Source: a virus (lineage: Duplodnaviria; Caudoviricetes). From it: DNA of 64,000 bases. This document shows, one piece after another, positions 1 through 64,000 of the stretch. The translations under genes and the position numbers were made by a program. Below the pieces are notes generated by a model. That model made no database searches. It was not told where the DNA came from and worked only from the letters and a program-made list of their open reading frames with translations. Numbering within the stretch: position 1 is the stretch's first letter; every line of letters begins with the position of its first letter. Where the stretch lies: IMG/VR virus record IMGVR_UViG_3300011989_000486, positions 4,313 through 68,312 of that record, one strand, 5' to 3'.

Positions 1-2
1 GC

Positions 3-377
3 GAAGATGCTGTTAGCTGAAGCATCAAGAGTATAAGAAGAAGCACCCGTGTACTTCTTAATGGTATAGTTCATAGTATCGTCTCCAGTTGAAGGGGTGT
101 CAGGCACAGGCGTAACTCCGCCACGAATAAGCTTTTCAAGTTCATCAAGCTTTTTCTGCATGGCAGTAAGCTGCTCAGAAGATAAAGTCCCGTTTTCATC
201 AATGAATCTGGAAACCTTGTCCAGCTTCTCTGAATCAACAGTCCTCACAACCATCTGTTCAACTTTGATAGCTCCGTCTTCAGTTTTCTGAAGCGAACCG
301 TCAGCATTAACCAATGGCTGTCTCCACCAGAAGTCAGCCACGGTAGGGGTCTCATTTACTACCTTGTATTTAGCCAT
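3..377 (-). CDS. Virion/tail-region protein, truncated by window edge
   Basis: Not in ORF track. ATG at 377 just after the stop of 381..1352; open frame MAKYKVVNETPTVADFWWRQP... runs off the window. Confidence 0.75.
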   Translation of the reverse strand, partial: MAKYKVVNETPTVADFWWRQPLVNADGSLQKTEDGAIKVEQMVVRTVDSEKLDKVSRFIDENGTLSSEQLTAMQKKLDELEKLIRGGVTPVPDTPSTGDDTMNYTIKKYTGASSYTLDASANSIF

Positions 378-380
378 TGG

Positions 381-1352
381 TTAAGCTCCTGTCTCAGTAG
401 TAGTGTCAGTGTCAATAGTGGTAGTACTGGTGCCAGTAGTATCTGAACCAGAGGCATCTTTAGCTGCTAAAGCTTCATATCTGGCAAGCAGCTCTTCAAT
501 CTTGGGGAGTTTGGCAGCTACATCATTAATCACAGCAAGGTTGTCTTCTACTGTGTTAATAGCATCTTTGGAATTGGCTACATCGTTAATGTTGCCGATG
601 TTGGTAGCAGCCTGAGCGATGTTGATTAACTCATCATCTGAGAAATTGGCAATGCCTGAGAATAAAGCATATTTGCTTGCATACTCTCCAGCGCCAGAAG
701 CGCCAGCAGGCAAGCAATATCCCAGTGACATCACTGAAGCATTAAGGCACGCTGAAATCTCGTCAGACGTAACACCTGAACCAGAGTCAGAGGAATCCTG
801 TCCTGCAAGCCATTCAGAACCGTTCCAGGTAAACGTAATGCAATAAGTCTTGCCTGCGTCTTTAGGAAGCTCAGGCTCTTTGTTGAGCCAGCGGATCTTG
901 AGATTCTCATTGAATTTAAGCACAGGGTTTCTGTAGCTGTTCTCAAAGAATATCTGGATACGCGTGCCTGCATTAACAGGCTGCATGAGATTAAGCGTCA
1001 CAGTGTCAGATATTCTGAGATAGGCAACACCATAGCTTTCTGGATCAAGCGTAAAGCTTTCGTTTGAGAGCTTCTTGCTAAGGCAGTCAACGCTGATGTT
1101 CTTAAATGCTGCCAGATACTCAGGAGTATTGAAGTCAGTTTTTAAGACTGTTTCTTCATGATGCCCAAGCTTGTCCCCGTACCAAAGCTGGATGCGATTC
1201 TTGTCATCAGGGTTTACCGTCATCTGTGACGGTAATCCACGGAAGTAATTAACCTTAGCAGTCGGGACTCTGCGGAAGGAGAAGTCATAAGCTCCTGTAG
1301 GCTCAATCTCCTTTCCGTCAAGCAGGAGCTGCACGTTATTAGTGTCAGTCAT
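381..1352 (-). CDS. Tail-associated structural protein
   Basis: 323 aa in the tail cluster; beta-rich N-domain (IRWLNKEPELP..YCITFTWNG) plus NINDVA/INTVED/INDVAA repeats like the adjacent fibre. Confidence 0.6.
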   Translation of the reverse strand: MTDTNNVQLLLDGKEIEPTGAYDFSFRRVPTAKVNYFRGLPSQMTVNPDDKNRIQLWYGDKLGHHEETVLKTDFNTPEYLAAFKNISVDCLSKKLSNESFTLDPESYGVAYLRISDTVTLNLMQPVNAGTRIQIFFENSYRNPVLKFNENLKIRWLNKEPELPKDAGKTYCITFTWNGSEWLAGQDSSDSGSGVTSDEISACLNASVMSLGYCLPAGASGAGEYASKYALFSGIANFSDDELINIAQAATNIGNINDVANSKDAINTVEDNLAVINDVAAKLPKIEELLARYEALAAKDASGSDTTGTSTTTIDTDTTTETGA

Positions 1353-1367
1353 TGATTATTCTCCTTG

Positions 1368-3179
1368 TTATTCAGTAGGAGTGTCAGACGCAGGACGATG
1401 CCCAGCGTCATAGTAAATAGCGGTATGAGCCAAATACACCCAGGTCAGGTTATTCATGGTGATTTTGAGCACTGAACCTTTTTTGGCGAAGCCAGTGGTG
1501 TACATGTAGATGTTGTCACCCGTGTTAGAACCAATACCGTCAAAGAACACATCAACACCGTATGACAGGCGGGCATACATCTCAGAATCCTTGCCTGAAG
1601 TAGTGCCGCCTTTGCCCTCAATTACTATCCAGCAGTCTTCAGGCACGGTCCATGTATATACTTCTTCTACAGTTTTAATTTCATGGCGAATGCCAGTGCA
1701 TCTTATATTGGATGCTTCACCAAAGTAAGGGAACCAGCCAGAAGGCAGAATATCCGAGGCTGCTGCGGTGCTTGAACCAGAGGAAGAGCTGCTGGCTGAT
1801 TCCAGAGTCTTTAAGCGTGAATCCAGACCGTTGATGTCGTTTGATCCAGTAGTGATGGTGGCAGTACCTACTATTTTGTCCACTGACGCTTTGGTTGCGT
1901 AGTCACTTAAATCAACAGTGGTTCCAGTGCCTGAACTGATGTCAGTCTTTTTAGCGTAGTCAGCCAGCGTGCCAGTCAGAGCATCATTAGTGACGTAGTT
2001 AGTAAGCTTAGTAGTGATGGTTTTAGTAGTGTCGTAATTAACGAGCTTGGTATTGAGATCTGCCTTGGTTACGTAATTAGTCAGGTCTACCTCAGCAGAT
2101 GAACCACTACCGCTTGAACCGCTGCTAGCGTTGGCTTCCAAATTGGATACACGGGTATTTAAGCCGGTCAGATCTGATTTGTCTTTAATGACATCAGCAG
2201 AACCTTTGAGAGCAGCAATACTCGTATTGGCAGTATCTATCTTCCCCTGTAATTCAGTGTCTTTACTGGTAAGTGTTTCCTGGTTCGCTTTAACCGTGTC
2301 TACTTCAGTTTGAAGCTTAGACACCTGAGTGTTGATAGCGGAAACATCGTCAAAGCCCGTAATAGTAGTGACTTTCTTGATGTCCTCCATATTGGCTGCA
2401 ACGGTATCAATATTAGTAAGGTCATTAGCCACTGTATTGATATTGTCAGCACTGTTAGCCAGCTTAGGGAGATTCTCATTCTCCAGCACTTCCTGCGCTG
2501 CTTTCAGGTTCTTGTTGGCTTCAAGGTAAGTCTCTACATTGGAAGCGCAGACAACCAGCGAAGACAAATAATCAGCTACTTTGCTGATGTCATCTTTGGA
2601 TTCAAGCAGCTTAGGGAAGGTCTCAATATTGGCTGCAAGTTTGGAGATGTTATCCAGGTTCTGAGCCACAGAGCTGATGTCTGAGATATTGTCAGAGTTA
2701 GCATCAATGGCATTGATGTGTGAGTAGATATTCTCTACCTGGTCTGCTTTTTCATTAATCTCAACCAGCCTGCTCAGAGACTCAGCTACAGCTTTCAGTT
2801 CATTGATGTGAATACCTAGCAGCTTTACCGTCTCAATGTTTGAGCCAACGGTATTGATATTGTCATAGGACTTAGCGATCGCTGAGAGCCAGTTGTCACC
2901 GATAAATGAGTTAGGGTCATCTTTAACACCTACCTCACCAAGGTCATGTCCTATGAAAGCTCCTGCTTTCTGCTCAAAGGACTCCAGTTCTGTATTGAGC
3001 TTGTCAAGTACCTGAGCCACTTCCTTGTTGTCTTCAGTAATGCTTGTGGCATTCTTAATAGACTCCAGGTTGTCATGGACTTCTTTTACAGTGAGGTAGG
3101 CTTTGCCGAGTAAACGGTCAATCATGCCCTCGTTGTAGTTATGCCCAAAGGCAGTATTGTTATACATGGTTAAACCCAT
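1368..3179 (-). CDS. Tail fibre / receptor-binding protein
   Basis: 603 aa; NIxTVA/DISxVA heptad-like repeats, DLxxYxTK repeats, Ser/Gly linkers, distinct C-terminal beta domain; N4-like position next to the connector. Confidence 0.7.
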   Translation of the reverse strand: MGLTMYNNTAFGHNYNEGMIDRLLGKAYLTVKEVHDNLESIKNATSITEDNKEVAQVLDKLNTELESFEQKAGAFIGHDLGEVGVKDDPNSFIGDNWLSAIAKSYDNINTVGSNIETVKLLGIHINELKAVAESLSRLVEINEKADQVENIYSHINAIDANSDNISDISSVAQNLDNISKLAANIETFPKLLESKDDISKVADYLSSLVVCASNVETYLEANKNLKAAQEVLENENLPKLANSADNINTVANDLTNIDTVAANMEDIKKVTTITGFDDVSAINTQVSKLQTEVDTVKANQETLTSKDTELQGKIDTANTSIAALKGSADVIKDKSDLTGLNTRVSNLEANASSGSSGSGSSAEVDLTNYVTKADLNTKLVNYDTTKTITTKLTNYVTNDALTGTLADYAKKTDISSGTGTTVDLSDYATKASVDKIVGTATITTGSNDINGLDSRLKTLESASSSSSGSSTAAASDILPSGWFPYFGEASNIRCTGIRHEIKTVEEVYTWTVPEDCWIVIEGKGGTTSGKDSEMYARLSYGVDVFFDGIGSNTGDNIYMYTTGFAKKGSVLKITMNNLTWVYLAHTAIYYDAGHRPASDTPTE

Positions 3180-3880
3180 CCTCCAAGATAGAATTTCCTG
3201 TAAGTCGGAGTGTGTTTCGGTTGGAAAGTCCCAAGCTCATCAAAGGTCTGAATAGCGTTACTGAAGAGCTGGGCATACTTCTGAGCATTAGCTACACTGG
3301 TCTGCCCGTCCATATTGGAATGAGCCATAGAAGCCACATAAAAAGACAAAGGATCCAGCAGCGCAACAGGCAGCTCAATCTCATCTATGTCTTCGCGCAC
3401 AGGCTTATGCCTTGCCTGATAGTCAACCGTAATAATTTGTTCTGGGAAGTGAGAAGGAAGTTCTAAGACGTTGTACTCAGGAGTAAATACTGATAACACA
3501 TCATTAGGATCGTTAAGCGGTATCTCAATGCCGCTGTGGTCTCGAACCAACAGGATCTTAACGATGTCCTCAGTAAAAGACGGGTCTGAATCTTTCCACA
3601 GATACTTGTCATAGCTGGGCTCATGCCAGTTGTCCATGACATGCTCTGAGGTTAATGGGTATTTAGTGCGCCCAAGCTGCGTCTCAAGAAACAGGAAATC
3701 CACCTTGAGCTGGTACTTGTTGTACAGCTCCATTAACCCTGAGTTTATATAATCAATAATCTCTGCACGATACTCAGGACTAAGCTCCCTTGAGGTTACG
3801 TCTTTAGTAACCCCAAGGTTGCGTAAGGTAGTATTAGTAAGCTTGGTGATGAACTGACCTACCTGCATAGGTTGCCTCAA
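3170..3880 (-). CDS. Head-tail connector/adaptor (N4 gp67-like)
   Basis: 236 aa directly downstream of terL as in N4-like phages; IIDYINSGLMELYNKY and ALLDPLSFYVAS adaptor-like segments. Confidence 0.65.
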   Translation of the reverse strand: MRQPMQVGQFITKLTNTTLRNLGVTKDVTSRELSPEYRAEIIDYINSGLMELYNKYQLKVDFLFLETQLGRTKYPLTSEHVMDNWHEPSYDKYLWKDSDPSFTEDIVKILLVRDHSGIEIPLNDPNDVLSVFTPEYNVLELPSHFPEQIITVDYQARHKPVREDIDEIELPVALLDPLSFYVASMAHSNMDGQTSVANAQKYAQLFSNAIQTFDELGTFQPKHTPTYRKFYLGGWV

Positions 3881-5499
3881 GCTAGGTACGATTCAAGCTC
3901 TGTGCTGTCCTCGTACAGTGGAAGATAATCATCATCTGAACCATAGATGGAATCATCTGTCCTACTGGCTTGCGGCGTTTCGGTTACTGATGTAGGTCTA
4001 AAGGTTTTGAAGTAATAGAGCTGGCTAATCGTATCAATAAAATCATCATGATCTTTAAAGCCGTCTCTTGTTGCGGATGAGATTTCTCTCATTCCCTCCA
4101 GCATTATAGCGGAAGTTTTAACTTCTTCTGGAAAATACATTTTTCCTGCTTTGAACCAAGGAACCACTAAGGCAAATCTGGATAATTTGTCAGTAATAGG
4201 TCTGATCCCAGGAACAGAGTTATTAGGGGAAGAAGATGCGAAGTTAAAGTAAATATTCCTGTTATTCATCTCCTGCTTGAGCCACTGGATAAACGCACCT
4301 TGCTGCCCTGTGACCTCAATACCTACCAGTAACGGCGAGTATTCAGAGCATAATCTGAACAGATCATTGATGTTCTTATCCATAGTCTGCTTCTGACAGA
4401 CGCCGTCCACCCAGTACCAGTCACCCTGTTCTGAGTAAGCCCATACGGATATAACCGAGTAATCAGCAGTCTGCTTTGCAGACGTAGCAAAATCAGTAGA
4501 GATGTAAAAGTTATACTTCTCTCTTTCTTTAAGCAAATTCTTGCGTGAATACCACTGGATTTCAGAGTCCTGAATAAGTCTGTTCTCAGCAGTATTGATG
4601 CGCAGCATCAACTCTTGCTGGAAGCCGTCCAGCTTGCCGTTCATGACAGCAGAGTCATACTGTTCTTTTACATACTCATACGGGAACCTGTCTTCCCACA
4701 GACCTTTAAACTCTGCTTTGGTTACGGGGAATCTTTCACAGATGGGATAGGCATTGACTTTCCATGCGCCTGAAGCAATGGCTTCAAGCATAATGTCCTG
4801 CCTGTTAAAGGGAGTGCCGTTGAGAATAATCTTGTAATGGTTTGGGTCCAAGGCATAGTTAATGCCCTTATAGACAATCTCCTTAATCATCGCCATGTCA
4901 GCCAGAGACTTGGCAGAGCTGTCGCTGATTAAGTCATCAAGAATAGCAATACATGGTCTCTTGCCGAACAGCTTAACGCCACGCACACCAGTAGTAGCGC
5001 CAAAGAGTCTGACACCCAGCTTCTTGCCGTTGACATTGGTGAACTCCAGATAGTTGTCAGTAAAGTTCTGAAGTTTGGGCGGTAAATACGTCTGCAAGAA
5101 CTCAGAGTTCTCATAACGGTACTGGATATTCTTACGCAAAGACTTAGCGCCGTTTTCCATAGAGTCCGACACATAAAGCATTCCTGAGACTTCACCGAAC
5201 CCAGGGATCTTGCCCACCATAGCCAAATACAGGATTAAGTACTCACCCATAAGCGTAGTCTTACCTGAGCCACGGGCACAGATATTCACGATACGCTTGG
5301 AGCTACTCACCAGTCCGTCCAGCATCTTCAGATGAAACGGCGGCGTCTTGTTTTCTTCACCTTTGTTGCCGTTGAGCAGCTTGATGAAATTCATTACGCC
5401 CAAGGCAAAAGTCGTAGGTTTGTAGTGATTAAGCGCCTCGTAGTCCAGACTATCTAAATAGTCTTCTAGGACTCTGGGCTTTTGGTTCGGGTTTGACAT
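3877..5499 (-). CDS. terL: Terminase large subunit
   Basis: Walker A ARGSGKT, Walker B ILDD, C-motif GTP, nuclease STDFA and HDDFID. Confidence 0.95.
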   Translation of the reverse strand: MSNPNQKPRVLEDYLDSLDYEALNHYKPTTFALGVMNFIKLLNGNKGEENKTPPFHLKMLDGLVSSSKRIVNICARGSGKTTLMGEYLILYLAMVGKIPGFGEVSGMLYVSDSMENGAKSLRKNIQYRYENSEFLQTYLPPKLQNFTDNYLEFTNVNGKKLGVRLFGATTGVRGVKLFGKRPCIAILDDLISDSSAKSLADMAMIKEIVYKGINYALDPNHYKIILNGTPFNRQDIMLEAIASGAWKVNAYPICERFPVTKAEFKGLWEDRFPYEYVKEQYDSAVMNGKLDGFQQELMLRINTAENRLIQDSEIQWYSRKNLLKEREKYNFYISTDFATSAKQTADYSVISVWAYSEQGDWYWVDGVCQKQTMDKNINDLFRLCSEYSPLLVGIEVTGQQGAFIQWLKQEMNNRNIYFNFASSSPNNSVPGIRPITDKLSRFALVVPWFKAGKMYFPEEVKTSAIMLEGMREISSATRDGFKDHDDFIDTISQLYYFKTFRPTSVTETPQASRTDDSIYGSDDDYLPLYEDSTELESYLA

Positions 5500-6274
5500 T
5501 TACAGGTTCCTTAACAACAGCAGGCATATCCTCAACGACTTCAGCTTCCTGCACGCCTACCAGCTTCTGAGACGCTATCTCCTTAGTAGAAGCTCCTTGC
5601 TGAATAGCAGCCTGTTGCGCAACGGCTAACTCCTGGATCTTGGCAGTAAGGTCATCCAGCCCTGTATACGAATTGATATTGATATTGACCCCAGAGTCAG
5701 TCTTTTCAGGTCTTTGCAGATGAGTAAGCAGCGAATCAGCAGCCATGAACTTGACACGCTCGCTCTTGGCGTTGCGCATCAGCTCTACCTGAGTGTTAAT
5801 GGCTTCCTGATACACATCCTGATTAAGGAGCCAAGCAGGAAGCAGAGCTCTCTCAGTCATCTTCTGCACCAGCTCTCCACGGTTAAATGCAGAGACGTAA
5901 GCAGAGATGTCTTTGCTGGAAGTGCCTTTGGCTAAGAGCTTTGCATGACGCTGCGGGAATGTCAGGAAGTAGGCATCCTGATTGGTTCTGCCCATGATCT
6001 TATAAGACACATAGACACATGCGTTAATGTAATCCTGTGTCTTGTAAGCGCCATTCTTGAGAATGTCAGCGAAGCTCAGGAAGTTCTGGCGTATAAGCTT
6101 AGCTTCTTCTGGTTCATTGCCCAGTGAGTTAATCTCATCCACCAGCTCCTGAGTGATGTTGGCACGGAGGGTTTTAGGAACAGCAGCTTGCACTTCTTCT
6201 ATAGAGAGCGCATTGTCAGTTCCTACTTGCAGTACCCCCTTACTAGGTACTTGATTGGGTAGTGTTTCAGCCAT
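5450..6274 (-). CDS. Putative terminase small subunit (N4 gp69-like)
   Basis: 274 aa immediately upstream of and overlapping terL by 50 nt; N4-like synteny. Confidence 0.65.
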   Translation of the reverse strand: MAETLPNQVPSKGVLQVGTDNALSIEEVQAAVPKTLRANITQELVDEINSLGNEPEEAKLIRQNFLSFADILKNGAYKTQDYINACVYVSYKIMGRTNQDAYFLTFPQRHAKLLAKGTSSKDISAYVSAFNRGELVQKMTERALLPAWLLNQDVYQEAINTQVELMRNAKSERVKFMAADSLLTHLQRPEKTDSGVNININSYTGLDDLTAKIQELAVAQQAAIQQGASTKEIASQKLVGVQEAEVVEDMPAVVKEPVNVKPEPKAQSPRRLFR

Positions 6275-6712
6275 AGTACAGTACTAATATGTGATGTTAC
6301 CCACTTATTATCACTGTAATCTGAAACTTTCCCTTGATTTACGCCAGTACTAGATAGTAAACTGCTACTAATACTTATAGAGGTTACTACATAGTCTTTT
6401 TGGCTCCATAGTATTTCCATAGGTAGTGGTAGATTTAGCCCTGTGCTGCAACTAGTACAGGGCATTTTTATGCCTGCCATCTCTGAACCAAGAGAAGCTC
6501 TCACCTCACATACCCCGCTCACAGTGCATACAGTATGGGGACCCTTATAGGGTTCATGCTGACAAGATAACGCAGTACCTATAGGGGGTTCCCCCGTTTC
6601 CCTCTAAGCCCCCCCCCCTATCAACAGGTTCAATACCATCGCCGCGTGGCTGCTCCTTCGTCGCATCCGCGTGGCGCTAAATAGGTTTAATCATTAAAAA
6701 GGAGAATCTATT
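6275..6712. other. Non-coding strand-switch region, probable genome terminus/terminal-repeat junction
   Basis: Divergent gap between terminase and first early gene; C10 run (6609-6618), GGGGGTTCCCCC and ACCCT-TAT-AGGGT hairpins. Confidence 0.55.
6640..6676 (+). promoter_or_regulatory. Stem-loop element 1, candidate vRNAP early promoter
   Basis: CGCCGCGTGG...CCGCGTGGCG stem, followed by CTAAATAGGTTTAATCAT and AGGAG RBS before gene 6713. Confidence 0.55.
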
Positions 6713-6931
6713 ATGTTAGACCTAACTAGAGAAGCTTTGGTTTCACGCATTGAAGACGTAGCCATTGGTGCTATTGCAAAGCACCAGGCTAAGTTCGTCA
6801 AGAAGATGACGAAGCTGGGAGGGCTGGCTGGTATTAACCAGACAGCTCTGGAGTACAACCAGATGCGTAGCAATATTATTGCTGCGCTGCATGGAGAGCT
6901 CAAGCAGGAAACAACTGAGCTTGAAGACTAA
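6713..6931 (+). CDS. First early protein, unknown function
   Basis: 72 aa, AGGAG RBS, followed by a GTAA-loop terminator. Confidence 0.8.
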   Translation: MLDLTREALVSRIEDVAIGAIAKHQAKFVKKMTKLGGLAGINQTALEYNQMRSNIIAALHGELKQETTELED

Positions 6932-6936
6932 ATAAG

Positions 6937-6958
6937 AAGGGGGCGTAAGCCCCCTTTT
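6937..6958 (+). terminator. Intrinsic terminator
   Basis: AAGGGGGC-GTAA-GCCCCCTT-TT. Confidence 0.85.
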
Positions 6959-6966
6959 AAAATTAG

Positions 6967-7043
6967 TCCAACACGTTTCTCCAACACATTACTCCAACAC
7001 CTGTCCAACACATTTCCAACACTAATCCAACACGGTCCAATAC
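6967..7043 (+). repeat. Tandem array of TCCAACAC x7
   Basis: Copies at 6967, 6980, 6993, 7004, 7015, 7026, 7036 (last TCCAATAC); periods 13,13,11,11,11,10. Confidence 0.95.
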
Positions 7044-7044
7044 A

Positions 7045-7094
7045 CGCCGCGACAGCGCTGGTCCCTACGGGCTTCCCCTCGCGCTGTCGTGGCG
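7045..7094 (+). promoter_or_regulatory. Stem-loop element 2, candidate vRNAP early promoter
   Basis: 14-bp stem CGCCGCGACAGCGC/GCGCTGTCGTGGCG enclosing CCC-TAC-GGG (template strand C-GTA-G triloop); same downstream ATAAATAGAGTTAAACAT..AGGAG as element 1. Confidence 0.6.
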
Positions 7095-7131
7095 ATAAAT
7101 AGAGTTAAACATCATTTATAGGAGAAATACT

Positions 7132-7437
7132 ATGAAGAACTCTGTATTCAGTATGAATCGCGCTATTCGGGCTGCGTTGCAGCAGGACGAGGAAACCTTC
7201 AAGAAGGCTACCTACTGGATGAAAATAGGGGCCTGGATAAAGGGCTCCGCTCGCGAGGAGTTGAGAGACTTCAAACGGGTCAGCAAAGACATTCCGTTAG
7301 ACGAGGAGAACGTGGTCGACATGTTCTTCATTAAGAAAGCAGGAGACCTCGGCCCAGGAGAATGGGCTGAAGTCTATCCCCACATAGTTATCTTTAAAGT
7401 AGGAGCTACTACAGATGTAGCAGAACTTGAAGATTAA
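7132..7437 (+). CDS. Early protein, unknown function
   Basis: 101 aa, AGGAG RBS, terminator follows. Confidence 0.8.
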   Translation: MKNSVFSMNRAIRAALQQDEETFKKATYWMKIGAWIKGSAREELRDFKRVSKDIPLDEENVVDMFFIKKAGDLGPGEWAEVYPHIVIFKVGATTDVAELED

Positions 7438-7442
7438 CAGTT

Positions 7443-7467
7443 AAACCCCTGAGTAATCAGGGGTTTT
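7443..7467 (+). terminator. Intrinsic terminator
   Basis: AAACCCCTGA-GTAA-TCAGGGGTTT-T. Confidence 0.85.
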
Positions 7468-7582
7468 AAATATTTTAGGGATAGTGATAGTGCCCTAAAT
7501 ACACCCTAAAACTTAGCTGGGCTTAATGTAAGTTCAGCTAAGTTCAACTTTTAAATTTAGTTCTGATAACGGTAAAAACAAA

Positions 7583-7816
7583 ATGATTTATAAAGTTCCT
7601 GTCAGCGGAGCTGGCATTGAACATTTCAAAGACCTTGGTTATCTGATATCTGAGGAACGCAGATTTTCAGATAACGAAATTGAGGAGCTTTATGCCTGTG
7701 ATTTAAAAGGGGCAATAAAGCTTCTCAACGAATGGTCATTTGACCACTATTTTATACGTCATGATGACGCAAAAGCCTTTCTGGATTCATATGAACCAGA
7801 CCCAGAATGGATTTAA
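7583..7816 (+). CDS. Early hypothetical protein
   Basis: 77 aa acidic ORF followed by a GAAA-loop terminator (about 7821-7848). Confidence 0.7.
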   Translation: MIYKVPVSGAGIEHFKDLGYLISEERRFSDNEIEELYACDLKGAIKLLNEWSFDHYFIRHDDAKAFLDSYEPDPEWI

Positions 7817-7883
7817 ATCCAAACCCTAGCAGAAATGCTGGGGTTTTTAATTTCACCTCATTAAAGGAACCAAGGAACCAAAT

Positions 7884-8036
7884 ATGAATACATCAACCTT
7901 AGATATCTTTGATTTTATCTCCCCTGTAACTGGAGAGGTAATCAACAACTACAACGACTATGACTCAAATTCAGATGATGAATCTGATTTTGAAGAATTT
8001 CTTGCTGACTTTAACAATAATGAGGAGGAAGAATAA
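7884..8036 (+). CDS. 50-aa highly acidic protein (missing from ORF track)
   Basis: MNTSTLDIFDFISPVTGEVINNYNDYDSNSDDESDFEEFLADFNNNEEEE; AAGGA RBS; TAATG overlap with next gene. Confidence 0.75.
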   Translation: MNTSTLDIFDFISPVTGEVINNYNDYDSNSDDESDFEEFLADFNNNEEEE

Positions 8037-8227
8037 TGACCTCATACATTAACGAGTTATCCAGAAAACTGGGGCTCAATCCCAGAGATATCTTCCGCTA
8101 CAGCGACTGTGACTGGTCGGAAGTTTTCAATAACATTGAACCTGAACTTCAGGACGATGTTATTGAACTTCAGGAGCTCTGTGAAGAGCTCATGGCTGAA
8201 GAAGCCTATGACGAGGAGTTCAAATAA
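8036..8227 (+). CDS. Small acidic protein
   Basis: 63 aa, GAGGAGG RBS, TAATG coupled to RNAP1. Confidence 0.8.
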   Translation: MTSYINELSRKLGLNPRDIFRYSDCDWSEVFNNIEPELQDDVIELQELCEELMAEEAYDEEFK

Positions 8228-9045
8228 TGAACCAAAAAGAAAATGAGCGCCTTCAAGAAGAAATTGAGCTTGAAGATACTCACAATAAAAACCTCTTGAT
8301 GCAACGTGTCAGACAAGAGGTTATGAATGACATGGATTTACAGAACTTAATTGCAAAATCTGGTGTAAACCAGAAAGTCTGTAATTCATGCCTGATGTAT
8401 CTGGCGGTATATAAAAGATTGCCACCAGATGCATTACTGGGTTTACTTTATCATCCTCAGCCAGAGGATTATGACAAAGCAAATCCAGAATCATTACAAA
8501 CCTTAGCTGAAGACATTGAAGCCTGCTGTGAAGCGGGCTTCTTTGATACTGACGACCAAGGAAGATTTGTAGTGATATTTGAGCTGCCAAAAAGAGTAGA
8601 AGAAGAACTGGACCAGTTCCAGTTTCCTTTACCTCTGTTGGTGACTCCAAAAACCATTGTGTCTAATACTGACTCAGGATATTACACAAAGAACCATGAG
8701 TCAGTTTTACTAGGAGGTAAAAAGACAGGTGAAGATGTCTGCTTAGAGCATCTGAACCTGATGAACAGCATCCCGTTCACTATCAATACTATGACGAACC
8801 AGGAAGCAGAGTGCACCTGGGATGGGATAAGTTCAGAAATGAGCAAAAAGAACTTAAAACGGTACATCTCAGCCATGATGAAAAACGAAGATCTCATGGT
8901 TGAGAAAGGTAATAAGTTTTATTTCAGCCACAGATTTGATTATCGTGGCAGAACTTATTGTCAAGGATATCACCTGAACTATCAGGGGACAGCCTACAAC
9001 AAAGCAGTTCTTGAGTTAGCTCATAAAGAGTTGGTTCAAAACTAA
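8227..9045 (+). CDS. RNA polymerase II subunit 1 (N4 gp15-like)
   Basis: FDYRGRTYCQGY = T7-family DxxGR motif; 272 aa. Confidence 0.9.
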   Translation: MNQKENERLQEEIELEDTHNKNLLMQRVRQEVMNDMDLQNLIAKSGVNQKVCNSCLMYLAVYKRLPPDALLGLLYHPQPEDYDKANPESLQTLAEDIEACCEAGFFDTDDQGRFVVIFELPKRVEEELDQFQFPLPLLVTPKTIVSNTDSGYYTKNHESVLLGGKKTGEDVCLEHLNLMNSIPFTINTMTNQEAECTWDGISSEMSKKNLKRYISAMMKNEDLMVEKGNKFYFSHRFDYRGRTYCQGYHLNYQGTAYNKAVLELAHKELVQN

Positions 9046-9113
9046 ATTACTACTTACTAAAGCCCATCTGATCAAGGTAATTAGATGGACTTTTGTTTAT
9101 TAAGGAAATAAAA

Positions 9114-9479
9114 ATGATTTTATGCAATATACCTGAACAGAAATATAAACTTCCGAGAGTATCAGCGAAACTCACAGTTAAGCTGTATCAAGGAATTAGA
9201 GAAATAGATAAGATGTTTGGAACCAAAACATCTCTATATGATTTCGTTAAAAACGAGTTACCTTTTCAAATAGCTCAGATGAGAGAGGAATATCATGCTC
9301 GTAAATGGCATAAAAATTATTTAAGAGAAAAATACGGAAGCCTGACATTAGATCAAGCAAAGAAGTTAAAAGCCTTAATTGAAAAAGGGCTTACTCTTAA
9401 ATATGGTAAACAAGTTCTAGGTGATTACACCGAAGAACTTGAAGATATTAGAGAATACTGCTGCTTAATAGCAGCTTAA
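9114..9479 (+). CDS. Hypothetical protein between RNAP subunits
   Basis: AAGGA RBS favours ATG 9114 over TTG 9093; ends CLIAA. Confidence 0.7.
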   Translation: MILCNIPEQKYKLPRVSAKLTVKLYQGIREIDKMFGTKTSLYDFVKNELPFQIAQMREEYHARKWHKNYLREKYGSLTLDQAKKLKALIEKGLTLKYGKQVLGDYTEELEDIREYCCLIAA

Positions 9480-9536
9480 CCAATAAAGAACCCAGCCCAA
9501 TGTGAGCTGGGTTCAGTCATTTATGGAGATAGTAAG

Positions 9537-10763
9537 ATGACTCAATTTACTCCTAAACAGTATTTACAGATGGATATAGCTTCAATGTACGGTCTTGATA
9601 AAAAGACTTGGTCTGAGAGACTTGAATGGTTTAATCAGAACCAAAACAAGCTTGAAGACCTGGTTGAACAGGCAGATGACAAAGCAGGCTATATAGCCGC
9701 TGTTAATGCCTATGAAGACATGCAAGATGGCAAACCGATAGGTTATTGCATAAATCTTGATGCTACTGCCTCTGGCTGTCAAGTTTTAGCCTTACTTACT
9801 GGAGACAAACAAGCTGCTGAAAGAGTTAATTTAATAAATACGGGCAAGAGGGAAGACCTGTACACCTACATCTACAACAAGATGAAAGATGAAGTAGAAG
9901 TAAGTGACAAACTTACCAGAGACCAAGTAAAAAAGGCTATCATGACTTCTCTTTATGGAAGTGAAAAGAAACCCAAAGAAGTATTTGGGGAAGACAATTA
10001 TGAAATTTTTGAAGATATTATGAGTGAAGAACTCCCTGGAGTATGGGAGTTAAACGAGTGTCTTTTAGATTGCTGGAACTCAAAAGCATCTGAATATAAC
10101 TGGATAATGCCTGATAATTTCCATGTGAAATGCAAAGTAATGACTCCAGTTGTATTTGAAACAACTTTATTTGATGAGCCTGTTGATATTCTCAAATATG
10201 TTAATAAACCCATTAAGAAAGGCAAGTTCCTTTCAGCGAACTTGGCTCACTCAGTTGACGGGTTTATCAACAGAGAAATGACCCTGCGCTGTATGCTCTC
10301 AGGGGCATATAAGCAGACTCTGAAAAAGTTGGTGAACCTAAAACCTGAAAGTTCAGAGTTTGGTCAAATTTGCGAAAGTCTGCCTAAAGGCAACTCCAGG
10401 AAATTTAACACCCTGATGACTCGGTACAGAGAGTCTGGATACTTACCAGTAAGAATACTTCTGTATCTGAACCAGAAGTGCTACATGGGTATGGGAGCCA
10501 AAGAGAAGAAAGAACTGAAAGAACTGGTGAACTCACTACCTAATGATGGGTTTGAGCTTTTCAGTATTCATGACTGCTTCAGATGCCATCCGAATCATGC
10601 TGAAGCAGTCAGAGAACAGTACAGAGTAATTTGTTCAAGGATAGCTAAGAGCAAGATGCTTGATGCTATACTTAGTCACATGTTTGAGCATCCCATTCAT
10701 GTAAATAAGTTAAATGAAAACTTGGGTGACGAAGTGCTTAAAAGCGAATATGCAATTTGCTAA
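9537..10763 (+). CDS. RNA polymerase II subunit 2 (N4 gp16-like)
   Basis: Motif A DATASG, motif B RDQVKKAIMTSLYG, motif C IHDCF. Confidence 0.95.
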   Translation: MTQFTPKQYLQMDIASMYGLDKKTWSERLEWFNQNQNKLEDLVEQADDKAGYIAAVNAYEDMQDGKPIGYCINLDATASGCQVLALLTGDKQAAERVNLINTGKREDLYTYIYNKMKDEVEVSDKLTRDQVKKAIMTSLYGSEKKPKEVFGEDNYEIFEDIMSEELPGVWELNECLLDCWNSKASEYNWIMPDNFHVKCKVMTPVVFETTLFDEPVDILKYVNKPIKKGKFLSANLAHSVDGFINREMTLRCMLSGAYKQTLKKLVNLKPESSEFGQICESLPKGNSRKFNTLMTRYRESGYLPVRILLYLNQKCYMGMGAKEKKELKELVNSLPNDGFELFSIHDCFRCHPNHAEAVREQYRVICSRIAKSKMLDAILSHMFEHPIHVNKLNENLGDEVLKSEYAIC

Positions 10764-10771
10764 TTAAAAAT

Positions 10772-10812
10772 TACTACCTGATAATTAAGTTTATTAGGTA
10801 GTATTTTTTTTT
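10772..10812 (+). terminator. Hairpin plus T-tract between RNAP2 and the methyltransferase
   Basis: TACTACCT-(16 nt)-AGGTAGTA followed by a long T run. Confidence 0.6.
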
Positions 10813-10824
10813 TTAAGGATTAAG

Positions 10825-11775
10825 ATGACAGGATATAAAACTGATTTAGGTGAATACATTTATGGGGATTCACTTAAATTAATTAAGCAAATAAAAGATA
10901 ATAGTATTGATTTAATTATGACTTCTCCGCCTTTTGCATTACAACGTCAAAAAGCATATGGCAATGAAGATCAACATGTTTATGTGAATTGGCTTTGCCA
11001 ATTTACAAAAGCTGCTTACTATAAGCTTAAAAATACAGGTTCGATAGTGCTTGATATTGGTGGAGCTTATCAAAAAGGAAGCCCTATTTATTCTTTATAT
11101 CAATTTCGTTTCTTAATAAAAATGGTTGATGAATTAGGTTATAGCTTAGCTCAACCATTTTATTGGTTTAACTCTAGTGCTTTACCAGCACCTATTGAAT
11201 GGGTTAATAAAAGAAAAATTAGAGCCAAAAATGCAGTAAATACTGTATGGTGGTTTTGTAAAACTCCTTTTTGTAAAGCAGATATTAGAAATGTATTAAC
11301 TCCTTATAGTTCTCGTATGAAAAAGCTCATTGCTAATCCAAAAGATTTCGTTCCTCATGAAGGAACAGAACGCCCTTCTGGACATGTAATGGGATTAGCT
11401 AGTTGGACAAAAGATAATGGTGGAGCTATCCCTTCAAATTTACTTTCTATTCCAAATACAGAAAGTAATAGTAGTTATTTAAGATATTGTAAAGCTTTAA
11501 AATTAAAAGCACATCCTGCAAGATTTCCAGCTAAATTACCTGAATTTTTTATAAAAATGTTAACTAAAGAAAATGATTTAGTTGTAGACATATTTGCAGG
11601 AAGTAATACAACTGGAAGTGTTTGTGAACAATTAAAAAGAAAATGGTTATCTTTTGATAATGAATTAGAATATGTTGCAAATAGTGTCTTTAGATTTTGT
11701 CCAAAAGAGCTAGATTTAGACAAAGCTAAAGAACACTATAATAATATTATAAATATGGATAGTATTAAGCTTTAA
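10825..11775 (+). CDS. N4-cytosine DNA methyltransferase, M.PvuII-like (beta class)
   Basis: TSPPF catalytic motif before DIFAGS SAM motif; PIEWVNKRKIR, NTVWWF, HPARFPAKLPEFFI match my recall of M.PvuII. Confidence 0.9.
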   Translation: MTGYKTDLGEYIYGDSLKLIKQIKDNSIDLIMTSPPFALQRQKAYGNEDQHVYVNWLCQFTKAAYYKLKNTGSIVLDIGGAYQKGSPIYSLYQFRFLIKMVDELGYSLAQPFYWFNSSALPAPIEWVNKRKIRAKNAVNTVWWFCKTPFCKADIRNVLTPYSSRMKKLIANPKDFVPHEGTERPSGHVMGLASWTKDNGGAIPSNLLSIPNTESNSSYLRYCKALKLKAHPARFPAKLPEFFIKMLTKENDLVVDIFAGSNTTGSVCEQLKRKWLSFDNELEYVANSVFRFCPKELDLDKAKEHYNNIINMDSIKL

Positions 11776-12328
11776 TTACATCAATTGGACTAATGGGATG
11801 CTGCTTGTCAAATGGATAAACTTGTACCCCATTTTTTCTAACCCAAGAAAGATTTATATGCGGATTATTTAAAGTATTTCCTTGATTAGTTATTGGTTTA
11901 TCTTCTTCTGATGCAATTTTATTTTCCCACTGCTTATAATGATATTCCATTTTATCAGGAGTTACTATCCAAATTTCTTGTAATATAATACCATTATATA
12001 CAGCAAAACTCCATGGGACTTTTCTATATTTATTTATAATTTTACGATTTATATGATGATTTGTAGTAAAACTTCTTGCAGAGGTAGCAAGATTAAGAGA
12101 TTTCATTTCCCATTCTGTACCATCTTCAGAAATTGCATCATTACCTTCCCTTTCAGGTAATGCCTTAAAATTTAAATATGTTATTTGTTGTAAAATTTTA
12201 GCTCCATTATCTTGAAAAATATCTTTAATATTATTTTTCGTTGCTAATTCTTGTATTTCGTTTAATTTAATCCATAGTTGATTAATTTTATTAATTCTAT
12301 GAATATGATCTTGATCTAAAAATGCCAT
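11765..12328 (-). CDS. Type II restriction endonuclease, PvuII-like
   Basis: DIFQDNG, REGNDA, EMKS, FTTNHH, KYRKVPW, NNPHI correspond to R.PvuII DIFQDNG/REGNDA/ELKS/FSTHHH/KYRQVPW/NNPKI (from recall). Confidence 0.85.
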   Translation of the reverse strand: MAFLDQDHIHRINKINQLWIKLNEIQELATKNNIKDIFQDNGAKILQQITYLNFKALPEREGNDAISEDGTEWEMKSLNLATSARSFTTNHHINRKIINKYRKVPWSFAVYNGIILQEIWIVTPDKMEYHYKQWENKIASEEDKPITNQGNTLNNPHINLSWVRKNGVQVYPFDKQHPISPIDVIKA

Positions 12329-12466
12329 TTAATACTCTTTTAATAAACTTAAACAATTTAAGTAAAAATTAAAAATAGTAATTTTCAATTTAATATTAAT
12401 CAACTTAATATATAATATTAAGTTTTATTATATTTTTATTTTTGAACCAAGGAGACCACAGACTAC

Positions 12467-12799
12467 ATGGCTGCAAGCACACGCATGAATGTACAGATGA
12501 TCCCAGCACGGATCAATGGTATCAAGAAGAAGCTCACTGATATACAGCTCTCAAAGGAAGAATTTAAGAAAGCACTGGATGCCTTGAACCAGTGTCACTG
12601 TGACCCTAGAGACCTGTTCTATGACAACGAGGAGCTACAGGAACCAGATACCAACGACAAGGACTTCCTTGAAGCCTGGGCGTATATCTTTAGCGGCATA
12701 GAGAGCTTCATTGAGAAGCTGAACCAGGAAGAGAAGAAGCTCAAGATCCAGAAAGAGACCCTGGAAAGTGTACTGAGTAGTAACTCAGATAAGAATTGA
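12467..12799 (+). CDS. Hypothetical coiled-coil protein
   Basis: 110 aa, AAGGAG RBS. Confidence 0.75.
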   Translation: MAASTRMNVQMIPARINGIKKKLTDIQLSKEEFKKALDALNQCHCDPRDLFYDNEELQEPDTNDKDFLEAWAYIFSGIESFIEKLNQEEKKLKIQKETLESVLSSNSDKN

Positions 12800-12885
12800 C
12801 AAGCCCAAAAAAGAGATTAAATTAAAAACATCTCTTTTTACTGTTTTTCTCTGGAATGGCCCCAGAGACCCCAGCAGGCAGAAGG

Positions 12886-13019
12886 TATATATATATATAT
12901 ATCAAAGACCGAGGTATGTTTATATAAAGATTACTATGTAGTAATTGATCTACTTTATAGGTACTAGGTAGTAAATGATCTTTAGGATCTTATATACCCT
13001 ACTGGGGAGTAATTGATCT
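12886..13019. repeat. (TA)8 tract and three GTAGTAA(T/A)TGATCT-like repeats
   Basis: TA run 12886-12902; repeats at 12938, 12968, 13006; GATC at 12947, 12977, 12986, 13015. Confidence 0.8.
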
Positions 13020-13023
13020 ATAT

Positions 13024-13050
13024 AGCCCGCGGGAAGCGGGCTTTATTTTT
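13024..13050 (+). terminator. Intrinsic terminator at convergent junction
   Basis: AGCCCGC-GGGAA-GCGGGCT-TTATTTTT. Confidence 0.75.
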
Positions 13051-13310
13051 TATGATTCTGAGATAGTGTTAATATCCAGTACCTCTTCCTTGGGAAACAG
13101 ATCTGGGCAGTTCCACATTCTCTCTAACCTGTCTGCCCATTGTTCATTTCCTGTACGCCTTAGAAAATCAAGATAGTAACTTTTCTGCTCTTGGTTCAGA
13201 TCTGTCTCCCAGCCCTTGATGTGAGCTGTAAACATACTGTCAGCTCTGGTTACGGCTTCCTTCGCAAATTCACATGCCTGCTTAGCAAACACAAACTCCA
13301 CGTCTGTCAC
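13050..13310 (-). CDS. Isolated antisense hypothetical protein
   Basis: 86 aa, GTG start with upstream CAGGGG; fills an otherwise empty gap. Confidence 0.6.
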   Translation of the reverse strand: MTDVEFVFAKQACEFAKEAVTRADSMFTAHIKGWETDLNQEQKSYYLDFLRRTGNEQWADRLERMWNCPDLFPKEEVLDINTISES

Positions 13311-13498
13311 GCTGATTACCCCTGAGTAATTAAGTTCTGTTGTGGGTTGGATTACTTAGTAGTAATAACCCATCAGATTTATTATAAACTGCATTTGCAC
13401 AAGTGCAATTTATAAAAACCTAATCTTGGTTCATTTGTGAACTAAGCCTTGTTGCGGGTTCATACCCTTAGATACTTACCACTACTTTAGGAATAACT

Positions 13499-14584
13499 AT
13501 GAAGTCCATTGAATACACAGTAGACATTAAACAAGCCACTACTCTGACCGAAGATGCTTTAGCGTCTGGTCTTGTCCCTTTCCTGCACTCAGCTCCTGGC
13601 TGCGGCAAATCATCCATCATTAAAGCCATTGCCAAGAAAAATAATCTCAAGCTGATAGACCTGAGACTGAGCACCATTGACAGTGTTGACCTGTCAGGTA
13701 TGCCCATGATTAAAGAGAACCATCAGGTTGACTGGGTGCCATTTGATGTATTCCCGCTTACCAAAACACCTGTACCGCAGGGTTACAACGGTTGGCTCCT
13801 GTTCTTAGATGAGTTTAATTCAGCCAGCGAGCCTGTCATCGCAGCTGCTTACAACGTGGTCTTAGACCATCGCATTGGCATCTACAACCTCAACCCTAAA
13901 TGCTTTATCGCATGTGCAGGCAATCGTGAAGAAGACCATGCCATTACCACGTCTATTGGCACTGCCATGACTTCACGCTTGGTTCACCTTACGCTTGAAC
14001 CTACGGTAGACGCATGGATTAATCAGGTAGCTATCCCGCAGCATTATGACTACAGAGTCATAGCTTTCCTGAGTATGCATCCTGATGCGTTTAACGACTT
14101 TGACCCAAGCAAGCCTACTGACACTTACGCATGTCCGCGTACCTGGGAATTTCTTAATCGTGAGCTTGAGGTCTTTAAAGCAGCAGATCCGACTCTCAAG
14201 AACCTCAGCGACAAGTTGCCTCTGCTTGCAGGCACTGTCAGTGCAGGCATAGCTGTAGAGTTCGTGCAGTTTTGCAAGGTAATTCAGAATCTGCCTACCT
14301 ACGAAAACATCGTTAAATCTCCTCTCAAAGCCAAGCTCCCTGATGACCTGAGCGCTCTTTGGGCAACTGTTTCTATGTGCGCCCAGAAAGTCTCAGAGGA
14401 CGACATTGACGTTGTCAGCGAATACATCAGACGCATTCCTGACCGCTCAATGCAGGGTCTGTTCACCAGGGCTGTTATTCAGAACAACCCGTTACTGGTA
14501 AGCAATCAGAACATTGCTTCTTTCGTGACTGATTTGGCTATTGAGATTGGAGAGATGAACGATGCCTTACACAATGCCGCCTGA
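13499..14584 (+). CDS. MoxR-like AAA+ ATPase (N4 gp24-like)
   Basis: Walker A SAPGCGKS, Walker B LFLDEFN, paired with a vWA gene. Confidence 0.9.
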   Translation: MKSIEYTVDIKQATTLTEDALASGLVPFLHSAPGCGKSSIIKAIAKKNNLKLIDLRLSTIDSVDLSGMPMIKENHQVDWVPFDVFPLTKTPVPQGYNGWLLFLDEFNSASEPVIAAAYNVVLDHRIGIYNLNPKCFIACAGNREEDHAITTSIGTAMTSRLVHLTLEPTVDAWINQVAIPQHYDYRVIAFLSMHPDAFNDFDPSKPTDTYACPRTWEFLNRELEVFKAADPTLKNLSDKLPLLAGTVSAGIAVEFVQFCKVIQNLPTYENIVKSPLKAKLPDDLSALWATVSMCAQKVSEDDIDVVSEYIRRIPDRSMQGLFTRAVIQNNPLLVSNQNIASFVTDLAIEIGEMNDALHNAA

Positions 14585-15812
14585 GAAACAGGTACAGGTT
14601 AAGAAAGCTTATCGCCAGCTCCAGCTAACCATCTTCACTGGAAAAAACTCTGCTTTCCTGGCTCCTCTGCTTTGCTCACTGAACATCAAATTCACTGATG
14701 GCAGCGACTTTGGCAGAGACCCTGAGCGCTTCTACATGGGAACCACTGGAGACACCATCTGGATTAACCCAGACAAGCTCTTAACCATGAAGCTCAAAGA
14801 TGCCAGTTTCATCCTTGAGCATGAACTTTGGCATATCGCCAGACTGCATATTCAGCGCAGAGGTGACAAAGACCCTCAAACATGGAACCAAGCCTGTGAC
14901 TATGTCATTAACAACGACATGATCAGAGACGGCAGTTCTTGCAGTATTCCTGGACTTGTTAATCCAGACTACTTAAACAAGAGCGAAGAAGATGTTTATG
15001 GCGACATCTGTAAACCGCGCAAGCAGGCTAAAAACAAAGGCAATGGCAGTGATCCTGCTGAAGTACCTCCGTCAGATAAATCAGGAGAAGATTATGGGAA
15101 CTCTGATAGTGATAATCCTGTTGGCAATGATTTACTGCCAGCTACGAAAGAGCAAATAGAAAACGCTTTAGGCAACGTCATCAAAGCCAGACAGCAGGCT
15201 CTGCTTTCAGGCGGCTTGCAGCCTGGAACTACGGCAGGAGACCTGTGCAAAGTCTGGGATAAATCCTTAGAGCCAGAACTGCCCTGGGAAAACATCCTTC
15301 ACTCTTTGATGAAGGATTTACTCCCCAAGACTCAGCTCTCATGGAAACGCCGTAACAGGCGCTACATGAATATCCACATGCCGTCTATGGTTGCCGGTAA
15401 AGACAGGCTGGCTCATCTCATCTATGCCATAGACACTTCTGGCTCAGTAAGTGAAAAGCAGCTTAACCGTATTAACTCTGAAATCCGTTACGTCCACGAC
15501 AGGCTCAAGCCTAAGAAACTCACTGTCATTCAGTTTGATGAAGACTTACAGAACGTGCAGACATTCGCGGACAAGGACAAATACGAAAAAGTTGAACTTC
15601 ACGGAGGCGGAGGAACTTCCTACTGGCCTGTAAAACATTTCGTTGACAACTGTGAAGGTAAGGTCAACGGCTTAATCGTTTTTACAGACCTTTACTGCGA
15701 TCCAATGGCTCCTTTAGCCAACCCGAACATACCTGTGTTCTGGGTTGGGGTTGCCACTGATAAGACCGAGAAGGACATCCCCTTTGGTCATTTCATTCCA
15801 GTGAGGGTTTGA
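14562..15812 (+). CDS. Metallopeptidase + vWA domain protein (N4 gp25-like)
   Basis: HELWH zinc motif; MIDAS DTSGS; GGGT. Confidence 0.9.
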   Translation: MPYTMPPEKQVQVKKAYRQLQLTIFTGKNSAFLAPLLCSLNIKFTDGSDFGRDPERFYMGTTGDTIWINPDKLLTMKLKDASFILEHELWHIARLHIQRRGDKDPQTWNQACDYVINNDMIRDGSSCSIPGLVNPDYLNKSEEDVYGDICKPRKQAKNKGNGSDPAEVPPSDKSGEDYGNSDSDNPVGNDLLPATKEQIENALGNVIKARQQALLSGGLQPGTTAGDLCKVWDKSLEPELPWENILHSLMKDLLPKTQLSWKRRNRRYMNIHMPSMVAGKDRLAHLIYAIDTSGSVSEKQLNRINSEIRYVHDRLKPKKLTVIQFDEDLQNVQTFADKDKYEKVELHGGGGTSYWPVKHFVDNCEGKVNGLIVFTDLYCDPMAPLANPNIPVFWVGVATDKTEKDIPFGHFIPVRV

Positions 15813-15815
15813 CTT

Positions 15816-16019
15816 ATGGAAGTCCTGAAGTTCGTTATCTACGTCTTTATCAACGCTGCATGTGCACCAGTGATGGTGTTCATCCTGTGCTTTACAGCCT
15901 GCTTTATACAGACGTTCAGCCTGATCGCAGCGCTGTTTTGCGGATGCATCTTTGGCTCACTGGGCTATATCATCATTCGCATTACAAACAAGTTTATTAC
16001 GTTCAAGGAAAATTCATGA
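15816..16019 (+). CDS. Small membrane protein
   Basis: 67 aa, strongly hydrophobic; ATGA overlap with the helicase. Confidence 0.6.
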   Translation: MEVLKFVIYVFINAACAPVMVFILCFTACFIQTFSLIAALFCGCIFGSLGYIIIRITNKFITFKENS

Positions 16020-17368
16020 TTACTACTGATTCACTTACGCAAGACCAGCAGAAAGTCTTTAAAGGCTTTGTGCAGTTCCTGCTGGATCCAAAGCAGAAAA
16101 GCATGATTATTCAGGGCAGCGCAGGCACTGGGAAGTCTTATCTTACCAAGTACCTGATCGAGGCTGGCATTGAGAACTACATGCTCACCAGCAAAGCTTT
16201 AGGCATCACTCCTGAGTACACCGACTATGAAGTCTGTGCCACTACCAACAAAGCTGTAGACAGTCTTGAGACTGAGCTGAATTTACCGAGTAGTAAATCT
16301 GTTACTACCCTTACAGCTCTAATGAGACTTCACTTAGCTTATGACCCTAATACCAAGCATCAGACTTTGGTCTGTAATTACAACTGGACTCCAGTCCATA
16401 ACAAAATCATCTTCATAGACGAATGCAGCATGATTAGCACTGACCTTGCTGCTGCTCTGCCTATGACCTTTAAACACTGCAAGTTTGTCTTCATCGGAGA
16501 CAAGTTCCAGTTACCTCCTGTGAAGGAGAAAGAGTCTGTTATCTATCAGCTCAAAATCCCTGAGTATGACTTAAACAAACCTGTCAGAAATGCAGGCAAG
16601 CCTGCTTTGGTAGAGCTATGTAAACAGCTTGAGGAGACCTGTAAAACAGGCAAATGGCATGACATTCATTCTGTCCCTGGTTCAATTGAAGTCATTAGAG
16701 ACGGTGCTGTGATGCAGAAGCTGGTTGACCAGAACTTCACTCAGATTGACCCAGACAAGAAAATCCTTGCTTACTCCAACGCTACTGTGACCCAGTACGC
16801 TCAGTACATCATGCAGCTCAGGGGTGAGAAAGATTATATAGCAGCAGGTAACTGGTACACCTCTAACGAGTACTACTGCTCTAATCCTGCCAAGAGCATG
16901 AATGCTTATAAGCTCAACATTGACTCGCCTGTCAGGGTTGAGGAAGTATCTACTGATGTGCCTTTAACCTGCTATCAGGAACTGGGTTTGTCTGAAAAAG
17001 ACAAAGACAAAGACGTTTTGATTAAGGTGACCGTATGGAATCCCAAACGTAATGCTGAATGGTCTTCAGTCATGTTCAGACTGCCTGATGACTATCTCGC
17101 CTACATGAAGACTTTAGTCAAAGTAAACCCTAAAAAGTACTACTCACTAAAGTCTCAGATTCTTGATTTAAGGCGTTCTGAAGTCTCCACTGTACATAAA
17201 GCTCAGGGGCAGACCTTAGATACCGTCTACATTGACCTTTGCGACATCTCCCGTTGCACTCAGAAAGACCTCACGGCAAAGCTGCTTTACGTAGCTGCTT
17301 CGCGAGCCAAGAACAAAGTTGTCTTCTACGGAGAGCTGTCCAAGCGATACGGAGTAAGCGTTCTATGA
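16016..17368 (+). CDS. RecD/Dda-like SF1B DNA helicase
   Basis: GSAGTGKS, IDECS, GDKFQLPPV, STVHKAQG, LYVAASRA; start reassigned to ATG 16016 with AAGGA RBS. Confidence 0.93.
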   Translation: MITTDSLTQDQQKVFKGFVQFLLDPKQKSMIIQGSAGTGKSYLTKYLIEAGIENYMLTSKALGITPEYTDYEVCATTNKAVDSLETELNLPSSKSVTTLTALMRLHLAYDPNTKHQTLVCNYNWTPVHNKIIFIDECSMISTDLAAALPMTFKHCKFVFIGDKFQLPPVKEKESVIYQLKIPEYDLNKPVRNAGKPALVELCKQLEETCKTGKWHDIHSVPGSIEVIRDGAVMQKLVDQNFTQIDPDKKILAYSNATVTQYAQYIMQLRGEKDYIAAGNWYTSNEYYCSNPAKSMNAYKLNIDSPVRVEEVSTDVPLTCYQELGLSEKDKDKDVLIKVTVWNPKRNAEWSSVMFRLPDDYLAYMKTLVKVNPKKYYSLKSQILDLRRSEVSTVHKAQGQTLDTVYIDLCDISRCTQKDLTAKLLYVAASRAKNKVVFYGELSKRYGVSVL

Positions 17369-17910
17369 TGTGTTATTACACCGATAACAGCACGATCAGA
17401 GATTCACTTGTCAAAGTTCTGTTTCAGCCTTTAGACAAACTGGACACTAAGATGCGTGAATCTCTGACCCAAAAGAATAACAAGCTCATTAAAGATGACG
17501 ATGCTTTAGGCTTTAGTGCCGGTTCAGCTTTTTATTTCAGAGACCTTTCTACAGTCCCTGAGAAAATCACTCCTAATGACAAATACAGACTACCTGAGCT
17601 TGATGAAAGCCTGCTGTCTGAGTATCAGAAGTATTTGGAGTTTACTGAACGTAACAAGACCTTAAAGCACCGTATCAGTGACTTCTTTGCTGAAGTCCTG
17701 CTTAACTATCAGGAACACGCAGAGCTTTGCCCTGAGTCTGTTTCTGAGGAGGTCTTAGACTTAGGCAAAATCTTTCCGACATTCCTGCTTAACTTAGCAA
17801 ACCTTAACTACACCTCAAATACTTACGAGATACTGCCTGAAAACAAATCAGACTGGGACAGATGGTTTCCCGAAGTAAATAAGCTCATTGCTATGAGGTC
17901 AGTGTTATGA
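17365..17910 (+). CDS. Conserved helicase-polymerase intervening protein (N4 gp38-like)
   Basis: ATGA-coupled at both ends; assignment by synteny only. Confidence 0.6.
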   Translation: MMCYYTDNSTIRDSLVKVLFQPLDKLDTKMRESLTQKNNKLIKDDDALGFSAGSAFYFRDLSTVPEKITPNDKYRLPELDESLLSEYQKYLEFTERNKTLKHRISDFFAEVLLNYQEHAELCPESVSEEVLDLGKIFPTFLLNLANLNYTSNTYEILPENKSDWDRWFPEVNKLIAMRSVL

Positions 17911-20459
17911 AGGTATTGCTGTTGGTTCCGCAGGGAGCCAGAAAGGAAGTCATTATGGAGCACTATATAAAACTCCTGCTTCCTAAGACTGAGTATCAAG
18001 TCATGTTCTTGTATGACCCAAGAACCCGTATCTCTATGACAGAGAGACGCAGACTGGTTAGTGAGGAGTATCAGGAAGCCATAAATGAAGCTGACTATAC
18101 CGTCATTTGCCACGCTGACTGGTTCCAGGCTGTTTATAAGAACTGCAAACCTATGCGAACCATCGGCTATCGTCTGCAAGACCCCAAAGGCAATTTCATT
18201 TTCTTTGCACCTAACCCTCATGCCTTAACCTATGACCCCTCTATGGAGGTGAAAATAGCTCAGGCATTGAGCGCAGTAAATGACTGTTTGCTTGGCTCAT
18301 ATCAGGAGCCAGGGAAAGACATCATTCGTACTGCCCAGTATGCAAAGACTCCAAGTGAAATCTCCAGTACCTTGGCTCAGCTTATGAGCTATGACGTGCT
18401 TACCTGTGACATAGAGACCAGAAACCACAACCCTGACAATCCAGACGGCTGTCTGTGTCATGTCAGCGCTGGTGTGGTCTCTGTGGCTTTTGCATGGAAC
18501 GAGCATGAAGGCGTGGTGCTGTACATCAACGAGGTTCCTGAAAATCTAGCTACCCTGAAACAGTTCTTTGAGAACTGGCAAGGCAAGCTGATTTTTCACA
18601 ACATCGCTTATGACGTGTACATCCTCATCTACAGGCTCTTTATGCAGAACCCGCTAGATCAGGCAGGTTTGCTTAACGGCTTGCATGTGTTTCTTGACAG
18701 AGATTGGGATGACACCAAGCTCATCACTTACTTAGCCACCAACTCCGCCGCAGGGAACTCTCTTGGACTTAAAGATAATACTCAGGAGTATTCAGGTGAT
18801 TATGCAGTAGATGAGATTAAGGACATTGACAAGATCCCTGTAGACAAAATGATGAAGTACAACCTCATTGATACTTTGTCTACTTGGTATCTGTACAAGA
18901 AATACCATGACAAGATGGTCAATGACCAGCAGGAACAGGTTTATGACCTGTTTAGAAAAGCCACTAAGGACATTATCCAGATGCAGCTTACAGGAATGCC
19001 TTTGGATATGAACCAAGTGAAGAAAGCCAAAGCTCAGCTTCAGAAGATTAACGATGATGCCATAGCGACTATCAAGCAGCTTTCAATCGTTAAACAGTTT
19101 GAAGCGCAGCTAAAGCTGGACTGGGTAGCCAGAAAGAACGCTACGCTCAAAACCAAGACAGTGAGTCTTTTAGACGCCAACCGTCCTGAGAATGAGTTTA
19201 ACGTTGGTTCAGGTCAGCAGACTGCCAAGCTGCTCTATGAACAGCTCAAGCTGCCTGTACTGGCTACTACTGCTAACAAGCAGCCCAAGACTGACGGAGA
19301 CACTTTTACTTCACTTCTGGCTCATGTGCAGTCAGGGACTGAAGAAGAGACGCTGTTAAAGAACCTGATAGCTTACAAGGAAGTAAGCAAGATCTTACAG
19401 GCGTTCATCCCTCACTTTGAAGCTGCCTATCCATATGGAGGATGGCACTGGCTTTACGGGCACTTCAATTTGGGAGGAACTGTCTCAGGCAGGCTTAGCT
19501 CATCCAAGCCTAACCTGCAAAACCTTCCAGCCACTGGTTCCAAATATGCTCATGTTATCAAGGAATGCTTTAAAGCCCCTCCTGGATGGCTGATGATTGG
19601 AATTGACTTTGCGTCACTGGAAGATCGCATCTCAGCTCTTACGACAAAAGATCCTCAGAAATTAAAGGTTTATACCGATGGCTATGATGGTCACTGCCTG
19701 AGAAGTTTCTTTTATCTGGGAGACCAGATGCCTGATATTCAGCAAGAGTATGCCCAGTGCAAGACTGAAGCTGAGAAGGTTAAGGTCATTAACTCTATCA
19801 AGAAGCGTTACAAGCATCTAAGACAGGAGAGTAAAGGCTATACCTTTGCACTTACTTACAATTGCATAGCCAAGACGCTGGAAACCAAGTTTGGAGCCAG
19901 CAAGGAGAAAGCGGAAAAGATTTACAAAGCCTTTCATGAGCTTTATCACGTCAGTGATGAATGGGTAAAAAGCAAGATCCAGAAAGCCTTTACTGACGGC
20001 TATGTTGAGTGTGCCTTTGGGCTCAGACTCAGAACACCTAAGATGTTCAGGTCTTTCCCTGAAGACATCCAAAAGAACTTTGCCGTAGGCGAGGAGTTCA
20101 GGACAGCAGCCAATGCTTTAGGTCAGTCTTATGGACTCTTAAACTCACGCTCAGGCGTTGAGTTTAATGAAAAAGTAAGAGCCAGCAAATACAGGCTGGA
20201 TATCAAGCCTATCTGTCAGATTCATGATGCCCAGTACTTCCTGATTAAAGACGATCCTGATGTCTTTATCTTCTGCAATGAAGGTCTGGTACAAGCTGAT
20301 TCATGGCAGGAACTGCCTGAGATTAAGCATCCTGATGTTCATTTAGGAGGAGAGCTCAGTGTGTTCTATCCGTCATGGGCAGATGAGTTTGGTGTACCAA
20401 ATCATGTGAGCAAACAAGACTTACTACAGCTTACTGATAAATATCTTACTAGCCTGTAA
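17907..20459 (+). CDS. DNA polymerase, family A, with 3'-5' exonuclease
   Basis: Exo DIET and FHNIAYD; GRLSSSKPNLQN; motif A IDFASLEDRI; motif B KGYTFALTY; motif C QIHDAQY. Confidence 0.96.
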   Translation: MKVLLLVPQGARKEVIMEHYIKLLLPKTEYQVMFLYDPRTRISMTERRRLVSEEYQEAINEADYTVICHADWFQAVYKNCKPMRTIGYRLQDPKGNFIFFAPNPHALTYDPSMEVKIAQALSAVNDCLLGSYQEPGKDIIRTAQYAKTPSEISSTLAQLMSYDVLTCDIETRNHNPDNPDGCLCHVSAGVVSVAFAWNEHEGVVLYINEVPENLATLKQFFENWQGKLIFHNIAYDVYILIYRLFMQNPLDQAGLLNGLHVFLDRDWDDTKLITYLATNSAAGNSLGLKDNTQEYSGDYAVDEIKDIDKIPVDKMMKYNLIDTLSTWYLYKKYHDKMVNDQQEQVYDLFRKATKDIIQMQLTGMPLDMNQVKKAKAQLQKINDDAIATIKQLSIVKQFEAQLKLDWVARKNATLKTKTVSLLDANRPENEFNVGSGQQTAKLLYEQLKLPVLATTANKQPKTDGDTFTSLLAHVQSGTEEETLLKNLIAYKEVSKILQAFIPHFEAAYPYGGWHWLYGHFNLGGTVSGRLSSSKPNLQNLPATGSKYAHVIKECFKAPPGWLMIGIDFASLEDRISALTTKDPQKLKVYTDGYDGHCLRSFFYLGDQMPDIQQEYAQCKTEAEKVKVINSIKKRYKHLRQESKGYTFALTYNCIAKTLETKFGASKEKAEKIYKAFHELYHVSDEWVKSKIQKAFTDGYVECAFGLRLRTPKMFRSFPEDIQKNFAVGEEFRTAANALGQSYGLLNSRSGVEFNEKVRASKYRLDIKPICQIHDAQYFLIKDDPDVFIFCNEGLVQADSWQELPEIKHPDVHLGGELSVFYPSWADEFGVPNHVSKQDLLQLTDKYLTSL

Positions 20460-20594
20460 TGTTTTACTGATAGTGTGATATCATGAATAAGCTTTCAAAG
20501 CCAAATCTACAAAATACATATAAGTAAGATTCTTTGAAAGAAAAAACACAAGAAAAATAAATTTACTTACCACTACCTATTTAAGGAAATTACT

Positions 20595-21131
20595 ATGTCA
20601 AATATGTTTATGACAGTAAACCAAGAGACTATGGATATGCCGTTAAAAGCTTTGTTCAATATCAGCATGATTAGAACAGCTTTAACGCTTAATCATAAGT
20701 ATCTTGATAGCGGAGAGCTAACCAAACTGCGTTATGGTCATGCAGATCTTAGTTCCCTCCATCTTGAGCCAAATGTGGAAGCTAAGTTTAAAGCCTGGTG
20801 TAAGGTTAATAAGGTCAAATGGTATGACGTTATTGCTGCACTGGGCGGTGACAAAGCGCAAATACAGCCTGTCAGTTTTGCCCTTGGGTATAAATTCCCC
20901 AGGTTCCTAAGAGTGTTCCTGAACAAGTGTGACATTCCCGTCATAGATTTGGCAGATAAAGACATTAAAGTTACTCTTGATACATTTATGCAGGCTAAAG
21001 CCTATGAAGGTTTCTGCACCCGCATGGTGGAAGAGTACAACTATAAAAATGTCTACTATCTGCCTATGTATGACAAAGCTACTGACACTTACGACTGGTA
21101 TCCATTTACTCGTAACAAAGTAGCCGCTTAA
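20595..21131 (+). CDS. Hypothetical protein
   Basis: 178 aa, AAGGA RBS, TACCACTAC leader, terminator after. Confidence 0.8.
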   Translation: MSNMFMTVNQETMDMPLKALFNISMIRTALTLNHKYLDSGELTKLRYGHADLSSLHLEPNVEAKFKAWCKVNKVKWYDVIAALGGDKAQIQPVSFALGYKFPRFLRVFLNKCDIPVIDLADKDIKVTLDTFMQAKAYEGFCTRMVEEYNYKNVYYLPMYDKATDTYDWYPFTRNKVAA

Positions 21132-21146
21132 TTCTTTTAAGTGTCA

Positions 21147-21181
21147 TTACCCACACCAGTTTCTGGTGTGGGTATTTTTTT
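21147..21181 (+). terminator. Intrinsic terminator
   Basis: TACCCACACCAG-TTT-CTGGTGTGGGTA plus T-tract. Confidence 0.85.
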
Positions 21182-21324
21182 ATTTAACCGTTGGCTGACT
21201 CAATTTACCAGTCAGTACTTTCCTGTTATTTATCAATTTACCCGCACAAATACTTTTACTGATCTGAAGACAGCGGCAAATCGTTTGCTAACGTTTTCCC
21301 TACCACTACTTACCGAGATACATA

Positions 21325-22296
21325 ATGAAAATTACTAATGAATACAATATCCCAGCCGTATTGCAAGTATGGCTTGGAGCTGACAACTACGACTATGTAA
21401 ACAAGCCCAAATACATTTCAGCCACTACTCTGGAGAAGTCTGCAAAACAGATAATTCTGGCTTCAAGAGTGAAGCCTGAAGACCAGAGTATGGACATGTC
21501 AGACCTGATAGCCACCAAGCTTGGTGAAGCTGTCCATGAGTCTATTGAGGCAGCTTGGATTAAGTCTCTGCCTAATGCTTTAAAGAATTTAAGTGAAACC
21601 GAAGCCTTTAAAGGCGTCTCCCCTGAAGATATCGTTATCAATCCTCAGACTGAGGAAGAAGCCAAAGGCAAGATCGTCATTAACATTGAACAGCGTGCTT
21701 TTAAGGAGATTGATGGTTTTACCATCGGCGGCAAGTTTGACTTTGTGGGTGAAGGCAAACTGCATGATTTCAAGACCACCTCTGCCTACACATGGATGAA
21801 CCAGTCCAGAGTACCTGAGTTCGTCAAACAGGGTTCCATCTACCGCTGGCTCAATCCTGAACTAATCACCAGTGATGACGTCACCATCTGCTATATCTTC
21901 ACCGATTGGTCTAAAGCCAGTGCCAAAGCCAATCCCAAATATCCTCAGTGTCGCGTAATTGCGGAGAAGTATCCGCTTCTCTCAATGGAAGCCACTGAGC
22001 ACTTCATCAGAGCCAAACTTGCACTGCTTAACAAGTACTGGGACAGCCCTGAAGAAGAAATCCCTGACTGCAATGACGAAGAGCTTTGGCGTACTCCTGA
22101 CAAATTCAAGTACTACTCAAAGCCTGGTGCTGTAAGAGCCACCAAAGTCTTTGACAACATGATGGATGCAGTCAAGTTTCAAACCTCAAAGTCTGGTGTG
22201 GGTGAGATCCGAGTTCAGAAGGGCTCACCCAGAGCTTGCATGTACTGCAAAGCCGCATGTATATGCCAACAGCGTAAACGTTACGAGGAAGCATAA
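21325..22296 (+). CDS. PD-(D/E)xK Cas4-like exonuclease (N4 gp42-like)
   Basis: GKFD..LHDFKTT nuclease motif; C-terminal CMYC..C cysteine cluster. Confidence 0.85.
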   Translation: MKITNEYNIPAVLQVWLGADNYDYVNKPKYISATTLEKSAKQIILASRVKPEDQSMDMSDLIATKLGEAVHESIEAAWIKSLPNALKNLSETEAFKGVSPEDIVINPQTEEEAKGKIVINIEQRAFKEIDGFTIGGKFDFVGEGKLHDFKTTSAYTWMNQSRVPEFVKQGSIYRWLNPELITSDDVTICYIFTDWSKASAKANPKYPQCRVIAEKYPLLSMEATEHFIRAKLALLNKYWDSPEEEIPDCNDEELWRTPDKFKYYSKPGAVRATKVFDNMMDAVKFQTSKSGVGEIRVQKGSPRACMYCKAACICQQRKRYEEA

Positions 22297-24525
22297 ATGT
22301 CTCATATTATTGACACTTCAAGTTTTAATCACAATCCCATCATGGAGACCATTACCGACTACATCTGCACTAAGCAGCTTAACTTTGACAAAAGCTATTT
22401 TCGCGCAGTGGTCGTGAGCCAGTTGGCTACTATGGCTTCATGCATGAGAGTGACTATCAGCTCAAAGGCTGACAAACTAATCCCGGTAAATGTCTACACA
22501 CTTGCCTTGGCTCATTCAGGCTATGGCAAAGGTGTGACTCTCCATCTGCTAGATGACATTCTTGCTGGCTTTAATGAGAGATTTAAAGACCTCACTTTCC
22601 CTTATGCCAGTGAGAGAAATCTCAATATCCTGACCAATCGCATTGCAGCCAATTCATCCAAGAGTGCTGAAGAAATCATGGATGAAATTAGTGCCCAGTA
22701 TTATGCGATTGGCGGAAGGTCTTATCAGACCCGTATGAGTGATGCAACCGTAGAAGCTGTAAGGCAGCTTCATCAGATGCTGGTTATGGCTAACGCAGGC
22801 TGCATTAACCTCTGCATGGATGAGATTGGCTCAGTCTATGACAAAGCCGCTGACATCATGACTCTCTTTGTGGAGCTGTATGACTGCGGCAAGATGGACT
22901 ACAAAGTTACCAAGAATACTAAAGACAATCAGCGCGGACGCGAGTTTGCAGGTGATGTTCCAGCCAACCTGTTAATGTTTGGCGCACCTACTGCTCTGTT
23001 AGATGGCGGCAAGCGTGAAGACAAGTTCTATCAGGATTTACAGAACGGCTTAGCCAGAAGGCTCATGTTTGCTTACGGCAAAGCGAACCAAGGGAATCAG
23101 GCTGTTGATACCTATACCCCTGCTGAGCGCTTTGCCCTGAGATCTAATGCCCAGAACACGGCAGTACGTGATCAGATGGCTAAGAAGTTCATGTTCTTAG
23201 CTGACCCAATGCTGCTGGGTAAAGACATTGAGATCCCTGATGATATAGCTATCTACTTTGAGGATTATCACGGCAGATGCATATCCTATGCAGAGTCTCT
23301 GCCTAACTCAGACAGTGAGCAGCTCAAGAAGCTTGAAGTTACTCACAGGTACTTCAAAGCCATGAAGCTGGCTGGTCTTTATGCCTTCCTGGATAAATCC
23401 TCAGTGGTTACTAAAGACCACGCAGACCAGGCTATCAAGCTTGTGGAAGAGTCTGGAGAGAACTTTCAGAAGATTCTGTTCAGACCCGCTCCTAAAGCCA
23501 GATTAGCTATTTATCTGTCTAAACAGGATGAAGCCAAGACCTTCTCAGATATTGAAGATGATCTTAATTTCTTCAAGAACCTGTCCAAGCAGAACAAGAT
23601 GACCTTAATGGTCAGAGCTGCTGAATGGGGTCTGAAGAATAACATCCTGGTTCAGATGAAGACGATCGCAGGTACTGACAGGTATTCAGCCAAGACTCTT
23701 GAGAAGACTTCACTGGATGACTTAATCATCTCCTACTCAGGTGATTTAGCCAACGGCTATCAGAACGGAACCATCTCATGGGATGAGCTTAAAGCTCTGC
23801 CTACCCTGTCCAAACAGGATGACGGAGTTACTCCTATGCACTGGCTCCCGATGCATTGTGACAAAGGTCACCGTTGTGATGAGTCCATCATCCCTGGCTT
23901 TCACCTGATAGTGCTTGATGTAGACTCAGGCTTTTCCATTAAAGCCTTCCAGTCGCTGTTCAGTGACTACAAATACATTCTCTACACAACCAAGAGACAC
24001 ACTCCAGAGCTCAATCGCTACCGAGTAATCTTCCCGATGAACTTCAAGCTTGAGCTGGACAAGAAGACTTATAAAGCCTTTATGGACAATATTCTGGAAT
24101 GGGTTCCTTTTGAGGTAGACCCAGGTGTAGACCAGATTTCCCGTAAATGGGAAACCAATCCTAAAAACACTCAGGTTATTTCAAATGAAGGCGAGCTCTT
24201 TGACTGCCTGCCGTTCATTCCGTACACCTCAGAGAATGAGCGTTTTCAGCAGGGTGAGAAGAAGATAGCCAGCCTGAATAATCTTGAGAAATGGTTTGCA
24301 CGTGAGTATGCCGAAGGCAACCGCAACAACATTCTCTATCGCTATGCGATGGTCTTGTTTGATGCGGGCAATGACCTTGTGACTATTGAACAGGCTATTA
24401 CCGACTTCAATAAAGCTCAGGAAGACCCTCTGCCTGAAGATGAAATCAAAGCGACTGTCATGGCTCAGATAGCCAAGAAAGTCACTCAGGTTACTGTGAA
24501 TAACAGCACTAACGTGGCAGCTTAA
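22297..24525 (+). CDS. DNA primase (N4 gp43-like)
   Basis: 742 aa; SGYGKG P-loop, VLDVD and RYRVIFP primase-polymerase motifs, C-terminal EGNRNN (PriCT-like). Confidence 0.85.
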   Translation: MSHIIDTSSFNHNPIMETITDYICTKQLNFDKSYFRAVVVSQLATMASCMRVTISSKADKLIPVNVYTLALAHSGYGKGVTLHLLDDILAGFNERFKDLTFPYASERNLNILTNRIAANSSKSAEEIMDEISAQYYAIGGRSYQTRMSDATVEAVRQLHQMLVMANAGCINLCMDEIGSVYDKAADIMTLFVELYDCGKMDYKVTKNTKDNQRGREFAGDVPANLLMFGAPTALLDGGKREDKFYQDLQNGLARRLMFAYGKANQGNQAVDTYTPAERFALRSNAQNTAVRDQMAKKFMFLADPMLLGKDIEIPDDIAIYFEDYHGRCISYAESLPNSDSEQLKKLEVTHRYFKAMKLAGLYAFLDKSSVVTKDHADQAIKLVEESGENFQKILFRPAPKARLAIYLSKQDEAKTFSDIEDDLNFFKNLSKQNKMTLMVRAAEWGLKNNILVQMKTIAGTDRYSAKTLEKTSLDDLIISYSGDLANGYQNGTISWDELKALPTLSKQDDGVTPMHWLPMHCDKGHRCDESIIPGFHLIVLDVDSGFSIKAFQSLFSDYKYILYTTKRHTPELNRYRVIFPMNFKLELDKKTYKAFMDNILEWVPFEVDPGVDQISRKWETNPKNTQVISNEGELFDCLPFIPYTSENERFQQGEKKIASLNNLEKWFAREYAEGNRNNILYRYAMVLFDAGNDLVTIEQAITDFNKAQEDPLPEDEIKATVMAQIAKKVTQVTVNNSTNVAA

Positions 24526-24538
24526 TAAAGGAGATTAA

Positions 24539-25276
24539 ATGCCAGACATTAACAATAAACTAGTCCTCATTTGCGGCGTAAGCGGAACTGGAAAGTCATT
24601 CTGCTTTAAGAACATTGAGGACCAGGAACACTGGTGGTATCTGAATACTGAATCAGGCAAGGCTTTACCTTACCGTAACAAGTTTCAGTCTTACGTTATC
24701 ACCAATCCGTTTGATGTATTGAGCGCCTTTCAGCAAGGGACTGACAACCCTGACTGCAAAGGCATCATCATTGATTCACTGACCTTCCTGATGGACTTGT
24801 TTGAGTCCACTCAGGTACTAAGGCCTGGTGCGGATACCCGCAAGGAGTGGTCTAACTACAATCAGTTCTTCAAAACACTGATGCAGCAAGCCATTCCTAC
24901 GTTTAACAAACCTACTTTCATCACAGCCCATGTTTTGGAGTCTCAGGATGAGAAGACTTTGGAATGGAGAACCAGTGTACCGATTAAAGGCGCTTTAAGA
25001 GGTCAAGGTGTGGAAGCGTATTTCAATCAAATTATCTACACCAAGAAAGTACCGATTAAACGTCTTGAGAAGTATGAAAAAGACAACCCTTTATTGCATA
25101 TCACAGACCGAGAGCGTGGTTTGGGTTTTAAACATGTGTTTCAGACCCAACTGACTGCTGACTCGCTTGGCGAACGCATCAGAGGACCTGTAGATATGTT
25201 TACTGAACAGGAGACTTATACAGACAACGACATAACAGAAATCTTATCTCGCATAGACGAGTACTACGCTAATTAA
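24539..25276 (+). CDS. Sak4-like/AAA ATPase (N4 gp44-like)
   Basis: GVSGTGKS, LNTESG, IIIDSLT, ITAH. Confidence 0.85.
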   Translation: MPDINNKLVLICGVSGTGKSFCFKNIEDQEHWWYLNTESGKALPYRNKFQSYVITNPFDVLSAFQQGTDNPDCKGIIIDSLTFLMDLFESTQVLRPGADTRKEWSNYNQFFKTLMQQAIPTFNKPTFITAHVLESQDEKTLEWRTSVPIKGALRGQGVEAYFNQIIYTKKVPIKRLEKYEKDNPLLHITDRERGLGFKHVFQTQLTADSLGERIRGPVDMFTEQETYTDNDITEILSRIDEYYAN

Positions 25277-25324
25277 TTATTACTAACAACTATTTACTTA
25301 CCACTAACTTAAACAGAAAATATT

Positions 25325-26122
25325 ATGAGCAATTTCGCTAATCTTAAACGTACCGCCGACATGGAAGCTTCTAAGGACACTTTAGGCTCAGGCTACATGC
25401 TGGAATCCGATGTTTACCCTTGCATGATTGAGTGCGCTTGGCTTGGCACTTACAAGTCTGGAGCCATGTACCTTGGTCTCAGGCTCAAAGTGCGTAAAGA
25501 AGACGGCACTATGCAGGAGTATAACGAGCGGCTCTGCCTTACTAACAAGAAAGGCGAGAACTACTTTGTCAATAAAGCAGGCAAGAAACAGGCACTCCCT
25601 GGCTATGAGAGAGCTGACGATATCTGCTTGCTCAGTGTTGGTCAGCAGTTCGGTGACCTGGTTAATATGCCTGACGGTGTAGTCAAGAAGAATATCCAGC
25701 TCTGGAATCCTGAGACGAGCCAGATGGAACCTACTGAGGTTGATGCCATTGCCGCACTGACTAATCAGGAAGTGCTGATTGGCATCCTCAAGATCCATGA
25801 GAACAAGCAGACTGCTGACAGTAACGGTAACTACGTCAATACCAATGATGCGAAGGACATTAATCAGATTGATAAAGCCTTCCACATGGACTACAAGGCT
25901 ACCGTGGCTGAGCTGCTTGCAGCCCGCAAGAACGGCACTGACCCGTCTGACATTAAGCCTGAGTTTATTAACAAGTGGTTAGCCAAGCATAAAGGTATCA
26001 CTGTTGATAAATTCAAGCCTGTGGCTGAGTCTGCTTCATTTGGCGGCACTACCAGCTTTGGTAATTCCAACTTTGGTTCAGCTAATAACAGCAACAAGCT
26101 CTTTGGGCGCAAGGCTAGCTAA
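25325..26122 (+). CDS. ssb: Single-stranded DNA-binding protein (N4 gp45-like)
   Basis: 265 aa, N4-like synteny, LESDVY/NKKGENY/LPG segments, low-complexity C-tail. Confidence 0.75.
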   Translation: MSNFANLKRTADMEASKDTLGSGYMLESDVYPCMIECAWLGTYKSGAMYLGLRLKVRKEDGTMQEYNERLCLTNKKGENYFVNKAGKKQALPGYERADDICLLSVGQQFGDLVNMPDGVVKKNIQLWNPETSQMEPTEVDAIAALTNQEVLIGILKIHENKQTADSNGNYVNTNDAKDINQIDKAFHMDYKATVAELLAARKNGTDPSDIKPEFINKWLAKHKGITVDKFKPVAESASFGGTTSFGNSNFGSANNSNKLFGRKAS

Positions 26123-27445
26123 ATGCTGAACAGGCAGAACCCTGCCGTTGAAGCCATCTCCGTAGACGTACCTGCGGAGGTGGCTCTCAGCCGCAATAAA
26201 AGCTGGATTTTAAATCTGAATAACTATCGCAATGCTCATTATCAGACCCTGAACAAAGCGAAAGTTAATTTCAAGAATTTACTGCTGAGTAAACTTCAGC
26301 AGCTACCCGTTTTTACCCGTATTGATTCCATTGAATACGTCTTATATCGCAACACCAAGCGCAGATGCGATGTAGCTAACGTGTGCTCCATCGTAGATAA
26401 GTTCTTTTGCGATGCCTTAGTGGAAGCAGGAAAACTTCCTGATGACAACTGGCATTACTTGAACTCAGTAACTTATCGCTGGGGCGGTGTGGAAGAACAA
26501 GGTGATTCACACATTATCATTAACATTACTGGACGAACCGATATGAATATTTCTAACGAAGTGAAAATTGACTTAGACAGCGCAGACATCCTCAGTGCTG
26601 TCAAAAAGTATTTAACTGAAGCCTACCCCCAGTTTGCAGAGGAGATTAAATCCTCTGATTTCAAGGTAGAGAAGGAGGATGAGAACGTTGCTGCTCACAT
26701 CCGTTTTGCCGTTAGCCCTGAAAAGCTTAAATCTGCTGCCGCAAAGCAGAATAGCGAGGATGGGAATACTGGCGGCAAGTCTGGTAGCAGACGTAAGCTC
26801 TCAGCAAAAGAGAGATTACACGAGGAGCTATTCGCCAATGCAACAATCAACGTGGATGCCATCAAGCACCCGCCCGTACCGAACCTTGAATCGGAGTCCG
26901 CCGATACCACTCCGATGTCAAGCGTCTCAACAGACGAGTCAAGTGTATCGGATAACAAAGGAGAATCAGATGAATCTATTTCATCAGACTCAAACACAGG
27001 AGCCCCAGTCTTCAAGACCCAGGCAGAAGCAATCGCCTTCATGGAGCGAAGAAACGCAGAAGTGGAAGCTAAACGTGCCGAAGAAGCTAAGCACCACACT
27101 ACCACCTTCGCAGCTTTCAAAGCTCAAAACTCTGCTGAAGGACGAGCGATTCGGGACAGCCGAGCTAATGACGAACGAGGAAGCGAAGCTGTACGAGATG
27201 TGGCTGCAAGCGGTGAACGAAGAGAGGGACAGCCTGGAAAGTTCACCAATTTAAAATCGGACTTCCGCAAAGATGCCAATGAACGTGCTGAGTTTTCAGC
27301 AGCCAATGCTCAGAAGCTGACTGAGCCAAAAGAGCCTGTCAACAAGGCCCCGGTTGAGCAGGAGCTTGAAGCTGTCAAGTCTGAGTCTGAAGAGCCTAAG
27401 CCCTTTGAAGGTTTGACTATCTTTGGCCGGAAGAAAGTAGTGTAA
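26123..27445 (+). CDS. RusA-like Holliday junction resolvase fused to a long charged C-terminal region
   Basis: LNLNNYRN and RRCDVAN..VDKFFCDALV..LPDDN RusA-type motifs in the first ~135 aa. Confidence 0.75.
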   Translation: MLNRQNPAVEAISVDVPAEVALSRNKSWILNLNNYRNAHYQTLNKAKVNFKNLLLSKLQQLPVFTRIDSIEYVLYRNTKRRCDVANVCSIVDKFFCDALVEAGKLPDDNWHYLNSVTYRWGGVEEQGDSHIIINITGRTDMNISNEVKIDLDSADILSAVKKYLTEAYPQFAEEIKSSDFKVEKEDENVAAHIRFAVSPEKLKSAAAKQNSEDGNTGGKSGSRRKLSAKERLHEELFANATINVDAIKHPPVPNLESESADTTPMSSVSTDESSVSDNKGESDESISSDSNTGAPVFKTQAEAIAFMERRNAEVEAKRAEEAKHHTTTFAAFKAQNSAEGRAIRDSRANDERGSEAVRDVAASGERREGQPGKFTNLKSDFRKDANERAEFSAANAQKLTEPKEPVNKAPVEQELEAVKSESEEPKPFEGLTIFGRKKVV

Positions 27446-27453
27446 GTAAAACC

Positions 27454-27471
27454 GAGGGGCGCAAGCCCCTC
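27454..27471 (+). terminator. GC hairpin, likely terminator
   Basis: GAGGGGC-GCAA-GCCCCTC. Confidence 0.7.
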
Positions 27472-27483
27472 TATAGGATTTTT

Positions 27484-27810
27484 ATGAAAGCTACTAATTC
27501 TTACGTTATCTCCACCAATATGAGCAAAGAAGCTCTGAAAAACATCTTTATGACCAAGCGTGTGGAGATACTCACCAATGAGACAGCTCAAGGTTTTAAG
27601 TACATCGCATTTGTCACCAATCAAATTAAATCTCATTTAGACAAGATGTATATCTCAGTCAGCAACTCAGTTATTTGGAGTGCTGCTGTTGGTGCATTAA
27701 AGGCTTACTTTGATGATATTGCGCATGGCAAAGAGAGTGACCTTGATTACTACACAGTACAAGAAGTCGGCAAGATTTTATATCTCACTGACTTGGAGGA
27801 GGCAGCATGA
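27484..27810 (+). CDS. Hypothetical protein
   Basis: 108 aa, ATGA-coupled to next gene. Confidence 0.75.
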   Translation: MKATNSYVISTNMSKEALKNIFMTKRVEILTNETAQGFKYIAFVTNQIKSHLDKMYISVSNSVIWSAAVGALKAYFDDIAHGKESDLDYYTVQEVGKILYLTDLEEAA

Positions 27811-28028
27811 TTCAGATTAGAAGTTTGTTACTCAAAGGTAATGACCATTTAAAGACAGAAGCTCAGTTCAATCAGACTGATGACAAATTGACTCTGGAAA
27901 TTCGTAATGACTTTCAGCATTTGGTTTTTTGTTTTGACCCAGATGACCTTCCTGAAATCATTAGTTATTTAGAAAGATTTCTTGACACATTACAGAATCA
28001 TAAAGATAAATCTTCCTCAGCAGCCTAA
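27807..28028 (+). CDS. Hypothetical protein
   Basis: 73 aa, GGAGG RBS. Confidence 0.75.
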   Translation: MIQIRSLLLKGNDHLKTEAQFNQTDDKLTLEIRNDFQHLVFCFDPDDLPEIISYLERFLDTLQNHKDKSSSAA

Positions 28029-28105
28029 AGATGCTAGACTGAGCATTATTAAAAATTACTTACAAAATAAATTACTTACCACTACTTAATTACTGGATAT
28101 TAGCT

Positions 28106-28519
28106 ATGGAAGATGTTATTAATCATCCTTCACATTATGAGTGTGAGCAGATAGTGTATCAGCGGGTCTACCAGCCTATTGAGTTCTGCCAGCTCTTTGG
28201 CTTCACTGTAGGAAATGCTTTTAAGTATCTCTTCAGGCGCAAGCACAAAGGCACAGAGCTTCAGGACTTAAAGAAAGCTGAATACTACCTCAAACGGGCT
28301 CTTGACCCTGCCAACAAGAATGACTGGTCATTTACTGGCTTACAGGATGTAGCTGCGCAAATCACCTACTACGCAGACATCCGTGATGTTTACACAGCCT
28401 TTGTGAACAACAAAGACTTCCTCAAAGGATTCACCCCCGACAAAGACGGACTCCAGAGAGTGCTGGCTTTTACTCAGAATGAGATAGCCAATCTGGAAGC
28501 ACCTGTCAAAGCAGCTTGA
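28106..28519 (+). CDS. DUF3310/SaV-like protein
   Basis: VINHPSHY, GNAFKYLFR..KG..DLKKAEYYL signature. Confidence 0.85.
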   Translation: MEDVINHPSHYECEQIVYQRVYQPIEFCQLFGFTVGNAFKYLFRRKHKGTELQDLKKAEYYLKRALDPANKNDWSFTGLQDVAAQITYYADIRDVYTAFVNNKDFLKGFTPDKDGLQRVLAFTQNEIANLEAPVKAA

Positions 28520-28528
28520 GACACTGTT

Positions 28529-28993
28529 ATGTGCACGAAAACTGGTGACTTTGAGTCTCTGGTTCGGGAGTACCTTCACTATGGCTTAACCAAAGCCGAA
28601 GCTGAAGAAGCTTCGCATATTGAGCTTTCTCATAAGCAGGAGTTCCTGGCTCATGCAGATGAAGAAATCTCAAAAATCCAAGAGTATGCAGCTCATTTGA
28701 ACCAGAAGATAGCCCAGCAAAAAGCTCTTGCCAGAGAGCTTTACAAGGCTAAGCGCCAGCAACAGCTTTCCCAAAAGCAAAAGACTATTACTCCCTATTA
28801 CCGACACGCTAAAAAATGCACTGATCCCAACGGGCGTCAGTACAACACTGTGACTTTGATGTGTCAGGAATGGGGAGTTTTACTTTGCACTTACTGCAAT
28901 CGCAGAGCCAAAGGCTGGACGATGCTGGAAGCCTTGCAAGGCAGAGCGCGTAAGAAAAAAACTTTTACCTCACGTAAAACCAAAGCAGCTTAA
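28529..28993 (+). CDS. Coiled-coil protein with C-terminal NUMOD1-like HTH
   Basis: GRQYNTVTLMCQEWGV....NRRAKGWTMLEAL pattern. Confidence 0.6.
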   Translation: MCTKTGDFESLVREYLHYGLTKAEAEEASHIELSHKQEFLAHADEEISKIQEYAAHLNQKIAQQKALARELYKAKRQQQLSQKQKTITPYYRHAKKCTDPNGRQYNTVTLMCQEWGVLLCTYCNRRAKGWTMLEALQGRARKKKTFTSRKTKAA

Positions 28994-29042
28994 AAACTGC
29001 ATTACACCACTACTTACCTTTGTTAATTGTTAATGGAGATAT

Positions 29043-29360
29043 ATGTCTAAAACTATTACCGTAAATAATCAGGAATTTGAATCTATCAGTGCAGCTGCCA
29101 GATTCTTTAACGTTTCATTAGGTCTTGTGTATAAACGCCTAAAACAGGGTATGCCGATAGATAAAGTCTTTACTACTCAGCGTAAATACACAATTAAATA
29201 TAACAAGAAGCAGCCTAAGCTTATTTCTCAGCTTATTGGCTTAGATGGCAAAGCCTATAAAACCCTTCCTGAATTAGCCAAAGCCTCTAATATCTCAGTG
29301 ATTAAGCTGTGCTGGAGATTATTTAAAGGCATGACCGTTGAGCAGGCTATTCGTGCCTAG
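29043..29360 (+). CDS. Tandem NUMOD1-like HTH DNA-binding protein
   Basis: Two repeats: ITVNNQEFESISAAARFFNV..RLKQGM and LDGKAYKTLPELAKASNI..RLFKGM. Confidence 0.65.
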   Translation: MSKTITVNNQEFESISAAARFFNVSLGLVYKRLKQGMPIDKVFTTQRKYTIKYNKKQPKLISQLIGLDGKAYKTLPELAKASNISVIKLCWRLFKGMTVEQAIRA

Positions 29361-29368
29361 GAGATCGT

Positions 29369-29704
29369 ATGAGATACATCATTGACACTAAAACAGAAGA
29401 TAAAAATGAGCTTATCAAGCGATTAAAAGATCTTCCTGATATTCAGGTTCACTACGCATATAACGATGGCTATGCATCGTTTATTTGGGGACTTGAAGAT
29501 CTTTATGCTTACTTCTCTGATGAAGAATTAGCAAAGCTTACTACTGAAGAAAAGCTGGAGTTTATTCAGTGTATCCAGCAGGAAGATGCCATCGCAGATG
29601 ATGCTGGCGGTCATATTGATGACTTGGTTCCTGAGTTCATGCATTGCGTTGAATTAAACCGTAAACAGAAAGAAGAACTCAGTAAAAGGGAGTCTATACA
29701 GTGA
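29369..29704 (+). CDS. Hypothetical acidic protein
   Basis: 111 aa, GGAG RBS. Confidence 0.75.
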   Translation: MRYIIDTKTEDKNELIKRLKDLPDIQVHYAYNDGYASFIWGLEDLYAYFSDEELAKLTTEEKLEFIQCIQQEDAIADDAGGHIDDLVPEFMHCVELNRKQKEELSKRESIQ

Positions 29705-29943
29705 CTAATTTCTTACTTGGATTTTTGTCAGCAATAGGCATGTTATTGCTTATTTGCTGTTGTTTTAATGCTGTGCTTAACAAAGGTGTTGCTCAGGTTA
29801 ATAACGCTATTAACTCAGCAATGCTTGACGCTGTAGAAGCCAAGGAGATTACTCCTGCACAGGCAGTACAGCTTGAAGACAGATATAAGAAGAAATTTGA
29901 CAAAATTCTTAGGGTTTGGAAAAAATCCTGGAGACCAGAATGA
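29701..29943 (+). CDS. Small protein with N-terminal TM helix
   Basis: 80 aa, GTGA overlap with upstream gene. Confidence 0.7.
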   Translation: MTNFLLGFLSAIGMLLLICCCFNAVLNKGVAQVNNAINSAMLDAVEAKEITPAQAVQLEDRYKKKFDKILRVWKKSWRPE

Positions 29944-29961
29944 TTAAATATAAAAATGTAA

Positions 29962-30216
29962 TTGATGGAGCTGAATATGACTGACTACATGAAGATTAAT
30001 GACCAGCTTGCTGGTATTCAGGAAATTCTTTCTGATTTAAGTGCTGAGATTGGAGCTGACGCATCTGATGATTTAAAAAATGGCAATAATGATATGCACC
30101 AGTATTCATTAAAGGTTACGGTGTCATCCATTCTCAGCAATGCTGCGTCTCTTATAGATAACGCTCAGATGGGTGCTAATGAGTTATCTAACAATGGAGT
30201 TGAATATGACGGTTGA
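29962..30216 (+). CDS. Hypothetical protein
   Basis: 84 aa; exact start uncertain. Confidence 0.65.
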   Translation: MMELNMTDYMKINDQLAGIQEILSDLSAEIGADASDDLKNGNNDMHQYSLKVTVSSILSNAASLIDNAQMGANELSNNGVEYDG

Positions 30217-30433
30217 TGAGCTTACAGATATTCTCTGCCATATAGACGGCAAGCTTGAAGTCAGATGCATGGTCTATGACCCAGAGGAAAAGAAAGAAGT
30301 GCCAAAACTGATTGACTCGGCTTCTGATATCAGGACTTTCAAGATAGTCCAGCACTTTGGTCCTGAAACACCTCATCCTGACAGAGAAATTGATAACAGT
30401 CATTACTGTGTATTAAAGATTTTTAAACCTTGA
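30206..30433 (+). CDS. Hypothetical protein
   Basis: MTVDELTDIL start with GGAG RBS preferred over 30173. Confidence 0.65.
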   Translation: MTVDELTDILCHIDGKLEVRCMVYDPEEKKEVPKLIDSASDIRTFKIVQHFGPETPHPDREIDNSHYCVLKIFKP

Positions 30434-30439
30434 GGTTAT

Positions 30440-31354
30440 ATGAAACAGTACTTAGATCTGCTAGAGGACATTCTTGATAATGGCATTAAGAAACAGGACA
30501 GAACTGGAGTAGGCACTCTGTCTGTGGTTGGTCGCCAGATACGATTCAACCTACAGGAGGGATTTCCCGCTGTTACTACCAAGTCTTTGGCTTGGAAGTC
30601 TGTAGTTTCAGAGCTTCTCTGGTTCATGGAAGGCTCTACTAACGAGCACCGACTGGCTCAGATTAAGAATGACAACAGACCATATGACAAGCTCACAGAG
30701 AAGGAGCGTCATACGATTTGGACTGCCAATTTTGAGAACCAAGGAAAAGCTTTATGCTATTCAGATGGTGAGTTAGGACCTATTTATGGCAGACAGTGGC
30801 GAAATTATACTGGCGTAAATCGTTTTGGATTGACTTCTCATTGTGACCAGTTAGAAAAAGTCATTAATGAGATACAGAACAATCCCTGGTCTCGCAGACT
30901 TATTGTTTCAGCATGGAATCCCACTCAAATACATGAAATGGCTTTACCTCCTTGCCATCTCATGTTCCAGTTTGTTGTGGAACCAGGATACGGAGAGCAC
31001 AAAGACAAGCCTACTTATCTGAACCTGATGTGGACTCAGCGAAGCTGTGACGTGTTCTTAGGTTTGCCTTTTAACATTGCCAGCTACGCGTTGTTACTGA
31101 GTATTGTTGCGAGGATTACGCATTTAGAGCCTAAGACTCTTGTAGGTTCTCTGTGTGACACTCATATCTACCTTAATCACTTAGACGCTGTGAAGACTCA
31201 GCTTAAACGTAAACCTTATCCGTTACCTAAGCTGACACTCCCTGCTGCTGATTATTACTCACTATTCTCATTCATTATGACTTCAAGATGCTCAGACTTT
31301 AAGCTTGAGCACTATTTCCATGATGCTGCTATCCCAGCACCTATGGCTATTTAA
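30440..31354 (+). CDS. thyA: Thymidylate synthase
   Basis: DRTGVGT, MALPPCH, QRSCD, GLPFNIASY, HIYLNH. Confidence 0.97.
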   Translation: MKQYLDLLEDILDNGIKKQDRTGVGTLSVVGRQIRFNLQEGFPAVTTKSLAWKSVVSELLWFMEGSTNEHRLAQIKNDNRPYDKLTEKERHTIWTANFENQGKALCYSDGELGPIYGRQWRNYTGVNRFGLTSHCDQLEKVINEIQNNPWSRRLIVSAWNPTQIHEMALPPCHLMFQFVVEPGYGEHKDKPTYLNLMWTQRSCDVFLGLPFNIASYALLLSIVARITHLEPKTLVGSLCDTHIYLNHLDAVKTQLKRKPYPLPKLTLPAADYYSLFSFIMTSRCSDFKLEHYFHDAAIPAPMAI

Positions 31355-31372
31355 TGAAGGACTGCCACTACT

Positions 31373-31564
31373 ATGACTCTTACTATAAAAGACTGCCTTG
31401 AAGAGGCTATGTATCACTTAAGTGAGATGGATTACTCCATAGAAGACCATTCTCAGCGTGCTGAGCACTGCAAAGACGCTATCTCTGATGTGGCTTTGGC
31501 TCTGGAGATTTATGAGCATGACTTTGCTGACAAAGAACCAGTCAGAACCAAGGAGGTGGCGTAA
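31373..31564 (+). CDS. Hypothetical protein
   Basis: 63 aa, TAATG coupling. Confidence 0.7.
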   Translation: MTLTIKDCLEEAMYHLSEMDYSIEDHSQRAEHCKDAISDVALALEIYEHDFADKEPVRTKEVA

Positions 31565-31764
31565 TGGAGACTGTGCTTAAAGCCAAGGCTCAGAGCGGCA
31601 ATGAATATGACATTCATCTGCCTATGCCAGGGACTGCTGAGCCAGTCAAAGTCATCAATACCAAGGACAATAAAGTCCTTATTCAGCTTGATGTCTGTAA
31701 CCCTGATTTGAATGACGTGCTTATGCAGCTTTTCAAGCAAATCCAGGTGTTAGGGGTTCATTGA
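31564..31764 (+). CDS. Hypothetical protein
   Basis: 66 aa, GGAGG RBS. Confidence 0.7.
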   Translation: METVLKAKAQSGNEYDIHLPMPGTAEPVKVINTKDNKVLIQLDVCNPDLNDVLMQLFKQIQVLGVH

Positions 31765-32225
31765 TGACTGAATATGAACAGAACCTAAGACAGGAGATAC
31801 TCCATACTCCTGTTTTTAAAGACATGCAGAAAGAGTTTTACAAGAAATTCCTGCAAGACGCTGCTGTCACTGCCAAGTGCAAAGAGATTAAGACCTATTC
31901 CAGGCTCCCTAAACCTGATTTTCACTTACTTACCAATGAAGTCCTGATTCAAGGAATAGTCCTGACTATCCTGAACTCAGAGTTCAAGGAAGAGTTTGAC
32001 GATCACGGTAACTTTGATCCGTATGCGCCAGCACTTAGAACTATGGGAGATTTACTGGAGAATATCTATGACGACCATATCTACAGCGCTGAAGCCACTA
32101 AATACATGAGTAAGAAGTGGGCTGAGCTCAGAGGTCAGTTCGTAAATTGCACTGTCAATCTGTTTGACATAAGGCAGGCAGTTGCTCAGTACAAAAAACA
32201 TAAGGGGAAAAGCTTCCAATGTTAA
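31764..32225 (+). CDS. Hypothetical protein
   Basis: TGATG coupling to upstream gene. Confidence 0.7.
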   Translation: MTEYEQNLRQEILHTPVFKDMQKEFYKKFLQDAAVTAKCKEIKTYSRLPKPDFHLLTNEVLIQGIVLTILNSEFKEEFDDHGNFDPYAPALRTMGDLLENIYDDHIYSAEATKYMSKKWAELRGQFVNCTVNLFDIRQAVAQYKKHKGKSFQC

Positions 32226-33622
32226 AAATGACATGTTACGAGTTCCTGACGCTGCTTGCTAATACCAGTAGTGTCAAGACCAAGAAAGAGATGCTGAAAT
32301 GGGCTGATGGTTCTACAGACAATGAGCATAACGTTAAAAAGATTTTTAAGTATGCCTATGACACTGTAAACTTCAGCTATGGCGTTTCAGCTCAGAGAGT
32401 GACCAGCTCACTTATAGAGTTCGCTCAGAACCTGGATAAGAACCTAAAGAAGACAGGCAACAGCGGCATTAATCTTGATGAGATAGTCCCTGGTGAGCCA
32501 GTTAGCTTTGAAGAAGCGTTTAAGCTGCTTGATAAACTCAATGCCCGTGAAATCACAGGCGATGCTGCTTTACAGGCATGTGTAGACCTGTGCTGGAAGT
32601 TCAACAAGCCTGAGAGGGACATGTTTATCTACATCTTAGACAGAGACCTTCACTGTGGAGTAAACAAGACCTTACTTAACAAGGTCTGGCATGGGTTTAT
32701 TCCTCTGCCTAAATACAACAGATGCTCTGTGTTTTCTAAAAACAAGATTAACCGCATCAGCTTTCCTGCTTATTTACAGCTCAAATGTGACGGTACTTAT
32801 CGTGAAGTACAGAAACGAGGAGCAAATATCACTGTAAGATCCCGTCAGGGTGAAGTCCGTAATGACCTGCTCTTCACTGATCAGTTCAAAGACTTCCCTG
32901 ATGGTATTTACACTGGAGAAATCACTCTGGGTCATGCCTATAAGCCTGATGCGAACAGGTCTGTAAGCAACGGTCTGATTAACTCTAATAACCCGCCTTA
33001 CGGTGAGATGTGGCTGACCCTGTGGGATTATCTGACTCCTATGGAGTACTCAGGTCTTAGCAAGACTCCGTATAAAGACAGATTTGCCAAGCTGTCAGAG
33101 ATCTTAAAGACTGCCAGTGACCATCCGCAGATAGAGCTTGTACCTACTATTGAAGTCAACTCCCTTGACGAGGTTATTGCTGAAACCAGCAATGTCATGA
33201 GCCAAGGACTGGAAGGCTGTGTGCTTAAAGACAAGAATATGGTCTTTAAAGACGGAACCAATCCCCAGCAAATGAAGATTAAGCTCAAGGTTGACTGTGA
33301 GATGCGTATCACTGGCTTTACCGAAGGCACTGGCAAGCGTGCAGGCAAAGTAGGAGCCATTTGCTTTGAGTCTGATGACCATCAGATTAAAGGGCTCTGC
33401 TCAGGCTTCAGTGATGCTGAGATGGATGACTTTACTAACTGTAAGAGTTACTACATAGGCAAAATCATCTCAATAGAGTTCAATGACCTGTCCAAACCAG
33501 AATACAGTGACCACTATGCTTTGGTTCACCCCAGGTTCGTAGCTGTGCGTGAAGACAAAGACACCACAGACACACTGGAGACAGTGAAGAACCTGAGAAA
33601 TATGGCTAGACAGCTTGCATAG
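32219..33622 (+). CDS. ATP-dependent DNA ligase
   Basis: Motif I LKCDG, EGCVLK, KIK, OB-fold GKRAGKVG and HPRF. Confidence 0.93.
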   Translation: MLKMTCYEFLTLLANTSSVKTKKEMLKWADGSTDNEHNVKKIFKYAYDTVNFSYGVSAQRVTSSLIEFAQNLDKNLKKTGNSGINLDEIVPGEPVSFEEAFKLLDKLNAREITGDAALQACVDLCWKFNKPERDMFIYILDRDLHCGVNKTLLNKVWHGFIPLPKYNRCSVFSKNKINRISFPAYLQLKCDGTYREVQKRGANITVRSRQGEVRNDLLFTDQFKDFPDGIYTGEITLGHAYKPDANRSVSNGLINSNNPPYGEMWLTLWDYLTPMEYSGLSKTPYKDRFAKLSEILKTASDHPQIELVPTIEVNSLDEVIAETSNVMSQGLEGCVLKDKNMVFKDGTNPQQMKIKLKVDCEMRITGFTEGTGKRAGKVGAICFESDDHQIKGLCSGFSDAEMDDFTNCKSYYIGKIISIEFNDLSKPEYSDHYALVHPRFVAVREDKDTTDTLETVKNLRNMARQLA

Positions 33623-33640
33623 CTGATTTGATGATATAGT

Positions 33641-33673
33641 AAAGACCGTTTACATAGTAGTAAACGGTCTTTG
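33641..33673 (+). terminator. Hairpin after ligase
   Basis: AAAGACCGTTTAC-ATAGTA-GTAAACGGTCTTT. Confidence 0.7.
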
Positions 33674-33687
33674 TTTTATGTGAGGTT

Positions 33688-34005
33688 TTGATGAGTTTTT
33701 CATCGTTTATGAATGGTTCTACCAAAGCAGGCAGGATGCTTGTAACACGAGCCATTCAATGGGGAATAGCTACAGCTTTATTGATTGCAGCTGGAGTTGC
33801 CAGATGGACATGGATAGAAGAAGAAGGCTTAGATGAAGGTCGCGGATTAATAACGATTTGGAATTTCATCTGGGTCTCAGTTTTAGGATCTTTTTTCTTC
33901 ATCTTAATATGGCTTTTAGTCCTGTTATTTGTTTCCAAACTTCATAAGATGAGCACAGGCTATGCCCTGTTTGAAAAGCCAAACCAAGACAATAAGAATC
34001 AGTAA
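33688..34005 (+). CDS. Two-TM membrane protein
   Basis: Two hydrophobic helices around a short acidic loop; GAGG RBS. Confidence 0.7.
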   Translation: MMSFSSFMNGSTKAGRMLVTRAIQWGIATALLIAAGVARWTWIEEEGLDEGRGLITIWNFIWVSVLGSFFFILIWLLVLLFVSKLHKMSTGYALFEKPNQDNKNQ

Positions 34006-34006
34006 A

Positions 34007-34037
34007 AAATAAGGCTCTGCAATGCAGAGCCTTATTT
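34007..34037. terminator. Bidirectional terminator at convergent junction
   Basis: AAATAAGGCTCTGC-AAT-GCAGAGCCTTATTT. Confidence 0.85.
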
Positions 34038-34054
34038 CTTGCTAGGTTTTTACT

Positions 34055-37000
34055 TTACAGTAAGCCGAACAGCTTGACCCAAGGGTTAGCTGTGAAAATG
34101 CTTGATAACATCCCCGGTCCTATTGAGTAACCAAGCACGCCTAACTTACCAAATAGTGAATCTACTAAAGGTGAGTTAAGTCCGCCAGTAGCAAATGCCA
34201 GAGTAGCCAACGGCTTTTCTCTAAGCATTCTTAAAGCCACTTTCATCATACGCAGCTTGAAGTTGCTGAACCAGATAAGTCCTATACGCTCAGCAAAGTC
34301 TCTGGTACGACCAGGAAGTCTGACGTAATCAACAAACTCTTCTGAGACAGTGTAGTGAGCATCTTCCTGAGATTTATGCTGCCTTTCAGTTAAATCTTTA
34401 AACAGAATAGCTTTACCTAAGAAGTCGCCGTACTGGTTCATCTTTTCAAGGAACTTGTACAGGGAAGTATCAGGAGCCACCATTCCGTAGTGAACAAATG
34501 ATTTAACGATTTCATTATTGGATAAGCTGTCCAGCTTCTCCATAATCTTGTCGTCAAGCGACATCTTGCCACTAGCAATATCACGGACATCATTGCCTAA
34601 ATCAGCAATAGAGGAGAACTCTTTTTGCTTAATTAGGTAGCTAATAGACAGTCCATCTATGGCGTTCTCAAGCAGTCTCTTACGAGATTCAAGCTGAGCT
34701 CTGTCTCTACTGCCAATGTACATAGAGCCAAGCTCTGTCTTTACTTGCAGTAAGTCACTTCTAATCTTTAAGTATTTATCAAGCTCATGCAGTACATCTT
34801 TGGTATAGCGGAACATTGATGATACAGGTACACCTTCCATAGCGAGCTGTAAGTAGTTAGCCCCCATATTGGACACAGGTACATTAATAGACCTAATAAT
34901 GATGCTATTCTTAGCCATCTTTACTAAGTCCTGAGTAATGTTTTCTACCCGTTTAAGTCTGGCAAAAGCTTTCTTGCCAAAGACCGCTTCAGCACAATGA
35001 GCTATAGCATTAGTCACAGCAGGATTAAGCCTGGTTTCACCAGTCCACATGTCAGTGATAGATATGGAGTGATATCCAATCACATCATTAACCTGTGAAC
35101 GAAGAACCATGAACTTGTTGGGTCCGCCATAAGCTTTGGAAATAGACTTAATCAGCTTACGCGGCATTAAGTCCACCATAGCTTTTACCGTAGGATCTTT
35201 AATATCAAAGATATTGACGAAATCCTTTGGCTCAGCATCTAACGTGGAATCAGGTTTATTGGCTTCATCCCAGAAGTCAGCAAGTCTGTTTACCAGCTCA
35301 TTGTTTAGATTTTCAGCAAGACTTTCCTCTTCATTACGACCAGCCTGACGAGCCAAGAGCTGTGCATAGTCTTTCACAGGATTCAGATACTCATTGTTAT
35401 TGAGTAAATCTGGATTAAGAGACCGCTCAAAGGCTATGACATCGCCATTGCTTCCGAAGATAGGAATTAACTCCTCTTCGTTAGTGGCATACTCTCTGCC
35501 TTCACTCATAGCAGTGAGGATCTTGTCAATGGTGTTACTGTTAGTGATCACACCAGCATTAGGAGCCAGAGATACACCTGAGAAAGCGTTAATGCCGTTA
35601 CAGGTAGTACCAACATACGTTAATCCGCCTGCATTAAGTGCAGAGGACGTATCAAGCTTGCTGTAATAAACACCAAGAGATGCAAAATCCATATTTGAAC
35701 CATGGTACTGGTCAATAAGGGTATACCCCTGAGCTTCCATTGCATCCTTATCAGTTAAAGGCGCTACTTTGAAATGTCCGTCATCTTTCATGATGCTAAA
35801 GGTGCTGCCTTTAATCCAATTGTAATTACCTCTGTTGTAGTTTTGAGCTTTATCAATACCGTCACGATACTGTTTCTCAGCAGTACCTAAGAGGTATTTC
35901 ATACCATCAGGCTCTTTATCCAAAAGTTCTGCAAGCTTATATCGGTCAGACTTGCTAAGCATCTGCACAGCATACATGCTTGTAAGCTGGTCACAGGCAT
36001 TAAACTCTTCACGAGTAGGTGCATAAAGAGAACCATCAGGAGTAAAGCCTGCGGCAATAGCCATAGGATTCCTGAGCAGGAATTTACCTACTTTACCAGT
36101 CATCATGTACTCAGCTAACTGTTTACATTTAGCCTGACGATACTTATCAGTAATAACTGTTTTTAATTGGTTCATCTCTTCGTAGAAGACATTGTCATCT
36201 ATGAGCAATAAACCAAGTTTTGCAGGGTTGCCTTTCATTAAAGTAGACAGGCCAGTCTTGCCAACAGCAACTGTAAGTTTTTCCCAGGTCTTCTTAGACA
36301 GAGGGACTTTAAAGCGTTTCTTAATCTGCCCAGGGAGCAAATCAATAGCTTCCTGACGATTTTGGTCAAGAGTGATCTTGATTTTAGTAATTAAAGCCTG
36401 AGTCTTATGCGTTTCCTTGGTTCTGCCTATAGTGTCATTAAGAAGCTCTTTAGCAACATGCGGCATAGCTTTCATGTTGTGAACACTGTTATTTAAAGTA
36501 TTGGCTTCTGCTTCTATAGCAGCATTTAACTCATCAGTATTACTGGCATGAGTAACCTTCATAAGAGCTTCATTAATCTTAGAAGACACTGCTAATTCGG
36601 CATTGTCGCGGAAGCGCTCAAGATATGAAGTCTTGTCATAGCTTCTGGAGCAGCTTTCCAGCTCGCCCAATAAACGAGTAAGAGCTTCATCATAGTTCTT
36701 ACTGTATTTATTAGGTTGCTTGCGTATATCGGTGAACCAATTACGCATACCACGGATAGCAGAATCAAATGCTTTGTCTATGCTCAGATACCCGCGAGTA
36801 TTGTGAGTATTACGTTTCTCCATATTAGAGAGCACACGCTTAAACTCAGGGTCGGTTTGAGCCAAAGCAAAGATAACCGCAGTAGCTTCACTAGGATTGA
36901 ACTTAGCCTTTCTGTTTCTGAACCCTTGCAGCATCTTACAGAGATTCTCAGCTCTCTTTAACTGAGAGCTTGCATCTACACTGCCTTTAGGTGCAGTAAC

Positions 37001-40000
37001 AAATTGCTCAGGAGTAAGTTCACCTATTACATGAGCAGCAGCTCTGGCTACATCTACATAGAACGGAGCTTTGATGTCTTTAAAGAAAGACAACATAGCC
37101 ACAGTCTGTGCAAACTCTTTAGGCTCACCAGTCTTGTAACCTAAGTTATGAATTGGTTTATAGAACCTGGTTAAAGCATTACTTGAATACTTGGCAAATT
37201 TATTTCCAATATCAATGTTTTTCTTCAGAGTATCTGTATCAAAATACTGGAAACGTTTTTGAACCAGGGTATCCAGATTGTTATACAAATCTGTTAAAGG
37301 GCCATTGGTTTCACTATCTGACGGCTCAGAGAATTTAGCATGATTGGTTCTGGTAAAGAATCCAAAATCAATTTCAGACTGCACTCCGGCTTCAGTATTC
37401 TCATCTACAGACTGTTCTGCTGTTTCAGTGGATTTAGCTGTTTTATTGTTTTTCTCTTCAATATAAAGGGTATTAGTGAGAGCTACGTTTGCCTGAACCA
37501 AGTCTCTGATCATGAGATTGCGTCTGTCAGTACCAAACAGTCTGCCAAAGAAATCCATAAGGAGATTCTTTAAAGACTCAATAATGCGACCAATCTTGGA
37601 AGCACTGGTTTTAGTTTCAGAGACTAGATTGTCTAACTCGCGGTTAAGCTTAGCATTATCAGTTAAGACATTCTTCAGACGTTTTAATTCCGCATTGCTC
37701 ATAGTACCGAAGCAAGCTAAAAACTCCTGAAGTGCCCCATTAGATTCATTTCCTCTATGCCCCTGACTTATATAGCTATATAGCTCAGGCATAGTGTCAC
37801 CGCAGGACTTGCTTATTGATGAGGGAAGCTCATTATCAACAAGCTGCTTTAATCTCTTGATGCGATTAACGGTGGCAAAGGCTACTTTATCATTATCATC
37901 AGTAAGCTGGTTCTTATCAGTAATACCCTCAAACTTATCTAAGTAGTGTTTAAGTGTTGACCAAGCAAGTGCGTGCATGATTTCATGAGGAATTACTTGC
38001 TCAGCAAGGATTCTCTCTTCTCTGGCACTGACTGCTGCTGCACCACTAGTAGGAACTATATAAATGCAATTTGTATTAGGTGAGTAAAACTCAACAGGAT
38101 CATTTTCATGACCAGGTTTACCCATCTGCATATACGTAGCTTGGATTTCTGAAGGAAGAGCATTAAGACCTTCCTTTTTAAAATCATGCCCAAAATCTTC
38201 AGCTACAACTTTGGCAAAAGCTTGTTTAGCTTTGCCATAAGTTGACCCAGTGATGACTTTTACCTTGGTCTTATCATTTAAGCCTTTTACTTTAAAATCA
38301 TGGAAGAAGGTTGACAGCATCCTGCTAACATGGTTTCTGTCATCATTAGAGCCTAAATTTAAGATCTTTTGTGCAGAATACTCCTTAACATTTTTGTTAT
38401 CTGCTTGTTCTTGATGCAAGTACTCTAAACCCTGAGTAGTCTCAGGTTCAACGTATTCACAACGTTTCTGAACCAGCTCAAGTAATTCTTTAAGAACTTT
38501 ACCGCGAGCTGCCTGAATCTCTGGATCGTTTACAGCAACAGGGTCTTTCTTAATAATTTCAGTTATCTCGCACAGTCTCTGGTACGGGCAGTGAGGCTTG
38601 TTAAAGACAGTCTTCCATAAAGCTTCTTCAGTGAATCTGCCAGACATCTTTAAATTCAGGCTGGTTAGCATGTCATGGAACTCTGCCTGATGCTCAATCG
38701 GATTAAACACAAACGGTTTATCGTTTGAAGCCATATGATCAAAGGTTCCACCCATAAGCCATTTAGCAGCCTGAATGTAGGAAATATTCCTGGCACACTC
38801 ACCCATATTCTGAGTAAGATTATTGAAATTACTAAAGAGTAATTCTTGGATATCCTGTGCAGTTAGCTGATCAACAGTCTTATAGGTATCAGCATCGTAA
38901 GTGATGTCTATATGGTTATTTTCATCAGGTTTACTCTGAGTAATTTCCGTAGTCATATTAGACATTAGGTTTAAATACTCTTTAAGTTCAGTGATGTATT
39001 GATCTTTTACTTCATCAGTAGATTGATACCCTTCAGGATAACTGCCTTTATTCCGACCAAAGTTAATAGTGAAACTAGAAGGATCAATTTTTTTATCTTT
39101 AAATAATTTTGCAAATCCATCGTAATAATTGCCATCTCCTACAAGCGTACAAAATCGCTGGAAGACAATTTTTTTGACTGCTTGTTTAACATGAAAAATG
39201 TCAGCTTGATTGCTATTAAAGCAATCATTTTCATAATAAACATAGCGATTAGGGTCTTTTTCCACAAAGTCCTTTATCTTAGCTGCTCTATCTGCAAATA
39301 ATTCGTTAATAGCGTCTTCATTCTCTGAATCTGACAGGCTTGCTACTTTGTCATTCCACTCAGCTGCACGAAGCTGTAAATAGCTATTTGTTAATGCATT
39401 AACAGGGGTTTCATTTTTTACAAAATCACTAAGATTCTGTTTCTCCATTTTTAAAACATTAACCATATTACTGGTGATATTTTTAAGCAGAGTTTTACCC
39501 TGTTCAGTAGCAAAATACTGTTGAATAGCTTTCAGCTTTTCCTGGAAAGAGATGAGATTGTTAGTCTGGTTTGTTCTCCACTGAATTTCATTGATAGATT
39601 CACCAGCTTCCTGTAACTGACCAACAGCAGCATTTAAACCATCAAAGATGAGGGTTACTGCATAGTGCAGTTTTTTCATAAACTCAGGATCGGTTAAAGC
39701 ATTAGTCATCATTGAGGCATCACCAGTAAGAATGGTGAGTAACGGAATAATAGCTACACCTGGGTTATCCAGAGTATTAAACTGAATTTCTTTAAGGTGT
39801 TTACCTCTGTATTTAATTTTATTAACATTATTGTCTTCGCTATAGTGTGTATACCTGGCAAAATGCTCAGGATTATTTAATGAACCACCTGCATCAACCT
39901 GTTTAGAGGTCTTAGAAGACGGAGCCAAAGGTAAAACACCAGTTTCAAAATCAACACGATTGGAAAGAGGATTGTCTTTGCTGTTAGGCTCACCAAGCCG

Positions 40001-43000
40001 TTTTTTAGCTGAGCCAGTGGTTTCAGTATACGGATCAAACTCATGACGATACTGAATACCTGCCAAGTTAATGAGAGTAGTCACTAACGAACTAAACGTT
40101 CTAATGGTGTTTTGGGTCTTAGCAACACCATCACCACGGACTACTTCACGCATAGCGTTGTAAATAGGCTTTCCATAAACAGTCTCAATAGCATCAACTA
40201 AGTGCTGAGCAAACGGGTCTTTTAAACTAAAGCCTAAAGGTGCAACTGTCCAAACGCGTGCTTTTTTCTCTTCTTTATTTGCAGTCTCATTAAGCTCTGC
40301 ATCTTTAGCAGCTTCATCGTTGTCTTTGAGCTGCTTAGCCATATATGCAGTACGCATATCAGGGCTCATGAAAGAAGCAATTGAGAACTTCTTAAAAGCG
40401 CGAGTGTTTTTACCTTTGCATTTGCATGGATAAGTCATTGCACCATAGTCATGCCCTGCGTAACGACCTTTAACCTGTAACGTAGGAGGGTCATCTTTGG
40501 TTTCACCCTGCCGCACTACCAGCTCGGTCTGCATGAGCATCTGCAAAGCAGCCATGTAGGCATTTAAATTGTCAAGATAGTCTTTATCAGACCATTCTTC
40601 AGTGCCTTTAAGACTTCCAAACATGGCTTTGGCACAGATAAGATCAAGCTCTTCGCCTTCAGGCATTTCATCAAATTTGCCTTCATATTTGGCTAAAGCT
40701 CTGCGAACCGCAGTGGCTTTTTGATGCATATCATTGATAATGCCATTGCAGTTTCTTGAACCAACAAGCAAGCCTGTGCAAATAGACCTAAGTCCTGCAT
40801 AGTAGCCACCCTTAGTTACAGGGTCTTTCATGAAGGTACGAGAGATTTTTTCCTGGAGCTCAGATATGGCATCTTTGGTCATACCTGAAAGTCTGAATAG
40901 GTCAGATAAAGCACCTAAGAAATTAAGCGGATCTTTAAAAGGATTTTTTCTAACATATTCAGGAGCATCTCTAAAAGGCTTAACAATATAACTGTTGTCA
41001 CTGGAAGAAGGATCTTTATAAGTAACAATATGGTTATTTCGGTTGTACCAGCCATTACCTTCTGTGCTGAATTGTGAGTTCATTGCATCAGAAGCTAATT
41101 TGCCAACTAACTCATAAAGGTCTCTGTTACCGTCAGTAAGCCCATCTTTTGAAATGCCAGCAGGATTGCCTGAGTAGTCTCCAAGACGTTGATTGCCTTT
41201 ATCAAGCAAAGAGATAAGAGTTTTACCGTCATCTACAAGCTGAACCGTATACAGGTACTGGGCATTAATAGGACCGTTAGTTGTACCGTCAGCTTCACAG
41301 TAAATACTGGTAGTAAACTCAGTCTGATTTTCCTGAATGGCTTTGACATAACGAGCCAAAGTCTCCATTGCATGAAGTCCCATAAAGCTCTTATCTACTT
41401 TGGAGAGGTCAATACCGTTTTCACCAAACTCTTCTTTACCATCAGTGGTAAAGAAATCATTAAGCTCTTTAAAGGCATTCTGCAAAGACTCAGCAGTAGT
41501 GCTGGCAGGCTTAGTAGCAAGAGCCATAACATTGGTATATCTTGCAGGGCTTGCAAGCATGTCCCGAACCAAGGCATTAAAGGCAGCACTGGTTTTTTCA
41601 AAGTCTTTCTTGTTAAGATGCCCGCCCATGTTCTGGATAATGGCTCTGGCTAAGTCATCCTTGGCTTTAGCATCAGACATGCTAAAAGTGTTCCAAGTAG
41701 GCAAGAAGATTTCACGGGTTACTTTACTGGTAACAGGACCACAGGCTTCAAGTTCCTGGATACGTCCTGCTTTTGTAAAGCCAATCTTGAAATGTTTGGC
41801 AATCTGAGAAACAGGAACACCTTGAGCAATAGCTTCATTTGCAATCTGCTGATACCAGACCTGACACTGCCTCATGGCAGTTCTGATACTTAGATTGACA
41901 CTTTCTTTGGAAGCACGGTCATCTGGATCCATATGCTCAGCATCATGAGTGTCTTCACCTAAGACAGACACCACACCGTCTTCACCGAGACCAATATTGA
42001 TAATTGCATACAACCCGGTATCGCACATGAACGGGATTTTTTCATATTCCTGAGCTGCATGACGCTGTTTCTCAGTAGTAGCAAGCTGAGTATGCAGAAT
42101 GTACTTAGGAGGATCACTAGGCTCAAATTCAGAGCCAACATACGAAACCCTGCCAATGTTATCTGCATTCTCATTCTGTAACAGGTAATCCAATCCAGCG
42201 GTATTCTCAAGTCGTTGTGTCGGGTTGAACAGAGCAGAATTTAAAGCAGACCTATCATAAGTAACCGACCAGACGGTAATACCATTACCAATAGCATCAA
42301 AGTCATGGCTTTCAATGATGTTTGCATCCTGTAACCCGCCAACAAGCACGTCTGCCATCAGGTTCTCAACTTGCTGGGCAGTAGCATACTCAACCTCATT
42401 GCTGAACCTAAGCCCCATAGACTTATGGATATCACCAATAAGGCTGTTATAGAGCTGAGTTTCAGTAGAACCCTGGCTTAACTGTTCAAGCAATGCCATG
42501 CCTTGGTTATTGCCATTACTGTCAATATAGTCATGGCGCAGCTCATATTCATCCATATCTAAGGACTGAGCCAGTCTGTCCCAGTTACCAGTATTGGCAA
42601 AGGTATGGTTGAAATGCGCCATACCATTAAGGAACAGGTTCATAGCGACATCTTCATCAATCACCAGCTTGGGTTCTTTTGCAGAAGTGTCAATATCGCA
42701 GAAAGCCAAGACAGGGAATGCTCTGAGTAACTGAGACATTTCACTGTTGGAAATCTCAGTACCAGTCTTAGCTGAATCAAGCAAGACTTTTAAAGCTTCT
42801 TTAAAAGTGATTCTGTTTTTAGCAGCTATCTCATAGAATGGAGAAGCATTATCTGAAGTCCTGAAAGGAGCTTTGTAGCCTTCATTTATAGTGCCTTCAA
42901 GCAGAGCATTGATACAGTTTTTAATCTTGTTAAAGTCACTGTTTTTGTTAGTAGTATCTAACGCCTTTAACAGTCTGATAGCATCAGAGCGTGAAAGATC

Positions 43001-46000
43001 TTTGGTTCCTGGATTGGCTTTAAAGATTGAGCTGTAAATTGCATTAAGTAACTGTCCTTTGGATTTAAAGCTTTCTTTCTGGAAACCAAAGAGAACTCTG
43101 CGAGATTTTCTGAGAGTGTTGATAACAACATTCCCAGAATCAGCCATGCTGCTGAGAGTTTCATCTTGTTTATGAGTTTTAAGGAACTCTTTGCCAGATG
43201 CTTCAATTTCAGCTCTTTGCCGTATGTACTCAAGACTATCTTTTGTAGACTTTTCATCAGTCTTCCCAACAAGCTTATTGAGCTGTTTATCCAAGCTCAT
43301 CAGCTTATGCGTTACAGAATCAAGTGCTTTAGTAATAGATGACTTGCCTGCATCTACAGCATTTAATGCACTCTGCGAATCTGAAACAAATGTGTTATTA
43401 GAAGTTTCAGCAGATACTTGAGCAAGATCAATTTGACGTAAAAGTGCAGGATAACCATTTTTATCGTCAGTAATATGGAGATATCTGTCTCCTGAATCAC
43501 CAGCAAACGGATCTACTGATTTCTGATTAGTAGTAAGTATTTTACGTAACGCATTTAACCGTTCAATTTTCTTATCAGGCGAGAGCCCAAGGTCATTGCT
43601 GATTTCAGAAATAAGATCTGAAGTAATAGCAGGAACATACTGAATTTCCTGAGCTTCTTGAACCTCAAGGACTTTAGTCAGTTTTTCAAAAGCTTTATCA
43701 CCAGCTTCTTCATTTTCGGCATTACGAACATCTTTCAACAGGTCTTGCTGAAGATCAGTCAGAGCTCTTGAGACTTTATCGTTGTATTTACCTTGCTTAG
43801 CAAGATCTGAAGCCAAAGTCAGGAAAGTAGTAAAACCTTCATCATCGTCAGGCTTAGGCAGCTTAATAGCAGCAGTATCATCATCATTGCCTTCAGTCTC
43901 AGGAGTATCCTCTGGCTCTTCTTCCTGATGCTCCATGAGCCACTGAGCATACTCTTCATCGGTTTCTTTAGGGTCGCCAGCTTTGAGCATACGCTCAGCT
44001 AACACTTCTCTGATGACAGTGCCATAGCTGAAGTGCTGGTTATATGTCTTACCGTTATAGATATAAGAATCTTTGTCATAAGTACCAGTATTCCAGTCAA
44101 CCAGGTTAATAGATGCATGTTCATTGAGATTATCAGCTAAGTTATCTATAAACGTACTGGCGTCACTAGAGACATTTAAAAATTCCCTATAGGCTTCTCT
44201 GAAGATTTTTAATCTGGCGTCTTTTTCAGAAATTACTTTACCGTTGTATAAGTACCCAGTAACAAAGTCCTTATCCTTATCGGCTAAGCTCTTTCTGTAA
44301 GCAAGGAGATCTTCTTTACTGGCATTAAACAGCTCAGGATTGCCTTTAGGATGGTCTTTAGTGCACTGCAAACCAAATACAATGCCCATAACTGAAGTGG
44401 CAGCTTTACCCTTCATTCCAGGAACATGTAAAGGCTCTTTGAGTTTGTATTTCTCTTCAGGGAACGGAGAAACAGGCAAACCAGTCTTAAAGTGCTCAGG
44501 AATGCCTTTTGAAAGCTTATTTCCACTAATATTGAACCAAAGTTGATGGGCAGCTTTTTTGGTGCGCCCATATCTCTCCATCTGTTTAATAGAGACTACT
44601 GATAAGTAACAATGGTTCTTAGCAAAAACAGCGTTTACCTCATCGTCATCAAGATAGCGACCTTTAGCTAAATCTTTTTTAGCAGTTTTATATTTATCGT
44701 TCCATTTACTGGTATTTACCGTGATTTGCTTTTTAACAGTTTCAGGCTGCTTAGCAGGTTCTTTACCTTTATTTGAATCAGGTTCTTTGGACTCTCCAGC
44801 TAAATCACTAGCAGAAATAGTCCCATGGTCTTTATCCTCTGAACCAGAGTCCTCATCTCCTTCTTCATCATCTTCAAGCTCAAAGCTTTCTTCACCATTC
44901 TGAGGAGCTTTGGTATCCGAGCCAGATTCAGGCTCTTTTCCTTTTGCACCTTCTTCGTCAGTGTGTACAGGACCTGAGACAGAGCCTATATTGTTCTCAG
45001 GACTTTCAGGAGCTTTAGTTCCTTCTTTAGAACCTTCTTTGGATTCACCTTTAGGCTCATCTTTAGATGAAGATGAAGGCGGAGTAGCAGTATCATCATC
45101 TTCGCCATCATCAAGCTCAAAATCATCTGGACTGTAGTCTTTACCCTCGTCTTCGTCTTCGTCAGATTCTTTTCTGTTATTTATATATGATGCGTACTCA
45201 GATTCAATGTAGTCTCTGCTGGTAAAAGGATCTGCTTCAGAATCATATTCATCTACATTAATATCGCAGTCACCTTGTCCTAAATCTCTGGCTTGCTTTA
45301 AGAAGGCTTTGTACAGAACCTTAAAGCCGTCAATTTCATCAGCTATATATTTAGCCAGATCAATACGCCCAGCATAAATACCAGGCTCTACCTTAACAAA
45401 CTCCTGTTTTTTGGAATTCCAAGCGTTATAAGGGATACATTTAGCAGCTACTTCAGCTTTAGTCGGATATCTGCCAGTACGCAGCTTAAAAGCTTCAACG
45501 CGGTTAGTGTAATCTCTCTTAGATTCACCAAATTTTTTAAGTTTATTTTGAAGTGTCTGAATGAACCTAGCAGTCTGGTATAAGACAGCACTGCGCTCTT
45601 CGTTGGTTTTTGCAGAGTTGTACTTAGTAACAAGTGAGTGCATGGAGACTTTGTTAGAGTCATTCCCAACAAAGCCGCTATTAATTTCTTCAGCTACCTG
45701 TTCAAGAGTTTTATGCCTACCTTTCTGACCCTTTTTCTGATTAATGATCTTGTTATCTTTAGCAATTTCAGCATTAATTTGCTGCTGTTTCTGCTCAGCA
45801 TGATTAATACGAGACTGGAATAAGACAGTAGACTCAATGTCCTTCTGAAGGTTGTCATACTGGTCTTTATTCTGACCGTTTTCTTTGTACTGTTTAATCA
45901 GCTCTTCAGCTTTACTTAACTGCTCAGGAGTAGCCTGGTTACGCCAAATCAGATGTTTATAAGCATCAAGCACTGCGCCTGCTTGCTGTTCTTTTTCCTC

Positions 46001-48205
46001 ATCTGAAAGCTTCGAGTTATTAAAGATACTGGCTAAGTCATCAGTAGTCTTAACGGTTTCCTGCGCATACTTGTCGGCATTGTCAAGAAGCTGTCGGTAC
46101 TTAGGCTGGTTAGCCAATCTCTGATAATTATCATAGGCAGTAAGGATACGTTCTTTAGCTGCCTGGGTCTCTTTAGAAGATGCTGTGATAGCGTTAGCTA
46201 TCTCGTCACGACTGTATTTACTGCCAAATAACTCTTCGTGATAATCACTCAGCCCTTTAACAGCCCTGAGTATATTGAACTTAGTAAGAGAGTCTTTGGT
46301 ATCACCAGCAGTGAATTTACCACCTGAAGGTTTCTTACCCTCAAGGGCATCAGAGATAATCTGCACATTGCGGTCAAAGGCTTCAAATTTGTCATCACCT
46401 TTTTCAGGTAAGACAAAACCTTTCATTGTTGAAGCAATATGCTTGGCTTCTTCATCAGACTGAACAGTCGGGTTAAAGTTTTTAATCTTGTCAAAGACTT
46501 CGCTAGTAGCAGCTTTAACATTAGCAGACTGTTTCTGCCCGTTATCATCAACGCTATCTTCAGCAGGCTGAGAAGCTCTGATGGCATCCACATCAGCAGC
46601 AGCGGTCTTAATACTATTAACCGCTTCAGCTTTATCCTTGGCTCTGAAATGAGCGCCAAGAGTGGAGTCATAGACACCTTTAGCTGCTCCAGCAACTGCA
46701 CCCAAACCAGCAGCACCAGCAGTTTTAAGAACAGAAGGAATTACTGCTTCAGCAGCAGATGCAGCCACTCCACCAACAGCAGTAGTAGCTTTGCCAACTA
46801 AGCCAGCAGCTTTAGCCAAGGCTGAATCTTTACCACCAGCCAGTAAAGCATGAGGACCGCCAGCAACGCCTGCACCAATGCCAGCAGCAATACCCTGCTG
46901 ACCCATCTGAGCGCCAACACCCTCCAGTAAATCTTGGTCGTTGTTGTAAGTATTACGGGCAGCTATGTTTGCACCAAACTGGTCTAAGCCTTCAGCAGAT
47001 TCCTGTGCGCCTTCACCAACGATGCTCTTAACACTGGATCTGGTGAACTGACCAGTAAGCGGCTTGGCTAAGACAGCCTTATCCATAAGCGTACCTGCTG
47101 CGGCAGCAATAGGTGCAGCCATAGCAGATGCTTCGTAGTAAGCCCTGTTAGCAACGTCTTCTTTGGCTTTAAGAGCAGCTTCTTCAGGAGGGAGACCTTG
47201 GTTAATGTAATCAGCTTTGAGCTGACGGAACAACTCACTGTTCTGTTCAAGGTCTTCCGTAGAGGTATTCATGGCTGCGTCATAAGCCTGCATACCTACA
47301 GAACCGCCTTCCTGAACAGCAATATTAGCTGGATAACTGCCTGCTACTTTCTCAAGAGTAGAGAGCTTAGTAGCTTCTTCACCTGTTTTACCCGCAGCAG
47401 CGGCAGCAGCCCTGGCTTTAATAGCTCCATTAGCTAAGCCAGCGGCTTTTTGAGCTAACTTAGTCTGCCAGCCCCAAGCAAAAGTAGAAGCCAAACCAGC
47501 GGCAGCATCTGTCATTAAAACGTTAGGATCAGTAAGTTCATTAGAAACACCTGAACCAAGGTCTTTAACAAAGCGTCTAAGATGCGCTTCGGTAGGACTC
47601 ATGCCATTAGCAATATCACGTTCTTCATCAGCTTTATGCTGCGTTTCATCTAACTGATTGCGTAATTGAACAATTCGCTGACCTTCTTGGACATTATCAG
47701 AAGTTAAAGCATCAGCAGCAGTTTGCAGACCATTAGTAAGAGTACTAAACCCTTTATTAAAAGCTTTACTAGCAGCGCCACCAGTAGCAGCATTAATAGC
47801 TAAAGTTACTGGGTTGTAATTAGCGGCAACATTGGCGGTACCTAATAAACTCTGTCCAACAGCGTTTAAAGCACCAACTGCGGTATCTCCTGCTATTTCT
47901 CCAGCAGTACGTTCATAATTCTGCTGTCCAATGAGTGAATTTTCTGAACCGCCCATTCTGCGTATAGCTGTGGCTACATTTTCATCACCATATTGCTGTT
48001 TTAATTCAGTAAGACTGGTTCCATTGACATTAGCGTCATACATAACCCGTTCATCAGGATTAAGTGCATCAGGGGTTTTCTGATCAATAGCAAGAGCTAC
48101 TTTCTCGCTATCAATATTATTAGGGTTAAAAGGACGACTATTTTGAGAAGTCTGAGACTGGTTCTGCTGAGCAGACTGTGCTGCCATTTCAAGCAATGAA
48201 GGCAT
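34055..48205 (-). CDS. Virion-encapsidated RNA polymerase (N4 gp50-like), 4716 aa
   Basis: FTKAGRIQ, motif A EADGTTNGP (D2306), motif B RTFMKDPVTKGGY (K2460), motif C IFDG (D2855); N4-type C-terminal region. Confidence 0.95.
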   Translation of the reverse strand: MPSLLEMAAQSAQQNQSQTSQNSRPFNPNNIDSEKVALAIDQKTPDALNPDERVMYDANVNGTSLTELKQQYGDENVATAIRRMGGSENSLIGQQNYERTAGEIAGDTAVGALNAVGQSLLGTANVAANYNPVTLAINAATGGAASKAFNKGFSTLTNGLQTAADALTSDNVQEGQRIVQLRNQLDETQHKADEERDIANGMSPTEAHLRRFVKDLGSGVSNELTDPNVLMTDAAAGLASTFAWGWQTKLAQKAAGLANGAIKARAAAAAAGKTGEEATKLSTLEKVAGSYPANIAVQEGGSVGMQAYDAAMNTSTEDLEQNSELFRQLKADYINQGLPPEEAALKAKEDVANRAYYEASAMAAPIAAAAGTLMDKAVLAKPLTGQFTRSSVKSIVGEGAQESAEGLDQFGANIAARNTYNNDQDLLEGVGAQMGQQGIAAGIGAGVAGGPHALLAGGKDSALAKAAGLVGKATTAVGGVAASAAEAVIPSVLKTAGAAGLGAVAGAAKGVYDSTLGAHFRAKDKAEAVNSIKTAAADVDAIRASQPAEDSVDDNGQKQSANVKAATSEVFDKIKNFNPTVQSDEEAKHIASTMKGFVLPEKGDDKFEAFDRNVQIISDALEGKKPSGGKFTAGDTKDSLTKFNILRAVKGLSDYHEELFGSKYSRDEIANAITASSKETQAAKERILTAYDNYQRLANQPKYRQLLDNADKYAQETVKTTDDLASIFNNSKLSDEEKEQQAGAVLDAYKHLIWRNQATPEQLSKAEELIKQYKENGQNKDQYDNLQKDIESTVLFQSRINHAEQKQQQINAEIAKDNKIINQKKGQKGRHKTLEQVAEEINSGFVGNDSNKVSMHSLVTKYNSAKTNEERSAVLYQTARFIQTLQNKLKKFGESKRDYTNRVEAFKLRTGRYPTKAEVAAKCIPYNAWNSKKQEFVKVEPGIYAGRIDLAKYIADEIDGFKVLYKAFLKQARDLGQGDCDINVDEYDSEADPFTSRDYIESEYASYINNRKESDEDEDEGKDYSPDDFELDDGEDDDTATPPSSSSKDEPKGESKEGSKEGTKAPESPENNIGSVSGPVHTDEEGAKGKEPESGSDTKAPQNGEESFELEDDEEGDEDSGSEDKDHGTISASDLAGESKEPDSNKGKEPAKQPETVKKQITVNTSKWNDKYKTAKKDLAKGRYLDDDEVNAVFAKNHCYLSVVSIKQMERYGRTKKAAHQLWFNISGNKLSKGIPEHFKTGLPVSPFPEEKYKLKEPLHVPGMKGKAATSVMGIVFGLQCTKDHPKGNPELFNASKEDLLAYRKSLADKDKDFVTGYLYNGKVISEKDARLKIFREAYREFLNVSSDASTFIDNLADNLNEHASINLVDWNTGTYDKDSYIYNGKTYNQHFSYGTVIREVLAERMLKAGDPKETDEEYAQWLMEHQEEEPEDTPETEGNDDDTAAIKLPKPDDDEGFTTFLTLASDLAKQGKYNDKVSRALTDLQQDLLKDVRNAENEEAGDKAFEKLTKVLEVQEAQEIQYVPAITSDLISEISNDLGLSPDKKIERLNALRKILTTNQKSVDPFAGDSGDRYLHITDDKNGYPALLRQIDLAQVSAETSNNTFVSDSQSALNAVDAGKSSITKALDSVTHKLMSLDKQLNKLVGKTDEKSTKDSLEYIRQRAEIEASGKEFLKTHKQDETLSSMADSGNVVINTLRKSRRVLFGFQKESFKSKGQLLNAIYSSIFKANPGTKDLSRSDAIRLLKALDTTNKNSDFNKIKNCINALLEGTINEGYKAPFRTSDNASPFYEIAAKNRITFKEALKVLLDSAKTGTEISNSEMSQLLRAFPVLAFCDIDTSAKEPKLVIDEDVAMNLFLNGMAHFNHTFANTGNWDRLAQSLDMDEYELRHDYIDSNGNNQGMALLEQLSQGSTETQLYNSLIGDIHKSMGLRFSNEVEYATAQQVENLMADVLVGGLQDANIIESHDFDAIGNGITVWSVTYDRSALNSALFNPTQRLENTAGLDYLLQNENADNIGRVSYVGSEFEPSDPPKYILHTQLATTEKQRHAAQEYEKIPFMCDTGLYAIINIGLGEDGVVSVLGEDTHDAEHMDPDDRASKESVNLSIRTAMRQCQVWYQQIANEAIAQGVPVSQIAKHFKIGFTKAGRIQELEACGPVTSKVTREIFLPTWNTFSMSDAKAKDDLARAIIQNMGGHLNKKDFEKTSAAFNALVRDMLASPARYTNVMALATKPASTTAESLQNAFKELNDFFTTDGKEEFGENGIDLSKVDKSFMGLHAMETLARYVKAIQENQTEFTTSIYCEADGTTNGPINAQYLYTVQLVDDGKTLISLLDKGNQRLGDYSGNPAGISKDGLTDGNRDLYELVGKLASDAMNSQFSTEGNGWYNRNNHIVTYKDPSSSDNSYIVKPFRDAPEYVRKNPFKDPLNFLGALSDLFRLSGMTKDAISELQEKISRTFMKDPVTKGGYYAGLRSICTGLLVGSRNCNGIINDMHQKATAVRRALAKYEGKFDEMPEGEELDLICAKAMFGSLKGTEEWSDKDYLDNLNAYMAALQMLMQTELVVRQGETKDDPPTLQVKGRYAGHDYGAMTYPCKCKGKNTRAFKKFSIASFMSPDMRTAYMAKQLKDNDEAAKDAELNETANKEEKKARVWTVAPLGFSLKDPFAQHLVDAIETVYGKPIYNAMREVVRGDGVAKTQNTIRTFSSLVTTLINLAGIQYRHEFDPYTETTGSAKKRLGEPNSKDNPLSNRVDFETGVLPLAPSSKTSKQVDAGGSLNNPEHFARYTHYSEDNNVNKIKYRGKHLKEIQFNTLDNPGVAIIPLLTILTGDASMMTNALTDPEFMKKLHYAVTLIFDGLNAAVGQLQEAGESINEIQWRTNQTNNLISFQEKLKAIQQYFATEQGKTLLKNITSNMVNVLKMEKQNLSDFVKNETPVNALTNSYLQLRAAEWNDKVASLSDSENEDAINELFADRAAKIKDFVEKDPNRYVYYENDCFNSNQADIFHVKQAVKKIVFQRFCTLVGDGNYYDGFAKLFKDKKIDPSSFTINFGRNKGSYPEGYQSTDEVKDQYITELKEYLNLMSNMTTEITQSKPDENNHIDITYDADTYKTVDQLTAQDIQELLFSNFNNLTQNMGECARNISYIQAAKWLMGGTFDHMASNDKPFVFNPIEHQAEFHDMLTSLNLKMSGRFTEEALWKTVFNKPHCPYQRLCEITEIIKKDPVAVNDPEIQAARGKVLKELLELVQKRCEYVEPETTQGLEYLHQEQADNKNVKEYSAQKILNLGSNDDRNHVSRMLSTFFHDFKVKGLNDKTKVKVITGSTYGKAKQAFAKVVAEDFGHDFKKEGLNALPSEIQATYMQMGKPGHENDPVEFYSPNTNCIYIVPTSGAAAVSAREERILAEQVIPHEIMHALAWSTLKHYLDKFEGITDKNQLTDDNDKVAFATVNRIKRLKQLVDNELPSSISKSCGDTMPELYSYISQGHRGNESNGALQEFLACFGTMSNAELKRLKNVLTDNAKLNRELDNLVSETKTSASKIGRIIESLKNLLMDFFGRLFGTDRRNLMIRDLVQANVALTNTLYIEEKNNKTAKSTETAEQSVDENTEAGVQSEIDFGFFTRTNHAKFSEPSDSETNGPLTDLYNNLDTLVQKRFQYFDTDTLKKNIDIGNKFAKYSSNALTRFYKPIHNLGYKTGEPKEFAQTVAMLSFFKDIKAPFYVDVARAAAHVIGELTPEQFVTAPKGSVDASSQLKRAENLCKMLQGFRNRKAKFNPSEATAVIFALAQTDPEFKRVLSNMEKRNTHNTRGYLSIDKAFDSAIRGMRNWFTDIRKQPNKYSKNYDEALTRLLGELESCSRSYDKTSYLERFRDNAELAVSSKINEALMKVTHASNTDELNAAIEAEANTLNNSVHNMKAMPHVAKELLNDTIGRTKETHKTQALITKIKITLDQNRQEAIDLLPGQIKKRFKVPLSKKTWEKLTVAVGKTGLSTLMKGNPAKLGLLLIDDNVFYEEMNQLKTVITDKYRQAKCKQLAEYMMTGKVGKFLLRNPMAIAAGFTPDGSLYAPTREEFNACDQLTSMYAVQMLSKSDRYKLAELLDKEPDGMKYLLGTAEKQYRDGIDKAQNYNRGNYNWIKGSTFSIMKDDGHFKVAPLTDKDAMEAQGYTLIDQYHGSNMDFASLGVYYSKLDTSSALNAGGLTYVGTTCNGINAFSGVSLAPNAGVITNSNTIDKILTAMSEGREYATNEEELIPIFGSNGDVIAFERSLNPDLLNNNEYLNPVKDYAQLLARQAGRNEEESLAENLNNELVNRLADFWDEANKPDSTLDAEPKDFVNIFDIKDPTVKAMVDLMPRKLIKSISKAYGGPNKFMVLRSQVNDVIGYHSISITDMWTGETRLNPAVTNAIAHCAEAVFGKKAFARLKRVENITQDLVKMAKNSIIIRSINVPVSNMGANYLQLAMEGVPVSSMFRYTKDVLHELDKYLKIRSDLLQVKTELGSMYIGSRDRAQLESRKRLLENAIDGLSISYLIKQKEFSSIADLGNDVRDIASGKMSLDDKIMEKLDSLSNNEIVKSFVHYGMVAPDTSLYKFLEKMNQYGDFLGKAILFKDLTERQHKSQEDAHYTVSEEFVDYVRLPGRTRDFAERIGLIWFSNFKLRMMKVALRMLREKPLATLAFATGGLNSPLVDSLFGKLGVLGYSIGPGMLSSIFTANPWVKLFGLL

Positions 48206-48287
48206 AGTAGTATCCTATGAAAAGTAGTGGTAGTAAAATAAAAATACTGCCTAGTAATATTTATGATAAGGCAGCATTTGTTAGGCT

Positions 48288-50123
48288 TTATTTAGTATTG
48301 TAGTCCTGCAAAATCTTTTGCATCTGTCCTGCAAATTGGTCTACAGCATTTACATAAATATCTGCGCCTTTGTCGTAAGTATGAGTATACCAATCAGCTA
48401 ATGAATCAAACCCATAATGTTTAGGATCGGCTCCTGCTTTAATTTGTTTATCAACGTTATACAACCATTCATGATACCGATCTGATTGAGCCTGTAATTG
48501 ATTAATCTGTTGTAAAGCTTGGTTATAAGTATTTTGGGCCGTAATTAACCCCATTGCATCGTTTACAGCTTGGTTAAGCGGACCACCTTTTAATTTCGTA
48601 ATTTCATGAAGAATATTCGTAACTTTAGCATCAATAATTGTATTGTTATCAGAGATATTACTATCATTACGAATCCAGTTTCGCAAATCATGTAATCCAG
48701 TAGTTGTAGTTATTGAATACATAATAGCTTCAGCAGCTAATGCAGGAGGCATACCTCCTTGAGTTTGAGAAATGTTGTAAATTGCTTCACTTAAACGATT
48801 AACAGCGGTTGCACTGTCTTCTTCTTCTTTAATTCCTAATTTATCAACAATTTCTTTAGCCATAGTAGGAATATCAGTATCCTGCAAAACATGTTTTGCA
48901 ATATTCAAGACACCACCAGAGCCACCAACAGCACTCATTCCACGACCTAACGTTTCTTTGGCTTCAATTAAACGTTCATTAAGAATTTGCTGATGAGATT
49001 GAATTTGCCCAACAGAAACAGTCGGCTGGAATCTAGCTTCTGGTGTCCAATTATTAGATCTCTTAGCAATGGCGTCTTTTATGCCATACAAATCAGTAAC
49101 TAATGGATCTTGCTGTTTTTCAATTGCTTCCGGTGAATTTCCTGCTTTAGTAAGTTCAGTCTGCTTTCCAGATTGATTTGAATTTCCAGTTTTCTGGTTA
49201 GTAAGTTGCTGTTGAGCATTTGCTAAAGCAGTTTTAGTTTGCTGAATTTGTTTATATTGCTCAGGAGTAACATAAGTAGGCTGAATGGCATTACCATTAG
49301 CATCTCTTGCCTTATATTCAGGATTAGGCATTCCATTAGGTAACCACTGAGGATTACCATTAGGGTCTATAGCGATATTACCATTACCTTTAGCACCAGC
49401 AGGCATAAATGTTAAATTAGCTTTATCTAGTGCTCTGTTTTGCCAATCAGCATCTGAAATGTTATGTGATTCTTTATAATTTTGAGCAATACTATCACCT
49501 GCATATCCAGACCCAGCTAAAGCAACAGCTGTCGCGCCTATAAGTCCTAAAGCACCAGGGAGTGCTTTTATTCCAGTGCCAGATTTTAAAAGTTCTGGAC
49601 CGTATTTAGTAGCAAGACTACCTAATACACCACCACCAGTGGCTGCACCAAATAAAGCTCCACCATTTCCTGTATCTGAACCAGATGAAGGCTGTTGTGG
49701 TTGAGCTGGAGCAGATGATACAGGTGCAGCAGCATTTGTCTGATTAGCAGCATTTGAAGTAGCTTGCGCTGCATTATCAGTAAGTGCAGTTGGGGTAGGC
49801 TGAATACCTAATGAGTACCCAGTTTCAGTATCAAGACCATACCTAGAACTTTTATCAGCAGATTCATCTGGCACTGCTGCTGTTAAGGCTGACTCTTGAG
49901 GGTCTATTGGAATCTCAGGCGGAGGAAGAATTACAGCAGGCTGATTATTAGCTCCACCATTAGTATTTTTAGTATTACGTTGAGCCTGCGCTGCTTTAGC
50001 TTTTGACCAAGCTTGATAAAAAGGATCTGGTTCTTGAGGAGTAACGCTTTGAGATTTACTTACAGCAACTCCGTCAGGAGTACGTATAACATTAATAAAA
50101 TCTTCTGTGCTTTGGTTGGCCAT
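48288..50123 (-). CDS. Internal virion/ejection protein (N4 gp51-like)
   Basis: 611 aa Ala/Gln/Asn-rich, no Cys seen, directly upstream of vRNAP. Confidence 0.65.
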   Translation of the reverse strand: MANQSTEDFINVIRTPDGVAVSKSQSVTPQEPDPFYQAWSKAKAAQAQRNTKNTNGGANNQPAVILPPPEIPIDPQESALTAAVPDESADKSSRYGLDTETGYSLGIQPTPTALTDNAAQATSNAANQTNAAAPVSSAPAQPQQPSSGSDTGNGGALFGAATGGGVLGSLATKYGPELLKSGTGIKALPGALGLIGATAVALAGSGYAGDSIAQNYKESHNISDADWQNRALDKANLTFMPAGAKGNGNIAIDPNGNPQWLPNGMPNPEYKARDANGNAIQPTYVTPEQYKQIQQTKTALANAQQQLTNQKTGNSNQSGKQTELTKAGNSPEAIEKQQDPLVTDLYGIKDAIAKRSNNWTPEARFQPTVSVGQIQSHQQILNERLIEAKETLGRGMSAVGGSGGVLNIAKHVLQDTDIPTMAKEIVDKLGIKEEEDSATAVNRLSEAIYNISQTQGGMPPALAAEAIMYSITTTTGLHDLRNWIRNDSNISDNNTIIDAKVTNILHEITKLKGGPLNQAVNDAMGLITAQNTYNQALQQINQLQAQSDRYHEWLYNVDKQIKAGADPKHYGFDSLADWYTHTYDKGADIYVNAVDQFAGQMQKILQDYNTK

Positions 50124-50131
50124 ATTAGTTC

Positions 50132-51052
50132 CTAGTAATTAAAGGATTTTGAGTTTGGATTTGCATTTTGTAAAGCGGAACTACTTGTAACTCCTTGAGG
50201 TGTTCCAGAATCTGCACTGGCATAAGCAGCTTCAACAGTTCCTGGATAACCATAGACAGTCATAGCAGGGCTATTCAATAAACGTTGTTTTAATCCATAC
50301 ATGTGTTCTACATATCTTGGGTCAACTTGTGGTAAAAATTTAATGGCTTGCTCTAATGTAGTAGCACCCATAGCGGCATTTATCATATCTTTTGTAACGC
50401 CAGGAGTATTACCAATTACTTGAGATAACGTTAATAGATAATCTGTTTGAGCAGCTTGATCGAGACGTTCTGCCTGCCATCTAGCCATCGCAGCATTAGT
50501 GGCAGCATTCTGAGCAGCAATTTGTTTTTTCTGTAAATCTACAGCAGAAGCATCACCTTCATAGAGTTTCCATGCCCCTATAGTAGGCATAGCACCTTCT
50601 TGTCCTAGACGAGTAAGCTGATCTAATTCCCCTTTAACATTGCCTGACGCAACATTTCTACGATGCTCAAGAATGTCTGCTTGATGCTGTTTAAAATAGT
50701 CATTAGTAAGCTCAGCTTGATTTTGGTTGTAGTTATCCACTCTGTTTTTAGTGATATTAGCAAGAGTATTTTGAGTATTGTTAAGAGCTGATGCACTAAC
50801 ATTACTTAAATCAATTTTGCCTTGAGATAAAGCATTTGCAAGTCCTTGCGGGTCATTTGAATAACGATTTAAGTCTGCTGCATAGCGTGCATCAGCGTTC
50901 TCTTGCACCATTTCACGCCCAACGATCGGAAGAGCAACAAGCATATTTCCAGCTTGCTGTGCATTCTTAAAAGCATCACTCATGGCATTTAAGGAGGAAC
51001 CAAAGTCAGGCTTGATTACCTCCATGCCTGAAGAACCTATTGAATACGGCAT
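50132..51052 (-). CDS. Internal virion protein
   Basis: 306 aa Ala/Gln/Asn-rich, in ejection cluster. Confidence 0.6.
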   Translation of the reverse strand: MPYSIGSSGMEVIKPDFGSSLNAMSDAFKNAQQAGNMLVALPIVGREMVQENADARYAADLNRYSNDPQGLANALSQGKIDLSNVSASALNNTQNTLANITKNRVDNYNQNQAELTNDYFKQHQADILEHRRNVASGNVKGELDQLTRLGQEGAMPTIGAWKLYEGDASAVDLQKKQIAAQNAATNAAMARWQAERLDQAAQTDYLLTLSQVIGNTPGVTKDMINAAMGATTLEQAIKFLPQVDPRYVEHMYGLKQRLLNSPAMTVYGYPGTVEAAYASADSGTPQGVTSSSALQNANPNSKSFNY

Positions 51053-51054
51053 AA

Positions 51055-51660
51055 TTACTCCTCCTTACGGTACGGGTTGTTGGCATTGGCGCTGCGCTGA
51101 TAGTTGAGATACCCAGAGCCAGCATTGCCTGTCTCACCTCTGCGGAAACTGTTAGCAGCGATCTCATCGTCATAGGCGGTAGAGTCACCAGTCTCAAAGG
51201 CTGCTCTGGCTCTGAGCCTGTCAGCAAGCGCTGTGTTGTACTGTTTGAAGTTAGCATTCATGGTCTCATTAGCTAATGATTTCTGGAAGTTCAAAGCATC
51301 TCTAGCCATAGCTATCTGTTTGTTAGCGTTCTTAATGGCGTTAATAGAGTTAATACCACCCAGTATCAAACCGCCTGTACCAAGCAGGTTTGAATACATG
51401 TTTGAGCCAAAGAATCCTTTATCCCAGTCATTCCCTTTATTGATACTGTCAGCAATATTGAAGCCAGTGCCTGTGTCATTAGGGGTAAGCTTGCCACTCT
51501 GTACTAAGTCAGAGAACCCATCAAGGTCTTGCCTGTAGCTGCCAAAGCTGCCATTGAAATCAGCAGGTATTTTTAAGCCAACAGACGAGCCGTTATTAGT
51601 AGCTATCGTTGGCATTGCCTGCTGTATAGGTTTATAAGTAGGACCGTCTAATGAAGCCAT
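51055..51660 (-). CDS. Virion protein (N4 gp52-like)
   Basis: LLGTGGLILGGINS glycine-rich helix then QIAMARDAL; synteny. Confidence 0.65.
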   Translation of the reverse strand: MASLDGPTYKPIQQAMPTIATNNGSSVGLKIPADFNGSFGSYRQDLDGFSDLVQSGKLTPNDTGTGFNIADSINKGNDWDKGFFGSNMYSNLLGTGGLILGGINSINAIKNANKQIAMARDALNFQKSLANETMNANFKQYNTALADRLRARAAFETGDSTAYDDEIAANSFRRGETGNAGSGYLNYQRSANANNPYRKEE

Positions 51661-51669
51661 TTCATTCTC

Positions 51670-54600
51670 CTAGGCTGGTAAAGCCATACTGTTGGTTATG
51701 TCTGGGAAGTTGTCTATGTAGGCGCGATTAAGCGAATAGAAATCCAGACCCATGTGAACTGAGAAGTACGTGTCTGGAGACTCAACCAGCAAAGGATAAG
51801 ACTGAGATTGCTGGGAAGCCGGAGTGTACGAACTTTTTTTAATTATATCAGTGAGCCAAGAGTTTTCTGTCCAACTCATAAGCTTGTATTGAATAGCGTC
51901 ACTGGTATTTTGGTACTCTTCTATTTGTTTACGTGTTGCTTCGGTATCTTTCTGCAAGTCGTTATATTTATCCTGAATCTTGAGAGATGCATACTGATTA
52001 AATTTGTTAAGAGTAACGTCTCCCAATCTCAGGTAACCGTCAAAGGTATTCATCGCTGACCAAGTCATTTGGTAATTAGTAAAGCTTCCCCAACTGGAGA
52101 AGTCAGCATTACCTATATACCAAGATGCAGCTATAGAGCCAATGGCTCCAATGATGAAACCTAACTCTCCTCCGATAAACTTATTAGCTACATAAGTGAT
52201 GAGTTTAGTGATGAGTAATACCGCTATGGCTTTGAGCGCCATAGTGATCATGGTAGCTATGACAGCCGTGCACAAAGCTCCAGCTCCAATAGCGCTTGCC
52301 ACACCTGCTGCAACAGTACCTATGACACCTGATGCAGAAGCTGCTGCTGCACCTCCTGTATAAACAGACACAACTACGACTACTGCTATAGCGACAATTT
52401 GAACAAGTACTTTGATAAAACCACGTTGATACCACTTAATTTTGACGACTTTTTTCACATAGGTACTGGCAACAATGTTATGGCAAACTTGAAGCAAGTC
52501 AGTCTGCCTATACCAGCTCATAGATTCCAGAGCACCTTTGGCTATAGGAATAATGATTGGAGACAAGCCATTGTTCTTTGGATCAATGTCATCTATGGCA
52601 TCTTTAGTCCAATTTTTTAACAGGGAGTTTTTAAGGTAGTACCTGGTTCCCATGCCACGGATGTAATGACCCATGACAAAGTTCGTCAGGTAAATACGCT
52701 CATAGAGACCATCAGAAATACGGTAGAACAACGTTAAAGAAGTAGTACCTGATTTATTGTCTACTACAGTAAACTGGTTTTTCTTCATCAGTTCTTTATA
52801 CTGCGCATCTGTCAGTGAAGGATAATCTTCACGCGCATGAGAGAACGAGTAATCTGTAGAGACCGTAGAGTACGAACCAGTACGCAGGATATTTCCGTCA
52901 TTGAAGTCACCTTTGTGCTGGTATGAGGTCATATCCTTGTCTTCTGAACCAAGGACTACATACCGTGCATAACCATGTATCTTGCAAGGTACAGGAGGTT
53001 TGCCAGATAAAATCTGATAGCGCAGGTAGAAGTTGTAATCAAACTGGAAATCTGTATCCAAAGCAGCACCATGACGTGCAGTCATAGCAAATCTAAAGTT
53101 CTTACCGCTGGGAGCCATGCCGCCAAAGTTGACAGCTATCCATTTGAAAAAGTGATAAAAGTACTCGTTAGTAAAATCCAGATCTACATTTATTGGTACA
53201 GAAGGCAGGTAATAAATCATCTTAGGCGAGTCTTCTTGGCTACTTGATCCGCCTTTTCCAAAATTGTGTAGTGCCTTAATTGCATTTTCAAATTTATCTT
53301 CTTCAGAATTATTCTCACTAAAGCTGTCTACAAGGTCATCCCAGCGATTAAGAGATTTCTTGGATAACTTCCTGTAGAGCTTGCGCTCAGCGTCATACAC
53401 GTCCCCAAAATTCTTTTTGCTGGAGAACTTGTCCCAGCACTTGATGGGCATCATCGGGGCAAATGACTCGGTAAAAGTCTCTGTGTTATCCAGAATGGCG
53501 TCTAACTGAGGATTGCCTGAGCCATAGGTATAGTTTTCATTATGAGTGACTTCATCTTCTTCAAGAACTTCTGTATTTGAGTCACAATGAGTAGCACCTT
53601 CAAGTTCTTCAGTTTTAACCAGCACATCATCACGATAGGTTTCAATGACTGAATACTCAGTACTAATTTCATCAGTGATTTGAGTCTTACTGTGATGAAC
53701 CTGAACCTGAGCAAACAAGATTTTGTCTGAAACGGTTTGCTCTTCTTTGCTGGTAACGATAGAAGCTTTGCCTATGAGCCAAGTGCCATGAGATACAGCC
53801 TTGGTTAATACAGTTACTGGATCAGGCTGAGTTACAGTACCGTCTTCATTGGTGATTGGGTCAGGTGTGATAGTCTCATAAGTCCTGTCAGTGTAGGCAG
53901 ATATCATGATGGCTACATTGACAGTCTGAGTACGCGAGACGTTAGCGTTAAGGTCTAAAGCAGTGATTGGGTCTTGGATATACTTAGGAGTATTCTCCCC
54001 AGCCAAGGCAATCATGTTATTGGCTTCACGTTTGAAGATCTCAGTAGCTGTGATGTCCTCTGGGTCAACCACAATAGTGCCGTCTTCCTGCGGCACTTCA
54101 TGAGTCTCAATCAAGCCTTCAGTAGTTAGCGCATCGGCACAGCACAGATACACAGTGCCCTCAATATCAGGCGCAGTATCGTCATCAGCGTTAAGCATGA
54201 TGAGGTTGATTGGCTTTTCTGTCTGAGTGACGGCTGTAATCTCAGTGTCAGTTCCTGAACCAACGCCAAAGGCTTCATCAAACATCTGAGTGTTGGCGGC
54301 ATCTGCTTCTTCTGCGGTCTTTGTAGAGTTATCCAGTACCTGCTGCAATTGCTTAAAGGCCATATTGGAGCCTTGGTAGTAGATATTTACCTGGAAGCTG
54401 CGAAGATCGCTGAGAGTAGTCTTGGTATGAGTCCTGGTTCGGGTAAACCTTTTTACTACACAGTGAGTGTAGCCTTCATACCAAGATTCAACCTGTGGCT
54501 CGGTCTCAGATGAGACTACTGGTTCAGTCTCAACTGTTCTGTAGCTGGACGGATACAGATTTTCCCCAAGATACTTGGTATAAGCAGTGCTGTTAGAGAA

Positions 54601-54861
54601 CGTCTCACCTGTAAGAGTGGTAGTTCTCCAACCTAGGATATTGTTATATCCGTGCTTGTTAGCGTAGTTAATAAAGCTTCTGAGAGTGATACCTGAACCA
54701 CCGGCAAGTGTGTTGACAAAGGTATCACCTAAATCAGCTTCATTAATCACTGCTGAAACGGCAATAGTTTTAATGCCGTTTTCCACAGGCGTAGACAGCA
54801 TGTTTTTGACTGCTGAACCTACACCTGTGTAAGTGACTCTCTTGGAGGAAAATAAGCCCAT
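51670..54861 (-). CDS. Virion/tail structural protein (N4 gp53-like)
   Basis: MGLFSSK start, KWYQRG followed by hydrophobic Ala/Gly-rich helices. Confidence 0.75.
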   Translation of the reverse strand: MGLFSSKRVTYTGVGSAVKNMLSTPVENGIKTIAVSAVINEADLGDTFVNTLAGGSGITLRSFINYANKHGYNNILGWRTTTLTGETFSNSTAYTKYLGENLYPSSYRTVETEPVVSSETEPQVESWYEGYTHCVVKRFTRTRTHTKTTLSDLRSFQVNIYYQGSNMAFKQLQQVLDNSTKTAEEADAANTQMFDEAFGVGSGTDTEITAVTQTEKPINLIMLNADDDTAPDIEGTVYLCCADALTTEGLIETHEVPQEDGTIVVDPEDITATEIFKREANNMIALAGENTPKYIQDPITALDLNANVSRTQTVNVAIMISAYTDRTYETITPDPITNEDGTVTQPDPVTVLTKAVSHGTWLIGKASIVTSKEEQTVSDKILFAQVQVHHSKTQITDEISTEYSVIETYRDDVLVKTEELEGATHCDSNTEVLEEDEVTHNENYTYGSGNPQLDAILDNTETFTESFAPMMPIKCWDKFSSKKNFGDVYDAERKLYRKLSKKSLNRWDDLVDSFSENNSEEDKFENAIKALHNFGKGGSSSQEDSPKMIYYLPSVPINVDLDFTNEYFYHFFKWIAVNFGGMAPSGKNFRFAMTARHGAALDTDFQFDYNFYLRYQILSGKPPVPCKIHGYARYVVLGSEDKDMTSYQHKGDFNDGNILRTGSYSTVSTDYSFSHAREDYPSLTDAQYKELMKKNQFTVVDNKSGTTSLTLFYRISDGLYERIYLTNFVMGHYIRGMGTRYYLKNSLLKNWTKDAIDDIDPKNNGLSPIIIPIAKGALESMSWYRQTDLLQVCHNIVASTYVKKVVKIKWYQRGFIKVLVQIVAIAVVVVVSVYTGGAAAASASGVIGTVAAGVASAIGAGALCTAVIATMITMALKAIAVLLITKLITYVANKFIGGELGFIIGAIGSIAASWYIGNADFSSWGSFTNYQMTWSAMNTFDGYLRLGDVTLNKFNQYASLKIQDKYNDLQKDTEATRKQIEEYQNTSDAIQYKLMSWTENSWLTDIIKKSSYTPASQQSQSYPLLVESPDTYFSVHMGLDFYSLNRAYIDNFPDITNSMALPA

Positions 54862-55697
54862 TACAGCCCCACGTTAGCCAAATGCTTCTCAAGCTTGGAG
54901 TTGATTTGAGCTGACTGGAATACCGTAGGAGCCACAGTACCTTCATCAACAGATTTCTGAATTGAGAAAGCATCAGCCTGAAGCTTGACAGCGTTGTACT
55001 CGTCACGGCGTTTAAATGACGTAGTCTGCTGAGCCACCAGAGCTTCCTGCTTAACCACAAGGTTAATTTCCTCTCTGGTCTTAGCAGTATTGGCAATGAT
55101 GTTCTCATGCTGAGCCAGCGCATTGCCGTACTGAGCATCTGCAAGACCCAACTGAGCCACAGCACCTGCGTACTGAGCTTTAGTAGTAAGTGCCTGAGCT
55201 TTAGCAATGGCAAGCTCAACCTTGGCTTTGTAGAGATTAACCAGAGCTGCAATAGCCTGAATCTGAGCCAGTAAGCCTTCCCAGTGAGCTTTGTCCTTAG
55301 TAAGCTCAAACTGGATAGCCTGATCCATTGCTTTGCCTAAAAGCTGTACATATGCATTGGCATAGTCAGCTCCCTGGATCCTTTTTTCTTTGACTTCACG
55401 CTCAAGGTGTTTCTGGTAAGCATCCATGAACAAGTCAAATGAACCAGTACCCTCAATGGTGTGAGAGTTGGACTCTTCAAATTTCTGTTTGTCGATATTG
55501 GTGACCGACTCTTTGGTTACAGGCGCAGGAGTCTTCTGTAACTGAGCCAAGAGTTCAGGAGGGATTTTTAGAGCATCATCATTGAAGTCCACATCAGGGA
55601 CGTCAAAGTTAAGTCCTCTGGTAAGTGCATCAAGAAGTTCAAGTGAACGGAGATCGTCTAAGTACTTAGTAGTTTCAGCCATAAAAAAGCCTATCAA
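54861..55697 (-). CDS. Structural protein (N4 gp54-like)
   Basis: GTGSFDLFM, RIQGADYA, SFKR motifs; synteny. Confidence 0.75.
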   Translation of the reverse strand: MIGFFMAETTKYLDDLRSLELLDALTRGLNFDVPDVDFNDDALKIPPELLAQLQKTPAPVTKESVTNIDKQKFEESNSHTIEGTGSFDLFMDAYQKHLEREVKEKRIQGADYANAYVQLLGKAMDQAIQFELTKDKAHWEGLLAQIQAIAALVNLYKAKVELAIAKAQALTTKAQYAGAVAQLGLADAQYGNALAQHENIIANTAKTREEINLVVKQEALVAQQTTSFKRRDEYNAVKLQADAFSIQKSVDEGTVAPTVFQSAQINSKLEKHLANVGL

Positions 55698-55744
55698 TTT
55701 AGTAATAATGAATTGATAGGCTTATTATATTTGGGCTTAAAAAT

Positions 55745-56281
55745 TTACTCTTTAGGATTAAGCCTGCCAGTGGCTTTCTGCTCAGCAGCCAGTTTCTTAA
55801 TCTCAGCTTCAGATAACTGGGGTAAGTCCATTACAGCGTAAGCAGGCATCTCAGTATTCACAGTCTTAGTGTGAGTAAGGCCATCCTGACCTCTGCGACC
55901 ACGCTCAGACCTGTCTACATAAGTAGCTTCTTTTAGAAAATCATAAAGCCACTTGGTAATGTGAATAGGCACATTAAACGGCACAAACCATTTATGCTGA
56001 CCCAGGATAGCATTGCCCAGAGTAAAGAACTGTCCACCTGCATTCTTGTACATAGGCTCAAGGCACTGAACCTGACAGTGAATTAACCTCATCTTCTCAT
56101 CGTAAAGTTTCTGGTAAACAGACTGATGAGCTTCCGCCTCTTCAATAGTCCCCTGCTTTTCAGCCACTTTTTCACGCAGCTTTTCCAGCGAAGTATTTCC
56201 TGAGTAGGTGATACCCATGAGGTCTGCTTTTTTACGCAAAGACTCAAGCTCTGCTTTCTCTTCATCGGTGTAATTAGCCAT
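55745..56281 (-). CDS. N4 gp55-like protein
   Basis: N-terminal LRKKADLMGITYSGN HeH/LEM-like motif; downstream of the capsid gene. Confidence 0.75.
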   Translation of the reverse strand: MANYTDEEKAELESLRKKADLMGITYSGNTSLEKLREKVAEKQGTIEEAEAHQSVYQKLYDEKMRLIHCQVQCLEPMYKNAGGQFFTLGNAILGQHKWFVPFNVPIHITKWLYDFLKEATYVDRSERGRRGQDGLTHTKTVNTEMPAYAVMDLPQLSEAEIKKLAAEQKATGRLNPKE

Positions 56282-56369
56282 AAGTAAATCCTTATAAGGT
56301 AGTGGTAGGAAAAATAAATCCCCATACAGTTTACTATATGGGGATTATTTTTACTGATTTAATCAGTGA

Positions 56370-57611
56370 TTAGATGGGCGCTACGACCTTCAGCAGACCG
56401 ATACGCTCAGGACGAGGAATCATAATACCGTAATACCACAGCATCGAGGTGAAGCCAGTCTCACCGTAAGGGTCATCGCGTGAAGCCGTATCATGACCAG
56501 GCTGCTTGGTAATCATGCGCCATTTGCCGCCTGCACCAGCACCAGTCTCAAAGCCGATGGTAGTGAAAGCGCCTTTGCCAACGCAGAGCATCGGGAAGAC
56601 GTCAAACTTGCCAGCGGTAGACAGATACTTGGAAGTATCCGTAGCAGTAGCGCCAGCCCCAGCCCAGTGCAGCATCTCAGGCACCTGAATGATGCGGAAC
56701 GGACCGACAGCACCAACCTCACCGTTGAGTAAGGTCTTGCCAGCAGCATATTTCTCTTTGCCCACAAAGGCAGGATTGCCAAACGGGTCTTTGAGCAGAC
56801 GCAGCGCACGCACCAGCTCCTTGCCGCAGTACAGCACACGCGTAGAGTCAACAGTCTTGGTATCAACCATGCGAGTGCCAGTAATGATAGTCGTCTCTTC
56901 AGGAGTCTTGTTCTCAGTGAGCTCCTCATCCAGACGCATAAGCATGTCATACGTAAGCACGGACGGAGTAGCACCGTCACCAGTGACCTCTGAGTCTTTG
57001 GTAGCCGCACCGCCATACATCACAGTACCAGCGCCTTTAAGCAGGTCTGACTGGATCATGGCTTCATTGAGCTGATGAGCCATGTTCATCAGTTCAGTGA
57101 CGCAGTGCTGAGCCAGCTCCTCATCGGAGTCAAACTCACGGGATTCACGAGACCACTCGTAAAACACGCCGTACTTGGCGAAAGTGCCAGTGATTAAGCC
57201 ACGGGAGAAACCGATACGGTTGTAGCGACCGCCGTTCTCACCGAGAGTAGGAAGCGCACCCTGAATAGTCGTAATGTCACGGGATGAACCGTAGAGATTG
57301 CCATTCTTAATCTGGACACCGTTAGCATCAATGCCCTGATCATTGATATTCCGATCATCCAGTACTGGGAAGTAGTGATACTGCTTCAGCTCTTTGCCAA
57401 AGTGCTTCGGCATCGTAGTGGTATCAGCAAGCTGCCCGAAAAACTCTTTCTTGCGAGTCTCAACGAGAGCTTTCTTAATCCACTTAAAGGTCTGAAGCTG
57501 GGTTGCATTGGACTGGTAGTCAATGGACGACTTGCCAGAATCATCCCCGGTATAACCAGGGTCATAGTTGATGACGGTCTTGCCGCCATTATTAACGTAG
57601 GTATCTGCCAT
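56370..57611 (-). CDS. Major capsid protein (N4 gp56-like)
   Basis: MPKHFGK, GALPTLGENGGRYNR, DPYGETG, RPERI. Confidence 0.95.
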   Translation of the reverse strand: MADTYVNNGGKTVINYDPGYTGDDSGKSSIDYQSNATQLQTFKWIKKALVETRKKEFFGQLADTTTMPKHFGKELKQYHYFPVLDDRNINDQGIDANGVQIKNGNLYGSSRDITTIQGALPTLGENGGRYNRIGFSRGLITGTFAKYGVFYEWSRESREFDSDEELAQHCVTELMNMAHQLNEAMIQSDLLKGAGTVMYGGAATKDSEVTGDGATPSVLTYDMLMRLDEELTENKTPEETTIITGTRMVDTKTVDSTRVLYCGKELVRALRLLKDPFGNPAFVGKEKYAAGKTLLNGEVGAVGPFRIIQVPEMLHWAGAGATATDTSKYLSTAGKFDVFPMLCVGKGAFTTIGFETGAGAGGKWRMITKQPGHDTASRDDPYGETGFTSMLWYYGIMIPRPERIGLLKVVAPI

Positions 57612-57629
57612 TTTCTCTGTTTTCCATAA

Positions 57630-58835
57630 TTAAAGTCTGCCGTCAAACTGCTTGAGGAACTCATCATCAGGCATGTCAAACGGACTGACATTTCTGGTTG
57701 TCCTGACAGCTTTGGATCTAGGAGAAACTCCAGCACTCCGTACTCTGTCAGATACATTGGCTCCGTTCTTAACAGAGCCTAGTCGTTGATGGAATGAGGG
57801 TGCTGTGGCAGAGCCAGATGGCTGGTTATTACCAGCTTGACCTGACTGTTGAAGTAATGAATTGCCTACGGTCCTGTATGCTTCCAAAAAAGTTGTGTTA
57901 GGGGCAATATTACCCAACATTTTCTGGTGGGCAATTTCGTCCTTGATCACATTATATAAACTTTTGTTATTTCCGACCATTATGTGCTGATGCTCATAAA
58001 GCGTTTTCAGCAGGTCAGGTTCTTTTAAAAAATAATTCTGAGAGTCTATATCCAGGTCATTTACTAAGGAGTCATAACACTTCTTGCCGTCAGGCTGCTG
58101 GAACAGATCACTTACTCTGTCCCTCAGAGCCAAAGCAGCATCAGACTCCATATGCGTCTGAGGCTGGTAATGGACTTCCTCAGTGGTGTCTATGTCGTAA
58201 GGGTTAATCTTGTGGTCAGCAAAATATTTCTTAATGGCTTCAGTATTGCCTTTCTTTAAATCCACCATGAAGGTGAGATCGTCATCAGAAATATTCTCTC
58301 GTTTAAGCAGGTCAATCTGCTTGCGATACTGAGCCAGCTGCTGAGTCTTGTAGAGATAGTCAACACCCTGAGACATGAGAGTCTTAACTTCATCTATGTT
58401 ACGGGGAGTAAAGTTATGACCTCTAGCCCATAAAGGCTTTAGCAAATCTTTATAGGCGTTCTCATAGTCTTCAGGAGTAAGGTTCTCAGTCTGTGCCTTG
58501 ATATTAGCGTCTACCTGAGCCTGCTCTTCAGGTGACAGGTTACGGTCAACCTGATGGCGCTTGCGAGATTTAGGCTTGGCTTCAGGTTCAGGCTTTACTT
58601 CTTTTTCTTCGGCATGAGCTTTTTCAAACTCATCGTCAGGCATATCAAGCACGCTTTCTTCAGGAGTTTTAGATCTTGAGTCAGCCGTTGCTTCAGGCTC
58701 TGAACCAGACTGAGTGTCATTAGTGTTTTCAGGAACGTCAGACTCTGTCTGAGCTTCAGGCGCAGGAGACTGAACAGGCTCCTGATTCTCGGTAGTAATT
58801 TCAGTATTTTCATCATTAGTAGTGGTATCGGACAT
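57630..58835 (-). CDS. N4 gp57-like protein (scaffold/'tape measure')
   Basis: Acidic N-terminus, LMSQGVDY..K, MPDDEF repeated at both ends. Confidence 0.8.
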   Translation of the reverse strand: MSDTTTNDENTEITTENQEPVQSPAPEAQTESDVPENTNDTQSGSEPEATADSRSKTPEESVLDMPDDEFEKAHAEEKEVKPEPEAKPKSRKRHQVDRNLSPEEQAQVDANIKAQTENLTPEDYENAYKDLLKPLWARGHNFTPRNIDEVKTLMSQGVDYLYKTQQLAQYRKQIDLLKRENISDDDLTFMVDLKKGNTEAIKKYFADHKINPYDIDTTEEVHYQPQTHMESDAALALRDRVSDLFQQPDGKKCYDSLVNDLDIDSQNYFLKEPDLLKTLYEHQHIMVGNNKSLYNVIKDEIAHQKMLGNIAPNTTFLEAYRTVGNSLLQQSGQAGNNQPSGSATAPSFHQRLGSVKNGANVSDRVRSAGVSPRSKAVRTTRNVSPFDMPDDEFLKQFDGRL

Positions 58836-58838
58836 TTG

Positions 58839-59171
58839 TTAATCCTCAGTTTCTAATTTGACAATCTCAGCATCTATCTCCGAGATGTGCTGAGTTGCAT
58901 CGTCAGCAATAGCGTGAAGGTTCTTCAGGTAGGCATTGGTTCTGACCAAAGCTTTAAGCAGCTTCCTGCTTTTACCCTGGTAAGCATCTTCATAGTTCAA
59001 ACCAAAAGAAAATTCACTGTGGCGAAGCACCATGTCTTTAAAAAGAAAATCGGATAACAGCTTGTAGTCCTTATTCTTCTCAAGTCTGGCTAGTGCTTCG
59101 CTGACTTCAATAATGTGCAGTTCCTGATTCTTCTGCTCTCGCAGAGCATCAATAGATGCATTGTTACTCAT
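58839..59171 (-). CDS. N4 gp58-like protein
   Basis: ALARLEKNKDYKLL motif between gp57-like gene and portal. Confidence 0.7.
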   Translation of the reverse strand: MSNNASIDALREQKNQELHIIEVSEALARLEKNKDYKLLSDFLFKDMVLRHSEFSFGLNYEDAYQGKSRKLLKALVRTNAYLKNLHAIADDATQHISEIDAEIVKLETED

Positions 59172-61438
59172 CAGTAAAGCCCTCCATTAGGGTTTGGGTT
59201 GTTATTCTGCATTGCTGCTAACTGAGCTAATTGCTGTTGTCGCTGCAATTCTTGCTGTTCAGCAGCTTTGCGTCTGTCCTCCGCAGCCTGGATCTTTCTG
59301 TCAGCCGCTGCCTGATAAGCTTTACGGGCTAACTTCCAGCCGATAGCTGCATCTGGATTCGGTTTAAATTCACCTGCTTTAACAGGAGCCATCATGGACT
59401 TGGCGATCTCAAGATCCATATTGCCTTCAGCCTGAGCCTGCTGTTTGTCCATCTCCTGCTGATGCTTAGTGCCGTTGGCAGTAAGCTCGTTATCAATCTG
59501 CTGACCCTGTGCATTGGCAGATTCTTTCTCAGCACGAGAGCTGTTAAGCTCAACCTCAGAACGAAGCTTCTCAACTTCAAGCTTCTTCTTCTCTTCCTCA
59601 ATAGGATCAGGCTGCGGCTGCCAGGTTTTGAAGTCTTGAGCCAAGTCAGGGATGTCTTTAAGATCTGCAATCTTACTCATAGCTTTCATGAGAATGTCAG
59701 GCGGCATGTTCGGACCGATGGTCTGTAACATAAAACCGATGTCCTGAGCTTTGGCGTTCTGTGATTCTGGGGTGTAAATAGCTACTTTGAGGTCAAAGTT
59801 GCCTTTGATATCCTCACGTTTGATAGGTACAAACTGGTCATTGGTAGTACGGACTACTTCTTCCTCTGAGAGGAACAGCGCGTTGTACGCTACGAACTTT
59901 TTACCGATATCAGACAAGCCGTCAGCGATGTTGTAGAGAATATCCATCTCACGCTTACCGCTGGCATCAAGCACACCCTGAACACCAGTAGCTACTTGCC
60001 CGTAAGTATCTCCATTAAGACCTTGTGAAAAGGCTTTAACACCAGTCAGAGCTTCAGCTTCATTGTTTACAAGCTGTAGCATTGCCATTGCCGACTGAGG
60101 AAACTCAGGGAACGTATGCATGATGTAGCCCTGTTGCGGACTGGTTCCTGTATTGAACTCATAGTCTTCACCGTTTTCAAAACGGCGCTTGTTCATAGGA
60201 TCTAACATGCCTTTGACAAAGCCTTGCTGTGAATTAGCAGACTTAGCCAGTAAATCAACCATGCCTCTGGTTACAGCACCACAGATACGTTGATGCTCTT
60301 CAAGCAACTCAGCATCTGGCTCACCATAGAGCTGTCTGGGCACAGTTAAATAAGGAATGACAACGAAAGGCGGTTTCTCATCAGGGAAAGGATTTTCCTC
60401 AAGGCGGATCATGGTGTCATTGATCCAGGTAGCCACAATAGGAACCAAGGTGTCATTCTTATTTATATCCCAGTAGCCCCAGTACTCATAAGCAACCTGT
60501 TTACGCCTGAGCGAGTCTCCAATATTGGAGTTGTACTCACTCGGTGTAGATGATTCATGGTCTGGATCTGACAGCGGATCTGATGACTTCCAGTCAACCT
60601 TGTCGAGGTTCTTGTAAATGCCAGCTTTGATGAGGTCTGCTTTGGTGGTTTCAAATGACTGAATAATGAACATGCAGTCATCAATGTTGTCTTCAACCGT
60701 AGGATCAAAGAAGACATTGGAAGGATTGAGTATCTCAATGGTCGGGTGATTTTCAATCACCTTGTTATAAGGGACTTCCTGATACTCTCCAGTAGGCACG
60801 CAAAGCACAGGCGAACCCATTTCCTCAGTGGCTTTTACTGATTCCTGCAAGTCTTCAGGAACGGTCTCGTTAAAGCCTCTGGGATTGGATTTCTTTAAGT
60901 CAGCTGCCTGCTGTAGCTGCTGCAAGATCTGCTGAGCCGACTGGTCATTGGGATCTATCGGAACGGTGTTGTAGAGAGGAACCTGCTGAATGGCTGGCTC
61001 AGTGATGTTTTTCCAGCCTGTCCTGACAATGGCAGTGCCTTCATTGACTACGATACGAACCAGGTTCTTGATGAACTTAGTCTTGTTGAGATAAGTCTCA
61101 AGCTGGTAATTCAGCAGTATCTCATTTTGATGTGCAGCATCTACATCTTCAAAAGTGCGAGGTTTTACCTGGAACACTTTGGCTGCTGAGAGGAACGGTA
61201 CAGTTAAGGCAGAGTATCTCCACTCTGCCTGTTTGCGTATCAGTTTCGGCTGTACGTTAGACCGCCCTTTGATTTTCTTAGGTGCACACTCACCAGTAAC
61301 ATTAAGCAGATTTACCCAATGCTTAATCTTTTGCATCTGTAAATCATGAGTGGCTCTGGCTGATTCCAAGTCTTTACGTAAATCAGCTACTGACGGTTCA
61401 TTTGCCCAGTCAGTTATCTTGTCTTGAGTCTGCATCAT
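59171..61438 (-). CDS. Portal protein (N4 gp59-like)
   Basis: WANEPS, GRSNVQPKLIRKQAEWRY, ENPFPDEKPPF, EALTGVKAF. Confidence 0.95.
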   Translation of the reverse strand: MMQTQDKITDWANEPSVADLRKDLESARATHDLQMQKIKHWVNLLNVTGECAPKKIKGRSNVQPKLIRKQAEWRYSALTVPFLSAAKVFQVKPRTFEDVDAAHQNEILLNYQLETYLNKTKFIKNLVRIVVNEGTAIVRTGWKNITEPAIQQVPLYNTVPIDPNDQSAQQILQQLQQAADLKKSNPRGFNETVPEDLQESVKATEEMGSPVLCVPTGEYQEVPYNKVIENHPTIEILNPSNVFFDPTVEDNIDDCMFIIQSFETTKADLIKAGIYKNLDKVDWKSSDPLSDPDHESSTPSEYNSNIGDSLRRKQVAYEYWGYWDINKNDTLVPIVATWINDTMIRLEENPFPDEKPPFVVIPYLTVPRQLYGEPDAELLEEHQRICGAVTRGMVDLLAKSANSQQGFVKGMLDPMNKRRFENGEDYEFNTGTSPQQGYIMHTFPEFPQSAMAMLQLVNNEAEALTGVKAFSQGLNGDTYGQVATGVQGVLDASGKREMDILYNIADGLSDIGKKFVAYNALFLSEEEVVRTTNDQFVPIKREDIKGNFDLKVAIYTPESQNAKAQDIGFMLQTIGPNMPPDILMKAMSKIADLKDIPDLAQDFKTWQPQPDPIEEEKKKLEVEKLRSEVELNSSRAEKESANAQGQQIDNELTANGTKHQQEMDKQQAQAEGNMDLEIAKSMMAPVKAGEFKPNPDAAIGWKLARKAYQAAADRKIQAAEDRRKAAEQQELQRQQQLAQLAAMQNNNPNPNGGLY

Positions 61439-61958
61439 TCTGTCCTAAAAGTTTTAGTTCTTCTCCGAGGGTACGGAGCTGGCTGTCACGGAGTTCAATA
61501 AGGTTTCTGAGCTCTGTAACCAGTCGTCTGCCTTCTGTAAGCTTTCGGTCGAGTCTGGCTGCGTGAGCTGCAAGAGAGCCAACGGAACATGCGGAGCCTC
61601 TGGACATTTGTTCATAAACACGGGCACGATTTTCTGACTGGCGCAGCCTGTCAGAGTAAGCACGCTCAACAGCACTAAGCTGAGACAGATAAGTCTCTTT
61701 CTCTTTAGAAGCCCTGAGAGTAAGTTCTTCAGCCTGCTGCTGATACTTGCGTTCACGTTCACGATATTCATCTTCTAATTGCTGGCTCTTGGTTTCCTGC
61801 TCACTGAGTATTTGGTCGTACTCTGCTTTGCAGTCGTTATAGCCAATGGAGTAAATGCGCTGATAAATGAAATAACCAGAAATAGAAAGACTCCCCAGTA
61901 TCAGAACAAAGGAGATAACAAGAAACTGAGGAGTAAATGATTTAAATGGGTTAATCAT
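61410..61958 (-). CDS. Rz: Inner-membrane spanin
   Basis: N-terminal TM followed by coiled coil; contains a nested lipoprotein gene. Confidence 0.85.
   Translation of the reverse strand: MINPFKSFTPQFLVISFVLILGSLSISGYFIYQRIYSIGYNDCKAEYDQILSEQETKSQQLEDEYRERERKYQQQAEELTLRASKEKETYLSQLSAVERAYSDRLRQSENRARVYEQMSRGSACSVGSLAAHAARLDRKLTEGRRLVTELRNLIELRDSQLRTLGEELKLLGQNDADSRQDN
61454..61771 (-). CDS. Rz1: Outer-membrane spanin lipoprotein nested in Rz
   Basis: Basic stretch, hydrophobic signal, lipobox LTGC, Pro-containing mature part; alternative frame inside Rz. Confidence 0.85.
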   Translation of the reverse strand: MNIVNVNASISSRLKNLLSGLLKRKRLICLSLVLLSVLTLTGCASQKIVPVFMNKCPEAPHVPLALLQLTQPDSTESLQKADDWLQSSETLLNSVTASSVPSEKN

Positions 61959-62314
61959 TATTTTGGTTTAGGAGTATTCCTGTTATTAGCCGATTCAAGC
62001 AGATTATATAGTAATGCTCTAATATTTCCGCGATTAAGTCTTAAACCAATAGTTACAATTCTTGAGCCAAGATTACCCACCAATATATTGAATAAAACAG
62101 CGTGCATAGGGGACACACCTAGATCGGTTACTAGGTACAAATACATAAAAGCCCCAATAAAAATTGCTGTAAGAGAATCTACCAGATAGAATTTAATATG
62201 GAGCTTACCTCTTTTGTATAGTTCACCGTATCTGATGGAACATCCACCAAATGCAGTAAACATGCCGAGAAGCAGCTCTTTATTGCTTAAAACAAATTCC
62301 ATTAAGTAATTCAT
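61958..62314 (-). CDS. Putative holin
   Basis: 118 aa, about 3 TM helices, basic C-terminus, upstream of spanins. Confidence 0.7.
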   Translation of the reverse strand: MNYLMEFVLSNKELLLGMFTAFGGCSIRYGELYKRGKLHIKFYLVDSLTAIFIGAFMYLYLVTDLGVSPMHAVLFNILVGNLGSRIVTIGLRLNRGNIRALLYNLLESANNRNTPKPK

Positions 62315-62386
62315 AGATATAAGCCATGAAATAGACTTCTGGAATTATATCAAGAATAAAAATTTATTCTTTGAGGACTACTACTT

Positions 62387-62827
62387 ATGCTGTTATACGC
62401 TAAAGACGAAGGAGCCAAGGAGTTATTCAAGGCTCATGAGTTGGATGCTGGTTTTGATATCGCCATGCCTAAAGACTACAAGTGCAGACCGCAGTACGTG
62501 CACATGATTGACACTGGCATTCACATTCATCTTGAGCCAGATGAGCTGGCTTTTGTACTGCCCAGAAGCTCTACTGCGTTCTTAGGTTTAATCGTTCTTA
62601 CAGGTACTATTGACGCTGGTTACACGGGAAGTCTGAAGATCCAAGTGATGAACCCGTTTAATCGCTGGAAGCGCCTTAAAGAAGGTCAGCGAATTGCTCA
62701 GTTGGTAGTAATCAAAAACAGCAGAAGTAAGCAGGCTGTAAAGCTGTTAGATTCACCTGATTTACTGCCTAGTAATCAGGAGAAGTCCTCTCGTGGTATT
62801 TTTGGATTTGGTTCTTCTGGTAAATAA
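62387..62827 (+). CDS. dut: Trimeric dUTPase
   Basis: AGFD, PRSS, GTIDAGYTG, RIAQLV, RGIFGFGSSG motifs. Confidence 0.95.
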   Translation: MLLYAKDEGAKELFKAHELDAGFDIAMPKDYKCRPQYVHMIDTGIHIHLEPDELAFVLPRSSTAFLGLIVLTGTIDAGYTGSLKIQVMNPFNRWKRLKEGQRIAQLVVIKNSRSKQAVKLLDSPDLLPSNQEKSSRGIFGFGSSGK

Positions 62828-62830
62828 ATA

Positions 62831-62859
62831 TTGACATAAAGCATAACTGGCTTTATGTT
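62831..62859 (+). promoter_or_regulatory. Sigma70-type promoter with overlapping inverted repeat
   Basis: TTGACA-17 nt-TATGTT; ACATAAAGC/GCTTTATGT inverted repeat at 62834-62858. Confidence 0.7.
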
Positions 62860-62933
62860 GAGCGTATCGGCAATGACCGATACAAATATAAAAAATCTAC
62901 CACTGCTTACCGTTATAAAAATAGGAAACTACG

Positions 62934-63143
62934 ATGGACGAGTTGACCAAGGTTGTTGATCAGATCCGTGAGGAACTTACCGATGAGGACTTCTTCAAGG
63001 ATTTAGAGCTGTGTCTTAAAGGCAATAAATCTGCTGGCTTACGCTGCCGTAAGAAGACTGTAGATTTAACCAAGCTCTTTAAGACTTTCCGTAAGCTCTC
63101 TGTAAATGCTAACAAGGCTCTTAAAGCAGAGCCTGTGGAGTAA
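62934..63143 (+). CDS. Histone H1-like Hc1-family nucleoid protein
   Basis: GNKSAGLRCRKKTVDLTKLFKTFRKLS matches the Hc1-family pattern GNK(A/S)A..R.R..S..L.K..K.FRK.S (from recall). Confidence 0.75.
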   Translation: MDELTKVVDQIREELTDEDFFKDLELCLKGNKSAGLRCRKKTVDLTKLFKTFRKLSVNANKALKAEPVE

Positions 63144-63163
63144 GTGTCTTAATAATTAATTTC

Positions 63164-63191
63164 ATTTGGACCTCCTGATACAACCCTCAAA
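63164..63191 (+). terminator. Intrinsic terminator
   Basis: AACCCTCAAAGC-GTAA-GTTTTGGGGGTT then T-rich. Confidence 0.65.
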
Positions 63192-63248
63192 GCGTAAGTT
63201 TTGGGGGTTATTTTATAATTAGAAATCATTATTATTAAGGATCACGTA

Positions 63249-63779
63249 TTGATGGATAAAGCATTTAATCAGGCATTTGAACGAGTCATAGGGTCAGAAG
63301 GCTGTTTCACAGATGACCCTAAAGACCGTGGCAACTGGACTGTAGGAATCGTTGGTAAAGGCGAGCTCAAAGGAACCAAGTACGGCATTTCCGCTATGAG
63401 CTACCCGCATGAAGATATCAGGAACCTGACGTTAGACCGAGCCAAGGAGCTCTACTACAGAGACTACTGGCAGAAGCTTAACTTAGATGAGTTTATCCCT
63501 GAGCTTAGCTATCAGATATTTGATGCAGCAGTCCAGCATGGCAATGCCACAGCAGCTAAATTTCTTCAGCAAGTAGTTGGCACTATTCCTGATGGTATTT
63601 TAGGTAAATCTACTGTCAGTAAAGCCAAGTCTATGAACCAGCGTAAGCTGGTGTTCTTCTACATAGCCAACCGTCTCCGTTTCTACACCAAAATAGGAAC
63701 CTTTTCCGTTTACGGTAAAGGCTGGGTTAATCGTATGGCAGCCAATATTTCCTATGCTGCCGAAATGGAGGCTGTATGA
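63249..63779 (+). CDS. Endolysin, glycoside hydrolase family 108 with PG-binding_3 domain
   Basis: IGSEG..DDPKDRG, TKYGIS, YYRDYW, FDAAVQHG, DGILG, YGKGWVNR. Confidence 0.92.
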   Translation: MMDKAFNQAFERVIGSEGCFTDDPKDRGNWTVGIVGKGELKGTKYGISAMSYPHEDIRNLTLDRAKELYYRDYWQKLNLDEFIPELSYQIFDAAVQHGNATAAKFLQQVVGTIPDGILGKSTVSKAKSMNQRKLVFFYIANRLRFYTKIGTFSVYGKGWVNRMAANISYAAEMEAV

Positions 63780-64000
63780 GAAATTTAATTGGATTACTTA
63801 CTAATAGCCCGTTTTGGGCACTGGTATTTGTGGCTATTGCTATCTGGTCTGCTTTTGGCTTCTACGGAGCCGGGTATACCAAAGGCATTAAGTACGGTAT
63901 GGAGCTAAGTCAAGCTGAAATTGACAGGCTTCAGCTTGAGCTTCAGGCACTTCAGACTAAAACCATGAACACCTCATTCATCGTCCAGCATCCAATATAG
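63776..64000 (+). CDS. Short membrane protein resembling the N-terminus of an i-spanin
   Basis: TM helix, GYTKG motif, short coiled coil; ATGA-coupled to endolysin. Confidence 0.55.
   Translation: MRNLIGLLTNSPFWALVFVAIAIWSAFGFYGAGYTKGIKYGMELSQAEIDRLQLELQALQTKTMNTSFIVQHPI

What the first reader, a model, noticed from the sequence alone, without database searches (positions are those of the whole stretch)
10825..12328. Complete PvuII-like restriction-modification system carried by an N4-like phage, without a controller
A conspicuously AT-rich ~1.65-kb island sits directly after RNAP2. It encodes an M.PvuII-like N4mC methylase (+) and a PvuII-like nuclease (-) that keeps catalytic D/E/K and recognition Q-D, H-H and N-N residues (FSTHHH becomes FTTNHH). 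The genes converge with an 11-nt overlap. Native PvuII has divergent genes plus a C protein; none is seen here. Hypothesis: the methylase rides the early/middle strand and the nuclease the late strand, so the transcription programme replaces C-protein delay. Possible roles are cutting host or co-infecting DNA, superinfection defence, or addiction in a carrier state. Orphan MTases are common in phages; an intact cognate nuclease in this family is unusual to my knowledge.
Basis: partly seen in the sequence, partly recalled or inferred. Interest (0 to 1): 0.8.

Follow-up and report, generated by a model that had tools for sequence, protein, structure and literature searches.

The report
PvuII-type restriction cassette in temperate N4-like prophage
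An intact, selectively maintained PvuII-family restriction-modification gene pair sits in an N4-like phage, but the phage is a temperate, integrating prophage of a gut Succinivibrionaceae bacterium, and the tail-to-tail layout is inherited from bacterial relatives, many of which also lack a controller, so the cassette is best read as ordinary prophage-borne defence or addiction cargo in an unusual carrier.

Summary
Window 10825-11775(+) encodes a full-length M.PvuII homologue. Window 11765-12328(-) encodes a PvuII-family nuclease with catalytic and recognition residues intact. The genes overlap tail-to-tail by 11 nt inside a 27% GC island in a 42.6% GC N4-like genome. No C protein or C-box exists anywhere in the phage.

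The interpretation needs three corrections.

1. The convergent overlapping layout is not a phage invention. Every sampled relative with R at 49% identity or more has it. About half carry a C-type HTH gene, and C loss is recurrent. The FTTNHH motif is invariant across that clade.
2. The phage is temperate. A tyrosine integrase lies just past the window. attL and attR split a virB4 gene on a 207-kb bacterial contig, and an attP junction occurs on another contig.
3. M and R lack the phage's own promoter-like motif and are bracketed by terminators.

A second phage variant carries the same cassette, and both genes are under purifying selection (dN/dS 0.06 for M, 0.19 for R).

The most likely role is a lysogen-expressed defence or addiction module plus virion methylation. 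This is a new member of a known kind. Earlier scan notes recorded only solitary PvuII-fold nucleases in lytic phages.

The parts
9537..10763 (+). RNAP2 large subunit gene (context; left neighbour of the cassette). Its last ~300 nt belong to the block that is diverged between the two phage variants.
   Evidence: Pfam PF00940. tblastn hits 561 phage records; the listed best are Schitoviridae at 43-45%. Identity profile.
10772..10813 (+). 13-bp-stem hairpin followed by T10, 11 nt before the M start codon. It is terminator-like and insulates M from upstream plus-strand transcription. A weak sigma70-like -35/-10 pair (10757-10785) overlaps its 5' arm.
   Evidence: The hairpin is conserved in the second phage variant, where its stem pairs perfectly.
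10825..11775 (+). M.PvuII-like beta-class N4-cytosine DNA methyltransferase, 316 aa (TSPPF motif and DIFAGSNTTG AdoMet motif present).
   Evidence: dN/dS 0.06 against the L003 allele.
11765..11775 (.). 11-nt tail-to-tail overlap of the M and R reading frames (4 nt in the second phage variant, owing to a 7-nt indel).
11765..12328 (-). PvuII-family type IIP restriction endonuclease, 187 aa. Catalytic D64/E74/K76. Recognition D40, H91, H92, N154, N155. Phage-specific features: NNPK changed to NNPH, and a 9-aa low-confidence loop before NNP.
   Evidence: dN/dS 0.19 against the L003 allele.
12329..12466 (.). 16% GC intergenic region between R(-) and orf110(+). The ~100 nt next to R are almost identical in both phage variants and contain AT-rich -35/-10-like hexamers, an AAAGAG ribosome-binding site and a 10-bp inverted repeat (about 12402-12424). 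This is the presumed R promoter and operator region.
   Evidence: No ORF of regulatory size.
12467..12799 (+). orf110, an ORFan divergent from R. It belongs to the same diverged block and the same terminator-bracketed unit, but has backbone-like GC (45%). Function unknown; no evidence that it is a controller.
   Evidence: No Pfam, PHROG or PADLOC hit. No tblastn hit in phages. Apart from itself, the 1.84-billion-protein library gives only one weak partial hit, E 3.3e-05 to a 2829-aa protein. dN/dS 0.11.
13024..13042 (+). GC-rich hairpin plus T-run. It is the first plus-strand terminator downstream of M, so plus-strand transcripts starting at M would cross R in antisense and orf110 before ending here.

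Best explanation
The locus is a horizontally acquired, intact type IIP restriction-modification cassette of the PvuII family. It encodes an N4-cytosine methyltransferase and a cognate homodimeric nuclease, most probably specific for CAGCTG. It sits in the hypervariable slot between RNAP2 and the AAA-ATPase of a temperate N4-like phage that integrates into a virB4 gene of a gut Succinivibrionaceae bacterium.

Shown: both proteins are full length with their catalytic and recognition residues. Both are under purifying selection in two phage variants. The convergent overlapping layout and the frequent lack of a C gene are inherited from the bacterial or MGE clade the cassette came from. The phage has an integrase and occurs in both integrated (attL/attR) and circular or concatemeric (attP) form.

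Inferred: the cassette behaves as an autonomous moron. M and R are transcribed by host RNA polymerase from their own AT-rich promoters in the lysogen. There the pair restricts incoming phages and plasmids carrying unmethylated sites, and it penalises loss of the prophage (post-segregational killing). M also methylates the 7 remaining CAGCTG sites of progeny DNA, which protects virions from their own R and from the PvuII-type systems common in gut bacteria.

In place of a C protein, the balance between M and R is probably set by convergent transcription. No terminator lies between the genes, so M-strand transcripts, and any lytic plus-strand read-through, run antisense across R and its promoter.
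For: Identity and integrity. Selection: against the L003 allele, M has dS 0.72 and dN/dS 0.06, and R has dS 0.47 and dN/dS 0.19. Both are intact, and catalytic and recognition residues are unchanged. The cassette is real and recurrent: the same junctions occur on ENA and Logan contigs. Inherited layout: every locus with R at 49% identity or more that also has an M hit is R-> <-M, with gaps from -74 to +118 nt (mostly between -23 and +42). The divergent M<- ->C->R layout is confined to the clade with R at 38-46% identity. In the tree the phage R nests in the convergent clade (100/98), sister to the C-less L005. C-less status needs at least 6 changes. Temperate state: a 399-aa tyrosine integrase follows the record end. 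The prophage measures 69,913 bp core to core and splits a virB4 ORF (...AVIMAT | ATQTLSDLEF...), with T4SS genes on both sides. An attP junction GACTTC-TGGCCAC-GAAGTC is observed directly on L082. The host RimO is closest to Succinivibrio and Succinivibrionaceae sequences. Autonomy: conserved hairpin plus T10 before M, a terminator after orf110, and none between M and R. The phage promoter-like motif TTACTTACCACTAC precedes 7 phage genes but not M or R. The R-proximal upstream ~100 nt are conserved. Site relevance: CAGCTG occurs 7 times in the phage against 32-40 expected, but 9 times against ~8.5 expected in 17 kb of host flank. Literature: R-M density is 8-fold higher in prophages than in virulent phages (PMC4176335). 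Control by antisense or convergent promoters is known for EcoRI and Eco29kI (PMC3141266, PMC12707154).
Against: There are no expression, methylation or cleavage data, so the promoters are only weak consensus matches in very AT-rich DNA; the scan found 11 against 14 expected by chance. The phage avoids many other palindromes even more strongly (CTGCAG 0 against 27-32), so CAGCTG depletion is not specific proof of the target site. The phage-specific K-to-H change in NNPK and the 9-aa loop could alter specificity or activity. No prophage repressor was identified, so which genes are silent in the lysogen is unknown. GC3 of 12-19% persists despite dS of 0.5-0.7. This could mean the island is silenced, for example by an H-NS-type protein, rather than expressed in the lysogen. 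No island-free relative was found, so the benefit cannot be read from presence/absence patterns.
Confidence: 0.6

Rival explanations
1. One reading: the R-M pair is wired into the N4-type temporal programme. M is made with early or middle plus-strand genes and R later from the minus strand. The phage programme thus replaces the C-protein delay, and R works during lytic growth to cut host or co-infecting DNA.
For: M is co-oriented with, and 61 nt downstream of, the RNAP2 genes, and R is on the strand used by late genes. There is no C protein. Host flank DNA carries CAGCTG at the normal frequency, about one per 1.9 kb, so R could shred it. The phage itself keeps only 7 sites.
Against: The C-less convergent layout is inherited from cellular relatives that have no phage programme. 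R is isolated about 20 kb from the late block. Neither gene has the phage's recurrent promoter-like motif, which is found before both plus-strand and late minus-strand genes. A conserved hairpin plus T10 separates M from the RNAP2 transcript. The phage is temperate, so a lytic-only role is not required to explain retention.
Confidence: 0.2
2. Only the methyltransferase benefits the phage, as anti-restriction self-methylation against the PvuII-type systems common in gut bacteria. R persists as the selfish, addictive half of a mobile cassette, or is largely silenced in the AT-rich island.
For: Solitary MTases are the usual phage cargo (PMC4176335). M is more constrained than R (dN/dS 0.06 against 0.19). 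PvuII-type systems occur in a Succinivibrionaceae MAG and many gut Bacillota. The extreme AT-richness is maintained. The closest cellular relatives place an H-NS-like gene directly upstream of R.
Against: A dispensable R should decay. Instead it is intact in both variants, with dN/dS 0.19 at dS 0.47 and all catalytic and recognition residues unchanged. Its proximal upstream region is more conserved than the coding sequence.
Confidence: 0.15
3. The island is an assembly chimera or a contaminant joined to the phage contig.
For: There is an abrupt compositional break, and the source is a metagenome.
Against: The same cassette lies between the same phage genes on ENA contigs and on Logan contigs from different runs, including a variant with 87% nucleotide identity in the cassette and ~98% in the backbone.
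Confidence: 0.01

Closest known systems
PvuII R-M system of Proteus (R.PvuII, M.PvuII, C.PvuII; PDB 1pvi, 1boo)
   Same: Same two enzyme families. R is 42% identical with the same fold and the same catalytic D/E/K and D34, H84, H85, N140, N141 equivalents. M aligns end to end (E 4e-120)..
   Different: The genes converge with overlapping 3' ends, whereas PvuII has opposing pvuIIM and pvuIICR units (PMC2175313). There is no C gene and no C-boxes. H83 is N (clade-wide). K143 is H, and there is a 9-aa loop before NNP (phage-specific). The carrier is a phage, not a plasmid.
Convergent PvuII-family cassettes of gut and rumen bacteria and their mobile elements (loci L005-L017 and L043-L074; uncharacterised)
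   Same: R-> <-M orientation with a short overlap or gap, the invariant TNHH motif, and R of 176-195 aa. Many lack a C gene. The nearest, L005-L007, has R at 60% and M at 66% identity, a 12-nt overlap and no C.
   Different: About half carry an HTH_3 or HTH_26 controller upstream of R. L005-L007 carry an H-NS-like gene there instead. The phage alleles are more AT-rich (GC3 12-19%) than any sampled relative and sit on a long branch.
Esp1396I/AhdI-type convergent type II systems, and EcoRI/Eco29kI antisense control
   Same: Convergent R and M units. Transcriptional interference or antisense RNA is a documented way of setting the M:R ratio (PMC5333194, PMC3141266, PMC12707154).
   Different: Esp1396I and AhdI still use a C protein. 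EcoRI and Eco29kI are tandem, with internal reverse promoters. Nothing has been measured for the phage cassette.
Prophage- or plasmid-prophage-borne R-M systems (for example P1 EcoP1I; the prophage R-M set of Oliveira et al. 2014, PMC4176335)
   Same: A complete R-M carried by a temperate phage, with expected roles in lysogen defence and element stabilisation.
   Different: The carrier is an N4-like (Schitoviridae-type) podophage, a group long regarded as strictly lytic. The 2023 survey that proposed temperate N4-like proviruses never uses the words restriction or methyltransferase in its main text (PMC10654107).

Membership tests
PvuII-family type IIP restriction endonuclease (Pfam PF09225) | Profile match above the curated cut-off over the whole domain | tested here: met
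   139.7 bits against a cut-off of 25; residues 13-171 cover profile positions 4-155 of 155. PADLOC REase_II at 9e-41.
PvuII-family type IIP restriction endonuclease (Pfam PF09225) | PD-(D/E)XK catalytic triad equivalent to PvuII D58, E68, K70 | tested here: met
   D64, E74 and K76 align to GNDA...E.K in PvuII. They are invariant in 18 homologues and unchanged in the second phage allele.
PvuII-family type IIP restriction endonuclease (Pfam PF09225) | Base-contacting residues D34, H84, H85, N140, N141 | tested here: met
   D40, H91, H92, N154 and N155 are conserved. Neighbouring H83 is N, which is invariant in the clade. K143 is H only in the phage alleles.
PvuII-family type IIP restriction endonuclease (Pfam PF09225) | PvuII fold | tested here: met
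   The AF2 model has pLDDT 88.2 and pTM 0.86. Foldseek ranks 1-12 are all PvuII chains; ranks 1-10 have TM 0.73-0.77 normalised by target and E down to 2e-16, and ranks 11-12 are the single-chain PvuII dimer.
PvuII-family type IIP restriction endonuclease (Pfam PF09225) | Cleavage of unmethylated CAGCTG, blocked by m4C | not testable with these tools
   Indirect only: CAGCTG occurs 7 times against 32-40 expected in the phage.
M.PvuII-like beta-class N4-cytosine methyltransferase (Pfam PF01555) | Full-length similarity to M.PvuII, with the SPPF catalytic motif and the AdoMet-binding motif | tested here: met
   1boo at E 4e-120, with residues 3-315 aligned to 9-318. TSPPF and DIFAGSNTTG are visible in the translation. 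PADLOC MTase_II at 3.8e-145.
M.PvuII-like beta-class N4-cytosine methyltransferase (Pfam PF01555) | Produces N4-methylcytosine at the cognate site | not testable with these tools
   Needs SMRT or Nanopore methylome data, or an in vitro assay.
C-protein-controlled R-M system (PvuII regulatory architecture) | Small HTH controller gene upstream of, and co-oriented with, R | tested here: not met
   Only 138 bp lie upstream of R, with no ORF over 34 aa. Neighbouring ORFs have no HTH. The C-protein HMM finds no hit in the six-frame phage genome.
C-protein-controlled R-M system (PvuII regulatory architecture) | C-boxes (GACTnnnAGTC-type operators) upstream of the C-R unit | tested here: not met
   No match with up to 1 mismatch between 10000 and 13500.
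C-protein-controlled R-M system (PvuII regulatory architecture) | M transcribed divergently from C-R | tested here: not met
   M and R converge and overlap by 11 nt.
N4-like phages (Schitoviridae-type) | Two-subunit RNAP2, giant virion RNA polymerase, N4-type gene order | tested here: met
   The listed best hits of the RNAP2 large subunit are Schitoviridae at 43-45%. The centre of the 4716-aa ORF matches N4 virion RNAP (E 1e-17). Synteny with phage Zuri: RNAP2 small, RNAP2 large, variable slot, AAA-ATPase.
N4-like phages (Schitoviridae-type) | Strictly lytic lifestyle (the classical description) | tested here: not met
   Integrase, attL/attR in a 207-kb bacterial contig, and an attP junction on another contig. 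This is consistent with the in-silico proposal of temperate N4-like viruses (PMC10654107).
Prophage moron / lysogenic-conversion cassette | Autonomous unit with its own promoter and terminator, expressed from the repressed prophage | tested here: inconclusive
   Terminator-like hairpins bracket the unit, and the phage promoter-like motif is absent. The promoters are only weak consensus matches, and there are no expression data.

The most novel reading that the evidence does not exclude
The cassette is a lysogeny-gated restriction switch that needs no controller protein. R lies antisense to the whole plus-strand early/middle transcription unit, with no terminator between M and R. R would therefore be made only when plus-strand phage transcription is silent, as in an established lysogen. 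M, transcribed with that strand and from its own promoter, would always come first on infection and on induction. In this reading the temporal programme and strand architecture of a temperate N4-like phage substitute for the C-protein delay circuit.
Probability: 0.2. Interest if true: 0.65.

Novelty: new member of a known kind. Interest (0 to 1): 0.42.

Why it matters
Complete type II R-M systems are nearly absent from virulent phages and rare in prophages. None was found here in any other N4-like genome. This case shows that N4-like phages, long treated as strictly lytic, can be temperate and can carry classic lysogen-level defence or addiction cargo. The lineage offers a compact natural example of a C-less, tail-overlapping PvuII-family system. 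It would suit experiments on how such systems establish without killing a naive host. It also documents a large uncharacterised clade of convergent PvuII-type cassettes in gut bacteria, so the textbook PvuII layout is not representative of its own family.

Tried and rejected
1. Megablast of 8200-14600 against 50,697 phage records gave no match. Single-protein scans of IMG/VR with R and with RNAP2 found no relatives. Exact look-up of the fully conserved neighbour orf86 returned only the same phage lineage. No island-free close relative could be found, so the presence/absence test remains open.

2. orf110 as a hidden controller was rejected for lack of any evidence. It has no Pfam, PHROG or PADLOC hit and no phage tblastn hit. 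Apart from itself, 1.84 billion representatives gave only one weak partial match.

3. A cryptic C gene or C-box was rejected.

4. M autoregulation through an extra N-terminal HTH (SsoII/Ecl18kI type) is unlikely. M aligns to M.PvuII from residue 3 and has no additional domain.

5. I first suspected the 207-kb contig was a three-fold concatemer of a ~69-kb phage. This was rejected: the flanks are bacterial genes (T4SS, rimO, asd, HU) and the junctions are att sites.

6. The other 30 R-bearing IMG/VR loci were checked for N4-like neighbours and none had any.

7. The genome search on the ENA contig failed because the record is not held. One look-up failed because my TTG-start ORF differs from the gene as called.

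8. CAGCTG avoidance as proof of specificity is only suggestive, because many palindromes are avoided more strongly.
Full report
OBSERVATION. The 316-aa ORF lies at 10825-11775(+), and the 187-aa ORF lies at 11765-12328(-). Their 3' ends overlap by 11 nt. The plus-strand protein matches Pfam N6_N4_Mtase (2e-38). It aligns end to end with the crystal-structure sequence of M.PvuII (1boo, E 4e-120, residues 3-315 to 9-318), and the TSPPF and DIFAGSNTTG motifs are present. The minus-strand protein matches Pfam Endonuc-PvuII (139.7 bits against a cut-off of 25) and all PvuII chains in the PDB (E about 3e-39). An AlphaFold model built on 18 homologues has pLDDT 88. Its 12 best Foldseek hits in the PDB are all PvuII, at 42% identity. 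The equivalents of PvuII D58/E68/K70 (D64, E74, K76), Q33-D34, H84-H85 and N140-N141 are present. The island is compositionally extreme. GC is 27.2% at 10764-12466 against 42.6% for the 68-kb record. It is the lowest 1.7-kb window in the genome by a wide margin. GC3 is 12-13% against 38-51% in backbone genes.

CARRIER. The RNAP2 large subunit just upstream hits 561 phage records, and the listed best hits are Schitoviridae at 43-45%. The centre of a 4716-aa minus-strand ORF matches the N4 virion RNA polymerase. Gene order matches Pseudomonas phage Zuri: RNAP2 small subunit, RNAP2 large subunit, about ten small variable genes, then the AAA-ATPase. The cassette therefore occupies the known hypervariable slot of a divergent N4-like phage. 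No nucleotide-level relative exists among 50,697 phage records.

NO CONTROLLER. Only 138 bp (16% GC) lie upstream of R, and they hold no ORF longer than 34 aa. Neighbouring ORFs have no HTH. No C-box-like GACTnnnAGTC occurs between 10000 and 13500. An HMM built from 22 C proteins of related loci finds nothing in the six-frame translation of the whole phage at E<=1. M has no extra N-terminal domain. The divergent neighbour orf110 is an ORFan: in a 1.84-billion-protein library it finds itself and one weak partial hit.

THE CASSETTE IS REAL AND SELECTED. The identical R protein is on three contigs. An 86%-identical R is on two Logan contigs from other runs. One of these, L003, is the same phage at about 98% nucleotide identity. 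However, a block from about 10450 to 12800 is only 83-89% identical. That block spans the end of RNAP2, M, R and orf110. Within it, M has dS 0.72 and dN/dS 0.06, and R has dS 0.47 and dN/dS 0.19. Both are intact, with catalytic and recognition residues unchanged. The diverged block includes phage genes. The simplest reading is therefore recombination with a third, more distant phage that carries the same cassette at the same place. The overlap is 4 nt in L003, owing to a 7-nt indel. An assembly chimera is excluded.

WHERE THE DESIGN COMES FROM. I collected 613 homologues of R and fetched 62 loci from viral and genome collections plus eight from metagenome assemblies. Mapping R, M and C in each gave a clean split. 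Every locus with R at 49% identity or more to the phage, and with an M hit, is R-> <-M. The gaps run from -74 to +118 nt and are mostly between -23 and +42. Loci with R at 38-46% identity are M<- ->C->R, the classical PvuII layout (PMC2175313). In the convergent clade about half have an HTH_3 controller upstream of R and three have an HTH_26 protein. Many have no small upstream gene at all. In a maximum-likelihood tree the phage pair nests inside the convergent clade (support 100/98). It is sister to L005-L007, which lack C and carry an H-NS-like gene upstream of R. C-less status needs at least six changes on the tree. Only NNPK to NNPH and a 9-aa low-confidence loop before it are specific to the phage alleles. 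The convergent, overlapping and often C-less design is therefore ancestral cargo, not a phage adaptation.

THE PHAGE IS TEMPERATE. The IMG/VR record is flagged as a provirus. On the 206,697-bp ENA contig, a 399-aa tyrosine integrase follows immediately after the record's right end. VirB8, VirB9, VirB10 and VirB6-type genes follow that. Left of the phage lie VirB11-, VirB2-, VirB3- and VirB4-type genes, and then rimO, HPr, HU and asd. RimO is closest to Succinivibrio and Succinivibrionaceae sequences. The left junction reads ...ATCATGGCCACGAAGTC... and the right junction reads ...GACTTCTGGCCACTCAGAC.... The virB4 reading frame is cut at ...AVIMAT and resumes at ATQTLSDLEF.... The distance from core to core is 69,913 bp. 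From these I predicted an attP of GACTTC-TGGCCAC-GAAGTC. That junction is present on an independent Logan contig (L082), where the integrase end joins the tail-protein end with a 7-nt overlap at TGGCCAC. The phage therefore exists in both integrated and circular or concatemeric forms. Temperate N4-like proviruses have been proposed in silico (PMC10654107). That paper never uses the words restriction or methyltransferase in its main text.

ANATOMY OF EXPRESSION (inference). A 13-bp-stem hairpin followed by T10 sits 11 nt before the M start codon and is conserved in L003, where its stem pairs perfectly. No terminator lies between M and R. The first plus-strand terminator after M is at 13024-13042, beyond orf110. 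The motif TTACTTACCACTAC lies 13-20 nt upstream of seven phage genes on both strands, including the vRNAP gene (24 hits at up to 3 mismatches against 5.3 expected). It is absent before M and R. The roughly 100 nt next to R are nearly identical in the two variants, although the coding regions differ by 13%. I read this as an autonomous, terminator-bracketed moron transcribed by the host polymerase. Transcripts on the M strand, and any lytic plus-strand read-through, would cross R and its promoter in antisense. This resembles the interference and antisense control described for EcoRI and Eco29kI (PMC3141266, PMC12707154). None of this has been measured, and sigma70-like matches in this region are no more frequent than chance.

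FUNCTION. R-M systems are about 8-fold denser in prophages than in virulent phages (PMC4176335), so a temperate carrier removes most of the surprise. The phage has 7 CAGCTG sites against 32 (dinucleotide model) to 40 (order-4 Markov) expected. In contrast, 17 kb of host flank has 9 against about 8.5 expected. The remaining phage sites and the host chromosome must therefore be methylated if R is active. The phage avoids many other palindromes even more strongly, so this depletion is only suggestive of the target site. PvuII-type cassettes occur in a Succinivibrionaceae MAG and in many gut Bacillota, which gives virion methylation an obvious benefit. My best explanation (0.6) is lysogen-level defence and prophage addiction plus self-methylation. 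An M-only benefit with a selfish or silenced R gets 0.15.

VERDICT. This is a new member of a known kind: a PvuII-family R-M cassette on a prophage, here in an N4-like carrier for which I found no precedent. Earlier notes from this scan describe only solitary PvuII-fold nucleases in lytic phages on other DNA. I did not test those notes.

Noticed in passing
L080:11592-12791(-) integrase; att cores at L080:12998, L083 near 14265, and L082:7319 (outside the window; window-equivalent coordinates -4529 and 65384): The N4-like phage is temperate. It has a tyrosine integrase. attL and attR split a virB4/trbE gene inside a T4SS cluster on a 207-kb bacterial contig, and the prophage measures 69,913 bp core to core. 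The attP junction GACTTC-TGGCCAC-GAAGTC is observed directly on an independent contig. Integration should inactivate the T4SS ATPase gene.
   Followed up: yes
window 13472, 20563, 21296, 25294, 28072 (+); 48237-48224 and 56312-56299 (-): The conserved motif TTACTTACCACTAC lies 13-20 nt upstream of start codons of middle-type and late genes, including the vRNAP gene. It is a candidate phage-specific (T7-like RNAP2?) promoter. There are 24 hits at up to 3 mismatches against 5.3 expected.
   Followed up: partly
whole record (G000, 68,312 bp): The phage shows extreme avoidance of many palindromes: CTGCAG 0 against 27-32 expected, GCATGC 0 against 12-22, CTTAAG 1 against 24-29, TCGA 10 against 137, GGCC 18 against 142, CTAG 58 against 334. 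This points to heavy exposure to diverse host R-M systems.
   Followed up: partly
window about 10450-12800 compared with L003: A mosaic block is only 83-89% identical between two phage variants that are otherwise about 98% identical. It starts inside the RNAP2 gene and ends at the end of orf110. This implies recombination with a third cassette-bearing phage lineage.
   Followed up: partly
L005:1208-1525, L006:1204-1521, L007:264-581: In the closest non-phage relatives of the cassette, an H-NS-like gene (PF00816) sits directly upstream of, and co-oriented with, R, where other clade members have a C protein. It may be an alternative silencer-type controller.
   Followed up: no
window 10825-12328 and L003:10001-11511: GC3 of M and R stays at 12-19% in both alleles despite dS of 0.5-0.7. 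This is lower than in any sampled relative. The AT-richness appears to be maintained rather than being a transient sign of recent transfer.
   Followed up: partly
window 62387-64000 and L080:10001-11614: A plus-strand accessory cluster next to the integrase encodes a dUTPase, an Hc1-like histone (PF07432), a GH108 lysozyme and a 74-aa ORF.
   Followed up: no
window 13050-13310 (-): orf86 is a minus-strand ORFan among plus-strand genes. It is 100% conserved at the protein level between the two variants (9 synonymous changes, 0 non-synonymous). Its function is unknown.
   Followed up: no
L078:1-4044 (-) (record start, left of the window): A 1347-aa protein with a glycosyl hydrolase family 8 domain lies at the left prophage end. 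It is probably a tail fibre or depolymerase.
   Followed up: no
L083:14201-24044 and L080:13301-20441: The host flanks are 60% GC while the phage is 42.6% GC, an unusually large mismatch between phage and host composition.
   Followed up: no

Follow-up and report, generated by a model that had tools for sequence, protein, structure and literature searches.

Enzymes of the NADAR family remove ADP-ribose from DNA, and the locus described here raises the question of whether a phage may carry a domain of this kind as cargo inside the polymerase that it injects. The DNA belongs to an IMG/VR virus record of 68,312 nt, which is part of a gut-metagenome contig of 206,697 nt; the window, i.e., the whole stretch that was analysed, comprises 64,000 nt of it. 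In a preliminary description of the window, a DUF6939/NADAR-like domain was proposed to be inserted between acidic spacers of an injected virion RNA polymerase (vRNAP) and to serve as a co-injected eraser or decoy. Whether the carrier is genuine, whether the domain is what it seems to be, and whether it could still act on ADP-ribose are considered below in that order.

The gene in question, which like all features given below lies on the minus strand, occupies positions 34055..48205 and is a single uninterrupted open reading frame for an N4-type virion RNA polymerase, a polyvalent injected protein, of 4,716 amino acids. Residues 1451-4713 match phrog_2206 ("virion RNA polymerase") with an E value of 1e-298, and two Pfam markers of the polymerase core (accessions PF21867 and PF21769) exceed their cut-offs, namely vRNAP_dom_2 (aa 2047-2166, 41708..42067, E 1.5e-9) and vRNAP_dom (aa 2817-2941, 39383..39757, E 2.9e-7). 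Downstream of the polymerase, the sequence HEIMH (aa 3407-3411, 37973..37987) conforms to the HExxH motif; it is located where N4-like vRNAPs bear a zincin-like metallopeptidase domain, and such a domain may be present here as judged from the motif. A HEXXH/MPTase domain has been described in gp50 of N4 (PMC5512222). A conserved N-terminal block that is common to N4-like vRNAPs (aa 11-580, 46466..48175) aligns in BLASTP with the N-termini of 38 relatives at 25-31 % identity, and because it does so the first ATG is favoured as the start over that of a shorter gene call of 4,412 aa (P0002). The BLAST blocks common to 47 vRNAPs from IMG/VR are aa 11-580, approximately 1800-2900, and 3600-4716. 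As N-terminus, core, and C-terminus all align with these relatives, the long reading frame is one genuine vRNAP. Both the conserved N-terminal injection region and the C-terminal encapsidation region are present, and the gene is situated inside a structural block, with the portal and major head genes and further structural genes of the N4 type on its flanks. Its identity to any deposited or IMG/VR N4-like vRNAP is only 22-30 %, no close relatives of the protein were found in IMG/VR, and the complete vRNAPs among the 47 relatives measure 3,437-3,946 aa, as against 4,716 aa in the window. The phage is a distant relative of N4.

Between the N-terminal block and the polymerase core, two acidic stretches enclose a discrete globular module. 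Linker 1 (aa 1013-1158, 44732..45169) is of low complexity, contains 9-13 Asp or Glu residues per 30 aa, and is rich in Ser, Gly, Lys, and Pro; linker 2 (aa 1411-1455, 43841..43975) has 13 Asp or Glu residues in aa 1411-1440. The module that separates them (aa 1159-1410, 43976..44731) is approximately 250 aa long and of normal composition, and PF22075 (DUF6939), profiles of our own making, and an AF2 model all suggest that it is a degenerate DUF6939/NADAR-like domain. The segment singled out in the preliminary description, 43990-44615, corresponds to aa 1197-1405, and the spacers on its two sides agree with the composition profile; this part of the anatomy had been read correctly. Acidic runs of this kind are absent from the 47 other vRNAPs. 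The spacing between the N-terminal block and the core ranges from 563 to 1,175 aa among the relatives and is approximately 700 aa longer in the window vRNAP than in N4; since the spacing differs among relatives, the module is located in a length-variable tether. Recent transfer of the module was considered and rejected: its GC content (0.36-0.42) is the same as that of the surrounding gene, and no real tandem repeats were found in the acidic linkers.

Relatives of the module were sought widely. A tblastn search with the module and a megablast search with the 5' end of the vRNAP gene, each against 50,697 phage records, gave no match. The only protein retrieved by phmmer from 1.84 billion protein representatives was the module's own, and the same result was obtained in word-indexed searches of near and giant protein lengths. 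No relatives were present in a collection of 5.8 billion clusters, in deposited phages, or in the 47 other N4-like vRNAPs. PDB sequences queried with just the module yielded nothing relevant, a protein atlas held no usable match for the module or for aa 600-1012, and PADLOC and NCBIfam returned nothing for the module, as they returned nothing for true DUF6939 members either. Two other matches, one to phrog_6221 over 24 residues and a weak one to a GAD domain (aa 1188-1239), whose 17.9 bits did not attain the cut-off, were dropped as both too short and too weak. The module is a singleton, and conservation is, therefore, no guide for choosing among the possible readings of it.

The connection of the module with DUF6939 comes from profile comparisons. 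With the module piece as query, DUF6939 (PF22075) ranked first among 24,736 Pfam models (21.4 bits, E 2.2e-4), aa 1260-1375 being matched to positions 42-152 of the 167 in the profile, albeit with a score below the gathering cut-off of 27 bits. The whole protein of 4,716 aa scored 15.8 bits against PF22075 (E 0.011), and when all six frames of the phage's own record were searched with this profile, the E value was 6e-6. Genuine phage members of the family with an intact motif score approximately 16-42 bits on PF22075, some of them just 15.9-19.2 bits; as genuine divergent members also stay below the threshold, the cut-off missed by the module is weak evidence against kinship. Members of DUF6939 were, in addition, gathered from Bacteroidota genomes, a large protein collection, deposited phages, and IMG/VR, the word-indexed searches covering proteins of 99-396 aa. 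A profile built from 18 diverse members gave the module 11.7 bits and one built from 78 members (<70 % identity) gave it 15.6 bits. Both match the 4,716-aa protein at the module only and in the same register, and of the segments in any long reading frame of the 64-kb window, the two that score best cover the module. The real score of the module was reached with these two profiles by none of 5,000 shuffles. Three independent profiles, hhalign, and MAFFT agree on the register. A narrow profile made from 120 closely related DUF6939 proteins of bacteria gave the module no score, and hhalign of the module against DUF6939 gave an E value of 0.005 but a probability of 7 %. Significance is confined to the C-terminal half (aa 1321-1410, 43976..44245; 12.4 and 17.9 bits, reached by 0 of 3,000 shuffles), while the N-terminal half (aa 1190-1320), in which the active-site motif is expected, did no better than shuffles when taken alone. 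The five motif pairs of the preliminary description are all present in the order given there and line up with real DUF6939 proteins; for module and family, respectively, they read VSPF and LSPF, LHVPGMKGKAATSVMGIVFGLQ and IPIPFSEGQTAMSVEGIWQGLK, DARLKIFREAY and SARKEIYLPIY, INLVDWNT and LVLLDYET, and FSYGTVI and LSHAFLV.

These data have to be weighed against coincidence, in which case the module would be a lineage-specific, unrelated globular domain in a fast-evolving tether and AF2 would merely have threaded it onto the family supplied. The sub-threshold score (21.4 vs 27 bits), the low hhalign probability, and the behaviour of the N-terminal half all point in this direction, and so do the empty atlas and PDB sequence searches with the module alone. 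The same holds for the Pfam profiles of the NADARs themselves: neither PF08719 (NADAR) nor PF22397 (NADAR-DarT1) had a match at E ≤ 1 in any of the six frames of the phage's own record. On the other side, DUF6939 tops a Pfam-wide scan with an E value of 2e-4, independently built profiles reproduce both place and register within 4,716 aa, shuffled sequences fail to attain the score, and the five motifs follow one another in the order of the family and at similar distances. The six-frame search with PF22075 also gave no match at E ≤ 0.01 in the records of the 47 other N4-like phages that served as controls. The DUF6939 affinity proposed at the outset was thus borne out by rank and by the shuffles, whereas it fell short with respect to the cut-off, hhalign, and the N-terminal half. 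As judged from the profiles, the resemblance is real yet weak; true homology of the module to DUF6939 can be considered likely, and coincidence is regarded as rather improbable.

The predicted structure is in line with this assessment. Supplied with 73 aligned members of the family, AF2 modelled aa 1190-1410 with a pLDDT of 84.6 and a pTM of 0.83. Among 48,161 chains, three of the four top matches of the model (ranks 1, 2, and 4) are NADAR and YbiA structures, namely the NADARs 8BAT and 8BAU and YbiA (2B3W). In BFVD the model matched uncharacterised giant-virus proteins (E 2e-4) and several proteins named NADAR. A Foldseek search of the model against the PDB gave nothing significant, the best TM-score being that of YbiA, a result that counts in favour of coincidence. 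The model was driven by the supplied DUF6939 alignment and is, therefore, not independent proof of the fold, and AF2 on the single sequence of the module gave an unusable model with a pLDDT of 35. The order of helices and strands is nevertheless the same in the low-confidence single-sequence model and in the family-driven one, which argues against coincidence. In the model, the sequence of the module is compatible with the fold of the DUF6939 family.

The nature of that family bears on what the module may once have been. In four of five bacterial contexts, a gene with a DarT domain (PF14487, E 1e-17 to 3e-29) is located directly upstream of the DUF6939 gene, which starts at the end of the DarT gene or within a few bases of it. 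In the fifth, DUF6939 is found among genes for Macro, DUF4291, SIR2, metallophosphatase, and Pfam NADAR proteins. A DUF6939 profile gave one relevant match among all PDB sequences, the NADAR 8BAT of Geobacter lovleyi (E 2.4e-4), in which SVESAFQSSKVFE aligns with SVEgiWQglKVFe of the family. Several members have weak or precomputed matches to PF22397, "DarT1-associated NADAR antitoxin". DUF6939 is common in large phages and giant viruses as a free-standing gene for 140-250 aa, and each of the 78 viral members examined is free-standing and within this size range. On this evidence DUF6939, which Pfam still labels "unknown function", behaves as a DarT-partnered, NADAR-like sister of the NADAR antitoxins, and its members occur widely in bacteria as well as in large phages and giant viruses.

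It is in the residues expected to form the active site that the module departs from this family. The motif remnant SVMGIVFGLQ (aa 1271-1280, 44366..44395) takes the place of SVEGIWQGLK of the family in the alignments, in which it is positioned by collinearity, the half to which it belongs not being significant alone. Within the family motif E-x2-WQ-x2-K, Glu is replaced by M1273, Trp by V1276, Gln by F1277, and Lys by Q1280; that E..Q..K reads M..F..Q here had already been seen correctly in the preliminary description. A fifth residue, the C-terminal His of the family, is replaced by Y1394. The columns of Glu, Trp, Gln, Lys, and this His are conserved in 77-78 of 78 DUF6939 members. Around the motif the bacterial-type scaffold letters SV-GI--GL have been kept and only the functional positions are altered, and the Ser, Pro, and Phe of the SPF motif are retained as well. 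The C-terminal block of the family, L.Y..AR..IY.P.Y, is present in the module, as are the strand that ends in an invariant Asp and the final helix; A1330, R1331, I1334, Y1339, L1356, and the invariant D1370 remain, while one Tyr has become Phe.

The consequences of such replacements can be gauged from work on NADAR enzymes. The catalytic, ADP-ribose-binding Glu and Lys of NADARs are spaced seven residues apart (E88 and K95 in the enzyme of E. coli C7, E36 and K43 in AdfN). In the NADAR of E. coli C7, the E88Q variant is inactive and K95 is essential and functions in phosphate coordination (PMC11543638). The E36A and K43A variants of phage AdfN fail to rescue phage growth, and neither DarG1 nor AdfN was seen to associate with DarT1 in a two-hybrid assay (PMC11257639). 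With Glu and Lys gone, and given the lack of association of NADAR antitoxins with DarT1 in that assay, the module would have no known route to neutralise DarT, be it by hydrolysis or by binding. Because the Lys residue coordinates the phosphates of ADP-ribose, binding of ADP-ribose has probably been lost too. With five family-invariant residues of the presumed pocket replaced, the module in all likelihood neither binds nor hydrolyses ADP-ribose any more, and the co-injected eraser or decoy that had been envisaged finds no support in the lost Glu, Lys, Trp, Gln, and His or in the way in which NADAR antitoxins behave towards DarT1.

The module could still be a working virion-delivered counter-defence factor if hydrolysis were performed by substitute residues or if it acted in a non-catalytic manner, for instance by shielding or binding the single-stranded promoter DNA of the vRNAP, a target of DarT, or by binding the bacterial DarT partner of DUF6939. 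The DarT linkage of the family would fit such a role, as would the facts that free-standing phage NADARs defeat DarTG1 (PMC11257639) and that vRNAPs are known carriers of effector domains, ART included (PMC5512222). The retention of D1370 and of the ARxxI...Y block, the confidence with which AF2 predicts the fold, and an unbroken open reading frame, useless DNA being prone to loss from phage genomes, can be added to these. Against this, the residues Glu, Trp, Gln, Lys, and His of the family motif have all been replaced, NADAR mutants with Glu changed to Ala or Gln or with Lys changed to Ala are inactive in vitro and in vivo, association with DarT1 was not observed for DarG1 and AdfN in the two-hybrid assay, and the capacity to bind ADP-ribose was probably lost with the Lys residue. 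Moreover, only a few vRNAP copies of N4 enter each cell, and such a number would be insufficient for a stoichiometric sponge. A working factor is, on balance, unlikely. At least as unlikely is that a NADAR-fold domain, packaged with the vRNAP and acting by binding instead of catalysis, keeps DarT-type enzymes from ADP-ribosylating the first single-stranded promoter DNA or disables the bacterial DarT that partners DUF6939; were this true, neither an anti-DarT factor delivered by the virion nor a pseudo-NADAR with a defined role would have preceded it.

The explanation that we prefer, and hold to be reasonably probable, is that a polyvalent vRNAP carries the module in its disordered tether of variable length, as a decayed, non-catalytic passenger with a NADAR fold. 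A DUF6939 domain of the DarT-antidote type would have been captured as cargo into this tether, which lies between the N-terminal injection region and the core of the polymerase. DUF6939 is NADAR-like, usually follows DarT immediately in bacteria, and is free-standing in many large phages; in its original state the cargo was, therefore, most likely an eraser of ADP-ribose that arrived with the first DNA. Afterwards, the scaffold would have been kept while the pocket residues Glu, Trp, Gln, Lys, and His changed to Met, Val, Phe, Gln, and Tyr. Presumably the polymerase still carries the module into the cell, and the acidic linkers, which are disordered, may allow it to fold independently of its neighbours. 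Its present role would be non-catalytic, that of a folded spacer of the tether or of a binder of another partner, rather than that of a DarT antidote. Counting against this explanation, a phage gene that has retained a fold, well packed in the model, would be expected to have some function.

A comparison with known systems places the module between two lines of work. The N4-like vRNAPs are polyvalent proteins, for which lysozyme, a BECR-fold RNase, and ART have been documented as extra domains; the ART domain is fused to the vRNAP of Roseovarius Plymouth podovirus 1 (Iyer, Burroughs, Anand, de Souza, and Aravind 2017, PMC5512222). The term NADAR has 0 occurrences in that paper and is thus not among the extra domains given there for vRNAPs. 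The window protein shares with these vRNAPs its character as a giant packaged and injected polymerase, the N-terminal injection region, the T7-like, single-subunit core, and an HExxH motif, and with the Roseovarius phage protein in particular a globular domain added from the toolkit of ADP-ribosylation conflicts. It differs from them in that its domain is from the eraser side (NADAR-like/DUF6939), lies between two long acidic linkers, and has lost the catalytic residues.

The second line concerns NADARs as such. DarG1, the NADAR antitoxin associated with DarT1, is represented by PDB 8BAT and Pfam PF22397 (Schuller et al. 2023, PMC11543638); the module is different in having no match to PF22397 or PF08719 and in carrying Met and Gln at the equivalents of E88 and K95. 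No DarT gene was found in the phage record. Orphan NADARs of phages, i.e., AdfN (T4 gp30.3), NADAR-Bas32, and NADAR-Bas60, have been described by Johannesman, Carlson, and LeRoux (2024, PMC11257639). They resemble the module, with its predicted fold, as phage-borne NADAR-type proteins derived from DarT antitoxins and have structural matches to the same entries 8BAT, 8BAU, and 2B3W. These proteins are, however, free-standing, are expressed after infection, and require both Glu and Lys, whereas the window module is fused to a virion protein and is devoid of both residues. Alignment of the module with PF22075 is collinear from profile position 42 to 152, and the C-terminal AR..I...Y, L.D, and helix are kept; the score, however, is below the cut-off, and unlike that family the module has lost E-x2-WQ-x2-K and the His residue and is embedded in a protein of 4,716 aa. 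DUF6939 proteins are normally free-standing and of approximately 170-230 aa, with the bacterial copies directly downstream of DarT, and the module is neither.

Effector domains in injected giant phage proteins are known, and so are free-standing phage NADARs that defeat DarTG. A NADAR-like domain inside an injected polymerase would unite both ideas and suggest that some phages once delivered an antidote before gene expression. As a single, apparently inactivated copy without relatives, the module is chiefly of value for illustrating how a domain may be captured into the variable tether of vRNAPs and decay there. What is new in comparison with the systems above is the NADAR-like cargo in a polyvalent vRNAP, itself an established class of carrier, and this cargo is probably not a working anti-defence eraser.

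The public gene call for the N4-type virion RNA polymerase (vRNAP), P0002, is 4,412 aa long and starts 304 codons 3' of the first ATG, by which aa 1-304 (window 47294-48205, minus strand) are left out. The homology of aa 11-300 to the N-termini of other vRNAPs shows that the longer ORF, from the first ATG, is the real vRNAP gene. Some 470 aa past the polymerase core, an HEIMH motif is present (aa 3407-3411, window 37973-37987, minus strand). No Pfam model matched it; in N4 gp50 and other polyvalent vRNAPs, a zincin-like metallopeptidase domain is located at the corresponding position (PMC5512222). For the remainder of the tether, some 750 aa that flank the DUF6939/NADAR-like module and its acidic linkers on both sides (aa 600-1012 and 1456-1800, window 42800-46400, minus strand), no relative was detectable among other vRNAPs, in Pfam, or in the protein atlas. 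This stretch may hold more unrecognised passenger modules.

N4-like phages are normally lytic. IMG/VR calls the genome studied here (68,312 nt) a "provirus", excised from a gut-metagenome contig of 206,697 nt. Given this lifestyle, and with the contig close to three times as long as the phage, the label may reflect an assembly concatemer or chimera rather than integration. A Bacteroidota host is weakly hinted at by the phage thymidylate synthase gene (window 30440-31354, plus strand), since its sole relatives in the genome collection, at 44-45 % identity, were in Chitinophagales MAGs. Bacterial-type DUF6939 was likewise found in Bacteroidota.

A DarT-domain gene was located directly upstream of the DUF6939 gene in four of five bacterial contexts (L005:636-2287, L007:216-2163, L153:1499-3681, L156:1515-3603, and L155:1-4107), while in the remaining one DUF6939 lies within a Macro/SIR2/NADAR cluster. 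The linked DarT genes frequently encode a long N-terminal extension, which brings the proteins to 357-500 aa. DUF6939, annotated in Pfam as of "unknown function", has a family profile that matches the NADAR structure 8BAT, and it looks like a DarT antitoxin family that has had no name so far. A divergent "phage-type" DUF6939 with the motif N-M/V-E-N-L/A-W-Q-x-S-K (loci L015-L022 and L023-L102) occurs as a free-standing gene in large phages of Erwinia, Dickeya, Ralstonia (phiRSL1 ORF086), and Klebsiella, and on at least 113 IMG/VR contigs, giant-virus bins among them. These genes are likely orphan anti-DarT erasers, additional to the published AdfN set (PMC11257639).
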